DNA of 64,000 bases from Octopus sinensis. Taxonomy: Eukaryota. Under the pieces are notes generated by a model, which had not been told where the DNA came from, searched no databases, and saw nothing but the letters and a program-made list of their open reading frames with translations. Shown here piece after piece: positions 1 to 64,000 of the stretch. How positions within the stretch are numbered: position 1 is the stretch's first letter; the number at the start of each line of letters is the position of its first letter. A program made the translations under genes and the position numbers. The DNA is taken from positions 1,426,001 through 1,490,000 of the forward strand of contig NC_043014.1 in the NCBI RefSeq assembly GCF_006345805.1, given 5' to 3'.

Positions 1-1235
1 TTTTCTCTGTCCATCTTTTATTGGTCGTTTGTTTCAGCCTTGAGACTGTGGGATCTAGTCAAAGACAGGGATTCATTCTGTTGGTCTCTTTTGCTAAACT
101 GCTAAGTTGCAGGGGCATAAACAAAACAACAATGGTTGTCAAAGAGTGGGGGAGGGAGGACAACAACTAAGAAACACACACAGAAATACAAAAGGTTTCC
201 ACACAGTCTCCATCTACAGAATTCACTCACAAAACCTTGATCAGTTCAGGTCTGTAGAAGACAACAATTGCTCTAGGTACCATGCAATTGAACTATGAAA
301 AATGTCAGAGAAAGAAACCTGGCTGTTTCTTGCAATACATACAATCTAAAGCAAAATCTTTTCAGGGGCCCTAATGTGGATCCCCAATTTATTATTTTGT
401 TACGTGAACCCCCCAAAACCTCATATGGCCCTTCTGGGGCCATATAGACCCTCGATGAGAATCACTGAACATGACAGTAACCCCACTTGTGTGTCCAGTT
501 TTAAAATACAAAGGTTATGATCTGGAGGGGATCTGGCAGCTATTTCTAGCCAGTCAAACTACCATGTAGGGATTTCAGCCAGGCTTCTCTCCTCTAACAC
601 CTCCACATAAAGAGAGACAGGGAGAGGGGGTGAGTATATGACTGCTTGATTTGCTAGAAACAGCAGTCATGTGATCCTCAGTTTAAATACAACCCTGCTG
701 AAAAAAAAAAAAGGATTACAGTACACAATGAAGCATTAGGCTCAAAACTAGAGGTGGGATGGTCCCAGATGGAAACATCTGGCCAAGGCAGAGCTGAAAT
801 TAACAACAAAAACAAGATTCACAGTCCAACTAAGGAGTGGTCAGGTTTCAACAATCATGACCTCTCTGATGGATAAGGGAATGCTTAGTACTGACCTCTT
901 TTGTTAAGGGTCAGTGAATAGAGAGAGATAGGGGATGCACTCAGGTTTCTGGCTGGTGATTGGGGAGGGAAACGGGGGGGGGAGATTAAGTTGGGATGTA
1001 GACATGTGAGGGAAAAGTGGGGGGACAGAGAAAGAGAGAATGTGTAAGCCAGGCTAACATTTTACAGTTACTAAGTACCAACCCTATTAGGTACACACAA
1101 TAGATTTCCTGTGGGGTTAAACTTCTTACGGGTGGAGGGGGATCCTTGGCTTAATGGTAGTCTACTTGTATATATTACACCATACATTAGTATTGCTTGA
1201 TTGGGATCTTTTAGAAAAGATCCCTTGATTGTCCT

Positions 1236-1368
1236 AGCGTGGAAGGTGTTTATAAGCCATTTAAGAAACACACAAAAACTTAGATTCACTTCAAAGCGAC
1301 GAAAATATTTTGACAAATTAAATTTAATTTGTGTGTTTCTTAAATGGCTTACAAACACCTTCCACGCT
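1236..1368. mobile_element. MITE/foldback element with ~41-bp terminal inverted repeats
   Basis: agcgtggaaggtgtttataagccatttaagaaacacacaaa is the near-perfect reverse complement of 1328-1368. Confidence 0.7.
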
Positions 1369-1574
1369 GCAATTGTTTTCGTTCCAGCACACGATCTCAG
1401 ATCAGGTCACTTGCTATGCAAGTACATCTCCGTAACACACATAAGTTTTGAGATTTATCTCACTGCATTCGAGATACAAGAGACAGTCATAAACGCTGTC
1501 GTGTTGTGCAACCTCACGATGGACATAAAAAGACGGATCGACTGGCAGCGGAGACTTATTTCGTTTATATTACG

Positions 1575-1905
1575 TAAGCTTGCTTTCCAACCGAATGGTT
1601 CCCAGTTCAGTCCCACTGCATGGTATCTTGGACATATTCTCCTACAGCCCAACACTGCGAAAGTGCCACCTTGTGAGTAGATTTGGTAGGTGCAAACTGA
1701 AAGGAGTCCGTCGTATACTGCTTGAAAACCAGTGTTGGTTCGTTGACGTCCCTGTAACTTTGTGGTTCAGCAAAGAGACTGCTAGAAGATGTACTAGGCT
1801 TAGAAAAATGATGTACAGGGGTGGATTTGTTAGACTAAACCCTTCAAGGTGGTGCCCCAGCATGGCCGCAGTCTAATGACTGAAACGAGATGAACGATAA
1901 AGATA
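1575..1905 (+). mobile_element. Old tRNA-derived SINE (here 'family A')
   Basis: Diverged match to the intact copies at 46104 and 52405, including the ...cagcatggccgcagtc.aatgactgaaac tail. Confidence 0.65.
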
Positions 1906-2624
1906 ACCAAATATTCTACATTTTAGACTTCCAGTGAAATTGTATTTAAAACTATTGGTGGTACGTTTAAAATGACTCTCCCCAGACACAACAGAATATG
2001 CTTCAACACACGAACTCACATAAAGAATCTTGCAAACCAAATCCAAAAACGAAATATAAAGTATTGGTTTTACTAAATTTACTCACAGACAGACATTGGT
2101 CAGCCTGGGGCTATAACAGAAAGAACTTGCCCAAAATACAGCTCAACTGAAAATCATGTGTGTGCACATACACAGTATGACAAATATCTACACACACACA
2201 TATATATATACACAAATAACTTAGTGAAAACTTGTTCCTTTGGTTGTCTTTTCCCTTGTTTTTGATTATTCATCATAATATATAGGCACACATCCACAAT
2301 TGTGCCACTTCTCACCTCCTTCCTCATAATTTTCAAAGTGTTTAGGTTACGATTGTATCAGGATTTCATGTGGAAAAAAGAAATCCGTGAACGCACACAC
2401 ATAAATACGGATACACATATCACAATGTTTTTTTTCTCTCAAAAATTTGACATTTCGCTTTGTAGATATTTATGTGAGCGCACCCAGCAACCTTTTTTTT
2501 TTTTTCTTTTTCCAAATTAAATTCCGATATAACCAAAATCTACATCATCTGAAGCGCGGCGTATGTAGAAAAAGTTCATTTTACGAGGAAACAAATTCAG
2601 TTGGGGCACACTTATGTAGGTATG

Positions 2625-2670
<46 letters not shown>

Positions 2671-4680
2671 AATTGATTTGAGAACATAATCTTTTGTGGA
2701 GAATGGCGATTTGACGTCTATATCTAGCATGTTGACTGTCCACTTTTCGTGTTCAGTCCTTAATTGGTATATATAAATATTTTAATCTTCGGATTCTTTT
2801 TTAATATGCTAGACCACTGGTTTTAATTGATAAATATCAATCTCTACTCTTGATTAATTATATATATATATATATATATATACGCTAATATCGAACTGTG
2901 AGAATGGTGCTCAACAAAGTACATAAACGTGTGTGTACTTTATGAAGTGGAAGATAAATAAAGTCTATTGTTCTACGGATTTACATTTCATTCGAAACAA
3001 AAACATTCCCTGCACACGGTGAGATTCCACTAGGCGTGTACCAATAATGGATCCCTTTATTTCAGTACAGAAAACCAATAACAAATCATTATATAATCTA
3101 TAGATCAGCCCTCCTTCCCTGCCACTCCCATTTAGAACAGTAAAGGGGTAGAGTGGCGAAGGTAGGTCTCAGAGTTCAACGTCCCGCATTACGGTTAAAG
3201 GATTAACGGTTGTTGTGTTTTTTTTCGGCGGACCCCTTTAGGGCTTTAGGGTCGGGGAAGTCCCTTGAATTGGGGTCAAAGGTCCTCTGAATGCACCAGT
3301 TGGACTTCTTGTCACGTTGACGCAGGAGGATGTGCCAGAATTCACGTTGTAATGTTTACAGCGGTTGTTGAACTCCAAAATGGAGGAGAGAGACGAACAA
3401 GTGCCCCAGATTTCTGTGTGGATGTGTGTGTGTGCGCATTTCTGTGTCTGTCTCTCTTTCTCTCTATGCTGCATGTACGTAGAAGAGTTTTGTAATAGCC
3501 ATCCTTCGAAGTCCCTTATCACATGGAGAGAAAAAAAAGGTACGCAGCTGGGGGCTATGTGTACACACACCCGCACGCAGTATTATATATACACGTACAC
3601 AGTTATAAATATATGTATACACACACACACACATATACTAAAACAGATAGTTTACAGGTTTCAGGCTGCAGCGATTGTGGGGCAAGGGTTCAGTGGACCA
3701 CATCGACCCCATTACCAGAATATCTGATACCAATTCCTCTCACCCAGTTAAGTCAAACAGGCAAGTGCTTGCAACGGATTTGAACTGGCGAACTAAACAT
3801 CCATAGACCGATTGCTTAACCACACACCCAATTCGTCTCCACGAAATTCAAGTTTCATCAACGATATAAATAGTTTTTTTATGCTACGTGGAAAAGCATG
3901 AATACCACACATTCTCGTTCGTTTATATTTGTATCATTCTTTTACACAGAAATCCTCTCCGTTGGTGATCTCGGCGATCAGGTTTCAATTCCGTGACAGG
4001 AAGAAGCTACATGGGAGTGGCATGAATGTCAAAAAATCATCTTCGGAGCACATCAAATGCTTTAGGAAATATCTCTAATATACACATAACGATGCACATA
4101 TAGACATATGCGTGTGTGTGTATATATATATGTATATATATATATATATATATATAAAGGCAGGCTGTCAACATTCTTACGCATATACACACGTCTTTCT
4201 ATTATGTAAGTTAAAGCGATTATATACATATATATATATATATGTATACACACACACACACACACACAATCTATACATACATACATATACACATACCATT
4301 CATAAAACTGAATACACCCATAAAAGTACATACATACACATCATTGTGTGTATACATAGATGTGTATATATATATATATATATATTATACACGTAAGCAT
4401 AAAGTACGGTAAGATTTACTTAAAGTACATTGTGTGTAGAAACAGGAAGTAAATAATATATCTTGCGTATATATACATACATACATACAGAAATATATGT
4501 GTGTATATATATGTATGTATATTACATAAAAGTATGTGTGTATATAAATGGAAAGTTATAGAAAAAGTGAGTGATGTATAACAGAGATAAACAACAATTA
4601 TAGACACAACGGTGGTTGGGTTAATGAGGGTAATTATCTCTGATATTCTTGAAATGAATTAAGAAAAACTTTTTCCTCAC

Positions 4681-4727
4681 CAAACTTCAGTTTCTTCGTC
4701 TTTCACGGATTTACTCGACGGCGCCAT
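4681..4727 (-). CDS. Probable first coding exon of an unidentified divergent gene (MAPSSKSVKDEETEV+TG)
   Basis: Minus strand caagATGGCGCC (YY1-type/Kozak context), CpG-retaining unique sequence, then donor TTG|gtgagg at 4680. No convincing exon 2 inside the window. Confidence 0.5.
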
Positions 4728-4760
4728 CTTGCAGTTCCGTCAACTCACTCCCTCGCACTC

Positions 4761-5470
4761 TTACTCTTTCACTTTACTCACACTCTCTCTCCATATCTTA
4801 ATCTCTATCTAATTCCCTCCCCTGCTCTTGCCTCTATCTATCTTACTCTTTCACTTTACTCACACCCTCTCTCTCTATATCTTAATCTCTATCTAATTCC
4901 CTCTCTTGCTCTTGCTTCTATCTATCTTACTCTTTCACTTTACTCACACCCTCTCTCTCCATATCTTAATCTCTATCTAATTCCCTCCCCTGCTCTTGCT
5001 TCTATCTATCTTACTCTTTCACTTTACTCACACCCTCTCTCTCTATATCTTAATCTCTATCTAATTCCCTTCCCTGCTCTTGCTTCTATCTATCTTACTC
5101 TTTCACTTTATTCACACCCTCTCTCTCTATATCTTAATCTCTATCTAATTCCCTTCCCTGCTCTTGCTTCTATCTATCTTACTCTTTCACTTTACTCACA
5201 CCCTCTCTCTCTATATCTTAATCTCTATCTAATTCCCTCCCTTGCTCTTGCTTCTATCTATCTTACTCTTTCACTTTACTCACACCCTCTCTCTCTATAT
5301 CTTAATCTCTATCTAATTCCCTTCTTTGCTCTTGCTTCTATCTATCTTACTCTTTCACTTTACTCACACCCTCTCTCTCTATATCTTACTCTTTCACTTT
5401 ACTCACACTCTCTCTGTCTATACCTTACGCTTTCACTTTACTCACACCCTCTTTGTCTCTATCTTACTCT
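4761..5470. repeat. 84-bp pyrimidine-rich minisatellite (7 full units plus partials)
   Basis: Unit starts at 4761, 4843, 4927, 5011, 5095, 5179, 5263, 5347. Confidence 0.92.
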
Positions 5471-6298
5471 TTATCTAAACCGTTTCATTCTCTTTATCAA
5501 TTTCACTCTTTCACTTCCCTTACCCTCTCCCTTACTTTTTATCTGACTCAATCCCCTTCTCGCGCTCTCTCACACACCCTCTCTCTATACCATCTTTTTA
5601 TCTAACTCCTCCCCTCTATACATCTCTCACTCACTTCCCTTCTTTATGTCGATCTTAATCACACTTTCATTTCACTTATACTCCTCCCTCTCTACTTTAC
5701 TCTACTCCCCTTCTCTCTATCTATTTAGTCTTTCACTCCACTCCTTCATTCCCACTCTCTCCTCCTCTATACCCGTCTTACTCTTTATCTAATTCACTCC
5801 CTCCCTAATAAAGTCACTTCCTATCTCTACATCTCTCTCTTTCTCTATATATTACTGTTTCTTTATTTCACTACAACTCATGCTCTCCTCCTCTCTCTCT
5901 CTATCTTAATCTTTATATCTCTCCCTCTCTTACAAACTAACTTATTCTCTCTCTCTCTCCCCCCTCTCTCTCTCTGTCCATATCGTTCTCATTTCTGTAG
6001 CCTCTCTCTTTACTCCTACTCACTCTGTCTTTATGTATCTCTCTCTCTCACTTTGTCTTCTCTCTTTTACTAACTACTCTTACCTCTACTTCCCATTTTC
6101 TCACCCTTCATTCCTCTCGTTTCTCTCTCTCTATATTTCTTTCTTTCTTTCTTTTCTCTACTTGTCCTCTCTTTTTCATTTTCTTCTTCAATCACCCTCT
6201 CTCTTTCCTTCTCTATCTTTCTACATTATTTTTTTTCTTGCTCCATTTTCCTTTCTTTCTCCCTCTCTCTGACTCTGGTCGAGCTATCTATCTATCCA

Positions 6299-6397
<99 letters not shown>

Positions 6398-6434
6398 GTC
6401 TATCTATCTACCTAACTACCTACCTACCTGTCCA

Positions 6435-6469
<35 letters not shown>

Positions 6470-6723
6470 CTATCTATCCACGCTGAGTGACTCAAGGGTC
6501 AACAGTTTCGCATTTTGGCACTTATCAAATTGGCTTCAAACCAAGGTGATAGCATTTACATATCGATCTTAATAATAATCCTAACGAATAACGGGGAAAA
6601 ACTTTACCAAGAATCTTAAACCCGTTCTGAATGGACAGGAGGAGGAGGAGGAGGAGGAGTTAAATGTAATTTTACCAAAACAAAAAAAACAAAAAAACCC
6701 CTGTAATATTGATCGAATTTGAG

Positions 6724-7090
6724 GGCGGCGAGCCGGCACGCCGGGTAAAACACTTAGCGGCATTCGTTCACCCTTACGTTCCGAGTTCAAATTCCGCCGA
6801 GGCCAACTTTGCCTTTCGTCCTTTCGGGAGTCGGTAAAATAAGTTCCAGTTACGTAATGGGGTCGCTGTAATATATTTCTTTATTGCCCACAAGGGGTTA
6901 AACACAGAGGGACAAACAAGAACAGACAAACAGATTAAATCGACCCCAGTGTGTAACTGGTACTTTATTTATCGACCCCGAAAGGATGAAAGGCAAAGTC
7001 GACCTCGGCGGAATTTAAACTCAGAACGTAACGACAGACGAAATACGGCTACACATTTCGCCCGGCGTGCTAACGTTTCTGCCAGCTCGC
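6724..7090. mobile_element. Tail-to-tail inverted pair of tRNA-derived SINEs ('family C')
   Basis: Plus copy 6724-~6870 and minus copy ~6871-7090 share ggcgagctggcag...gagttcaaattccgccgaggtcgactttgcc; B-box GAGTTCAAATTCC. Confidence 0.8.
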
Positions 7091-7431
7091 TGTAATCGAC
7101 TAGCAGCCGCCTCGATATTGCAGGCCTTCTGCCTGTAACAGAAAGTATTGTCTTTAATTTCATTTAAGGCGAGACTTCTCTTTGTAGTAGTAGCCTAACC
7201 TATCAGGTGGTGCTATTAAATTAGACATGGCCTGGACCAATCTTCGGTCGAAATATATCTAAGTTTTAACCTTGTATCGATTTCTCTGATTGATTAAAAT
7301 GTGTCTATGAACAAGCGTCGTCAATGTCTACCGTGTTACCACGTTCATCGAACCGTGACGCTTAGAGTCGTACGCTGGTTTAAAATGGTGTCTGTTAAGC
7401 TCCAACCAGCTGGAACCTGTCGAAAGGTATA

Positions 7432-7640
7432 CTCTTTTACTCTTTTACTTGTTTCAGCCATTTGACTGCGGCCATGCTGGAGCACCGCCTTTAGTCGATC
7501 AAATCGACCCCGGGACTTATTCTTTGTAAGCCCAGTACTTATTCTATCGGTCTCTTTTGCCGAACCGCCAAGTGACGGGGACGTAAACACACCAGCATCG
7601 GTTGTCAAGCAATGCTAGGGGGACAAACACAGACACACAA

Positions 7641-7687
<47 letters not shown>

Positions 7688-7710
7688 TACGACAGGCTTC
7701 TTTCAGTTTG
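7432..7710 (-). mobile_element. Family A SINE, 3' part
   Basis: tactcttttactcttttacttgtttcag...gacaggcttctttcagttt matches other copies. Confidence 0.8.
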
Positions 7711-8076
7711 CCTTCAAACTTTGCTCTTGTTACATTTATTCAAGCCCCAAAGGATCCCCCTCAATACATGGCTGCGATGCTCCCCCACTACTTCTGCTCG
7801 TGATCAGAGATGCACATATTGTCAGCCACTAAGGGACATGCTCGGCTGGTTAAGGTCAAACAACTGACAGGAAAGCCTGTGGTGTTGAGCAGAATATTTG
7901 CTATAACGATATTTCTGCTTCAGCAACTCTGCGCTGGATCTGTGTGAAGTGTAGTGGGAAATAGGTCAGTTTCAGAACATTGACATCCAGGTCACAAAAG
8001 CAAAATTCTAGATGGGAGCAAATAGAAAATGGCATTTACTGAACAAAGACAAACATAAAAAAAATAATAATTTGTT

Positions 8077-8340
8077 ATACAGTGGATTTGGTAGACGGAA
8101 ACTGAAAGAAGCCCGTCGTATATATGTATATATATGCGTGTGTGTGTTTGTCCCCCTAGCATTGCTTGACAGCTGATGCTGGTGTGTCTATGTCCCCGTT
8201 ACTTAGCGGTTCGGCAAAAGAGACCGATAGAATAAGTACTGGGCTTACAAAAGAATAAGTCCCGGGCTCGAGTTGCTCGATTAAAGGCGGTGCTCCAGCA
8301 TGGCCGCAGTCAAATGACTGAAACAAGTAAAAGAGTAAAG
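8077..8340 (+). mobile_element. Family A SINE, 3' part
   Basis: gtggatttggtagacggaaactgaaagaagccc...aaatgactgaaacaagtaaaagagta. Confidence 0.8.
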
Positions 8341-9019
8341 TGTAAAAGAGAGTGATATCAACAGTTTCATTACACACACACACACACACACAGCACACAC
8401 ACACACACACACACACAAAGAGAATTAATTGTAAAGTCAATATTATAAATCCAATCGGTTGACAGCCAATTCATGATACTGAATGGTTTCATGTTGAAGA
8501 TCTTTCCAAATATGCAAAGGTAAATTAACAATCACCAGACATGGCTGAACGGAAGGATATAACTTCGGCTCTTTATTACTAGCTGTTTATGGGGCTCAGA
8601 AATGATAAAAAGAAACGGAACGAAACTCGTGGAAGAAAAAGTCTAAGAAAAACAAAACGAAAAAGAATTAGAGTACATCATAAGCTCATTAGAGTTATGT
8701 CCTCTAAATTGTTCCATGCAATAAAGCATTCAAGTGATAGATGTCAACCCCGAGTGTTGCATATATGACTGTAGAATGAAGAGGATATAAGGATGAGATG
8801 AAGAAGGTGAAGAGAGAAAAAAATTAGAAAGAAATGATAGAGATATTGGGAGGTTTATTTGAAGGACATACGTGGTCACGTGTGTGAATGGGTGTGTATA
8901 AATGCTGAGTATGGAGAAAATAAATTCCCTATTTATAGTGAGATGATTATTATTGAGAAAGTAGCCAATTGTTTCTACTAAGAGGGTGCCGGAACCGACC
9001 AGTTAGCTAAGATATATTA

Positions 9020-9560
9020 CCGATCGTGAGGGCAAGGGGAAAACATCCTGCTTTTAGAATAGGACTTTATGTGGAGGAAATACATCAATATAATCCTTTT
9101 GTCTGCCTAAAAAATCTGCAAGTCCAACTGTTGTTGATATAAGGTGTGCACTTTTCCAGTAATTTCCCGTTGATATTCTACTATAGAATATTTTCTTTTA
9201 ACAGACATATGTGTCTCTCCGATGTTGTGACATTATGTCTCTCCTAGATTTTAAAAGACAACTTGTGATTGTTGAATCTGGTTTTGAAGAGGGGAAGGTG
9301 ATGGAAAAAGAGGGGGAAATGGTAGTTATATGGGAATGGAGGTGTGTGTGTGGCGATGTTTGACTTATTCTGTTATTCAGTCTGCAGATGTCAAGGATGG
9401 TCCGTACATTTCTTTGTTCGATCTCATTTAAGGCATGACCAGCTTAAAGGAATTCTGAAGTAAACAGGTCAGCCGTTAAAGCCACAACAGCCATTAACTA
9501 TTGTCTGAATTGATAAATGACACTTTCTTAGAGTGACCTTTTAATTGTTTTCAGGTGGTG
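9020..9560 (-). mobile_element. Decayed Penelope-like retroelement (GIY-YIG region)
   Basis: Minus-strand fragment FKTRFNNHKLSFK resembles the PLE FKxRxNNHKxSF motif; multiple stops and frameshifts. Confidence 0.5.
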
Positions 9561-9932
9561 CAGTGGTTATAGTGTATAGCACCCTAAACATTGTTTGTTT
9601 GTTTGTTGGTTCCTTGTTCTATAATGTGTTAAAGGGCAGTTCTTGTTATTCCGTTTCAAAATGTTGTTTTGTTGTTTTTTTTCAAATTCCAGAAACGATA
9701 TTTTGCTTTTATGTGTTTACATAATATGATCATCTCCGTGTGTCTATTTATCACGTTTCCCCCGGATGTGATGATCTCCAACCCTTCCCCCAAAACCTGG
9801 TTCGTCAGTCGCCATCATTAGACTGTATCCGGCATAACAGAACAGGAACTTTATTTGAATATGCAAAACGTTTCACGTAAACAAATTTAAAAGATAATAA
9901 TATTCATTTTTACTTTTATCTTTATTTCATTT

Positions 9933-10399
9933 TTCTTCTTCTTCTTCTTCTTCTTCTTCTTCTTCTTCTTCTTCTTCTTCTTCTTCTTCTTTCTTCTTCT
10001 TCTTCTTCTTCTTCTTCTTCTTCTTCTTCTTCTTCTTCTTCTTCTTCTTTTCTTTTTCCTTCTTCTTTTTCTTTCTTTTTTCTTCTCTTCTTCCAATTCT
10101 TCTTCTTCTTTTTTTCTTCTCTTCTTCTTCTTCTCTTTTTCTTCTTCTTCTTCTTCTTCTTTCTTCTTTCTTCTTTCTTCTTCTCGTTTCTTTCTCCTTC
10201 TTCTTTTTCTTCTTTTCTTCTCATTCTTCCAATTCTTCTTCTTTCTTTTTCTTCTTCTTCTTCTTCTTCTTCTTCTCTCTTCTTCTTCTTTTCTCTTTTT
10301 CTTCTTTTTTTCTTTCTTCTTCCTTCTTCTTCTTTCTTTTCTTCTCTCTTCTTCTTCTTTCTTCTTTTCTTCTTCTTCTTCTTCTTTCATCATCATAAA

Positions 10400-10441
<42 letters not shown>
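9933..10441. repeat. Long degenerate (TTC)n tract followed by (ATC)n
   Basis: Direct reading; source of the spurious K/R/E-rich minus ORFs. Confidence 0.95.
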
Positions 10442-10706
10442 TACACACATGCTTTTGTATTTTTTTATGTATATTTTTTGATATCTGGATTTTTTGTCCT
10501 TTAAGCAACCAGCAAAACATAGATTTTTCAGTGTAAAGACGAACATTTCAAGCTTGAAACTCCGAAAAGGAGTAACTCACTGTAAACATTATTATTAAAA
10601 TAACAATTATCCCCCAGAAAAATGCCATCTCTACCCATTTTTTCAAATATATAATACTATACCAAAAACTTTCTTTTTATTATTCTACTATGTATATATA
10701 TATATC

Positions 10707-10757
10707 AGCTTCCTGATGATTTCATTTGAATGAAACAGTTCTAGTCCTGTAGAAGCT
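10707..10757 (+). ncRNA. Type I hammerhead ribozyme fold, canonical core
   Basis: AGCUUC / CUGAUGA / UUUC-AUUU-GAAU / GAA / ACAG-UUCUAGUC-CUGU / A / GAAGCU. Helix I 6 bp, helix III 4 bp, GUA cleavage triplet at 10749-51; 10.1-11.1 is a U.U mismatch. Confidence 0.72.
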
Positions 10758-10839
10758 CCTTCTATAAAATAAATTAATACTCTGCTATGTATTGAGTACC
10801 TGATTTAGTGGTAACCCGACTCAACCGGGACCTACATAT

Positions 10840-10842
10840 TAT

Positions 10843-10901
<59 letters not shown>

Positions 10902-11116
10902 TATAAATGAAAGTATTAAAAAAAAGCACACAAATTTCCACACGAAAGCACGTGATCTCTGCCCTGGCATGTAGCTTCAACCGTGGTTTTTCTGACGTGA
11001 ATTTGCTACCAGGGTATCGTTACCGAATTATCCATACTAGGATAATTCATTCAACTACTTATATATATATATATATATATAGCAATAATAATCTCTGAAC
11101 GATATATATATAGGCC

Positions 11117-11147
<31 letters not shown>

Positions 11148-11202
11148 CACACACACATATATATATAGATACATACACACATATATACATATGTACATAT
11201 AT

Positions 11203-11233
<31 letters not shown>

Positions 11234-11334
11234 TACACACAATCTACTGACGTAAAAGAAAGAAAAAGTGGTCAGAGTTATCTACCGTGCAAGTGCTTCC
11301 GTCGTTTGGTGTCGCTGCTGTTCCAGTGAAAATA
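10840..11334 (+). promoter_or_regulatory. Putative STRIP1 promoter/5'UTR
   Basis: DRE-like TATCGATA 10842-49, E-box CACGTG 10949-54, CRE-like TGACGTGA 10993-11000 and TGACGTAA 11248-55; CpG-rich unique sequence 11245-11334. Motifs are short and could be chance. Confidence 0.4.
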
Positions 11335-11406
11335 ATGGACGAAGGTGGATGGCGAGGTTTGCCCAAACTGCAAGAACTGTTTCGTCGGCAAAGACGGGGA
11401 TCGGAG
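11335..11406 (+). CDS. STRIP1: STRIP1/2 orthologue exon 1 (MDEGGWRGLPKLQELFRRQRRGSE)
   Basis: ATG at 11335, donor GAG|gtgagc. Resembles the STRIP N-terminal R-x-Q-R-x-x-S-E motif; phase 0 joins exon 2. Confidence 0.85.
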
Positions 11407-11795
11407 GTGAGCAAGACACACCACACCACACCACACCTTTATATATATACACTCCATCCACTTACTCACCACATATATATATATATATACACGAATAGAC
11501 ACAGATATATCTATCTGTCTCTATAATATATATGAATCGGTGTTTGTTTGGAGAGATTCTTAATCGTTGAACGTCAAAACCCGAAAATGCTTCTTCGTTT
11601 TCTTGCCTTTTCTCTTTAATGCAGACTCACAGCGGCTATACATACATACATGTATATATATAGGCCATATATATATGTATATATATACACACATAATATA
11701 TACACACACACATATATATATATGTAGGTATGTATGTATGTATATATATATATATAGCGTGTTATATATGAGGGTGATGGACTGTTTTTACATGC

Positions 11796-11814
<19 letters not shown>

Positions 11815-11831
<17 letters not shown>

Positions 11832-12290
11832 ATATGTGTGTTTATATAGATGTGTGTGTGTATATATGTGTGTTTATATAGATGTGTGTGTATATATGTA
11901 TGTTTATATAGATGTGTGTGTATATGTGTGTTTATATAGATGTGTGTGTGTATATGTGTGTTTATATAGATGTGTGTGTGTATATATGTGTGTTTATATA
12001 GATGTGTGTGTATATGTGTTTGTATAGATGTGTGTGTGTGTATATATGTGTGTTTACATAGATGTGTGTGTATATGTGTGTTTGTATAGATGTGTGTGTA
12101 TGTATATATGTGTGTTTATATATATGTGTGTGTGTGTATATGTGTGTTTATATAGATGTGTGTGTGTGTATTATGGGTGTTTATATAGATGTGTGTGTGG
12201 GTGTTTATATGTGTATACACATGTGTGTGTATATTTTTGTGTGGGCGTGTATACACACCCATACACACGTATGTCTATATATGTGTGTAG
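11815..12290. repeat. ~30-bp microsatellite-derived minisatellite in intron 1
   Basis: Recurring gtgtgtgtgtatat(at)gtgtgtttatatagat units. Confidence 0.85.
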
Positions 12291-12586
12291 ATAAGATGTT
12301 TAGAAATTTCATCGACAGATGTCTTTAAGTTCATGTATTTATTGAACTTCCTCTCTTTTCAATGTGTATATCATGATATCTATTTTGTGTGTGTGTATAT
12401 ATATATATATATAATTGTTTATGTGACTATATAATTTGTCTTTCTCATCTGTCAAGTCATCCGCCTTTCCTGTTAAACATCTATTTATCCTTAGTATGCC
12501 TGTCTCTCTCTCTCACTCTGTCTTAATCAGTTTTCTTCCGTTATCTATCTATCTATCTATCAACCCCTTTTCTCTCTTTGTGTGTA

Positions 12587-12643
<57 letters not shown>

Positions 12644-13269
12644 CCTCTACCTATCTATCAACCCTTATCTCTCTTTGTGTCTATCAATCTCTCTCTCTCC
12701 CTCTCTCTTTATATATATATATCTATACACACGCACGCGCGCGCGCACACACACACATACATATACACACATACATATACCAAACTTCAGAATTTTCCCC
12801 CTCTACCAATTTAGGGACAATACAACCTCGAGACAAAGAATAAGTAAAGAAAATCTCTTTATTACAAAATACAAGCCACTTCTTAACGGGTCTACGACAA
12901 ACAATTAATATACCTCAACTTTAGAATAAAAGAAAAAATATATATACACACACAAATACTACACTCCATAGAATCCATTACTAATCAGCCCCTTCATAGC
13001 TATATTTACACCCATTCATATTCTCCCTTCTCTGTTTCTTTCTTCTTCTTCTTCTTCCTCTTCTTCTTCATCATCATCGTTATCATCACATCGGCGTCAT
13101 CATCATCGCCACCATCATCACACCATCTTCTTCTTCTTCTCCTCTTCCTCTCTTCTTCTTCTCATCATCATCGTTATCATCATCATCGTCGTCATAATCA
13201 TCATCACCATTCATTCTCCTTCTCCTTCTTCTCCACCCCCTAGCCCTTAAGTTTGTCACTAATGTTTTT

Positions 13270-13630
13270 TAGTATAACACCTACGCTATTCTATAAACAA
13301 GCCTGTCAATATAAATATTCTCCTGAATTGAACTGAGACTGCCAGCCGCCACTGACCATTCAAAATACGACCATCAGGGCACTCCCAGATTCTCCACCCC
13401 CCTTTCCTCACCAGCCTTCCCTCTACTACCTTACAAGAACTCACAACTACCTCAAACACACAAGTGCAAACAAGGGAGTCAGAGAAAGGCAGAATGCCAC
13501 TAAATCTGAACACTACTATAGAAATATTCTTTTAAAAAAACTTTTCTTCTAATTTTTCTAAATTTAATTATTTAATCGTTACAGTTGAAAAGGTCTCAAA
13601 ATGACCGAAACCGGTACTGAAATGTTCACT
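13270..13630 (+). mobile_element. Penelope-like element 3' end remnant carrying a hammerhead
   Basis: ...FYKQACQYKYSPELN* resembles PLE ORF C-termini (..KxxPxLN*), followed by an AT-rich UTR and the 13579 hammerhead. Confidence 0.45.
13579..13622 (+). ncRNA. Minimal type I hammerhead with U3-A8 compensatory core
   Basis: UUACAG / UUGAAAA / GGUC-UCAAAAU-GACC / GAA / ACCGGU (palindromic helix III) / A / CUGAAA; lies 3' of a Penelope-like ORF remnant. Confidence 0.62.
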
Positions 13631-13927
13631 ATAAAATTATTTTAGCATTTTCTATTTTTTACTTGTTTTTTTATATATATATATATATATATATCTTCCC
13701 AACTCTCGTATCTTTGTGCTTTTATATGTATATCTGTCAATCCATTCACACATCACAGCGATGCTAATGATGATTAGAGAAACGTACGATGGTCACAACG
13801 CCCTATATTTCTACCCCCGGAAGTTTATCATGTTTTAATCGAAGGCCCTAAAAAAAAGAAAAAAAAAAAAAACTCAACATGTCTGTTCGGTATTGAATCC
13901 TTTTGTCTCTTGTGTCTTTCTTTTTAG

Positions 13928-13997
13928 ACGATCAACGAATCCCCAGATTTAGAGTTTTCTTATGGAGATTCGGATTTCTATGAAAATGAAATCTCAG
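13928..13997 (+). CDS. STRIP1: STRIP1 exon 2 (TINESPDLEFSYGDSDFYENEIS)
   Basis: Acceptor ctttctttttag; ESPDLEFxYxD motif; non-canonical donor AG|gcgagt; 70 nt. Confidence 0.92.
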
Positions 13998-15106
13998 GCG
14001 AGTGTTCTTTTTACTTCCTTTATTTTGTATGATGAAGAATTGGTGGTTGTGGTGGGATTGGTGAATTCTTAGGGGTGGGAAAGGATCGGGAGGGGTCATT
14101 GATTTCAAGTAAATAAGACTATAGAAGAGAAGAAAAGTTGGGTCCGTCGAGTGTGTTTAACCCTTTTCTTAATATATTTGTGTTGAAATCCACTGCTTTT
14201 GTTTGAATTAAATTTGAAAATAAATGAAGAATTTAGTGAAATGACTTTTGTTCTTTTGAAGTTGATGTTTGGAACATCAGTTAACATGGAATTTGGATGG
14301 AAAGTTTGAATTTAGATCACTTTAAACTGGAAGTTTGTAGCATAGAACAGGCATTCTGTCAGTTCCGGTTGGTCCAGTTAATGGAACAGCCTGCTTGTGA
14401 AATTAACGTGCAAGTGGCTGAGTACTTCACAGACATGTGTACCCTTATAGTTTCAGCATAGCACCAAATGTAACAGCTGAGTGGACTGGAGCAACATGAA
14501 ATAAAGCATGTTGCTCAAGGACACACTGCCCTGTCAGGAATTGAACTCACAACCGGAAGATTGTGAGCCAGATGCCCAAACTATTAAGCCAAGTGTCTTC
14601 TATAGAACCAGGGATGGTCTCAGGGAGGATCAGCAACAAAAGGAGTAATGATATAATGCTTGTAACATTAGCAGAGGTTCCCCTTTTTTTTGGTGGGGCT
14701 GGAGTTTTTTTGAGAAAGTTGGGATAATTTCAAATATATAACATATCCCTATTTTAACTCTCTTATTCCCTTGGTGCTTTCTGTAAAGTGGTTGGTACAG
14801 GAAGGGCATCCATCCATAGCCACCACGCCAGAACAGCTCTTGTCAAACCATCCAACCCATACCAGCATGAAAACAGACATTAAACAATGATGTATATAAT
14901 TTTGTTGAAAGTCTCTTTTTATATTTGTTTTTCTTTTTTTTCTAATTTGCATTTATAACAATTTAATTTTATAATTAAAAGATATCTGGGTAGATTTGGT
15001 AAGGCTATGGGGAGTACAGTTTACCCTTCTTAGACCAAATAAATAATAACAAAAAAAAAAAGGTACTTGTTTTGTCCTCTCTGATGATTCTCTTTATCTC
15101 TTTCAG

Positions 15107-15181
15107 AACTTTATTGTTACACTGAGGAACCAGAATTTCAACAAAACCTCAGAGCCTTTGAAGACACATTTGCATCTAAGG
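15107..15181 (+). CDS. STRIP1: STRIP1 exon 3 (ELYCYTEEPEFQQNLRAFEDTFASK)
   Basis: tttcag acceptor, G|gtaatt donor; ELYxYTExPEF motif; 75 nt, phase 1/1. Confidence 0.95.
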
Positions 15182-16897
15182 GTAATTATTTCCAGTGTGG
15201 TGTGTGAAGAGTCTTGGCTATGAATGTCTATGTATGTGTATGTCATGGTATCATGGTGTTGACCAGACTATCAAGTGTTGTTACACATCGCTGATCACAA
15301 TGTGCTTCACATTGTTTTTGCCTTCAAACGATGCCACCCTGCTGGCTGGGGGAGCAGGCCAACATTCCTCCTTGGTCAGAAAGCTATTCTATTTTACAGC
15401 TGAGTGGACTGGAGCAACATGGAATAAAGTGTGTTGCTCAAGAATGCAATGTACTGTCTGGTCTGGGAATCAAACCCACGATCTTGCAGTTGTGAGTACA
15501 ACACCCTAACCTCCGGGTCACACACCTTTCTCTGTGTGTGTGTGCATTTATTTGATTTGTTTGTTACAGTATTTCTATAGAATACTCTGCCTTTGTTTCC
15601 AGTAATTTTGAAGGATTTAGTAAAATAACTTTGTCATTAGTAAGCTGGTATTTGGAACATAAATTAGCATGGAGTTTTGTTGGGAGTCTTTAGTTTAGAT
15701 GCCTTCAAAACAGGGAGTTTGTATCATAGACCCTGGGGCCATCTTATTTGGGTTGGAACAAAAAAGATTCTCTTTGAAAGTACAGAGCTACCGGGAGACA
15801 AAGTAATTTACAGAAGTGTCAAAAAACATCACCACCCGTAATTGAATGTTTTGTCATGCAAAGCACAGAATGTAAACATTCATCCAGACACACACACACA
15901 CGTATGTATACACGTATCATCCTCATCATTTCAATGTCTGCTTCTCCATGCTTGCACGGATCAGATGATCTTCATTGATTTTCTGTGGCTGGATGCTTTT
16001 CCTGTCACCAACCATCACCTGTTTTCAAGTTAGGTAATATTTCTCCTAGTCTTTTAACACAAACACCACAGAGGATTGTGTGTATGTATACATACATACA
16101 TACGTACATATATGTACAAACCCCTCTTGGGCCAAAAATTACATTGAAGAACATCCTTGAATCTTTGTAAGCTGATGACACCATAACTGATGAGTGAAAT
16201 GCAATTCACCTTCTCCAGTAAAACTTTTTTGATTAAAACATGAACTAAAATTTATTCAATGAAATTTATTTTAAATTTTATTTGAAAACTTTCAGTAAAA
16301 TGTGATTCTGCTTTTTTTTTTGTGGAAAACTCATTTTGTGAACACTTAATTAAATATTTTTACAGTAGAAAACTTTTTATGAAAACCTTGTTTTGTATTT
16401 TTTTCATAAATATAGATATATATATAATATGTATCTCTCTGTGTCTCTCCATCCATCCACACACTCATCCACCCATTCATCCATACCTCTATATATGTGT
16501 GTGTGTTTTTACATATATATGTGTGTGTTTATATATATATGTATGTGTGTATATATATATATGTGTGTGTGGGTGTTGATATACATGTGTATGTTTATAT
16601 ATATATATAGTGTGTGTGTGTTCATATATGTATGTTTCTATGTATATACTTATAGTTATCTCAAACAAATAACCCACCTATTCATCCATCCCTCTATATA
16701 TATATGTGTGTTTATATATACATATGTGTATGTGTGTCTGTTTATATATGTGTGTGTGTGTATTTATATATACATATATATATGTATTTGTTTTTATATA
16801 TATTTATAGTGTGTGTGTGTTCATGTACGTATGTATCTATGGATATACTTATATTTATCTCAAAGAAATAACATTTTCCTTCTCTCACCTTTTCAAG

Positions 16898-17029
16898 GTT
16901 ATGAACAATGGTCCAGTTCGACTGAATCTCAGCAGAAAAGATTTCTGGTGTTCTTGCAAAATGAACTGGAAATGGCAGACGCTGAGAGAAGGATGGCAGC
17001 CATACAGTCAGTCCTTTATCTTGTGCAAG
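16898..17029 (+). CDS. STRIP1: STRIP1 exon 4 (GYEQWSS...RRMAAIQSVLYLVQ)
   Basis: tttcaag acceptor, G|gtttgt donor; similar to LEV..R.KRLK.ARAILY.AQG; 132 nt. Confidence 0.92.
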
Positions 17030-18433
17030 GTTTGTTGAATCTTCATCTTTATGCACACTTACCATCCACACACACACCTCCACACTCACATGTCAACTGT
17101 CACAACCTAATTCTGACCACACCAATGACCAATACTGTCCTGTTTTCTGTAATATAACAACAAGACAACATGGGGCCTCCTACGCGGTTGCTGCCAAAAC
17201 TCCCTCAGTTTACACCCCTAGTAGCTGGAAAATGGTTTAGCATTAAGTAGTCTTAGATAACACTTTCTGTAATAAACAGGATGGTCTTTGGCCAGAGCAA
17301 AATTGCATTTCTATAATGGGAAACATTATAGAAAAACAACAATAACTCTGTTCAGGGAAATCTTGGTAGGACCATTGTTGGTTCTGTTCTTAGAATGGTT
17401 GGAGGTGGTGGTAGTGGAAGAGGGGGCAGTTTGAAAAGAAGTATGAAGAAACTTCTTTCATGCCAGTCCCCAGCAATTGGTTGTGACATGTAGGAATTGA
17501 ACCTACATCATTGGTTTTTAAAATGACTTTGTACACCAAACGCTCCCTCAGATCACCACCTGCCATTCTTTCACTCTTTGAATGAAGATGATGGTGATCA
17601 TGGCTGGAATTCTCTGTCTGCTAGATCATCAGGACTGAGCTGGTGCTAATTAACGACCTGACCAATATTCATTAAACTGTTTCTCATTTGGTCTAGTTAC
17701 GTATATTTGATCATTCACTCCCAGAGTTTGACCATCAGACTCGGAATATTCTTTACTTTACCTGTGGTCAGGTGTGTTAAGTTTCACTGTTGAGCACACC
17801 TTTCGCTTGACCACGTAAACCCTTAGTCTTGATCTTAATTATCCAGCCACATTCTGTTCAGATGTTGTAAACCTTTCTCAGATGACCGCAATTTTTTTAA
17901 ATTTATTTTATTTTCTCATGTACTCAGATGATACAGGACAACATCCCTGACTCTTTTCCAGGGCCTCTTAGATTAATGGGAAAAAGGGAACAAGGTATCC
18001 TCAAACCAGAGTCTTGGCCTGAATGCTTGCAACTGATGCTCCATTAAAACTGTTATCATTGGGAGTCACCAATGACTCCCAATGGTGTATTAAGATTACA
18101 GCCTGGGGAGTTGTGGGTGACTCCCCATGCCAGGGAAGTGTTTAATATTGTGTGATCCACATTTCCTCATTGGTGGGTTTTGTGTTGTATAACCCCTTTC
18201 AGTTTAGATTTGTTATCAAATGTTTTCCAGCCATGACCATCCTGTGTATTTAGAACTTGTTTGCCAAATGTATCCTTCCTGTTTCAAGACACTAAAGGGT
18301 GATTTGAAAGAGTTCAGCTGTTACGATTAGCAAGTTTTGAGACCACGTAGATGCTTCCTTGTTTTGGTTGAGACAGTTGACACCTCTCACTTGCAGTGTT
18401 CTTTTTTCTTTCCGGATTTTTCTTTCCAGCCCA

Positions 18434-18466
<33 letters not shown>

Positions 18467-18508
18467 CACCATATCACAATTCTATTCCTCTTCCATTTCT
18501 CTTTTCAG

Positions 18509-18629
18509 GAGTATTTTCCGAGTGTGACACTGAAGACCACCAGGAGTACTGGGCCAAGAGAAATGTGTTTCTTATTTATGAGATGGGTCTATTCACTTCT
18601 TGTGTCCACCTCCTTCACTTAGAAATGGA
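18509..18629 (+). CDS. STRIP1: STRIP1 exon 5 (GVFSECDTEDHQEYWAKRNVFLIYEMGLFTSCVHLLHLEM)
   Basis: cttttcag acceptor, GA|gtaagt donor; N1221 domain similarity; 121 nt. Confidence 0.95.
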
Positions 18630-19792
18630 GTAAGTCTAACTTAGCCACTGTTGTTCTTGTTGTTTAGACTCCCAACTCAGCCCACAGCCCACAGTCCAGT
18701 ACATCTACAACCAACTCTTCCTTTTCTTTAGCAGAGATGACATCAGCTCATATTTCTTTCCTTTCTTTTCAAGGGTAGGGTACAATTTGATGAAGATTTG
18801 ACAGCTGGCTGCTATTTCTTGCAGGTTGAGTGACTGCATAGAAGCTGTATTGTATGCATAAATAGTTACATATATATATAAATATATAGCTGTATACACA
18901 TGAAAATATGAATACTAATAAAATAATATTCAGCAAGAATAAAGCCCCATATAGGTAGAATTAGAAATATATAAAGCTGGTGTACATGAAGCATGATCAT
19001 TGCTAGAAATAGCAGCCAGCAAGTTTATGGCACTATGTAGAGCTTCACTGAATATTTACAGGCAGAGATGTGTGCAGGTGGTGAATATAGGAAAATTCTG
19101 TCATACCTCTATGGAACCGTTAGAGGAATAAAGGACAGCTCATAGCGCCATAAACTATATATATATATATGTATGTATATATATAGGAACAACATTTTGT
19201 ATTCAGACTTGAAAGCATATGACTGATGGATTTAAATGAATATCTTACACCCCTTTGTTCAGTAAAACCTTTCCTACCCTTCAACTCCTGTCTCAACTCA
19301 ATTTTTTCCTCACCATCTCACCATCTTTTTCCTTCTCTCTCCTACTACATGCTCTTTATGTATGAAGTGTACCTTGTTTTGTGTTCCCCATCAGTTACAG
19401 CCAGTTTCTTGAATATATGGGATGCAAAACTCATTTTTTTAAAATTAATTTCCTCCCATCAATTTTACCCCAAAGAAGGACTCTAATTAAAATGTTAGCT
19501 ATTCCTCTCCTGATGGCAATGCTACTTTTCACTTTCTCTCAATTGTTTCAAATAATATAAGTCATACTAAACCATACCAGCTTCAATCTCCTTTGATTTT
19601 CTTTTACATTATACACGGATATCTATATGAAGCAGTATGGTATAGCTTTGATAAGGAGTAGAATGATATAAAATTTCTTTATATTTTTGTATATTATATA
19701 TATGTATACTTACCTGTGTTATTTATCTTTATATTAATACATTTTTGTTTATATATATATTGTATTATTGATGTTGTTGTTTTCTTTTGCAG

Positions 19793-19861
19793 TAACAAAG
19801 CTGTGGCCACGTCTGCTCAAAGGAAACCTTGTCTGTCTATTGCTGATTGTAAAGAGCTCAG
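19793..19861 (+). CDS. STRIP1: STRIP1 exon 6 (DNKAVATSAQRKPCLSIADCKELR)
   Basis: ttttgcag acceptor, AG|gtttgt donor; matches NSAA.SSA.RKPAISLADS..LR; 69 nt. Confidence 0.93.
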
Positions 19862-20734
19862 GTTTGTCCTTCCACCTTTCCTTCATCCCATTCTGCCTCT
19901 CCCTACATTTACCCCTATATGTTAGCATTGCCTTACCAACATCACTGTCACTCTCCTCCTTCTATATCCTGCTTATCATCATCATCATCGTCTTTAGTTG
20001 CAGTAAGTTTATTTCCTTCGTATCCTCTTTCTTTTGCTGCTATGGTCAAGTACTGCATCTCTTTTCGTCTTTGTTCTGCTGTATCATTTCGTCTGTAAGG
20101 CCCTGAAGTCTTTGGCATCTATCTGTCGGTGCAGGCGTGGCTGTGTGGTAAGAAGCTTGCTTCCCAACCACATGGTTCCAGGTTCAGTCTCATTGCATGG
20201 AACCTCGGACAAGTGTCTTCTGCAAAGCCTCAGCTCGACTAAAGACTTGTGAATCGATTTGGTTGGCAGAAACTGAAAGAAACCCTGTCGTGTGTGTTTG
20301 TGTCTGTGTTTACGTCTCTGTAACTTACCGGTTCAACAAAAGTTTCAGGCTTAAAAAAAATATATGTTCTGTCACTCATTCATTTGACTAAAACTTTTAC
20401 AAGGTGTTAAAAGCAATATCCAAACGTGATTGATGCCAGTGCCTCCTGACTGGCTCCTGTGCCGGTGGCACGTAAAAGCACCCACTACACTCTCAGAGTG
20501 GTTGGCGTTAGGAAGGGCATCCAGCTGTAGAAACACTGCCAGATCTGACTGGAGCTTGGTGCATCCGCTGACTCTCCAGACCTCAGTCAAGCCGTCCAAC
20601 TCATGCCAGTATGGAAAACGGACATTAAACGATGATGATGATGATATGGCTGTGTGGTTAAGAAGAAGCTTGCTTTCAACCATGTGATTCTGAGTTCAGT
20701 CTCACTGCCCAGCACCTTCAAATATTTTCTCGTC

Positions 20735-21345
20735 TCGGCTGGCCCCCGTGCCGGTGACACGTAAAAGCACCGTCCGTTCTGTCCCGTTGCCAGCATCGCC
20801 TGGCCCCTGCCGGTGACACGTAAAAGCACCATCCGTTCGTGTCCGTTGCCAGCATCGCCTGGCCCCGTGCCGGTGACCATAAAGCACCGTCCGTTTGTGT
20901 CCGTTGCCAGCATCGCCTGGCCCCGTGCCGGTGACCGTAAACACTGTCGTTCGTGTCCGTTGCCAGCATCGCCTGGCCCCGTGCCGGTGACACGTAAAAG
21001 CACCGTCCTTCGTGCCGTTGCCAGCATCGCCTGCCCCGTCCGGTGACACGTAAAAGCACCATCCGTTCGTGTCCGTTGCCAGCATCGCCTGGCCCTGTGC
21101 CGGTGGCACATAAAAAGCACCATCCGTTCATGGCCGTTTGCCAGCTCTGTCTGGCACCTGTGCAGGTGGCACGTAAAAAACACCCACTACACTCGCGGAG
21201 TGGTTGGCGTTAGGAAGGGCATCCAGCCGTAGAAACACTGCCAGATTTGACTGGGCCTGACGAAGCCTTCCAGCTTCACAGACCCCAGTTGACCCGTCCA
21301 ACCCATGCTAGCATGGAAAGCGGACGCTAAATGATGATGATGATG
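20735..21345 (+). mobile_element. 'Family B' SINE-like element with about 7 internal tandem ~59-bp repeats and (GAT)n tail
   Basis: Units ggccccgtgccggtgacacgtaaaagcaccatccgttcgtgtccgttgccagcatcgcct at 20741-21152, then body gagtggttggcgttaggaagggcatccagc...catggaaagcggacg. Other copies at ~20430, 27775, 31770, 38840, 44095, 47700, 49910, 52590. Confidence 0.8.
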
Positions 21346-21999
21346 ACAGTCCTAGACTGACATAATTCTTATGGGTGGTTATCAAAGATGGAAAGTGAAA
21401 GAAGCCTGTCGCAAATAGATAGTTTCTGTTGATTTTCTATAAGGAAGCTATGACTTCAGGGTTCTCTGTCTTGTACCTGATGCTCCTGATGGCAAGTGGC
21501 TTGGAATGTATTCTTTGCTCGCCAGAGGGTGCCCTGAGATGACTGTTAGTGTTTTGACACCATTGCCTGAGGAGGGAATTTTCTTCAAGACAAACTGCAG
21601 TGATAATGGCCTTTTCACAAGTCAAATATTTCACAAACATAATTGAGCTGATCTTAAAGTTTGTTTAGTATTTACACTGTGTCTGTCTGTGTGTCTCCTT
21701 GTCCTGACATCAGGTGATTGTAGTAAATGACTGTCGTTTGTTAAACGAGCATTGTCATATGATTCCAGTCTTCCATGAAGAACATGTCTGCCAAAGGGGG
21801 AAATATTGCTTTGCTTGGAATCAGGTGAGGCTTGGCAACAAATGAAGAATCTGGCTGTAGAAAATCTGCCTCAAACAATTTCTGTCTGACCCATTCAAGC
21901 ACTCGGAAGATGACATTGAAACGATGATAATGGTGTACAAGTATGTATGTGAGAGTGTCGTGTGTACTAACCACCTCTCTACCCCTCTCTCTTTCACAG

Positions 22000-22122
22000 T
22001 CCTCTCTCTCTCTCTCTCTCACAGTCTCTCTCTCTCTCTCACAGTCTCTCTCTCTCTCTCACAGTCTCTCTCTCTCTCTCACAGTCTCTCTCTCTCTCTC
22101 ACAGTCTCTCTCTCTCTTACAG
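22000..22122 (+). repeat. 20-bp (ACAG-(TC)8) tandem array forming the exon 7 acceptor
   Basis: ACAG ends at 21999, 22024, 22044, 22064, 22084, 22104, 22122. Confidence 0.92.
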
Positions 22123-22223
22123 GATCATTCTCAATGTTCTGTACACTGTTGTTGAAACCATGAGATGTGTTGAAGAAACTGAAGAAGAGAAAAAGTTGAA
22201 GAACCAGTTCAAAGCAGAATTAA
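22123..22223 (+). CDS. STRIP1: STRIP1 exon 7 (IILNVLYTVVETMR...KNQFKAEL)
   Basis: ttacag acceptor after a (CT)n-ACAG array, A|gtaagc donor; 101 nt. An in-frame 5' extension to 22000 is possible (see findings). Confidence 0.92.
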
Positions 22224-22417
22224 GTAAGCCTTGGTTTTGTTGCTTGCTTTCACACATTCCCACACATTCCCACACGCCCACACATTCCCACATCCCCATA
22301 CATTCCCACACACTCATACATCCCCATACTTACCTATTCACTAATTCACACCACACACTCACTCACATCATCGAATCGACTCGTATCACACAGTCACTCC
22401 TTGCACACCATTATACA

Positions 22418-22646
22418 TACAAGTTGGCCCAAAAGTAGGTTTACAGTTATCACACAGGCACTTCAAATTTCTTTTAAAACATTTTATTACATTTAAATTT
22501 CTATCTTACAAACTGAAAAGGGAGCTTGACAAAATTAACTAAATTAGCATAGGATAATGGCTTCATATATTTTTATAATTAAAATCTAAACTGTTGATAT
22601 ATGAATGTGAAAGAGATAGCTTGATAAATGTAAACCTACTTTTGGG
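22418..22646. mobile_element. Tc1/mariner-type MITE
   Basis: TA + caagttggcccaaaagtaggtttaca ... tgtaaacctacttttgggccaccttg + TA: 26-bp TIR with 1 mismatch and TA target duplication. Confidence 0.8.
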
Positions 22647-23453
22647 CCACCTTGTATGTGTATATATGTATATATATTTGATAGAATCTCCCATTGAAGG
22701 TGATGTGTGAGTGTTCAGTTCTTGCTGAATGACCATCACCAATGATTTGTTTATAGCAATCAAATGTTTGTGCTGTGTTTTGTCCCGCTTCAAATTGATG
22801 TCACCTGGACAGGTGCACCAGGTGTCAGAGTGATTGCAGAGAAATAGAGAAATGTGAGATGAAGTGTTTCACTCAACAACACAAGGCAGCATCTGGCCCA
22901 GGAATTGAAACTACAATCTTATGATCTTGAGTGCAACACTGTAACCACTGGGCCATGCACCCTTTCACACAAGCACACACGCACTCACAAACACACACAC
23001 ACACTCACAAACACACGCTCTCACAAACACACGCACACACAAACACATGCACACATGCACACACAAACACACACTCACAAACACGCACACACACACTCAC
23101 AAACTCACGCACACACAAAGACACGCACACACACACTCACAAACACGCACTCACAAACACACGCACGCACACAAACACACACACACACAAACACACGCAC
23201 ACAACACACACGCACACAACACACACACACACAAACACACACACACAAACACACACACACAAACACACACACACTCAAACACACGCATGCACAAACACAT
23301 GCACACACAGTCTACATCTCTTGTAGTAGTTGAACACTGTCTTCTTGAATGTCCTTCAAGAACCTTACACTTTGTTGGTCTCTGTTTCAATGTTAATGAT
23401 GACAAGAAAATGATGAAGATGATGATGTTGATGATATTTTTATATACTTTCAG

Positions 23454-23581
23454 CTATGCCATATATTGGTGATGAGATTCTTGCAGTAACACTCTTTGGA
23501 ATGGTCAGCAGATTCTGCAGTGGAACAGCACCACATTTCCCTATCAAGAAGATCTTACTGCTTCTCTGGAAGATCATTTTG
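23454..23581 (+). CDS. STRIP1: STRIP1 exon 8 (TMPYIGDE...FCSGTAPHFPIKKILLLLWKIIL)
   Basis: tttcag acceptor, TTG|gtaagt donor; diagnostic FCSGxAPHFPxKKxLLLLWK motif; 128 nt. Confidence 0.97.
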
Positions 23582-23899
23582 GTAAGTGTTTCCTTCCACG
23601 ATTTGATGCCCTACCATCCTTTGTTCCTAGGGGAACGTCTTAGAATACTTGGTAGTCTATCTCTCATAGTGGTCTAAAAGTCCTCTGGCACAATAGTAAG
23701 ACTAACACGAGACAGTGACACTAAGAATCATTATAGTCCACTAGTTAGACCAGTATAAGGTGCAAGTGAGACGCTGTCCTCCTGCTTGTCCAGGTGAGCT
23801 TTCAGTGGCAACCTGTCCAATTAACGCCAGCCTTGAAAGCAGGTGTAAAATGAAGTTGATGGTGTTGATGATGATCTGGGACAAACTTACTGCAGATTC

Positions 23900-24290
23900 T
23901 ATACTCTTTTACTTGTTTCAGTCATTTGACTGTGGCCATGCTGGAGCACCGCCTTTAGTCGAGCAAATCGACCCTAGGACTTATTCTTTGTAAGCCTAGT
24001 ACTTATTCTATCGGTCTCTTTTGCTGAACCGCTAAGTTACGGGGATGTAAACACACCACCATCGGTTGTCAAGCGATGTTGGGGGTACAAACACAAACGC
24101 ACACATATATATATATACATATATATGATGGGCTTCTTTCAGTTTCCATCTACCAAATCCACTCACAAGGCTCTGGTCAGCCCGAGGCTATAGTAGAAGA
24201 CACTTGCCCAAGTTGCCACACAATGGGACTGACCCTGGAACCATGTGGTTGGTAAACAAGCTACTTACCACACAGCCACTCTTGCGCCTA
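23900..24290 (-). mobile_element. Full-length family A SINE
   Basis: Reverse-complement match to the 46104-46503 copy from head to tail. Confidence 0.85.
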
Positions 24291-24786
24291 TGTAACAAAC
24301 TCATTAACAAGGTATTGATTGCCCCAAGGTATTAATAAAGGTATTTTCCCAAGGTGCCCTGCTGTGGGACTGAACCTGAAACCACATGGTTGCAAAATGA
24401 ATTTCTTAACCCAGCAGCCATGGCTGCACCTCTATTCTGTCTCAGCAATTTAAGGTTTGTTTCTTTCCTCTGCATCCTGAGTTGGCTGGTTTTGTTTTCC
24501 TGATCCAGTCTCATCGGATCTGTGAGGCCAAATATTGTCGGGTGTAAAGTCTACCTCCACCCTCTTATGGAAGTCACCCAGATCCAGATCCACCCTGGCC
24601 TTCTCCCACCACCAGTACTTTTTTTTTACCCAGCATGCATCATCTCCCACATGCCTCACTCCAGTGCATCTTGCCAAAATCTCTGGCACTCAACCTCTTT
24701 CTCATCTATTAACTCTCTACATCCAAGCTGCTGCTGTTGCTACTACTACCACTACTCTCACTGCTCCTTATCTACTCCCTTTGCAG

Positions 24787-24972
24787 CTGTCCCTTGGCGG
24801 TCTGAGAGAACTTCAAGATAACAAGAACATGATCCGCAACCAACATGGTTTACCAGGCTTACCTGAAGATCCTTACGAAGTCTGCAAGAACATGCGTGCT
24901 TCCTCTCCACCCGCATCAACAGCTGATCTCATTGAACAACAAATGCCAAAACGTGGCGTCCGAGGCAAAAGG
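24787..24972 (+). CDS. STRIP1: STRIP1 exon 9 (LSLGGLRELQ...MRASSPPASTADLIEQQMPKRGVRGKR)
   Basis: ttgcag acceptor, AGG|gtaagg donor; MRAxSPPAS..DLIEQQ motif; 186 nt. Confidence 0.96.
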
Positions 24973-26297
24973 GTAAGGTTTGGTTTCTTCTGAAGAAAAC
25001 TCCTTCTTCTTTATAATTCCTCATGTTGTTTTGTGTTTACACAAACACTGCTATTTCTGATACCCTTTTATCACACTGCACCCTTCACCCACATGTACCC
25101 CTATGTTTGTGTATTGAGGTGTTTGTCAGAAAACCTTTTAGTGTTGTAGAGGAGGGTACACCCCCAATTACAGAGGTCTGCTGTGACCCTTTTATTGCTG
25201 ACTGGTTGTTACTTGTAAAGTATGTATGTGAGCTATTAGGGGTGGGAGATTTGTATAAAGAAGAAAATTGTCACCACCGTCATTTAACGTCCATTTTCCA
25301 TGCTGTCATGAGTTGGACAGTTTGAAAGTAACCAACAAATGAGAATGCATCAAGCTCCAATGTCTACCTTGATATGGTTTCTATGGCTGGATGCCCTTCC
25401 CAATACCAACCACTTTATTGGGTGTACTGGGTGCCTTTTGTGTGGCACAGGCTCTCATCAGGTTCCTCAGTAATTCACAAAACCTGACCCTTCTACTGAA
25501 TTGGCAGGGGTGGTATTGAGAGAGGTGGCTTCACGCCAGGTGATGAGAAGTTAAAATATGAAAGACAGACAAGAAGAGGTCTTGTTCTAAGGGAGTTACC
25601 ATGGTTACGCCAATCGGAAGAAGAGAAGGATGGTACTGATGATGTGTTAAAATAATGGTGGTGGTGCTTGTGTTGGTGTGGTGTTGTAGGTAGAGCAATT
25701 TATGTTGTAGGTTCAATTCTAACCAAAACCAACTTTACTTTCCATCCTTCTGATGCCAACAAAATAAAGTCTCAATCACCTGTTCCCACCTCCTTCTTAA
25801 TTGCATTGATTACTTTCTTCAGAACAAAATCAATACAACTCCTTAATCACCTGTTGATGAAAGGTGAATTAGACGACAGCTTTTACCTGCACCGATACAC
25901 GGATAACTAAATAGTAATCTAGGAGTATTTTACTCCTGATTCAGTATACTCCTCCCCCCTTGGAATATACTCAGTGGAATGTATCATATTCCTGGTTTAA
26001 TGTTCTCTCTTGCAATATGCAGAGAGTAGTCTGTTGTACTCCTGGTTTAGTGTACTTCCTTGGAAAGTCCAGAGGGCCACTGTATTACAGTCCAGGTTGA
26101 ATGTACTCCCTTTGAGTGTAAAGTTTGTTGTAAAAGCTCAGAGTTGGCAGGGTTTTCTTTATGTTGCCTCTGTCAGCTCTGAACAGACTTAAAGGTAACT
26201 CTTACATAGCACTGAAGGAGCACAGAGGTTGCTGATGGGTAACCCATAGGTGTTTTTGAGGTGACCCAAGATCTTTCCCTAAAGGTATGTCCAAATA

Positions 26298-26850
26298 CAG
26301 AGACATGTAGGGTTTAGCTGTGTCGGGGGTGCAGTGTGGTACTTTACATGTAGGGTTTAGTTGTGTGGACTGCAGGCTGGTGTTTCTCATGTACTGCTTA
26401 GCAGTGTGGCACGCGTGTAGCTGCACGGGGTGCTGTGTGGCACCTCACATGTAGTGTCTAGCTATGTAGAGCACAATGTGGCATTGCACATGGTGTGTTT
26501 AACTGTGGGGGGTGTAGTTCATCTCTCCATTGCTCATGGAGAGATGATCTGCATGGGATGTAATGTTTAGTTATGTAGACTGCAATGTAGCACTCCACAT
26601 GTAGTGTTTAGCTGCGTAGTATTCCATGTGGCATTGCATTTGTAGTGTTTAGCTGCGTATAGTGCAATGTGGCACACCACATGTAGTGTTCAGCTGTGTG
26701 GGATGCAGTGTATTTCATGACATGTACTGTCTAGCTGTGTGACGTGCAGTGCAGCACTGCACATGTGGGACTTAACCATGTGGGCAGCAGTGTAACATTC
26801 CATACCTAATGATTAGCTGTGTGTGGTCAGGGTGCAGTGTGACTCTTCAG
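26298..26850. repeat. Old degenerate ~41-bp minisatellite
   Basis: Consensus about acatgtagtgtttagctgtgtagggtgcagtgtggcactcc, roughly 12 units. Confidence 0.75.
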
Positions 26851-27083
26851 GTGTGTTTCTTCCCTATTTGGTCCCCAGGTATTGTTGTTCATCCCCAAAT
26901 CTGCCTCAATCCAGCTAATCTATATTCAAGATCATTGTTCCAGACATGACCCTCCTTCCTTTCCCATTTGTTGAGAATGGTAGCCATTAGTTGCCTCTTC
27001 ATCTTCATCATTAAATCATTTATTGCAAAAGGGACTCTCTTTCATTATTGGGATTTGCTTTTGGTCCACACACATATCTGTGT

Positions 27084-27121
<38 letters not shown>

Positions 27122-27466
27122 TAATAATTTGAGGGAATATTATTCCTAACTTACAGGGAAAAATTCAATTTAGAAATACTAAATCAAATTTCACAAAATA
27201 AATATATATATAAATTAGAAAAAAAACACCTTTTATCAATTCAAAATGAAAAATTAAATTTACACCATCTAGAAAATTACATATAATAGAAATATTAAAT
27301 ATAAGATAAAAATAATATACCGATGATTAAGTAATGTGCAAAATAATAATAAATAAAACGTATATATTTGGTATACATACATACATATATATATATGTAT
27401 GTATATATATATAGGTATATGTATATACACACACATACATATCTTTCTGTATGTATGTTTGTGACT

Positions 27467-27538
<72 letters not shown>

Positions 27539-28577
27539 TATACACACACACTTACAGGTAATCATCTTTCTTTCAAGCATCTTATTAGAACGTATGACCG
27601 TGTTTCAAGTTTAATGGGAAGTTTTTTTTTTCCCAACTTCCTCGTTAGTCTTTTTGTCTCCAAATCCATTCGCATGATGTTCTGAGACTGTCACAAAGTC
27701 ATTCTCAAAATAAGAATACCACGCAAAAGCTGCAGAAGAATAATTATGAAAATTTTAGAATAGCAATACCATCATCATCATTTAGTGTCTGCTTTCTATG
27801 GGTTGGATGGTTTGACTAGGGACTGGCAGGCCAGGAGGCTGCACCAGGCTCCAATCTGTTTTCGCAAGGTTTCTAGAGCCCTTCCTAACGCTAACCACTC
27901 CGTGAGTGTAGTGGGCACTTTTTATGTGCCACTGGCATGAGAGCCAATCAGGCGGCACTCGCATCGACCCCATTTGGATGCTGCTTTTTATGTGCCACCA
28001 GCATGTAAAACAAACTTATGTTAAAAACACATGCATCACACGTAAAAAAATATATATATTATTTTAAATTGGGTGTTGATGTTTTTTAGATTGTAGAATT
28101 CCTAATATTCTCTGCAATTTAATGCCAAATGCAAAGACAACACCCTGTTGTGACATTTTATTTCCAAAATGGAATTGTGAAGGTCTGAAAAGGTTAGACC
28201 TATGAGTTTAGGAAGAGATCTATTGTAAACCAAGCTTAAGGGACTAATAAGGGAATCTGAAAAATCCTTAGGAAAAAGAGCAAACTTGGTGCTGTTTGTG
28301 TATATATATATTTCTTTTTTCTATTTGGTTTGTAAGGTATTTGATGTGGCATCTCATTAATGAGATTGAGAATGATGATGAAAGAATTTTGACTTGTCTA
28401 GCTGATTGATTGATTGATTGACGAAATGGTTATTCAAACAATCAATTAGATAATTGGGTAAATGTTAACGAATTGAGTACTACTAATAATTAAAGAAGTG
28501 AAATAAAAACCAGTGTATATGTTTATTATTAGCGTAATGATCCTCCCAAGATCCAACAATATATATATATATATATA

Positions 28578-28646
<69 letters not shown>

Positions 28647-30025
28647 TGTTCCCTCTGTTCATGTCCCTTTTGCTCTTCGTTGCTTCATACTCCTTTAATA
28701 ACCAGAAGCTGTCATCCACAAGACTATCGCATACTGTTTCTCATTCTCTAACATCATCCCTCAACTCTAAACATGTCTGTGTGTCCTCGGGCCCCTTACT
28801 CATCATATTCTTGCTCTGCCAATGACTTACCTCAGTTCTTTGTTCCTTTCTTTTCATATTAATGCCACTTTGACATCGCAGTAAATCAGCATTTAACATT
28901 TCCCCTTGCTCTTTGCTACTCTGGCTTCTCTACTCTCTGCCTTATTGTTAATGTTCCTCTTCGATGATTATATATTTCTATTTAATTATCAGTTTACTAA
29001 AGGAATAGCGATTTTGTGTGTATATATGTATTTTGTGTGTGTGTGTGTGTGCTAATATCAAACAGTGAGAATGAGTGCTCAATACCACATTGGTGGATAA
29101 ATATTCTTCAACAAGACTACCAATGGTTTCATGTGAGAAATTCCTCAACAGTTATCAAACCTGTTGCATTGGAATGTTGGTACTAATATCCATTTTGGAC
29201 AAGAATATATGAAGTTACACAAAACTGTACGGGATTTCAGGATAAACAAGAGCTAACTTATAAGGATAAAAAGATTTCCTTATAAGTTACCTCCCATGAT
29301 CTCTTGATAATTGTTAAGAGATTCTCCTTCACGTGAAACCATTTGTAGCCTTGTTAACCCACAAATATATACATACAAGAGTAAGTGAACAAATTAAAGA
29401 AAGTGGCACTCAACCCATTTGGTAGGAGTTACATACATCATTTAATAACAGATTGACTCGGTTCCATATGGCTTAAGTTTTTATGGGCCTGTACGATGCC
29501 CCCATTTCTGTTCATGATATGTGATGAGGTGGATGCCTCGTACAGAGCCACAAAACTTTGTCATATGAAGTTGAGTCACTGTTACTAAAAAAAGATATAG
29601 AGATCTATTTAAGCATACGTTTATGGTAATTTAAAATAATTGTGTTTATTTGGCTGAAAGCAATGGGTTCAATGTTTCAAACTAGGGTTCTTTATTGAGA
29701 AAGTTCAAGAAGAGTGAATTGTATGGGCTGCTGCTAGTGTAATCTTCCTCAATAATGGGAACTTGAGGCCATAATGGCAGACCTTTTACATTCTTCAGTG
29801 TAATTGCATCTGTTTGAGGTCTTAACTGCCTGTATGACAGACTACTACAGAGGATGGCATAGGCCAACCAGTCCTGAAACGCACAACCTCATAAGAATCA
29901 TATTAACTTTGTGTACATTCATCATGATGAAAGTGAGGGAGCCTTTAATGCAAGGGAGAAGACTCTTATCTTTTCCAACATAGGCTTTCACTGGTTGTCT
30001 CATAATCTTTGGGTTTACCTTCATG

Positions 30026-30056
<31 letters not shown>

Positions 30057-30301
30057 ATATATATAGATATACATATATATGTATGTATATGTATGTATAT
30101 GTATGTATATATATATATATATATATGTATGTATTTATATATGTGCCCCCAACATCGCTTGTCAACCAATGCTGGTGTGTTTACGTGGCTGTAACTTAGT
30201 GGTTTGGTAAAAGAGACCGATAGAATAAAGTACCAAGCTTACAAAGAGCAAGTCCTGGCGTCGGTTTGCTTTACCTGAAACAAATAAAAGAATATATATA
30301 T

Positions 30302-30389
<88 letters not shown>

Positions 30390-30487
30390 AACGAGAAGGT
30401 TTACGAAAATAAACAAAAGTTGAAGGCAGGTGGAGTACAAACAAACAAATGTATTAGTATGGCGCTCAGGAATAGAAATAGAACAAG

Positions 30488-30525
30488 TCTTTTACGTTTC
30501 GAGCCTACGCTCTTCAACAGAAAGA
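30488..30525 (-). ncRNA. Minimal type I hammerhead-like motif, A6U core (copy 1)
   Basis: Minus strand: UCUUU / CUGUUGA / A / GAGC-GUAG-GCUC / GAA / ACGU / A / AAAGA. Confidence 0.6.
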
Positions 30526-31124
30526 TACAGATATATATATATGTATGTATTACAATCACATTTGTTGTTGTAATTGCTGGCTAGATAATATAGTGGTTCC
30601 TCCATAATTCAGGCAGATCTCCTCATTATATACTCTCCTCCTAAGTAACCCCTCCTGATGATGCTCTGAGAGTGCATGCACATGTATTGAGTTCACTTTT
30701 AAATTCGTTTGTTTATGTAGAGGTTGATTTCTGTATTTCATTGGCACCAGAACACTTTGTTGTGAAATATAAACCTTGGACACTTACCTTTCTTTTTTAT
30801 CTAGACTCCCCCCTCTCCTTTTTCTACCTTGTTGTTGTTCAATCCACTGCTTCATTGGTGTTGTTGTTGTTGTTTCCAAAATTATATTTCCTTTATTTAC
30901 TCCTGCATTGAGATTTATGCAAATGTAGCTGGGACACTTCGGTGGGTGGGGGGGTGAAGGTGCATGTGTTTGTATGTTTTTTGTTAATATGTTGGGTAAA
31001 GTATTTAGGGTCTAAGTGTGTCCGATTGGTGGGGTCGGTGGGTGGGTATAGATCTACTATATCTGGTGGAAAGGGAATAGATTATGATATCTAATATACT
31101 TGAGGGGTAGTGCTATATATATAT

Positions 31125-31170
<46 letters not shown>

Positions 31171-31265
31171 CAGGAAGGTTTACGAAAATAAACAAAAGAC
31201 GAAGGCAGGTGGAGTACAAACAAACAATGTATTAGTATGGCGCTCAGGAATAGAAATAAAACAAG

Positions 31266-31303
31266 TCTTTTACGTTTCGAGCCTATGCTCTTCGACAGAA
31301 AGC
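31266..31303 (-). ncRNA. Minimal type I hammerhead-like motif, A6U core (copy 2)
   Basis: Minus strand: GCUUU / CUGUCGA / A / GAGC-AUAG-GCUC / GAA / ACGU / A / AAAGA; inside a ~135-bp direct repeat of 30395-30529. Confidence 0.6.
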
Positions 31304-31363
31304 TACACAGAAAAGAAACAAGGAGAGAAAAAAATTGCGTGTAGGGGCTAACGATCCAACATG

Positions 31364-31398
<35 letters not shown>

Positions 31399-31404
31399 AT
31401 ATAT

Positions 31405-31674
31405 ATATATCAAATATAATTAAAACCAGAACACAAAGGATGTTGCCGTACACGTGTTTCAAGCTTTATAAACGACCTGTTCTTACATCAGTGTATAATA
31501 GATATAAAAGATGGTTTAAAGCTCTCTTCAGCCACATACAGCCGCGGCTGAAGAGAGCTTTAAACCATCTTTTATATCTATTATACACTGATGTAAGAAC
31601 AGGTTGTTTATAAAGCTTGAAACATGTGTACCGCAACATCCTTTATGTTCTGTTTTTGATTTTATTTGATATAT
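31405..31674. repeat. Near-perfect ~270-bp palindrome
   Basis: Arms ~31405-31533 and 31546-31674, spacer acatacagccgc; inner ~60 bp perfectly complementary. Confidence 0.92.
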
Positions 31675-32506
31675 TCTCTCTCACCTCTGCCACTATCTGG
31701 CGTATACAGGTGCTTACACTTATCAAGTATTCTCCCTAAATTTGCAGTACTTATATATATATATATATATCATCATCATCATTTAGCGTCCGCTTTCCAT
31801 GCTAGCATGGGTTGGACGGTTCAACTGGGGTCTGTGAAGCCAAAAGGCTGCATCAGACCCAGTCTGATCTGGCAGTGTTTCTATGGCTGGATGCCCTTCC
31901 TAATGCCAACCACTCCGTGAGTGTAGTGGGTGCTTTTTACGTGCCACCCGCACAAGTGCCAGACGGAGCTGGCAAACGGCCACGGACGGATGGTGCTTTT
32001 TATGTGCCACCGGCACGGGGGCCAGGCGAGGCTGGCAACGGCCACATATATATATATATATATATATATACACTATGACTGTGGAGGTGCATGACTTAGT
32101 AGATAGGGTGTTGAACTCATGATTGTAAGGTTGTGGTTTCAATTCCTGGACTAGGCAATGCATTGTATTCTTGAGCAAAACACTCCACTCCACTCTGCAG
32201 GTAAGAATGAGTAATCTTACTCCTTATGGAGTAATGTGAACTTGCTGTATCTGATGGATGGTGTATGGTCTGTTATGGCTAACAGGTGGGGATACATACC
32301 TAGTGTATCTGATGGCTGATGTCTAACAAGTTGGAATATATTCCAAGTATTTCTCATGGGCTGGGGATAAATTCTGGGTGTTGAAATACCTTTTATATCT
32401 GAAGTGTGATGAAATTATGCTATAATATCTAACAGGTGGCTGATTATCTACATCTAATGGGTAATGATATACTATATAAGTGGCACTCCGTCGGTTCCAA
32501 CAATGA

Positions 32507-32861
32507 GGGTTCCGGTTGGTCCAATCAACGGAACAGCCTGCTCGTGAAGTTAACGTGCAAGTGGCTGAGCACTCCACAGACACGTGTACCCTTACTGTAG
32601 TTCTTGGGGGAGATTCAGCGTGACACAGAGTGTGACAAGGCTGGCCCCTTTGAAATACAGGATCAACAGAAACAGGAAGAAAAAGTGAGAGAAAGTTGTG
32701 GTGAAAGAATACAGCAGGGTTTGCCACCACACCCTGCTGAAGCCTCATGGAGCTTTAGGTGTTTTCGCTCAATAAACACTCGCAATACCCAGTCTGGGAA
32801 TTGAAACTGCGATCCTATGACTGTGAGTCCGCTACCCTAACCACTGGGCCATTGCACCTCC
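32507..32861 (-). mobile_element. tRNA-derived SINE ('family D')
   Basis: Minus head ggaggtgcaatggcccagtggttagggtagcggactc with A/B boxes; same family as 41612. Confidence 0.8.
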
Positions 32862-33244
32862 ACGATATGCTGTATATATATATATATTGGGATGATATGC
32901 CTGCTCCATTAGCAACTTGTGTTACGTTTTAAACTGATAGTTTGTCAGCTCACGTATGTCTATATCTCCATAACTTAGCAGTTTGGCAAAAGAGACTGAT
33001 AGAGTAAGTACCAGGTTTACAAAGAATAAGTCCTGGGGTCAATTTGCTCGACTAAAGGCGGTGCTCCAGCAAGGCCGCTGTCAGATGACTGAAACAAACA
33101 AAAGAATATTTCTATGGAAACACACCTGTTTGATTAGTTTTGAAAACAATGAAGAACTTACTCAACTTTTACCATTGTTGATCTCGTGTTTGGAACTATA
33201 AACGAACGTGAAATTTGAAATGGAACGGTTTTGTTTTGACCATT

Positions 33245-33474
33245 TTAACCCTTTCGTTACCATATTTATGTTGAGATGCTCTGTGTTTCTTTCAATTCAT
33301 TTTAAATATAACAAAGAATTTAGTAAAAGCACTTAGTCACCATTCAGCTAGTGTTAGGAACATTAATTGTGACTAAGGTTGGTGGAAGATTTTAATTCAA
33401 AACTTTTGGATGCAAGACATTTGTACTACAGAGCCAGAGCCGGTTCCAGCCAGGTTGGAGTCAAAAAGGGTTAA
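33245..33474 (+). mobile_element. TTAA-flanked piggyBac-type MITE
   Basis: TTAA-CCCTTT ... AAAGGG-TTAA termini. Confidence 0.75.
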
Positions 33475-33499
33475 GAATTATTTCTCTATTATATATATT

Positions 33500-33729
33500 T
33501 TAATCCTTTTGTTACTTAATTTCTGTTGAGATGTTTTGTGTTTCTTTCAATTAATTTTAAATATAACAAAGAATTTAGTAAAAGCACTTAGTTATCATTC
33601 AGCTAGTGTTAGGAACATAAATTGTGACTAAGGTTTGGTGGAAGGTTTTAATTCAGAACTTATGAAAACAGGACATTTGTACTACAGAGCCAGGGGCAGT
33701 TTCAGGCAGGTTGGTATCAAAAGGGTTAA
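33500..33729 (+). mobile_element. Second adjacent copy of the TTAA piggyBac-type MITE
   Basis: Clearly similar to 33245-33474; ends aaaagggttaa. More decayed relatives at ~14159, ~15560, ~56150-56590. Confidence 0.72.
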
Positions 33730-34517
33730 AACAGGAAATTTGCATCATAGAACCAAGAGAATTCTTGATTGGGTAAACGATACGAACAGAGCCATATTTG
33801 CCCCAGAACAGAATATTGAAATACTTGCTGTGTAATAAATGTCATTATTATTGTTGTAATTACAAATAGATAATTAAGAAGCATGGATTCATCTGAAATG
33901 TATGAGCTGTTGTTGTTGCTTTTTGGCTGTTTTGTTGTTGTTTTTTCTTTATTTTCACTATTTGTCCATCTCCACCTGGACAACAAATAACTGAATTGTT
34001 TCATAATAAACATTGTTTTTTTAAAAAAAAATTATTTTTTTTTTACTTTCAACTTTTTGTTTTTATCTTTGAATGTCTCACAACAAACTCTACACGTTTG
34101 TGTGTGTGTGTATATTCACACACACACATATGCATGCATATACATTGTGTGTGTGTGTGAGTGTATTTATGCATACATATGGAAACACACAATGTTTATA
34201 TATACCTGTGCACGCGCATGCATACACACACATACACACACATACACGTAACCCTCATCTCCTTGCATAAAGACACGCCCAACTTTGTGGACCCTGTTGT
34301 CTTGTGAGCTGCGTGGCGACCCTCATTAGTGTGTGTGACATGAGAAATGCGCCCAATCCTCACTGGAAAGTGGCTGGCATTAAGGAGGGCATCCAACCAT
34401 GCCAAACCCGATGGCTGGAGCACAATCCAGTCCCTTGGACCCATCAAATCCTGTTAAACCAAAAACCATCCAGTTCATGCCAGCATAGAAAACAGGAACA
34501 TTAAATGATGATGGATG

Positions 34518-34557
<40 letters not shown>

Positions 34558-35499
34558 TTTCAATTATAGGGACCACTTTAAGTCCCTTGGGTTGTAAGTT
34601 ACAAGGTGAATTTTAACTTGTGCTAGTGCCAAAGAAAAGCACCCAGTGCCCTCTGCCAGGTGGTTGGCATTAAGAAGGATGTCCAGCCCTCGAGATCATG
34701 TCTAAGTAGACACTGGAGTATGATGTCCTTTAATTCATCAGATCAAACTGTCCAACCCATGCCAGCACGAAAGATGAGCTGTGACTGAGAATACTGATGA
34801 TCACACACGTGTGCCCATGTGCAACTGTCTTCTTTCAGTTTCCGTCTATCAAATCCAGTCGTGATTGATCAGCCTAGGGCTATAGTACAGCACACTTGAA
34901 GAAGGTACTGCACAGTGGGACTGAACCTGAAACCTCATTGGTTCAGCCATGCCTGTGTCTCACCCTGCCTACACACACATTTATGGACACACATATACAC
35001 ATTATCCAAGTGAAAATTTTTATTATTACGGATGTGAGCTGACACAACCATCAGTGCGGAAGACAAAATGCTTCGAAGCATTTCATCCAGTCTGTTATGT
35101 TTTGAGTTCAAATTCCACCAAAACTGACTTTGCCTTTCACCCTTTAGGGATTGATAAAACAAAGTACCAGTCAAGTACCGAGATTGATAAAATCAATCAG
35201 CACCCTTCGTCTCCCTAAAATTACTGGCTTTATCCCTAAATTTAAAACCATTATTATTATTATTGTGAAGGTGGTGAGCTGGCAGAGCTGTTAGCATGCT
35301 GGATGAAATACTTAGCAGTATTTTGGCTGTCTTCCCGTCCCGAGTTCAAATTGCACCAAGGTTGGCTTTGCCCTTCATCCTCCATTCGGGGGTCAATAAA
35401 TGAAGTACCAGTCGAGTCCTGGCATTGATGTGATCGACTATCCCCCTCCCCTTAAAATCCTGGCCTTGTGCCTATAGTAGAAAGGATTATTATTATTAT

Positions 35500-35780
35500 T
35501 GGTGGGAAACTACCACCTGTGTCATCTCTTGTGAAAGGTAGGAGAGTCCAGTTTGCTGGACATTGTTGTAGAGCTGAAAAAGAGGTAATTTCTACTCTCC
35601 TCCTCTGGAAGCCATCTACTCGCAATACCAGAGGGCGCACACTCTCCCACCCTGATGTAATCTCCAGGGATACAGGCATCCAGCAACAGGACCTCCGTAA
35701 TGCCATGATGGACCATGAAGTCTGGTGTAGCATGGTAAATTCCATTGTCTCGACCACGGTCGAACAATGATGATGATTAT
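35500..35780 (+). mobile_element. RTE-clade LINE 3' end
   Basis: Open frame LPPVSSLVKGRRVQFAGHCCRAEKEVISTLLLWKP...AMMDHEVW, typical of the RTE ORF C-terminus, followed by a (TGA)n tail. Confidence 0.75.
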
Positions 35781-36578
35781 TATTATTGTTGATTGGCAGA
35801 ATTGTAGAGTGGTGGAATACATGCTCAGCAAAATTTCTTCCGGCTCTTAATGTCCTGAGTTCAAACCCCACTGGGGTCAACTTTGCCTTTCATCTTTTCG
35901 AAGTCAATAAAATAAAGTACCAGCCATTTAGTGGGGGTCAGTGTCGTCTCCTTAAAATTGCTGGCATTGTGCCAAAATTTGAAACAATTGTTCTTGTTTT
36001 TATTCTTATTCTTATTATTCACTTGTTGTTGTTGTTAATGCTGTGGATTTTAAAAAATATTTTTCTTTTCTTTTTATTGATTTATTTAAAAAAAAACAAT
36101 TTCAATTTCGTTTTTGTTGTTGTTGTTGTCACATCCTTTGCTTGGCCTGCCTCTATCTTATCTTGCTTCTTTTTTTTCTTTTTTCTTTTATTTTTTTCTT
36201 CTTCTTCTGGCTTGCTTTTTTTAACCTTTTTACCTCCTCCTCCTCTTGCCCTAACATCCCTCCTACTCCTCACCACTCACCCTCCTTTTAATTAATTAAA
36301 TTTTTTTTTTCCATAATATTTCTCTCTCTCTCTCTTTCCCTGTCATCCTCTCTTCCACTAATACCATCTGCTCTCTTCCTCTCTCTCTCTCTCTCTCTCT
36401 CTCCATTCCCCCTCCCCCCACTGGTTGGCGGTGGATGACAACATACACGGGTGCGGGTGGGTCTGTATTTCATCCTGTTTTTTTTTTCTCTCTCTCCTTC
36501 CTTTTTTTCTTTCTTCTTCTCTGGGGTCGGGGTTCGCCTTTTTTTTTTTCCTTTTTTTTTGAATGATAAAACCTGCAG

Positions 36579-36841
36579 AGTTTGCTGAAACAGATCAGCC
36601 TCGATGGCTACGAGAACAACGGTAACAACAACAACAACACCGGTACCATTGGCGGCAACGGAGAACAGCATCGTGCCGATGACGACCTGCTCTCATCTGA
36701 CGGCAGCCCCGCCCCGACAGATGAGGACGATGACGAAGATGATGACACCATGCCACCAAAACCACCGCGACCGCTCTCAACGCCACCACCGTTAGTCACT
36801 ACGACTACGGCTAAATGTTTGCCATGGAAACCAAAAGTGAG
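36579..36841 (+). CDS. STRIP1: STRIP1 exon 10 (SLLKQISLDGY...N/D-rich linker...KCLPWKPKVR)
   Basis: ctgcag acceptor after poly-T, AG|gtgagt donor; LxKQ..LD and LPWxPKVR motifs; 263 nt. Confidence 0.93.
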
Positions 36842-36984
36842 GTGAGTAACCAAAGTTTGGATAATTGGCGGCAGGGAAGAGATGGGGGGGGGGCAGAGGT
36901 TGTGAGCGGGGAAGGTGCAGGGAGAGGTCCTCTTCGTTTGTTTGTATGTGGGAGTCGGTAATTCCATGTGTTTAATGATTCTGT

Positions 36985-37200
36985 GTGTGGGGAGGTAGTT
37001 TTGTGTGTGGGGGTAGTTCTGTGTGTGTGGGGGTAGTTCTGTGTGTGTGGGGGTAGTTCTGTGTGTGGGGGTAGTTCTGTGTGTTTGTGTGTGGGGTTAG
37101 TTTTGTGTGTGTGGGGGTAGTTCTGTGTGTGTGGTTTCATTTGTATGGGTGTGTGTTTGTGAGCAATTCTCTGTGTGTAAGAGCAGTTCTGTGTGTGTGT
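36985..37200 (+). repeat. G-run minisatellite (gtgtgtgggggtagttct)n in intron 10
   Basis: About 7 units with GGGG(G) runs. Confidence 0.85.
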
Positions 37201-38025
37201 GCATGTGGTTCCATTTGTATGGTTGTGTGTATGTGTGTAAGTGATTTCTGTTTGTGTATGAAAGATCACATTTCCAGATATGTGCTGTGTCTCCAAATGT
37301 GTGTAAGTATCTCCGTTTGATTTATCGGGGTCGATAAATGAAGTACCAGTCGAGTACTGGCATTGATGTGGTCGACTATCCCCCTCCCCTTAAAATCCTG
37401 GCCCTGCGCCTATAAGGCTGTGTGTGTGGTATATTAGTGCTTTATGCTCACTTTTTCTCTTTTTGCTCTTTCTGTCCTCTATACTTTTAATTATCTCTTA
37501 CAATGTGTAGGGACATGGGTGTATCTGTCTCAAAACCAGGGTCTGCACAGTAAAATGTGTGGCATATCATGTGATTGACCAGACTATCAGACATTGTTGT
37601 ACATCGCTGATCACAGTGCACTTTGCATTGTTTCTTTAGCTTTCAAATGTTGCCACCCCAATGGCTAGGCAAGCAGGCCAACATTCTCCCTGATTGGAAG
37701 TCCAGTCCATTTACTACTGAATGGACTGGAGCAACATGAAATGAAGTGTCTTGCTCAAGAACACAACACACAGCCTGGTCCGGGAATTGAACTCACAACC
37801 TCATGATTATGAGGGCAACACCCTAACCACTTGGCCACGCACTGTCATGTGGAATATAATTGGTGTGAAAGACTTGTTGGTCTTTGGGTTAAGAAGCCGG
37901 CATTGCAAATATGAGGTATTGTCTGTCATAGCTGACCAAACTGTTGACGAATATAGATGAATGTAAAAGACATGTCTTTGGAAATTGTCATTCTGAAGAA
38001 TTCTCTTCTGTTTTTGTTTTAACAG

Positions 38026-38155
38026 GTTAAAAGATCTGGAATTGTTTCTGGACCAGACCAGAGCCAAATTTGTTGGTTTTCAAGTAAAAGGTGATCACAG
38101 TTCTTTGGCTGGTCTTCCACAGCCAATTCACGAAGGAGTCAAGGTGCTCCGTGAA
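38026..38155 (+). CDS. STRIP1: STRIP1 exon 11 (LKDLELFLDQTRAKFVGF...GLPQPIHEGVKVLRE)
   Basis: ttttaacag acceptor, GAA|gtaagt donor; DUF3402 start, GLPxPIHE motif; 130 nt. Confidence 0.96.
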
Positions 38156-39222
38156 GTAAGTTGCTTTTTACCCCCTTTTTATTGTTGCCAATCCTATTAA
38201 TTCTAGTCCTTATCTGACAGACCTATGATCAAAGGTGTTCTAGCCATGACCATCCTGATCAAGATTATTGAAGGGTTTCAGCTTCTTTTAAAAATGATAG
38301 GGTGTGCTTTGAGGAAAACTTGACTGTTATTTCTGACCTGTCAGGTGCCTGCTTACTAACTCTTTTACCTTGTGCATTTGGTATTTTTAATATGTAATAT
38401 ATGAAAAGTACGTTTTGTGATATATATATATATATATATATATATGCTTGTTTGTTCAACGGTTATACATTAGTTGGTTAGAGAGGTTGAGTGTGAGAGA
38501 GAGGCAGATAGCGGTGGTGGTATGTTGATAGTGAAAAGTAGTTTTTTTATTGAACTAATTTTTTTTATAACGACCATCACTTATGCATAAGTGCAATTAT
38601 TTATCATCTGCTCACTTAAAAAAAAAATTAGTATTTGTTTATAAGGGTTAATTTAGCCTCAACTCAGGATTCACAAGAAACACGGTTGCAAGGTTCCCCG
38701 AGAAAGGATGCTCAGATATCGAGCATAGATCAGAGAGGAATGGCGATGAGATGTAATATAAGGAGGAAAAAGACAACACTGATGGAGACATGAGGAAATG
38801 AATAGAGACAAATGACATTTATCTTATATATCTTATATATATCATCATCATCGTTTAACGTCTGCTTTCCATGCTAGCATGGGTTGGACGATTTGACTGA
38901 GGACTGGCGAACCAGATGGCTGCACGAGACTCCAATCTGATCTGGCAGTGTTTCTACAACTGGATGCCCTTCCTAATGCCAACCATTCTGAGAGTGTAGT
39001 GGATGCTTTTATGTGCCACCGGCATGAGGGCCAGTCAGGCGGCACTGGCAGTGGCCATGCTCAAATGGTGCATTTTATGTGCCACCTGCACAGGAGCCAG
39101 TCCAGCGGCACTGGCAACGACCTCGCTCGAATGTTTTTTCACATGCCTGAATATTTGAATGTTTTTCATATATATATATACTCTTTTACTCCTTACCAGT
39201 ATTTTTTGTTCTTCTTTCGCAG

Positions 39223-39294
39223 CACTTGTACATCTCTCTGTCTGAAATACAAATCAAACGAGAGGATGAAATTGCTAAAAATCCATTTTCCATG
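39223..39294 (+). CDS. STRIP1: STRIP1 exon 12 (HLYISLSEIQIKREDEIAKNPFSM)
   Basis: ctttcgcag acceptor, ATG|gtaagt donor; 72 nt. Confidence 0.94.
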
Positions 39295-39565
39295 GTAAGT
39301 TTTCTTCATTTTCATTTCCGATTCCAAAGTCTGTCGTCCTTCTTAAAAAAAAAATGGAAATTATTATTAGATATTATATAAGTCTGCTAATAGCTATGTT
39401 GTTCTAATCCCTTTTGGTGGGGCTGTTGACAGTTTCTGTCTTAGTAGTGCTTAACCACGGGCCACAGATCCCCAGGGATTCACAAAGTGGAGACCAAAGA
39501 GCTGTGTTCAGAAGTTTAGAAAGTCGCAAAGTAAAATTAATAATTACTCAATCACAAAAATTTCT

Positions 39566-39936
39566 AAATTATTCATTAATATCTAATTACTCAGTCATTT
39601 ATAATTACTCAGTTGTACATAATTACTCATTGATATCTAATTACTCAGTTATGCATGATTACTCAGTTATGCATAATTACTCATTTATATCTAATTACTC
39701 AGTTATACATAATTACTCATTTATATCTAATTACTCAGTTATACATAATTACTCATTTATATCTAATTACTCAGTTATACATAATTACTCATTTATATCT
39801 AATTACTCAGTTGTACATAATTGCTCATTGATGTCTATTTACTCAATTTTGCACAATTACTTGGTTATGATTAATTACTCAGTTGTGCTTAATTGCTCAT
39901 ATCTAATTGCTCAGTTATGCATAATTACTCATTTAC
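39566..39936. repeat. 18/36-bp AT-rich tandem array in intron 12
   Basis: Alternating taattactcagttataca / taattactcatttatatc, about 21 monomers. Confidence 0.92.
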
Positions 39937-40200
39937 ATCACATGAGAGGAGGAACAGGGAAAATGAGTTAGGGCATTGGAAAAAATGCCTTGTGGTATTT
40001 TCTTGTACCTTTATGGTCTGAGTTTAAATGCTGTCAAGATCAGCTTTTCCTTTCATCTTTTCAGGGTTGAAAAAGTAAGGTACCAGTAATTACTGGAATC
40101 GGTGGTATCCGAATATTCCCCATCCCCTGGAAATTGCAGTCCTTGAGCCTGAATCCCCAAAATGTTTAATTTTGACAATTTCTTTTCATTTCTGTTGCAG

Positions 40201-40275
40201 CCAGAAAAAGAAATCCCCAACACCCCCACTGAACTCTTGTACCAGGCTCTTCTGCCAAGTCTACCACAGTATAGT
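40201..40275 (+). CDS. STRIP1: STRIP1 exon 13 (PEKEIPNTPTELLYQALLPSLPQYS)
   Basis: tgttgcag acceptor, AGT|gtaagt donor; ExLYQxLLPSLPQY motif; 75 nt. Confidence 0.95.
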
Positions 40276-40600
40276 GTAAGTTTCCACACACTGTTTTTGT
40301 TTTACAGACATTACACAGGATATATATATATATGTATATATATTGTTACTATTATTATGTTAAACTGTCGTATGTCCAAATGTGGCCAAATGCATTTTTT
40401 TCAACGTTTATTTTTGCTTGCAATAGCCAGTTCCTGTGGGGGCTAATGTGTGTGCGGGTTTGGGGTCTTTTTTTTTTCTTTCTTTTTTCAGATCCCAAGA
40501 TATCAAAAATTGTCAAAGTGTAATGCAACGGTTTTGCAATTGTTTTAGTTTTCTGAAAAAAGCAACATTTTGGACTTACGACACTTTTGCATAATAGCAA

Positions 40601-40645
<45 letters not shown>

Positions 40646-41299
40646 AACTGATTATATATGGTTGTCTCTTTCTCTTTATTTATATATATATATATGTATG
40701 TATACACATATATATGTATTTATTTGTATGGGTGAGTGGACAAATGAAGGAAAGAGGTACTCAACTTATTTAGTAGGAGTTATATTTCTAATTAAAACAG
40801 GTTGATTTGGCTCTGTGCAATTTAAAATTTCATAGATTCCTTACAAGTGCTTGGCTACTTGCATGTTTAATTTCACGAGCAGGCTGTTCCGTTGATCAGA
40901 TCAACTGGAACCCTTGTCGTCGTCGTATCTGACCGAGTGCCAGCTTCCTTACAGAGTGCCCCTATGTATGCATTATGCATGCGTATAGTACTCAACACAG
41001 CATTGATGAATAAATAGGTTTTTTTATTTGTGGATTTTTGATCCTATCTCAGGTTTCATGCAATTAGAGTTTGCAATTTTCAGGTGTTAATTGTAATTGC
41101 ACCAAACGCCAAAATTAGAATCGAAAATCCACAAACGACGAAAGTATTTACCCATCCATGCAATGTTGACTCCTCATTCTTACTGCTTGTCACTAACACA
41201 CACACACTCTCTCTCTCCCCTAATACACTGGCATGTAGTTACTGTACCCCAGGTTTCCATACAAACCTAATATATACTCCCATGTTTTTCCTTTTCCAG

Positions 41300-41385
41300 A
41301 TTGCTCTCCTCAAGATACTCCTGGCAGCTTGTCCTACTTCAAAAACAAAATCAGAATCCATCAATATCCTCACTGATGTTCTGCC
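41300..41385 (+). CDS. STRIP1: STRIP1 exon 14 (IALLKILLAACPTSKTKSESINILTDVLP)
   Basis: cttttccag acceptor, CC|gtgagt donor; IALLKILLAAxPTSK motif; 86 nt. Confidence 0.97.
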
Positions 41386-41611
41386 GTGAGTTTCAAAATT
41401 TCATGATTTCTCTGTCTTTCATCTGGGCTTGATTAAACCATCTACCAGTAATATACTGGGCTAGCTATAAAAATCCCTACCTTTTATTTCACACGTCATC
41501 TTTTTCTGTTTGTTACGTATATTCTACAACACTAAAACTTTTCTCTTACCTTAAGATATTTACCATCATCATTATTATTATTATTATTATTGTTATTATT
41601 ATTATTATGGT

Positions 41612-41855
41612 GGAGGCGCAATGGCCCAGTGGTTAGGGCAGAGGACTCGCGGTCAGAGGATCGCGGTTTCAATTCCCAGGCCGGGCGTTGTGTTTGTTTA
41701 TTGAGCGAAAACACCTAAAGCTCCACAAGGCTCCGGCAGGGGGTGGTGGCGACCCCTTTTGTACTCTTTCGCCCTAACTTTCTCTCACTCTTTCTTCTTA
41801 TTTCTAGAGTAACAATGCGATGGACTGGCGTCCCGTCCAGCTGGGGGGGAACTCA
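41612..41855 (+). mobile_element. Family D SINE with tRNA-like head
   Basis: GGAGGCGCAATGGCCCAGTGGTTAGGGCAG...GGTTTCAATTCCCAGG followed by the SINE body; inserted after (ATT)n. Confidence 0.8.
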
Positions 41856-42510
41856 TTAAGTTGGTGCCACTCTATGTAAATGACATCACTTCATTTGCAT
41901 ATGTTAATTATATTAATTAGGGCATTTTTTTGAATAAGGCATTTTGTTACTAACCCTGACCATCCCACCTTGCATTTATCTTTCTTACTGGACACTTCCT
42001 GATAGCCATAGCACCAGCTGTGATCAGCTGGCAAGGCATTTAAGTCATTACTTCCCCTCTTCTTTGTCGCCCTAATTAATATTTATCATTTATCAGTGTA
42101 GTTTTCTAATTTCTTTAATGTATTCATGTGACGGTGGTGGAGTGTTTCTTCCCTTCCACCACCACCACAACCACACCTGTAATCCATTACCTGTACTATG
42201 TAATTAACATTAGCACTGTCATGAAGGTCACCACATCACCATTCAGCTGTTAAACTGGGCAGCAGCAAGAATATAAACTAGCCAACCACTACCACCACCA
42301 CCACAACTATCACCATCACCACAACCACTACTACTGCCACCACCACCACAGCTACTACTACTGCTGTCACTACATTCACTACCACCATCACCACATCTAT
42401 TAATACTATTACTACTACCATTACTAACTGTAATGTTACTATTATTTGTACTACCACCACTGCTGAACCAGCTCTAATCCATACTGTCATTACTACTACC
42501 ACTACTAAGG

Positions 42511-42743
42511 TGGGGGTGAGCTGGCAGAATCGGTAGCACACCGGGCGAAATGCTTAGCGGTACTTCATCTGTCGTTACGTTCTGAGTTCAAATTCCACCG
42601 AGGTCGACTTTACCTTTCATCCTTTCGGGGTCGATTAAACAAGTACCAGTTACGTACTGGCGTCGATGTAATCGACTTGATCCCCTTGTCTGTCCTTGTT
42701 TGTCCCCTCTATGTTTAGCTCCCTTAAGGGCAATAAAGAAATA
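42511..42743 (+). mobile_element. Family C SINE, full length
   Basis: gagctggcagaatcggtagc...gagttcaaattccaccgaggtcgac...caataaagaaata. Confidence 0.8.
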
Positions 42744-42885
42744 ATTACTACTACCACTTTGACACACACACACTCTCTCTCTCTTTCTCTCTCTAATTAA
42801 CAGTCACACCTGTCATGAAGCCCACCACCATTTACCTGTATGTCATTGTATGTTCATTAACTTTCCTTCCTTCCTTCCATTCCAG

Positions 42886-42927
42886 CCACCTTACAAACGA
42901 CCAAGAGCCAGATACCCAAAACATAAG
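42886..42927 (+). CDS. STRIP1: Candidate 42-nt frame-preserving cassette exon in STRIP1 intron 14 (P-HLTNDQEPDTQNI-R)
   Basis: Branch-like cattaac 42855-61, pure pyrimidine tract, ccag acceptor, AG|gttgcc donor; phase 2/2; no stop. No homology support. Confidence 0.38.
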
Positions 42928-42977
42928 GTTGCCACCTTTTTTTAACCTCTCTCTCTCTCATGTTTCTTTTGTCTGTA

Positions 42978-43023
<46 letters not shown>

Positions 43024-43482
43024 CATTATTATCATTATTATCATTATTGTTATTATTATTATTAAGGCTGTGAGCTGGCAGAATCGTTACCTTGTCAGGC
43101 AAAATGCTTAGCAGCATTTTGTCCATTTTTATGACCTGGGTTCAACTTCCGCTAGTGTCAACTTACATCCCCACCCCTCACATTTTCTGGCCATGTACCC
43201 AAAATAAGAAAGTGTTGTTGTTGTTGTTGTTATTTTTATTATTGTTGTTGTTATTATTATTATTCTATGTTTGACTTTTGCTTTACATTTGCACAAGCTG
43301 GCTCCAAGTCTCACCCAGAGACCTCAAGAGACAACAAGTTGGAAGTTTGTGTTGGTGTTATGCCTAGGGTGCCATATATTTGGTTTTGTACTTAGTGTTG
43401 TACTAGTGAATGTCTAAAAAACCATACGAAAATTATGTTTGTTTTAAAACTTGAGATTACATAGAAAGTATTTTGCATAGGA

Positions 43483-43521
<39 letters not shown>

Positions 43522-43654
43522 CCTATGCTATCATCTAGACAACATAATTCCTGCTGAATGGTAACCAGTCACATAGAGCAGGCATTGTAATGTAATGTTA
43601 TTGTTCAACACAGTTTCAAGTCCTGTTGGCCTTCTTTTCTCGGTTCAAAACAAA

Positions 43655-43925
43655 AAAAAATCGTTTTGAGAATATAGATTACAAAGACAAGAACTTATGT
43701 AGAATGTGAGTTGTTGTGTTTAGTATTTTCTGGATTTCCTGTTTGTTAGGTTTTCCTGTTATTTTTATTTTTTCCAAGGAAATCACTCTTGGTGTTTTTT
43801 TAATGATTCCTCGTGCTTCAGTCTCTACTCATAATCATTTCTGTCTTCTGGTGCCACATCCTGCTTATTTCAATTTCCAGGTCTTTATATTTGGCAAATT
43901 TATCATATTCTTGGCTGGCATCATC
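43655..43925 (-). mobile_element. R4/Dong-like (restriction-like endonuclease) LINE 3' end
   Basis: Minus translation KFAKYKDLEIEISRMW... and EIQKILNTTTHILHKFLSL*, resembling the KYxDL...EIxRxW and IQKxxLxxTxHILR motifs; frameshifted. Confidence 0.6.
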
Positions 43926-44094
43926 ATTATTATTATTAATGTGGCAAGCCAGCAGAACCATTGGTGCACTGGACAAGATGCGTCCATCTCTGCATCCTGA
44001 GTTCAAATTCCACTAATGTCCAGTTTGCCTTTTGTCCTTTCAGGGTCAATGAAATAAATACCATTTGAGCCCTGGGCTCAATATAATTATCTAA

Positions 44095-44945
44095 TGGGCC
44101 GTTGCCAGCTTCGTCTGGTCCCTGTGCTGGTGGCACGTAAAAAGCACCATCCGATCGTGGCCGTTTGCCAGCCTCGTCTGGCACGTAAAAAGCACCCACT
44201 ACACTCACGGAGTGGTTTGCGTTAGGAAGGGCATCCAGCTGTAGAAACACTGCCAGATCAGATTGGAGACTGGTGCAGCCTCCTGGCTTCACAGACCCCA
44301 GTTGAACCGTCCAACCCATGCCAGCATGGAAAGCGGACATTAAATGATGATGAATGTCCTCCCCTAAAATGTTTTGGGCCTAATCTCTATAGTAGAAAGG
44401 ATTATTGTTGTTATTATTATTATTATTATTATTATTAAGGTGGCAAGCTGGCAGAACTGTTAGCACGCTGGGCGAAATGCTTAGTGGCATTTAACCTGTT
44501 GCTGCATTTTGAGTTCAAATTCCACCGAGGTCAACTATGCCTTTCATCCTTTCGGGATCATTAAAAGATGTACCATTTGAACACAGGGGTTAATGTAATC
44601 GACCACCCCCACACAGAAATTGCTGGCCTTGTGACAAAATTCGAAATCGTTATTATTAATACAGTGAGCTGGCAGGATCATTAGCATGCCACCAGGCAAA
44701 ATGCTTAGTGGCATTTTGTCCGTTTCTATGTTCTGAGTTCAAATTCCGCCAAGGTCAACTTTGCCTTCATCTTTTCGGGGTCAGTATGCACTGGAGTCGA
44801 TGTAATTGACTAGACCCCCTCCCACAACAGGCCTTGTGCCTGTTCTAAGTTCAAATTCCAATGAGGTCGACTTTGCCTTTCATCCCCCCACCCACCCAAT
44901 TTCAGGCCTTGTGCCTATAATAGAAAGGATTATTATTATTATTAT
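44095..44945 (+). mobile_element. Cluster of one family B and 3-4 tandem family C SINE fragments
   Basis: Repeated gagttcaaattcc...gtc(a/g)actttgcc modules at ~44511, 44737 and 44848, separated by (ATT)n. Confidence 0.7.
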
Positions 44946-45084
44946 GAAGTCAGAATTGTCTGTGTGTGCTGAGTGTACGTAGTTATCTCCCCTTACATTC
45001 TTATTTCCTCCGTTTGGTTTGTCTTTGATACCCGAGAGGCAAGCACAGTCTGATTACCCTGATGACTGTTCGAATACTCTCTTT

Positions 45085-45448
45085 ACTCTTTTACTCTTTT
45101 ACTTGTTTCAGTCATTTGACTGCGACCATGCTGGAGCACCGCCTTTAATCGAGCAACTCGACCCCGGGACTTATTCTTTTGTAAGCCTAGTACTTATTCT
45201 ATCAGTCTCTTTTGCCGAACCGCTAAGAAACAGGGACGTAAACACACCAGCATCGGTTGTCAAGTGAGGTTGGGGGGACAAACACAGACATACGAACATA
45301 CACGCACACACTTATATATATACATATATACAACGTGCTTCTTTCAGTTTCCGTCTACCAAATCCACTCACAAGGCATTGGTCGGCCCGGGGCTATAGCA
45401 GAAGACACTGGTTAGCAAGTTACTTACCACACAGCCACTCCTGCGCCT
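45085..45448 (-). mobile_element. Family A SINE
   Basis: Reverse-complement match including head ggcgcaggagtggctgtgtggtaag. Confidence 0.8.
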
Positions 45449-46103
45449 GTTTGTTAATTTTTTGTAAAGTGTTGCCTGTTGTTACAAAAGTATCACTACA
45501 ATATTTGAGACCTATCCTTCTTGCTTGGAAATTCAAACCTAGGGTCAGCAGAAAGTCAACATCACAGCAGTCTTCAGAAGAGCCACATCAGATTTCCAAA
45601 CCTTCTTCTCTCATTCTTTGCACTCAAAGACTAGTCCCCTACCAAATATGTCCCTAGCAAAACCTACATACGCTTAGTTTGCTTCAGTCCATGTCAGTGG
45701 GTGGACTTTGAATAAAGATGCAGAGATTAATGGCTCATTAAAAAGTAAATGGATGCAAATGCAGTTACTACATGTCTCTGTAGTAGAAACATGTTTTGGG
45801 ACAAATTTAAATGAAATCTGCTGTAATTGATTGCAGAAGTAATCAAAAAACATTTTATAGATGCTCCAATCTGTGTATTCATTGTTAGAGTATTGGATAT
45901 AAACTTAGTTAAATATTCATAATCCAGAGAAGTGAACCTAGGATTCGCCCATCAGATATAATACAGTGGAATTGCTTTCCTCAAGTAATTCTAGGGGTTC
46001 ATTACAACTTGATGTAGTTAGCCTTAACCTGGATTATAACTAAGTACTTGAATGGTAACCACCTCGATATTGTATTCCTATTTATTCACTATATATATAT
46101 ATA

Positions 46104-46503
46104 GGCGTAGGAGTGGCTGTGTGGTAAGTAGCTTGCTTACCAACCACATTGTTCCAGGTTCAGTCCCACTGCGTGGCACCTTGGGCAAGTGTCTTCTACT
46201 ATAGCCTCAAGTTGACCAAAGCCTTGTGAGTGGATTTGGTAGAGGGAAACTGAAAGGAGCCCATCATTTATATGTATAGGTATATATATATATGTGTGTG
46301 TGTTTGTGTGTCTGTGTTTGTTCCCCCAACATTGCTTGACAACCGATGCTGGTGTGTTTACGTCCCCGTAACTTAGTGGGTTGGCAAAAGAGACCGATAG
46401 AAGTATTGGGCTTACAAAGAATAAGTCCTGGGGTTGATTTGCTTGACTAAAGGTAGTGCTCCAGCATAGCCACAATCACATGACTGAATCAAATAAAAGA
46501 GTA
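46104..46503 (+). mobile_element. Full-length family A SINE
   Basis: aggcgtaggagtggctgtgtggtaag (A box), ggttcagtccc (B-like box), CORE-like ccttgggcaagt, internal (TA)/(TG) tract. Confidence 0.85.
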
Positions 46504-46622
46504 TATATATATATAAACAAAAAAGGGTAATAACATAGATTACTACCAGTGGCTCAGCACAAAAGACGAATTAGTCATTAGACAAAATATTATTCATATA
46601 GAAAAATATTATTCCTGTAGAA

Positions 46623-46748
46623 ATATAATTAAGGGTTCCTAAATAAGGATGCCAAGTGCTGGGAACACAAAAATTTTCACTCTTGATAAATTTATCTCCT
46701 TTTTGTGTTCCCAGCACTTGGCATCCTTATTTAGGAGCCCTTAATTAT

Positions 46749-46750
<2 letters not shown>
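46623..46750. mobile_element. Hairpin MITE with ~50-bp inverted arms
   Basis: ataattaagggttcctaaataaggatgccaagtgctgggaacacaaaaa against its reverse complement at 46700-46750 (1 mismatch); TA-flanked; 61 nt upstream of exon 15. Confidence 0.8.
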
Positions 46751-46783
<33 letters not shown>

Positions 46784-46811
46784 TGCAGTGTTGTGTATTT
46801 ATGTTTTGCAG

Positions 46812-46938
46812 GACGACAGTTTTACAGTCAGTGAAATTAGAAATTGATATTAATCGTCACAAAGAGATTATCACTAAAGCAATTTCAGGGCTGTTGTTGT
46901 TGCTTCTGAAACATTTCAAACTGAACCATATTTACCAG
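46812..46938 (+). CDS. STRIP1: STRIP1 exon 15 (TTVLQSVKLEIDINRHKEII...LLLLLKHFKLNHIYQ)
   Basis: ttttgcag acceptor, CAG|gtaaga donor; NRHKEI and LLKHFKLNHxYQ motifs; 127 nt. Confidence 0.97.
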
Positions 46939-48180
46939 GTAAGACACAATTATCTATCCATCATCATCATCATTTTATGTCCATTTTTTCCAGGTAGGCA
47001 TGGGTTGGATGTAAAGGCAGCTTGTAGGTAAAATTAGTCGGGGTTGCTGCTTCAGAAAATTTTTACCCGTTGTTTTAATATTGTGTAAAAGGAAACAAAC
47101 AAAGAGTGGGTGCCGGGGTCGAGTTGCTCGATTGGAGGCGGTGCTCCAGCATGGCCGCAGTCAAATGACTGAAACAAGTAAAAGAGTATATAAAAAGAAA
47201 ATTTGTATGTAAACTTGGTCGGTTCCCATTTTAGCCACAGCTGGGAAGTGTGTTTAATTTGTTCACTGAACACTGTTGCAAATCCCCACTTAGTTTTTCA
47301 AAAATCCTTCCTAAATCACAAAATACTGGGGGGTGGGAGATTTGCCCCCTTTTTCAAATCCTGGCAGCCACACCGAAGCTGGAAACAGGATAATAATCTA
47401 GTTCTACACTTTATCCCATTCAAGAATATAAAACACATTTTTAAGCCCAACCCATGTGGAGAGTCCAAAAGAAACGCTACTTCCCTGGCACTGTCGTTCA
47501 TGCAGTGCTCTCCCTTCTTAGTGTGAAGCTTCCTATCTCAGACATGTGAGCATATGCACAACATCCAAACACCACATCGCTGGAACTGTGAAGTACACAG
47601 TTTTATACAAGGATTTTTGTATAGTTTTGCATAAACCAGGGGATGGCCACTGACTTCATCATCACCATCATCATCATCATCATTATTATTATTAAGATTG
47701 GCCCCTGTGCCGGTGGCACATAAAAAGCACTATCCGATTGTGGCCGTTTGCCAGCCTTGCCTGGCCCCCATGCCGGTGGCACATGAAAAGCACCATCCGA
47801 TCGTGGCCATTTGCCAGACTCGTCTGGCACGTAAAAAGCACCCACTACACTCATGGAGTGGTTGGCGTTAGGAAGGGCATCCAGCCGTAGAAACATTGCC
47901 AGATCAGACCGGGCTTGGTGCAGCCTTCTGGCTTCCCAGACCCCAGTTGAACCGTCCAACCCATGCTAGCATGGAAAGCGGACGCTAAACGATGATGATG
48001 ATGAAGACTGAGTTGGCAGAATCATTTCTGTGCCAGGTAAAATGCTTAGCAACATTTTTTCTGACTTTAATGCTGTCAGGGTCGATAAATAAAGTACCAG
48101 TGAAACAGTGGGGGGGGGGTTGATGTAATTGACTAGTCCCCTCTAGTCAAAATTCAGGCCTTGTGCCTTTAGTAGAGAGG

Positions 48181-48216
<36 letters not shown>

Positions 48217-48244
48217 GATCTGTTTTTCTCTTTGTCTTTTCCAG

Positions 48245-48345
48245 TTTGAGTTTTTGAGCCAACATTTAGTGCTTGCTAACTGCATTCCACTTGTTTTAAA
48301 GTTTTTCAACCAGAATATTATGTCGTACGTAGCAACCAAAAACAG
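48245..48345 (+). CDS. STRIP1: STRIP1 exon 16 (FEFLSQHLVLANCIPLVLKFFNQNIMSYVATKN)
   Basis: cttttccag acceptor, AG|gtgagt donor; ANCIPLxLKFFNQNI motif; 101 nt. Confidence 0.97.
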
Positions 48346-48491
48346 GTGAGTCTTTCATGAATTCTATACCTGCAGTGTCTCTTCCTTCCCTGCACACCTT
48401 TCTAAACACTTGAACCATTACAGGACTAATAGAGACCCATCCCTCCTCCCTTCCTCTCCCTCTCTGTCTTTATTTTTCTCAGAGATAGCTA

Positions 48492-48523
<32 letters not shown>

Positions 48524-48609
48524 CCAGATATCCATGTCTCCCTCTTTATCTCATGTGGTTATTCATATCAGTCTCTCTGTCTCCCTTTCTCTCTCGATTC
48601 CTCTCATCG

Positions 48610-49135
48610 ACATAAAAATAATGATAATGAAATTATTGTATACAGTGCTCAGGTGCACCACAACTTGTCAGAAAGTGCATATAAAGTACATGCAGTAATG
48701 TAAAAATGTCTGGAAAGCGAACAATGTATGAGTCAGATACATGCTTGCGTGTGTATGGAGGGGAGAAAATCAAGTGTAGTGTTGGCGAATCTCAGGAAGC
48801 ATGGAAGTTTTGAAGGATGCAGTGCTCCGACAACTAACAACTGATGCCGGCAGTTTGTTCCATGCTTCAGCAACTCTCAGCGTGAAAAAATGTTTCCTGA
48901 AATCACGGAAGCTGTGCTGTTTTCTTACTTTGTAAATATGTCCACGGGTGTTAGATGGGTGGAGTTTGAAAAGGTGCTCAGAGTTATTGTTTGTGCGGTG
49001 GTTGATAATTTTATGGGTGTCTGCCAAGTCAGCTGCCAGACGTCGGAGTTTCAATGTGTCCATGCCCAGGGAAGTAAGGCGTTCAGAATATGGCAAATGC
49101 CTGATGGAGGGTATTCTTTTGGTTCCCTCTCGCTA
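48610..49135 (-). mobile_element. CR1-clade LINE, 5'-truncated 3' end
   Basis: Uninterrupted frame PYSERLTSLGMDTLKLRRLAADL...TRGH...FFTLRVAEAWNKLPASVV...FK (classic CR1 C-terminus), 3'UTR and (ATT)-like tail. Confidence 0.88.
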
Positions 49136-50707
49136 ATTAATCAATTAGTTGACTAATTACTTCAAGATAAACAGTTTGATGTGTCTCAATGACACATTGA
49201 ATTATTTCATGGAACTCTGTGGTGGACATCAAACACAACAACCTGTATTTTACGATATCCGTCTTAAGATTTCGATATCTACATGTTTGCTATATATCTC
49301 GTACTAACTATATGATATATATATATGTGCTAACTGTATGATAACTCTGGGTCTGCTGTTCCTGAAATGACCTGTGGCTAAATGGAACCAACCTCAGGAA
49401 CGGTGCCATTCAGAAACCCATGTCAACAGTGGGTTAACTCCCTTGGATAATTTTATGAAGATGTGTATTACGAAAGTAGAAGAGAGAGAAGACTCCTGTC
49501 TTGTCTGGAGTCAATAACCAAACACGATGTGGTACAACAGATGTGCACGTGGCATTTATACAATATGCTGGTGGACAGAAAAGCAGTGGATGGTTGTCCT
49601 TGAATGTGTTGCATGGACGAATTATTTGCATTTGTCACAACACATAGTATTGGGTGTTAAATCTATTGAAGATGTATGGTTCACTGTTAAAGGAATGGAA
49701 TGAAACACTATTAACATGGCAGCTGATATATGAGAGAGAGAGAGAGACAGAAAGAAGGGAGGTTATTAATGTGGATGGTTGAGATAGCACCAGCTTTGAA
49801 GATGCTGGCAGCTGACAAGGGGCAGCAAATAGCCAACATGTGTTATGTGTTTTGAAGGAGTAATTTTTTTTTTTTTACCCCAGACCTAAAATATTTAAAC
49901 CAGATATCATTCATCATCGTTCAACGTCTGCTTTCCATGCTAGCATGGGTTGGACGATTTTGACTGAGGTCTGGCGAACCAGGTGGCTGCACCAGGCTCT
50001 AATCTTGATTTGGCAGAGTTTCTACAGCTGGATGCCCTTCCTAACGCCAACCACTCTGAGAGTGTAGTGGGTGCTTTTTACGTGCACCGGCATGGGGGCC
50101 AGTCAGGCGGTACTGGCAACGACCTCTCTCGAATCTTTTTACATATGCCACCGGCACAGGTGCCAGTCAGGTGACGTTGGTAACGATCATACTCATTTAG
50201 TTGGGATTAAAATATGAGCAGGAGGACTGCATTGTGCTCCAGTATGTGCTTTGGTATGGTTTCTACTGAGTGTACAGGGAGATTTATTCATGGCGCCAGC
50301 ACTGACGAGGTTTCCATGTGGCCTGCAAGATGATGTTCCCAGTTGCCAAAATGAAACTTCAATAGATTCAAGGGGTTTTGATTCTTGGTGTTGTGAGGTT
50401 AGAGTATGAAGGGAAGTGTCACAACAGGTTTCTTGTTGTAGAATAGACAGATGGCTATTCACATTATACACGAGTGGGTGGAAGTGACCAGGGTAGAACT
50501 GGAAAAAGAAAAAGAGGGTGGTGATGATGTGTCAGGGTAGAAGAACAGGAAGGGTGGCGGGGTATAATCTATGAATCTGATTAATGGTGGGTGTCTTTGT
50601 GTGTAGCCAGTTTGAAAGCAAGAGGTGTGTGTTTGTGTGTTTGATTGGCTTTCTTCGTTATTTTTCATTTGGTGCCACTAAAAATGTCCTCTCTTCTTCT
50701 CTTTCAG

Positions 50708-50774
50708 TATTGTAGCTTTAGATTTCCCCTCCTGTGTTATTGGTGAACAAATTGAAATAACTGGGGAAAATCTG
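50708..50774 (+). CDS. STRIP1: STRIP1 exon 17 (SIVALDFPSCVIGEQIEITGENL)
   Basis: ctttcag acceptor, CTG|gtaagt donor; LD[FY]PxCV motif; 67 nt. Confidence 0.94.
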
Positions 50775-51006
50775 GTAAGTTCCACTGAAATATATCCTAA
50801 GACAAGGACCAGAATTTGTTGTTGTATAGAATTGGTCAATAATGATATCACAGGTCTAACGAAGAGGAGTAATTAAGTGAACATAATCTAAAGAACTTAA
50901 ACGTCTGATAGTCTTCACTTATAAGACTTAAGTCAAGTCACTTGTATAACATTTCCATGATTGGGGATCCTTAATTTCTTTACCAGGATTTTTTAACCCT
51001 GACTGG

Positions 51007-51216
51007 TTAACCCTTTTGTGCAGAACCACTTGAAACTGTCTGTGGTTCTGTGATTGCAACTTCTTATTTAAAACCTTCCTTCAAAATTTCGTAATATATT
51101 TTCTAAGCATCCGTTTAATAATGATGAAATTAATGTATTAAATTCTTCCTTAATTTCGAAATTAAGTGAAACGAAAGTGATGTATTTCAACTGAAATATG
51201 GTATCAAAAGGGTTAA
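51007..51216 (-). mobile_element. TTAA piggyBac-type MITE (older copy, opposite orientation)
   Basis: TTAA-CCCTTTT ... AAAAGGG-TTAA. Confidence 0.65.
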
Positions 51217-51944
51217 ATATGCATCCCACTTAAAAATTGATGTTCAGTTTAATGTTTGTCTAACAAAGCAATTGGAGTGTCTCAGTAAAAGATTTGCTAA
51301 GCTTCGTTTAAAATTTGACACGGCACTTACACTTTGGAAACTTTCTGTTACCCCTTTGGATAATTTCTGCTGTTAGGATGTCTCTTGTGCATTTTCCTTT
51401 TTGGCCTGGTAGAGTTCATCTCCCTCCAAGTCTGATTACGGTCAATCCTCCTAGAGAAAAAAAAAAACAAAAAAAAACGAGGAGAATAATTGTATCCTGT
51501 ACAGGACTGATTGTTTATTTGTTAACTCTGGGGGATGAAAGATAAAGTTGACTTCAGTGGGTTTTGAACTCAGGGAGCCAAGGGCCAAAGTAAAACAACA
51601 CAGTGAGTTTTATCTGATGCTCTAACAACCCCACTAGCTTTCCACCCTCCATATAACACCACATCTACCCCTTTGCCAAATATGTTACTTTGTGCTAATA
51701 TGAGAAATTATTACAACTAAACATTAAGAAAAGGTTGTGGAATGGTCAAGACGGTAAAACATCATCATTTAGGTCCATTTCTATGCATTTTGAGTTTAAA
51801 TCCTGCAAAAACTGATTTTATATTTTATCTCCCTACAGTTGGTACCAGTGATAAACTACGGTTGTGTCAATATGGCAAACTGCTGACAGCATTTTTATCA
51901 TTCTTTATTCTGAAATGTGTTTTGTTTCTTCATGTTTTCTGCAG

Positions 51945-52049
51945 GAAAATGGCGATGACCAAGTGTTCTGTTGGCGCAACTTGTTTTCCTGTATCAATCT
52001 TCTGAGAATTTTGAATAAATTGATCAAATGGAAACATGCCAGAACTATG
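51945..52049 (+). CDS. STRIP1: STRIP1 exon 18 (ENGDDQVFCWRNLFSCINLLRILNKLIKWKHARTM)
   Basis: ttctgcag acceptor, ATG|gtgagt donor; CWRNLFSCINLLRILNKL motif; 105 nt. Confidence 0.98.
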
Positions 52050-52404
52050 GTGAGTCAGTGCTTCTCTCTTTCCTCCTTGGTCTGGGATTCTCATTCCTTT
52101 AGACACCATTATTCTAAGAACATCCTCCCCCTCCTCATTTTAATGTTTACTTTTTTCCACTTCTGTGGTGAGATGGAATTCCCTTGATAAAATAAGTACC
52201 AGTCATGCACTGGGGTCAATTACATTGACCAGTCCCCCTCCCCCCAAACTTGGTGGCCTTATGCCAGAATTTAAACCCAGTATTGCACTATACTTTAACT
52301 GTATCATAACTACCACACATGTTTCCTATTGGACCATACTGTAATAACTCACCAGTGGGGTGGTCAAGCTTAAGATGGCATTCGTTGATGTATTCTCTGC
52401 AAAT

Positions 52405-53084
52405 AGGCGCAGGAGTGGCTGTGTGGTAAGTAGCTTGCTAACCAATCACATGGTTCCGGGTTCAGTCCCACTGCGTGACAACTTGGGAAAGTGTCTTCTG
52501 CTATAGCCTTGGGCCGACCAATGCCTTGTGAGTGGATTTGGTAGATGGAAACTGAAAGAAGCCTGTCGTATATATGTATATATATATATCCGAACGTGGC
52601 CATTGCCAGCGCCGCCTTGGCTGGCTTCCATGCCGGTGGCACGTTAAAAGCTCCAACCGATCGTGGCCGATGCTGGACCCCTCTGGCACCTGTGTAGGTG
52701 GCACGTAAAAAGCACCCACTACACTTGCGGAGTGGTTGGCATTAGGAAGGGCATCCAGCTGTAGAAACTCTGCCAGATCAGGCTGGAGCCTGGTGCAGCC
52801 CCTGGCTTCCCAGACCCCGGTCGAACCATCCAACCCGTGCTAGAGCGGAAAACGGACGTTAAACGATGATGATGATGTGTTTGTGTGTGTGTGTTTGTTC
52901 CCCTAGCATTGCTTGACAACCGATGCTGGTGTGTTTACATCCCCGTCACTTAGCGGTTCGGCAAAAGAGACCGATAGAATAAGTACTAGGCTTCCAAAGA
53001 ATAAGTCGTGGGGTCGATTTGCTCGACTAAAAGGCGGTGCTCCAGCATGGCCACAGTCACATGACTGAAACAAGTAAAAGAGTA
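52405..53084 (+). mobile_element. Family A SINE with a family B element nested in its internal microsatellite (52590-52876)
   Basis: Family A head 52405-52589, family B body with (GAT)n tail, then the family A 3' half resumes at ~52877. Confidence 0.85.
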
Positions 53085-53157
53085 AATGGACACAGTGTTG
53101 TTGTTTTTGTTATTGTAATGGGTTTTGTTTTATTTTTGTTTTGTTTTTCTTGTTCAG

Positions 53158-53362
53158 ATGCTGGTTGTGTTCAAGTCGCACCCCTTCCTGAAGCACGCCC
53201 TTACGGTCAAGCAGTCTATGATGCAACTCTACGTCCTGAAACTACTCAAGATGCAAACGAAATACCTCGGACGACAATGGAGGAAGAGCAACATGAAAAC
53301 CATGTCTGCCATCTACCAGAAAGTCCGACATAGACTCAACGATGACTGGGCCTTCGGAAATG
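53158..53362 (+). CDS. STRIP1: STRIP1 exon 19 (MLVVFKSHPFLKHAL...QKVRHRLNDDWAFGN)
   Basis: ttgttcag acceptor, G|gtgagt donor; QTKYLGRQWRKSNMKTMSAIYQKVRHRLNDDWA matches the STRIP sequence I recall; 205 nt. Confidence 0.98.
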
Positions 53363-53911
53363 GTGAGTCAGTTCCCAACCCCAAACGATGTCTGTCTGTC
53401 TGTCTCCCCTTCGTCTCTTCCAATGTTTTGTTGACTACGACCACTTCACACGACAACTTATATGTCACACCACACAAATACACTACCACTACACATTACA
53501 CACCCGTACATTACACTTACTCTCTACTTCTACACACTGCATGCACACACACACACACACACACACTCTACTACTTGGAACTACTCATAAACTCCATTTT
53601 ACATGCACACACACACACACACTACACATGCTGTACAAACACACTACCATACAACCACACACACACACTCTTTTCATACCATCACATACACTACACATTA
53701 CGCACCATATATTACTCACACACACACTCTACCACTACACACTGCACACACATACACATAAACTATCATTACGCACACAAACACACTACACATACATATA
53801 CTGAACACATATACTGCCTTACCACCATACACACACCACACACACACACACACACACACTAAGCCTTGTCTATTTCAATGCCGTTTAAGTTTGTTTTTCT
53901 GTGGTTTGCAG

Positions 53912-54162
53912 ACCTGGATACAAAACCGTGGGATTTCCAGGCTGAAGAGTGTGCGCTTCGGGCATGTGTCGACCGGTTCAACAACCGGCGGTATGGCACC
54001 AATGGAACGGACGTGAACTTCACACCAGTAGACAACTGTATACTCAGCGTTCTTGGACAGAATTTACAGCTGAGTGATGACTTTAAGCACAACTATGAGC
54101 TTTGGTTGGAACAAGAGGTGTTCTCGAACCAGGTCGACTGGGACCAGATCCTTCATCAATGA
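53912..54162 (+). CDS. STRIP1: STRIP1 exon 20, terminal (DLDTKPWDFQAEECALR...WLEQEVFSNQVDWDQILHQ*)
   Basis: gtttgcag acceptor; PWDFQAEECALR and PVDNC..SVLG motifs; TGA ends at 54162. Confidence 0.97.
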
Positions 54163-54594
54163 AATACAGCGCTGACAGCAGAAGGGAGGCACTGAACCCT
54201 TTTTTGGTGGACTGTCGACTAGGATCAAACACCTGTGGGGTACTGTAACCCCACCTCTTTAATTTTGGGCTGTAGGGGGGAATCAGTCGAAGTGAAAGGG
54301 GGCCCTTAGTGTGTTGTGTGGTGTTGTGGTGTTTGTAAGGGAATGAAATGCAGACATTGATGATGCTGGGTTGGGAAGGTTTGGTAAAGCTGAGATACAG
54401 TATTAGACCCTTACTCTTGATATTGGGGGTCAGAAGGATGTGGGGTGGGTGGTGGTGGTGGCGGGGGACAGGGAGCTGGAGTCAGAGACTGAGGGGGACT
54501 AGATTTTCTTTTAACTATTTATTTTAATGCTTTTCAGCTGTGTGTGTGTATATATGTATAGTGTTTATACATATATACACACAGTCACTAAACC

Positions 54595-54600
54595 AATAAA
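54595..54600 (+). terminator. Candidate proximal poly(A) signal of STRIP1
   Basis: AATAAA about 430 nt after the stop codon, followed by (TA)n. Confidence 0.45.
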
Positions 54601-54603
54601 TAT

Positions 54604-54653
<50 letters not shown>

Positions 54654-54656
<3 letters not shown>

Positions 54657-55208
54657 GAGGGTGAGTCAAATAGTAATGCCATTTTGTTTAGGACAGGTGT
54701 AATTACCAACGCAGGAACACGTATCATACATCAAAATGAAGCTGGTCCTCTGTGGATCACATCCCTACTTCTCAACATAGTCACCGTTTCTCTCAATAGC
54801 AATGTTCCACCTTCAAATGAGAGCATGTATCCCTACCCTGTAAAATTCTGTTGACTGTTCTTTGAGCTACTTCTTCACTACAGTTTTCACTTCCTCATCA
54901 CTAGAATAATGTTTGCCTCTCAAACCCTCTTTCATGGGGCCAAAGCGATGATAGTCCAGTGACGAGGAAGTGAAAACTGTAGTGAAGAAGTGGCTCAAAG
55001 AACAGTCAACAGAATTTTACAGGGCAGGGATACATGCTCTCATTTCAAAAGGTGGAACATTGCTATTGAGAGAAACGGTGACTATGTTGAGAAGTAGGGA
55101 TGTGATCCACAGAGGACCAGCTTCATTTTGATGTATGATACATGTTCCTGTGGTGGCAATTATACCTGTCCTAAACAAAATGGCATTACGTTTTGACTCA
55201 CCCTCGTA
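54654..55208. mobile_element. Mariner-derived foldback element built from two inverted transposase 3' ends
   Basis: TA-flanked TIR (c/t)gagggtgagtcaaa. Arms 54654-54902 and 54958-55208 are about 94-95% identical by eye. Each encodes SDEEVKTVVKKWLKEQSTEFYR.GIHAL..WNIAIERNGDYVEK*; the spacer encodes DYHRFGPMKEGLRGKHY on minus. Confidence 0.9.
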
Positions 55209-55424
55209 TATATATATATATATATATATACCCACCCCCACCCACACACAACTCAGATTTGTATATTTATAAATGTATAAGCTATATATAGATTAAATGA
55301 GCAACACAAAGAAACAAGCATGCGTGTGTGTGTGTGTGTGTGTGTATAGAAAAGGGGATCGAGCCCTCCTCCCCTCCTTCCTACATGCCATCTTGAAACA
55401 TGTCCATAACTTATTAAACTAAAC

Positions 55425-55430
55425 AATAAA
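55425..55430 (+). terminator. Candidate distal poly(A) signal of STRIP1
   Basis: AATAAA downstream of the mariner foldback element. Confidence 0.3.
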
Positions 55431-55714
55431 ATAGTCCTTGAAATATTTCAGATTTTGCCAATTCCATATTTGCTGCTCCAACACCTGTCTGAAACATTTC
55501 CATAGGAAACTAATCAGCCGTTCCTCACAGCATTTAGTGTAGAATTATTCCTATGTTTGGTCTTTTATTGCTAGTTTGAATATTCATCAGACATCGGTCC
55601 TGTTTGGCGCCGTTTGATGGAACCTACCAGTAATAGAAAGAACAACAGTTAAATTTAAATTCTAAGAATGCATGTTAACCATTTCATGTAAGGTTTCTGT
55701 CAGTTAAGGATAAC

Positions 55715-55749
<35 letters not shown>

Positions 55750-57229
55750 GGCGTGTGTGCAAGATAGTTTTGCAGAAGGGTAGAACTTGCTCCTGCATGC
55801 AAGTCTCCCACTTCTCTATACCACTAATGTTTATCCAAGAGAATGACCACTGATTTAGAATTGATGTGGTCTGGCACCAATGCCATGGTAGGTCCTTGCA
55901 GTCAGAATGCAAAGAACCAGATCCGATACTCCAAGACATCTCAGGTTTCTCTCTGATACAATCTCTGCCAATCCTCTCCCTCAGGTTGGTCGTTGTTTTT
56001 CAATCAACCCATGACGATACGAAAGGCAAAGCTGTCCTCTCAGTGTTTTGAACTCAGTGTGCAGCAAGTCAGAACAAGAAGTCTGTGAAGCACACTTACC
56101 AAAATTCTAAAGACTCTGCCAGTTCTTTGTTTATTTTGTTTTGTTTACTCTGTTTGTTGTTGAAATTCTTTGCCTTTGTTTCAATTAATTTTGAAAATAA
56201 CAAAGAAATTAGTAAAATAATTTTGTCATTAATTAACCTTGTGTTTGGGCCATGAATTAACATGAAAATTTGATGGAACAAGTTTCATAATTCAGATAAT
56301 TTTAATTCTTTTTTTTTTCATGTTTGTATTGAAATATATTGCTCTTGTTTCAAGACATTTAGTAAAGCAATGAAGAATTTATTAAAATGATTTTGTCTAT
56401 AAAGGCGGTGCTCCAGCATGGCCACAGTCGAATGTCTGAAGCAAGTAAAAGAAATAAAAGAAAATTAATTTGGTATTTAGGACAACATGGAATTTCGATG
56501 GAAGGTTTTAGTTTAGATTACTTTAAGATGAGGGATGTGTTTTGTGGAATTAAGGGCAGTCTCTGGTGGAATAGTATTAAAAGGGTTGAATATCAAGATT
56601 CCAACAGATTTCAGTTTTACTTGGAAAATTTGGATCTTGATTTTAAACAAATTGAGGATGTTATTGCTTTGACCTCCACTTTCCTGTTGCTCCCTGGGTC
56701 AGACAGAATCTGTTGAGTCTGATTCTCTGTGGCCAGGTGCCCTTCCTGTTGCCAACCTTCATCTGCCTCCAAGCAAGTGAATCATTCTGTCAGTCCTTCA
56801 AACAGAGATAGCACAATGTGGGGTGGACGGGATTTTGCAAGTGGACGACACCATTCGTAAGACAGTAATGCTTCTTTTTTACAATTAGTGCACGTTGTCA
56901 GGAAAAGGAGACACAAATAAAAAATATGTACACCCACACACACACACACTGTGGATGTCTTTCAGTTCCCATCTGTCAAATTTACTCACAAGGCTTTGAT
57001 CAACCAAAGACACGTGAGAAGCTGCACAGTGGGATTGAACTTGAAACATTATGGGAAGCAAGAATCTCATTCACACAACCATGTCTGTACCTACACACAC
57101 ACACACACACACACACCATACAAACACATAAGTGCAAAACAAGGTGGTAAAAATAATACTCAAATACTAAAGGTAGAATAAAATACTACTTCATCAATGC
57201 TGAAGTGTTTTTTTGGTTTTAATAAAACT

Positions 57230-57287
<58 letters not shown>

Positions 57288-57351
57288 GTGTATGTATAGC
57301 AGAATTAGAAATAGAAAGTCCTTGGTACAGTATTATGTATTTGAAAAATAT

Positions 57352-57503
57352 GAATAGAAATGGCTTACCTGTTAATTTTTCCACTTTAATAATTAGATGA
57401 TCTATAAATTATTAGGTGCTTACAAATTGCTTTGTAGGCACCTAATGATTTATAAACAGTTTATCAATAAAGTGGGAAAATTAACAGAAAAACCATTTCC
57501 GTT
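57352..57503. mobile_element. AT-rich hairpin MITE/foldback
   Basis: 57359-57426 pairs with 57431-57497 (about 80% by eye), loop ttgc; flanked by microsatellites. Confidence 0.65.
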
Positions 57504-58702
57504 CATTTATGTATATAAATATATATATATACACACACACACACATACACATGTACATACACATACTCACACACATAAACACAAATGCAAAGACCACATA
57601 TCGTTTAATCTGTCCTGTATAGACATATAAATATTTGATACCCTGCATGTTCCACCTGTAAAGTTACTAAGCTACAGGTGGGGAAGCCTGTTGTCATTTC
57701 CTCTATCAACAAACCCCCCATTGGCTCTAAACAGATTCCTTACTTGAATAATAGGTAATGAGGGTTAGCAACAGGAAGGGCAACCGACTGTAAAACAATG
57801 CCATGATAATATATTCCTCTAACTCATACTACCAGGAAAAACAGATGGTAAAACTTAAATCCAATGAATAATAAATCCATGTATATTCTGGTCCTTCTTA
57901 TTTCGTCTTTCTGTTTGGTTTTCAAATAATCTGGGACTCATTGAACAACCAGGGTTTATAGTTTTCTTCTTAGTTTAAATAATAATATGGCAACCTTGTT
58001 ATTCTGATTATCAAATCAAACTTCTTTTTTCCATTATTTACGATTATTTTACCTCTGTCCTTCCCTCTTCACAAAATGTGGTTTTCACTTCATTAAACTC
58101 TCTGTCAAAGAAGAACTAAACGGTTTGCATGAAATATGCTAACGTTGTTGAAAACCCACATTTTTTTGAAGAAAAATAATAATTTAAATAATGTAAAGAT
58201 AATTAAATGAATAGTCATTTGATTTTTAAAAAAAATGGATGCTATCTTTCCCACCTAGCTGGTTTTTGTGAGCCTTCTGGCTTGACCAACATAGTGAGGC
58301 AAAAATATGTTTGTTGAAAATGTAATTGTAACTTGAACAATTTAATTGCCTTCATACTGTGTTGGTGCTTCAGTTTTTATGTATAATTATGTGTGTGTAT
58401 TTGTCTTGCGAGCAACATGGCAACCTCACTAGTGCTGGTGCCACAAATATAGTACCCAGTACGTTCTGTGAAGGGATTTGGTATTATGGCATTAGGAAGG
58501 GCCTTAAGCCATAGAAAAGTAAACATTGGAGCATGAACCAGTCCTCCAATTGGTCGGATCCTGTCAAACTGTCCAACCCTTCCTTGCATGGAAGATGGAC
58601 GTAAAATGGCGATATGTTGATATATTGTCCATTCATTTTGTTTAATGCCTGTTTTCGATGCAGGCATAGCTAAGCACGAGGAAACTGAAACTGGATTTTG
58701 AG

Positions 58703-58758
<56 letters not shown>

Positions 58759-59459
58759 TGCTGAACATTTGTGTTTACAAAGGAAAATGTACTCTGTACA
58801 TAAAGTATAATTTCTATATTTTATTAGAAGCTGAAGCTTTTTGAATCATTACTTTAAGTTTCAAGATGATGATTTTTCAGACAATTGAAGCAAGAAAGCA
58901 GCATGACAATATATAAGCAAAAATATTCGTTATTCCTTTGTTGAAATAATAGTTTTTTGAAATTTGATTAATTGCCTAAACAAATGTTTCACACTCATCT
59001 GTTCCCGTGTCATGTGGTTAGGGCGTTGGATCCCTGATTCTCAGGTCGTGGTTCCATTCTTGGACCTAGCAACATGTATCCACGAGCAAGGTTCTGAGTT
59101 TACTCAGCTGTAAGTTTAAAGCAACTTGCAAAAATATGGTATAAACTACTGGGTTATATTTGTTTGTGAGTGATGACTAAGGCCGTTCAAAAATATATTT
59201 TTGTCCTCAGTACCACATGTGTAAAACACACAAAACCCAGGAAGGTGACTCTTCAGGCAGTTTTAGTGTTAATGAGAAACATTTTTTTAAAAAGATTATC
59301 TTTCAGTATATGATGAATCGTATACGTGGGAAATTATTTCAACCAATTGGTATTTGGAAATTTCTCGTCATATATCAATAGAGTTAGCTGAAAGAATTTA
59401 ATAATTTCAATCTCTTGTGCTAAACTGTGAAGAACTTGTAATCCTATGATGTACTTCTC

Positions 59460-59850
59460 TCAGCGACAAAGATTACTGCTTCTGGGGCAGTTAATACAGG
59501 GATATATTTGTTATGGATTAAATGAGGTTATATCTGTTAGTATAGGCTGGATAAAAATCCTTCAAAAAAATTCCTCACAGTGTACGTATCTCTTCAGATT
59601 CTCAGAAAGACATCTCACTGCTTCATTCTCCAAACATATTTGGAGTTTAAAGAATAACAATATTTAATATTAACAATTATAAACTCGATTGGTTCAATGT
59701 AGAGCATACGTCGTCCTACTGTAATGGTTCCAGAAGCTGCCATCTTTGTTTCTTGGAGAAATATAGCACTCTGTTATAGACCTTTACAATTTGGAACAAA
59801 AAATTGGAATTGATAAGTTCTGGAAGTCACTTTCATTAATATTTGTTAAG
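59460..59850 (+). mobile_element. Decayed Penelope-like GIY-YIG endonuclease fragment
   Basis: Fragments FSKHIWSLKNNNI and SSYCNGSRSCHLCFLEKY match PLE LSKxIWxLK and YxNxxKxCxLCLxEK motifs. Confidence 0.65.
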
Positions 59851-60258
59851 GAATTTTCAAAAAGTTTAGTTCCCACATATTGAATTTATCATACTCTGAA
59901 AGATAATCACACATTGAGAAAAAATAACCCTGAAATTGCCTAAATAATAACCAGCTTGCTTTTGTGTATTTTACACATATGATACTGAAGTCAAGATAAT
60001 AATACGTGTGGATAAGTAATTATTTCAGGTGTTATGCATCTAAAAGTTGGATGATTGTGTGAGGCAATCAAACAAAACGATCAGTTGTATTTCGACGGGA
60101 TTTACGAATACTTTTGATTATATATTGTCACGCTACTTTCTTTCTTGAATCGTTTGAATAAAAGGCAAATGAGAGAGTAACTGTTCATACTACAACTACT
60201 ACTAATAAAAATAACATATCCAATTGCTACGGTCTGTAGATGAAAAAGAAGATGGCAC

Positions 60259-60511
60259 TTAAAGCAAAGTGTATAGTTTATTCATATATTTTTAAAACTG
60301 AGATTGTTGTCAGTACTCCAATTTCATGCTCTTACTGTGTGTAATCTGAGTAAAAGTCTCATATATTCATTTGAAGCTTAGGCTTTCCTCTGTCACTACT
60401 CCGAGATTATTCATTTCTTCAAAGTAATTTACATATACGTTTCACGATAGTGTGGAGTATGTGATAGAAACAGGAAACTCAGAGTAACGACTGAGTAAAA
60501 CTTTGCTTTAA
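60259..60511. mobile_element. Possible TTAA-flanked (Kolobok-like) MITE
   Basis: TTAA-AGCAAAGT ... ACTTTGCT-TTAA; the TIR is only 8 bp beyond the TTAA. Confidence 0.3.
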
Positions 60512-60595
60512 ATAAATGTATATATTTTACGACGTGTTGAAATATTTTTCTCTTTTGTATGTCCAGCTAAATGCATACATATGTGTGTACGCGTG

Positions 60596-60633
<38 letters not shown>

Positions 60634-60638
<5 letters not shown>

Positions 60639-60846
60639 ATCATTATCGATTACACATAATGTATGTGTTTTGTTCGCCGGATTCGCTGCGGAATATTTCT
60701 TGGGAATGACACCCTTATGACGTTGGGTGTTAAAACACCTGAAAGTCAGCATTATAAGGGAGTCATCCCCAAGCGCTATACCGCAGCGAATCCGGCGAAC
60801 AAACAAAGCACGTGCATTGAATATGTGCGATCGATAATGTTTACAT
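60634..60846. repeat. CpG-rich ~210-nt imperfect palindrome (foldback/MITE)
   Basis: Arms 60634-60718 and 60753-60846 share a perfect core tttgttcgccggattcgctgcgg; inner hairpin ggtgt-taaa-acacc. Confidence 0.75.
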
Positions 60847-61290
60847 GACTAACGCACCTTGTAATTCGTTATTGAATACTCCTACACACACACTCATACG
60901 ACACACATGCATCGATGTGTGTGAATAATGCAGATTACATCGTCAGATATTATTGGTAAATTAATACCAACTTTGATGAGTTTCTCTGCAAAACAAAAAA
61001 AAAAAATAATAAAGAATCTACCATTTTCTCAACTTTGCTGCCGCAGAACTCTGCATAAAGGCTCTCTCTTGTTCCATGCTGCATTTAACAATTCCAAAAT
61101 AAAAATGGTGGTTTTTTAAATAATAAAAGAAAAAAAAAAATTAAACTCGAAGTCGTTTGTCTTTGATCATTTGTTGAATTGTCTTCGTGTTTTTTATTTT
61201 ATTTTATTTTTTGTACTTGTGTCTGGGCAAGGAAGCTGACCCCATGCCCCCTACTTTTTTTCTTGTAAATTTTCTGATACCTATCGTATC

Positions 61291-61558
61291 TTATTGGTAC
61301 ATGGCGAAGGCAGTGTCTGTTGATGGTGTTGACCAGGCATGGACTGACTTTATCGAGAAGAGGGCCGCTTGACACAAGTGGGCTGCACTACTAAAAAACA
61401 TTGAAGGTAAATTATCGTTAGGCATGCCATTCAGAAAGTCCCACAGGCCACAGTTTGCCCGTGACTGTCGTAGAAGGTGTCTGGCGATACACGACGAGAA
61501 ATGCGTCTGCGGATACTCAATGAAGATGGTTTCTATCGATACAGGGTGACGATGGTCT
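61291..61558 (-). CDS. Probable terminal coding exon of an unidentified convergent gene (DHRHPVSIETIFIEYPQ...ANCGLWDFLNGMP...AMYQ*)
   Basis: Long pyrimidine tract and ccaag acceptor on minus; 89-codon open frame of non-repetitive, CpG-retaining sequence ending TAA; AATAAA runs at ~61195-61210 downstream. Product not recognised. Confidence 0.5.
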
Positions 61559-62239
61559 CTTGGACAAAGCAAGAATTGAGATTAAAAGACGTGTAAGTAG
61601 AAAGAAAACCAGGCGTTTGGAGAATTATGAAGAGAATTGTGTTGGGTAAAAGCCAGGAAAACATTGTAAATAGGAATTGTCCAAATAGACAAAACCTTTC
61701 CGTTTTACAGAGGATGGTTGGTCAGGACTGGCTTGCGATTAAACAACCGATAAATATTTTGTTGAGCTGAGAGGTATAAAGATTAATCGCCTCATCTGGC
61801 TAATGCTGTCCACGTCTTTGAGGTTTGCTGTTTTGTAAGCTGTATGGCGACCTCACAGGTGCCGGTGGCAAGGAAAAAAAGCAACCAGTATACTCTGCAA
61901 AGTGGTTGGCATTAGGAAGGGCATTCCTGGTGTAGAGACGATGCCAAAGTAGGCACTGGAGCGCAATGCAGTCCTTGGATCCACCGGATTCTACTAGATC
62001 TTCCAACCCATGTCAGCATGGAATATGGTCGTTAAAGGACGTTTATGACGATTCTTGAGGGTTTTGAACCCCACACATTAAAAGATAAACAGGAAAGACT
62101 ACCCCCCACCGGGGTCTGTCTCAACACAATAAATAAGCGCTGGTGATATTCACAGAGAACTTCTGGGATGGCCTTCAACTAAATGGGATTCTGAAGAATG
62201 TTTTGTTGTTTGTGAGGAAGATTTTGATGATATCAATCT

Positions 62240-62510
62240 AAGAATCAGAAGATAAAAAGAACGAAATTAAAGACATTCGACTTGGTTATCTTCTGGCCTG
62301 GTGCCACCGGATATAAACCAGTGTTTGTTGCACCGATTCTGGCAACATAATACCATGTTTCAAGATGATACCTGCCTCTAATTTCAGATTTATTTCTATG
62401 ATGACTGGGTGTTAATCTCAGTCTATTCTTGTTCCCGTAATGTTTATATATTTTGGTAATTGAAGATAACCGAACTAATTGTTCTCTGTCGACTCCTCCC
62501 ATCTTATTAG
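62240..62510 (-). mobile_element. Decayed piggyBac-like transposase C-terminal fragment
   Basis: Minus frame NKMGGVD resembles the YNxxMGGVD motif around the third catalytic Asp; downstream similarity is weak. Confidence 0.4.
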
Positions 62511-62635
62511 AACACGCGCATGTGTGTGTATATTGTGTATTGTGTATGAATGTATATATTATATATAGGTATATATACACATACCACATACGTAGATACA
62601 TATACCAAAAACGTAAAACTTATATTTGCGTGTAT

Positions 62636-62690
<55 letters not shown>

Positions 62691-63417
62691 TACATGTATA
62701 AATATATATATATATATATGTATATACATATGTATATATATATATATGTATATATATGTATGTATATATCTGTATATATATGTATATATATACATGTATG
62801 TATAGATATATATATACGTATATGTATATACATATATACACAATATATATATACGTATATATACATTTTATGAATACATTCATACATACATATATACATA
62901 TATGCATACAACATATACGTACATATAAGTGGATTATATAACCTTTCCTTACAAAATAGTAAATGGCAAATTTTTCAACTTCTATCGCTTTTTTAACTGT
63001 CCTCATATATTATATGCATATATATACACACACACACACACACATACATACAGATAGACAGACAGATAGATAGTTATTTGGCAGAGATGTTAGGGCATCA
63101 GCGAGATTGCATTACGTGATCATACAGGCGCCCTGCGATCTGGTTTCAAATGCCACCGAACTCATCTTCATCTTTCATCCTTTTGATGTTAATAAAAAAA
63201 AAAAACAACGACCCAATTCTGGGGTCAATGATTCTTCTCTTTTTCTCACTCACTCATTCTTCTTCTTCTTCTTCTTCTTCTTCTTCTTCTTCTTCTTCTT
63301 CTTCTCGAATATTGATTGTATTCAAACGTGAGAAGACATAAGCTTGGCCAAGTATAAAAAGGGTTTAAGATATACTCTATGTTCCCACGACTCAATCAAC
63401 GCATTAAGGGCCCTATA

Positions 63418-63490
<73 letters not shown>

Positions 63491-63574
63491 ATCTATCTAT
63501 ATGCATGCATGCATGCGCGTATGTATGTATGTATGTATGTATGTATGTATGTATGTATGTATGTATGTATGTAG

Positions 63575-63640
63575 TTTATTTAATCCAGGGTCTGTTACCC
63601 TGGACTTTCGACAGCATGCTGCCGTTTCTTCAGACATGTT
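63575..63640 (-). ncRNA. Incomplete hammerhead-like fold (intact core, helix I disrupted)
   Basis: Minus strand: CUGAAGA / AAC / GGCAGC-AU-GCUGUC / GAA / AGUCCAGGGU-AACAG-ACCCUGGAUU / A. Only 1 bp of helix I remains, next to an (ATGT)n tract. Confidence 0.4.
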
Positions 63641-64000
63641 GATACTCCAGAGTAACAGGCACCACTCTGAGTTTGTGCTGAGTACTTTCTCCGGATCGAT
63701 ACCAAAGAACAGTAACACACACACACACACACTCGTACACATGTGGATAAGTATGTACGTTTATAAACATATATTGCTTGTGTGTGTGTGTGTGTTTGTG
63801 TGTGTGCATGTTGTCTATGCCAACGAAGTTGGTGCTGAGCAGTGTCTAAAGCTGTTATACAGAGACGCAGGTGAATGGCTAATTCCTCCAAAATTCTAAA
63901 CTCATCCATCACGTGAGCCACCAAAGTTATTTGGCACCAACATTCTGGATGAGTTCTGCTGATCCAAATGCTTTAAGTACCCATCCCACTGCCAGCCACA

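What the first reader, a model, noticed from the sequence alone, without database searches (positions are those of the whole stretch)
10707..10757. Near-canonical type I hammerhead ribozyme just upstream of the STRIP1 promoter
All core nucleotides are present (CUGAUGA, GAAA, GUA triplet), with a 6-bp helix I and a 4-bp helix III. Helix III (ACAG..CUAG..CUGU) is a decayed palindrome, as in dimer-acting Penelope-type hammerheads. The one defect is U.U at 10.1-11.1. It would cut any plus-strand RNA approaching STRIP1 after position 10751, so it could act as an insulator against read-through from the divergent promoter; that role is inference.
Basis: partly seen in the sequence, partly recalled or inferred. 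Interest (0 to 1): 0.7.

Follow-up and report, generated by a model that had tools for sequence, protein, structure and literature searches.

The report
Lone weak hammerhead motif upstream of STRIP1
A 51-base stretch about 580 bases upstream of the STRIP1 start codon spells a complete hammerhead self-cutting RNA motif, but it is a single, weakly folding copy that fails the standard family models, so it is most likely a leftover of a mobile element, not a working gene insulator.

Summary
It has a 6-bp helix I, CUGAUGA, GAAA, a 4-bp helix III and a GUA cleavage triplet, with cutting predicted after 10751. Chance would give such a motif about 1e-4 times per 64-kb window, or about 4 times per 2.7-Gb genome.

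"Near-canonical, one defect" is too generous:
- Helix II is only U-A, U-A, C-G above the U.U mismatch, and is unstable alone (+0.5 kcal/mol).
- A perfect 6-bp palindrome (10720-10735) competes with helix II and buries G12-A14.
- Flanking hairpins compete for both strands of helix I.
- The active fold takes 0.4% of the predicted ensemble, against 56% for a known active hammerhead.
- The best Rfam hammerhead score is 13.3 bits against a threshold of 48.5.

There is no second copy in the window, even a diverged one, and no reverse transcriptase or endonuclease ORF. The Penelope-type features are not met. The cuttlefish STRIP1 locus has no counterpart.

My best reading is an orphan hammerhead relic of a retroelement, with weak or no activity. 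The insulator idea has no support and could not be tested here. STRIP1 exon 1 (11335-11406) is confirmed, so "upstream of the promoter" is plausible.

The parts
10707..10712 (+). Helix I, 5' strand (AGCUUC)
   Evidence: Pairs with 10752-10757 in 6 Watson-Crick pairs. In genomic context its pairing probability is about 0.01.
10713..10719 (+). Core C3-A9 (CUGAUGA)
   Evidence: Exact consensus. It is 1 of 12 CTGATGA sites in the window, counting both strands, and the only one with hammerhead context.
10720..10731 (+). Helix II and loop 2 (U.U, then U-A, U-A, C-G, loop AUUU)
   Evidence: Read from the sequence. As an isolated hairpin it scores +0.5 kcal/mol, so it is unstable.
10732..10735 (+). 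Core G12-A13-A14-A15.1 (GAAA)
   Evidence: Exact consensus. G12, A13 and A14 are paired in the minimum-free-energy fold.
10735..10750 (+). Helix III (ACAG/CUGU, 4 bp including A15.1-U16.1) with the 8-nt loop UUCUAGUC
   Evidence: A self-duplex of two such segments pairs 12 of 16 positions at -12.8 kcal/mol.
10751..10751 (+). A17; predicted scissile bond between 10751 and 10752 (GUA triplet)
   Evidence: Position follows from hammerhead numbering applied to the sequence. Cleavage was not tested.
10752..10757 (+). Helix I, 3' strand (GAAGCU)
10720..10735 (+). Competing perfect palindrome TTTCAT-TTGA-ATGAAA
   Evidence: Five of its six pairs form the helix of the minimum-free-energy fold, with probability 0.56-0.79 in context. 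It removes G12-A14 from the core.
10703..10718 (+). Competing hairpin UAUCAG/CUGAUG, which sequesters helix I 5' strand and core C3-G8
   Evidence: Present in the minimum-free-energy fold of 10680-10790 and of 10650-10850.
10748..10766 (+). Competing hairpin UGUAGAAG/CUUCUAUA, which sequesters helix I 3' strand
   Evidence: Present in the minimum-free-energy fold in genomic context.
10706..10846 (.). 141-nt unique island that carries the motif at its 5' edge, between two (TA)n tracts
   Evidence: No other copy in the window by blastn with word size 7. The tracts are at 10693-10705 and 10847-10897.
10624..10705 (+). 3' end of an interspersed repeat with a microsatellite tail, abutting the island
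   Evidence: 82.6% identical to 57364-57296 on the minus strand. Both copies run into (TA)n/(CA)n.
11335..11406 (+). STRIP1 exon 1 coding part (MDEGGWRGLPKLQELFRRQRRGSE), donor GTGAGC at 11407 (context)
   Evidence: Cuttlefish exon 1 reads MDSTDGGCRGLPKLQELFRRQRRDSE. Downstream exons from 13928 to 54156 were found by tblastn.

Best explanation
This is a solitary, degenerate type I hammerhead motif. It is most likely a relic of a hammerhead-bearing retroelement (a Penelope-like element end or a retrozyme-type repeat) that landed in the microsatellite-rich tract upstream of STRIP1.

If the plus strand is transcribed and the RNA reaches the three-helix fold, the 2'-OH of A17 (10751) would attack the next phosphate. 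That would leave a 2',3'-cyclic phosphate on 10751 and a 5'-OH on G10752.

The active fold is strongly disfavoured for four reasons:
- Helix II is U.U plus three weak pairs.
- A 6-bp palindrome buries G12-A14.
- Flanking hairpins take both helix I strands.
- There is no recognisable loop-loop tertiary brace.

I therefore expect slow or no cleavage at cellular Mg2+ and no regulatory role.

Shown: the motif, its statistics, its predicted folding, its singleton status and the gene context. Inferred: the retroelement origin and the low activity.
For: Motif and statistics:
- The core is complete and the type I topology is correct.
- It is too good for chance in one window, with 9.4e-5 expected.
- Its helix lengths, 6 for helix I and 4 positions for helix II, match those given for canonical metazoan type I hammerheads (PMC4209133).

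Precedents and genomic setting:
- A U.U at the base of helix II occurs in the roughly 60,000-copy axolotl HHR_Amex2 family, which cleaves 22% in 1 h as a monomer (PMC7229834).
- Octopus genomes carry many Penelope elements, some recently active (PMC13282606).
- Several PLE clades prefer microsatellite targets, including (TA)n (PMC8557442). The 141-nt island lies between two (TA)n tracts, right after another repeat's microsatellite tail.

Evidence for weak activity:
- The hammerhead fold scores -6.7 against a minimum free energy of -8.8 kcal/mol and takes 0.4% of the ensemble. The Schistosoma yardstick takes 56%, and an in-silico G10.1-C11.1 version takes 14%.
- Helix I has a pairing probability of about 0.01 in genomic context.
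- The fold z-score is -0.57.
- Rfam finds nothing at gathering thresholds, and only a partial Hammerhead_3 match of 13.3 bits against 48.5.

Evidence for an orphan copy:
- There is no second or diverged copy in 64 kb by descriptor, blastn or a covariance model.
- No hammerhead lies within 10 kb upstream of cuttlefish STRIP1.
Against: - No family members were found, so the retroelement origin rests on analogy.
- The motif does not resemble PLE minimal hammerheads in helix lengths.
- No RT or endonuclease ORF was found among the nine long ORFs scanned.
- (TA)n tracts are so common here (67 tracts, 30 gaps of 200 nt or less) that the sandwich is weak evidence of insertion.
- Neutral decay that hit only 10.1 and 11.1, while sparing the core and 13 stem pairs, would be a little odd.
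- Secondary-structure prediction ignores tertiary contacts and co-transcriptional folding.
- Hammerheads with a reduced helix II can still cleave in vitro (PMC544870), so activity cannot be excluded.
Confidence: 0.55

Rival explanations
1. Chance. The motif is a set of nested short inverted repeats in AT-rich, low-complexity DNA that happens to spell the hammerhead core. It was never part of a ribozyme.
For: - About 4 such motifs are expected per 2.7-Gb genome at this quality. More are expected if other topologies or core variants would also have been accepted.
- Helix II plus GAAA is really one perfect palindrome, TTTCATTTGAATGAAA.
- The fold is no better than shuffles, with z = -0.57.
- Rfam models do not recognise it.
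- No relatives were found anywhere I could search.
Against: - Only 9.4e-5 are expected per 64-kb window, and 0 of 400 simulated windows reached this quality.
- The helix I and II lengths and the centred palindromic loop 3 match metazoan type I habits, and the descriptor did not require those.
- Real hammerhead relics should outnumber 4 per genome by far in a PLE-rich genome.
Confidence: 0.25
2. A domesticated, active hammerhead. It cleaves plus-strand transcripts that run toward STRIP1 and creates a 5'-OH entry point for exonucleolytic termination, so it insulates the STRIP1 promoter.
For: - The core is complete and helices I and III are intact.
- The motif ends 578 nt upstream of the STRIP1 ATG, just before a unique segment with E-box and CRE-like motifs at 10949-10954, 10993-11000 and 11248-11255.
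- Hammerheads with U.U at 10.1/11.1 can cleave, and so can those with a minimal helix II.
Against: - There is no evidence of plus-strand transcription.
- The predicted active fold is 0.4% of the ensemble, and helix I is outcompeted in context.
- No tertiary-contact elements are recognisable.
- No counterpart lies upstream of cuttlefish STRIP1, although that divergence is too deep to be decisive.
- A divergent promoter does not produce plus-strand RNA toward STRIP1.
Confidence: 0.05
3. A C/D-box snoRNA-like element. UGAUGA would be the C box and AGCUU/AAGCU the terminal stem.
For: Rfam SNORD102 aligns over exactly 10707-10757 at 17.9 bits, E = 0.71. Weak snR51 and snoMe28S matches also appear.
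Against: - All scores are far below the gathering scores of 44-48.
- There is no D box (CUGA) before the 3' stem; the sequence there reads CCUGUAGAAGCU.
- At 51 nt it is shorter than typical C/D snoRNAs.
- It is intergenic, not intronic.
Confidence: 0.01

Closest known systems
Canonical metazoan type I hammerheads of non-LTR retrozymes (coral, mussel, axolotl; Cervera & de la Pena 2020, PMC7229834)
   Same: - Type I topology and a full core.
- Helix I of 6 bp, and helix II of 4 positions with a 4-nt loop.
- Low-GC surroundings.
- U.U at the base of helix II, as in axolotl HHR_Amex2.
- A helix III more stable than in amphibian motifs, as described for invertebrates.
   Different: - It is not in a tandem repeat of 170-400 bp; it is a single copy in 64 kb.
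- Helix III is longer (4 bp plus an 8-nt loop).
- Helix II is A/U-rich and unstable.
- No loop 1/loop 2 contact nucleotides are recognisable.
- It scores below the Rfam thresholds.
Minimal hammerheads in the pseudo-LTRs of Penelope-like elements (Cervera & de la Pena 2014, PMC4209133)
   Same: - Type I core.
- Partly palindromic helix III/loop 3 that could extend as a dimer (12 of 16 pairs).
- PLEs are abundant in octopus genomes, and some PLE clades target microsatellites.
   Different: - PLE motifs have a 6-8 bp helix II with G10.1-C11.1 and an extra base after A9.
- They have a helix I of 4-5 bp and no or a 1-2 bp helix III.
- They come in pairs flanking an RT/GIY-YIG ORF or within 50 kb of each other.
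- None of these is seen here.
Solitary conserved hammerheads in amniote introns (HH9, HH10) and the discontinuous rodent Clec2 3'UTR hammerhead
   Same: An isolated genomic hammerhead near or within a host gene, not in a tandem array. This is the model for a possible domesticated role.
   Different: Those are conserved across species and match Rfam models or were shown to cleave. Here conservation is untested, the Rfam score is far below threshold, and the site is intergenic.

Membership tests
Hammerhead ribozyme (general) | Conserved core: C3 U4 G5 A6 N7 G8 A9, G12 A13 A14, A15.1-U16.1, H17 not G | tested here: met
   CUGAUGA at 10713-10719, GAAA at 10732-10735, U16.1 at 10750, A17 at 10751.
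Hammerhead ribozyme (general) | Helices I and III flank the core in one of the three circular permutations | tested here: met
   Helix I has 6 Watson-Crick pairs and helix III has 4 bp. The open helix is I, so it is type I.
Hammerhead ribozyme (general) | Stable helix II closed by a 10.1-11.1 base pair (G-C in nearly all natural examples) | tested here: not met
   U.U at 10720/10731, then only U-A, U-A, C-G. The hairpin scores +0.5 kcal/mol. The G10.1-C11.1 pair is called highly conserved in PMC4209133. An exception exists in axolotl Amex2.
Hammerhead ribozyme (general) | The hammerhead secondary structure is the favoured fold of the RNA | tested here: not met
   It takes 0.4% of the ensemble, against 56% for the Schistosoma yardstick. 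The minimum-free-energy fold pairs G12-A14. Helix I has P about 0.01 with flanks.
Hammerhead ribozyme (Rfam clan CL00010: Hammerhead_1, _3, _II, HH9, HH10) | Covariance-model score at or above the gathering threshold | tested here: not met
   No match at gathering thresholds. No hammerhead family at E<=10 in 261 nt. In 66 nt there is only a partial Hammerhead_3 match of 13.3 bits against 48.5, E = 1.3.
Hammerhead ribozyme (general) | Site-specific self-cleavage giving 2',3'-cyclic phosphate and 5'-OH ends | not testable with these tools
   Needs in vitro transcription or end-specific RNA sequencing.
Hammerhead ribozyme (general) | Helices supported by covariation among homologues | tested here: inconclusive
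   No homologue was found in the window, in the cuttlefish locus, or in the viral and metagenome collections.
Penelope-like-element minimal hammerhead | Lies in a pseudo-LTR next to an RT/GIY-YIG ORF | tested here: not met
   No ORF over 100 aa lies near the motif apart from low-complexity ones. Pfam finds no RT or endonuclease in 9 long ORFs of the window. Short degraded fragments were not scanned.
Penelope-like-element minimal hammerhead | Second motif in tandem or within 50 kb, for dimeric action | tested here: not met
   It is the only hit in the window, which covers 10.7 kb upstream and 53 kb downstream. This holds for the type I descriptor, the minimal-hammerhead descriptor and covariance model R1.
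Penelope-like-element minimal hammerhead | Helix II of 6-8 bp with an unpaired base after A9, helix I of 4-5 bp, helix III absent or 1-2 bp | tested here: not met
   Here helix II has 3 pairs plus a mismatch and no extra base. Helix I has 6 bp and helix III has 4 bp plus an 8-nt loop.
Penelope-like-element minimal hammerhead | Palindromic 15.2-16.2 / loop 3 | tested here: inconclusive
   The loop centre CUAG is palindromic and the outer 4 loop bases are not; 12 of 16 positions pair. The chance of a centred 4-nt palindrome is about 1/16.
Metazoan non-LTR retrozyme | Tandem repeats of about 170-400 bp, each with a type I hammerhead | tested here: not met
   A single 141-nt island with no repeat of it in the window.
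C/D-box snoRNA | C box RUGAUGA near the 5' end, D box CUGA near the 3' end, terminal stem | tested here: not met
   No CUGA lies before the 3' stem. The best Rfam snoRNA score is 19.3 bits against 44.

The most novel reading that the evidence does not exclude
The motif is a host-retained, catalytically competent hammerhead. It co-transcriptionally severs plus-strand RNA about 0.6 kb ahead of the STRIP1 start codon. That would make it a ribozyme-based transcriptional insulator or terminator at an animal promoter.
Probability: 0.04. Interest if true: 0.7.

Novelty: new member of a known kind. Interest (0 to 1): 0.2.

Why it matters
If it is only a relic, it is one more of the many hammerhead traces that retroelements leave in animal genomes, and it matters little. 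Its main use is as a caution: a perfect core and two good helices do not make a working ribozyme. If it did cleave in vivo and were conserved among octopuses, it would be a rare case of a solitary ribozyme co-opted next to a promoter in an invertebrate. It would also give a direct test of ribozyme-driven transcription termination.

Tried and rejected
- Rfam was run at gathering thresholds on the whole window. It was also run at E<=10 on the whole window, on 261 nt and on 66 nt. No usable hammerhead hit appeared. The many miRNA-like hits are TA/CA microsatellites and long inverted repeats.
- I looked for other copies by blastn with word size 7, two descriptor scans and a single-sequence covariance model. 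None was found.
- A public-collection scan used the helix II and core pattern with 10.1 and 11.1 left free. The viral collection gave 0 hits. The metagenome collection gave one GC-rich contig (L001) with no helix I or III, which is a chance match.
- Orthologous site: two protein searches with STRIP1 segments returned no octopus protein. The best hits were 81% identity (a Logan contig) and 73% (Sepia pharaonis). Only the cuttlefish locus could be fetched, and it has no hammerhead upstream. That divergence is too deep for non-coding DNA, so the result says little. L002 was not exported to the script sandbox, so it was examined only with the built-in tools.
- Supplementary files of the PLE and hammerhead papers were not held, so no octopus PLE consensus could be compared.
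- The (TA)n sandwich was weighed as evidence of insertion and downgraded, because such sandwiches are common in this window.
- The snoRNA reading was rejected because there is no D box.
- ARAGORN found no tRNA-like or SINE head.
- I did not establish any upstream gene or "divergent promoter". ORFs in 1-10,000 look like repeats and low-complexity sequence.

Full report
**What is there**

Window 10707-10757 (+) reads AGCUUC CUGAUGA UUUC-AUUU-GAAU GAAA CAG-UUCUAGUC-CUG U A GAAGCU. In hammerhead numbering:
- Helix I is 6 Watson-Crick pairs (10707-10712 with 10752-10757).
- C3-A9 is CUGAUGA (10713-10719).
- Helix II is U.U at 10.1/11.1 followed by U-A, U-A, C-G, with loop AUUU.
- G12-A15.1 is GAAA (10732-10735).
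- Helix III is A-U, C-G, A-U, G-C, with the 8-nt loop UUCUAGUC.
- The cleavage triplet is GUA, with the scissile bond after 10751.

**Is it more than chance?**

A descriptor scan of both strands finds this as the only hammerhead-like site, even with helices relaxed to 4/2/2 pairs. A minimal Penelope-type descriptor finds nothing.

| Test | Result |
|---|---|
| 400 simulated windows (first-order Markov), lax level | 0.0275 hits per window |
| 400 simulated windows, this quality | 0 hits |
| Importance sampling (8 million core contexts), this quality | 9.4e-5 per 64 kb, about 4 per 2.7-Gb genome |
| Importance sampling, lax level | 0.011 per window |

So the motif is unexpected in one window but not impossible somewhere in a large genome. 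Allowing other topologies would raise these numbers several-fold.

**How good a hammerhead is it?**

Rfam results:
- There are no matches at gathering thresholds anywhere in the window.
- No hammerhead family appears at E<=10 in a 261-nt slice.
- In a 66-nt slice there is only a partial Hammerhead_3 alignment of 13.3 bits against a gathering score of 48.5.

Thermodynamic results:
- The 51-mer folds no better than shuffles (-8.8 kcal/mol, z = -0.57).
- The minimum-free-energy fold keeps helices I and III but replaces helix II with UUCAU/AUGAA. That hairpin is part of a perfect 6-bp palindrome, TTTCAT-TTGA-ATGAAA (10720-10735), and it pairs G12, A13 and A14.
- The hammerhead register scores -6.7 kcal/mol and takes 0.4% of the ensemble.
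- Helix II alone is +0.5 kcal/mol.
- With genomic flanks, helix I drops to a probability of about 0.01, because UAUCAG/CUGAUG (10703-10718) and UGUAGAAG/CUUCUAUA (10748-10766) form instead.

As a yardstick, the same calculation gives 56% for the Schistosoma type I hammerhead. That sequence was recalled from memory and closed with a GAAA loop. An in-silico G10.1-C11.1 version of the candidate gives 14%.

"Near-canonical with one defect" is therefore too kind.

Two literature points keep activity open:
- The axolotl HHR_Amex2 family has a U.U at the base of helix II and still cleaves 22% in an hour as a monomer, and better as a dimer (PMC7229834).
- Engineered hammerheads with helix II cut to one pair or none cleave in vitro (PMC544870).

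Structure prediction also ignores tertiary contacts and co-transcriptional folding.

**Penelope-type and dimer claim**

According to PMC4209133, PLE minimal hammerheads have these features:
- a helix II of 6-8 bp
- a conserved G10.1-C11.1
- an extra base after A9
- a helix I of 4-5 bp
- little or no helix III
- a partner copy in tandem or within 50 kb

None of these holds here.

Two helix III segments could pair at 12 of 16 positions (-12.8 kcal/mol). Eight of those pairs follow automatically from the stem, and a centred 4-nt palindrome has about a 1 in 16 chance. With a 4-bp helix III the motif would not depend on a dimer.

The helix lengths (6 and 4) fit the canonical metazoan type I, or retrozyme, architecture better. 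But retrozymes are tandem repeats, and this is a single copy. blastn, the descriptors and a covariance model built from the candidate (R1) find no second or diverged copy in the window.

**Surroundings**

- The motif sits at the 5' edge of a 141-nt unique island (10706-10846) between (TA)6.5 and (TA)25.
- Immediately upstream, 10624-10700 is the 3' end of an interspersed repeat. Its other copy (57364-57296, minus strand, 82.6% identity) also runs into a TA/CA microsatellite.
- This is what a short retroelement fragment inserted into a microsatellite tail would look like, and several PLE clades prefer such targets (PMC8557442).
- However, the window holds 67 (TA)n tracts and 30 inter-tract gaps of 200 nt or less, so the arrangement is weak evidence.
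- No RT or endonuclease domain was found in nine long ORFs, and there is no tRNA-like head.
- Octopus genomes do carry many Penelope elements, some recently active (PMC13282606).

**Gene context**

- A tblastn probe with human STRIP1 (recalled from memory, used only to locate exons) finds a plus-strand STRIP1 orthologue with exons from 13934 to 54156.
- Exon 1 is at 11335-11406 (MDEGGWRGLPKLQELFRRQRRGSE, donor GTGAGC), and exon 2 starts at 13928.
- The cuttlefish Sepia pharaonis orthologue (L002; assembly identified through PMC13402157) has the same exon 1, MDSTDGGCRGLPKLQELFRRQRRDSE.
- The motif therefore ends 578 nt upstream of the start codon.
- The unique segments between carry an E-box and two CRE-like sites.
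- "Just upstream of the promoter" is plausible, although no TSS is known.
- I found no evidence for or against an upstream gene.

**Conservation**

Octopus genomes could not be reached, because two protein searches returned no octopus STRIP1. The cuttlefish locus has no hammerhead-like site within 10 kb upstream and no Rfam hammerhead, and R1 finds nothing there. That divergence is too deep for neutral or lineage-specific non-coding sequence. It only rules out ancient conservation.

**Verdict**

My ranking of the interpretations is:

| Interpretation | Confidence |
|---|---|
| Orphan hammerhead relic of a retroelement, with weak or no activity and no demonstrated role | about 0.55 |
| Chance set of nested inverted repeats | about 0.25 |
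| Working insulator ribozyme | about 0.05 |
| C/D-box snoRNA (no D box) | about 0.01 |

The remaining weight is unassigned. The decisive data are copy number and orthologous sites in Octopus genomes, strand-specific transcription, RNA end mapping and a simple cleavage assay. Interest is low unless those data show conservation or in vivo cleavage.

Noticed in passing
window 11335-11406, 13928-13996, then exons to 54156 (+): A complete-looking STRIP1 (striatin-interacting protein 1) orthologue fills most of the window. Exon 1 encodes MDEGGWRGLPKLQELFRRQRRGSE and is conserved in cuttlefish. At least 17 exon matches were found by tblastn. The acidic middle part (human residues about 353-429) was not located.
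   Followed up: partly
window 9920-10445: About 500 bp of (CTT)n, then (CAT)n on the plus strand, lies about 0.3 kb upstream of the motif. This is a long homopurine/homopyrimidine tract that could form triplex DNA or affect chromatin near the STRIP1 promoter.
   Followed up: no
window 10624-10705 and 57296-57364 (-): Two copies (82.6% identity) of the 3' end of an interspersed repeat. Each ends in a TA/CA microsatellite, which suggests a SINE-like element with a microsatellite tail.
   Followed up: partly
window 6783-7023, 46625-46748, 1238-1367: Long, near-perfect inverted repeats that score 56-69 bits against plant miRNA precursor models, below their gathering scores. The one at 46625-46748 matches on both strands. 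They are probably MITE-like foldback elements, not miRNA genes.
   Followed up: no
window 55618-55838 (+): A sub-threshold SCARNA7 match (37.1 bits against 65, E = 5.4e-5) lies about 1.5 kb downstream of the last STRIP1 coding exon.
   Followed up: no
window 20587-21183 (-) and 39414-39971 (+): Two minisatellites give long repetitive ORFs. The first has repeated GTGPGDAGNGHER-like units. The second has NYSVIH-type hexapeptide units that trip the Pfam Hexapep model. They are tandem-repeat artefacts, not genes.
   Followed up: partly
window 10949-10954, 10993-11000, 11248-11255: An E-box (CACGTG) and two CRE-like sites (TGACGTGA, TGACGTAA) lie in the unique segments between the motif and the STRIP1 ATG. 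They are candidate promoter elements.
   Followed up: no
L002 27475-27581 (+): A 5S rRNA match above threshold (43.4 bits against 38) lies inside the cuttlefish STRIP1 gene range. It may be a 5S-derived SINE or a pseudogene in an intron.
   Followed up: no
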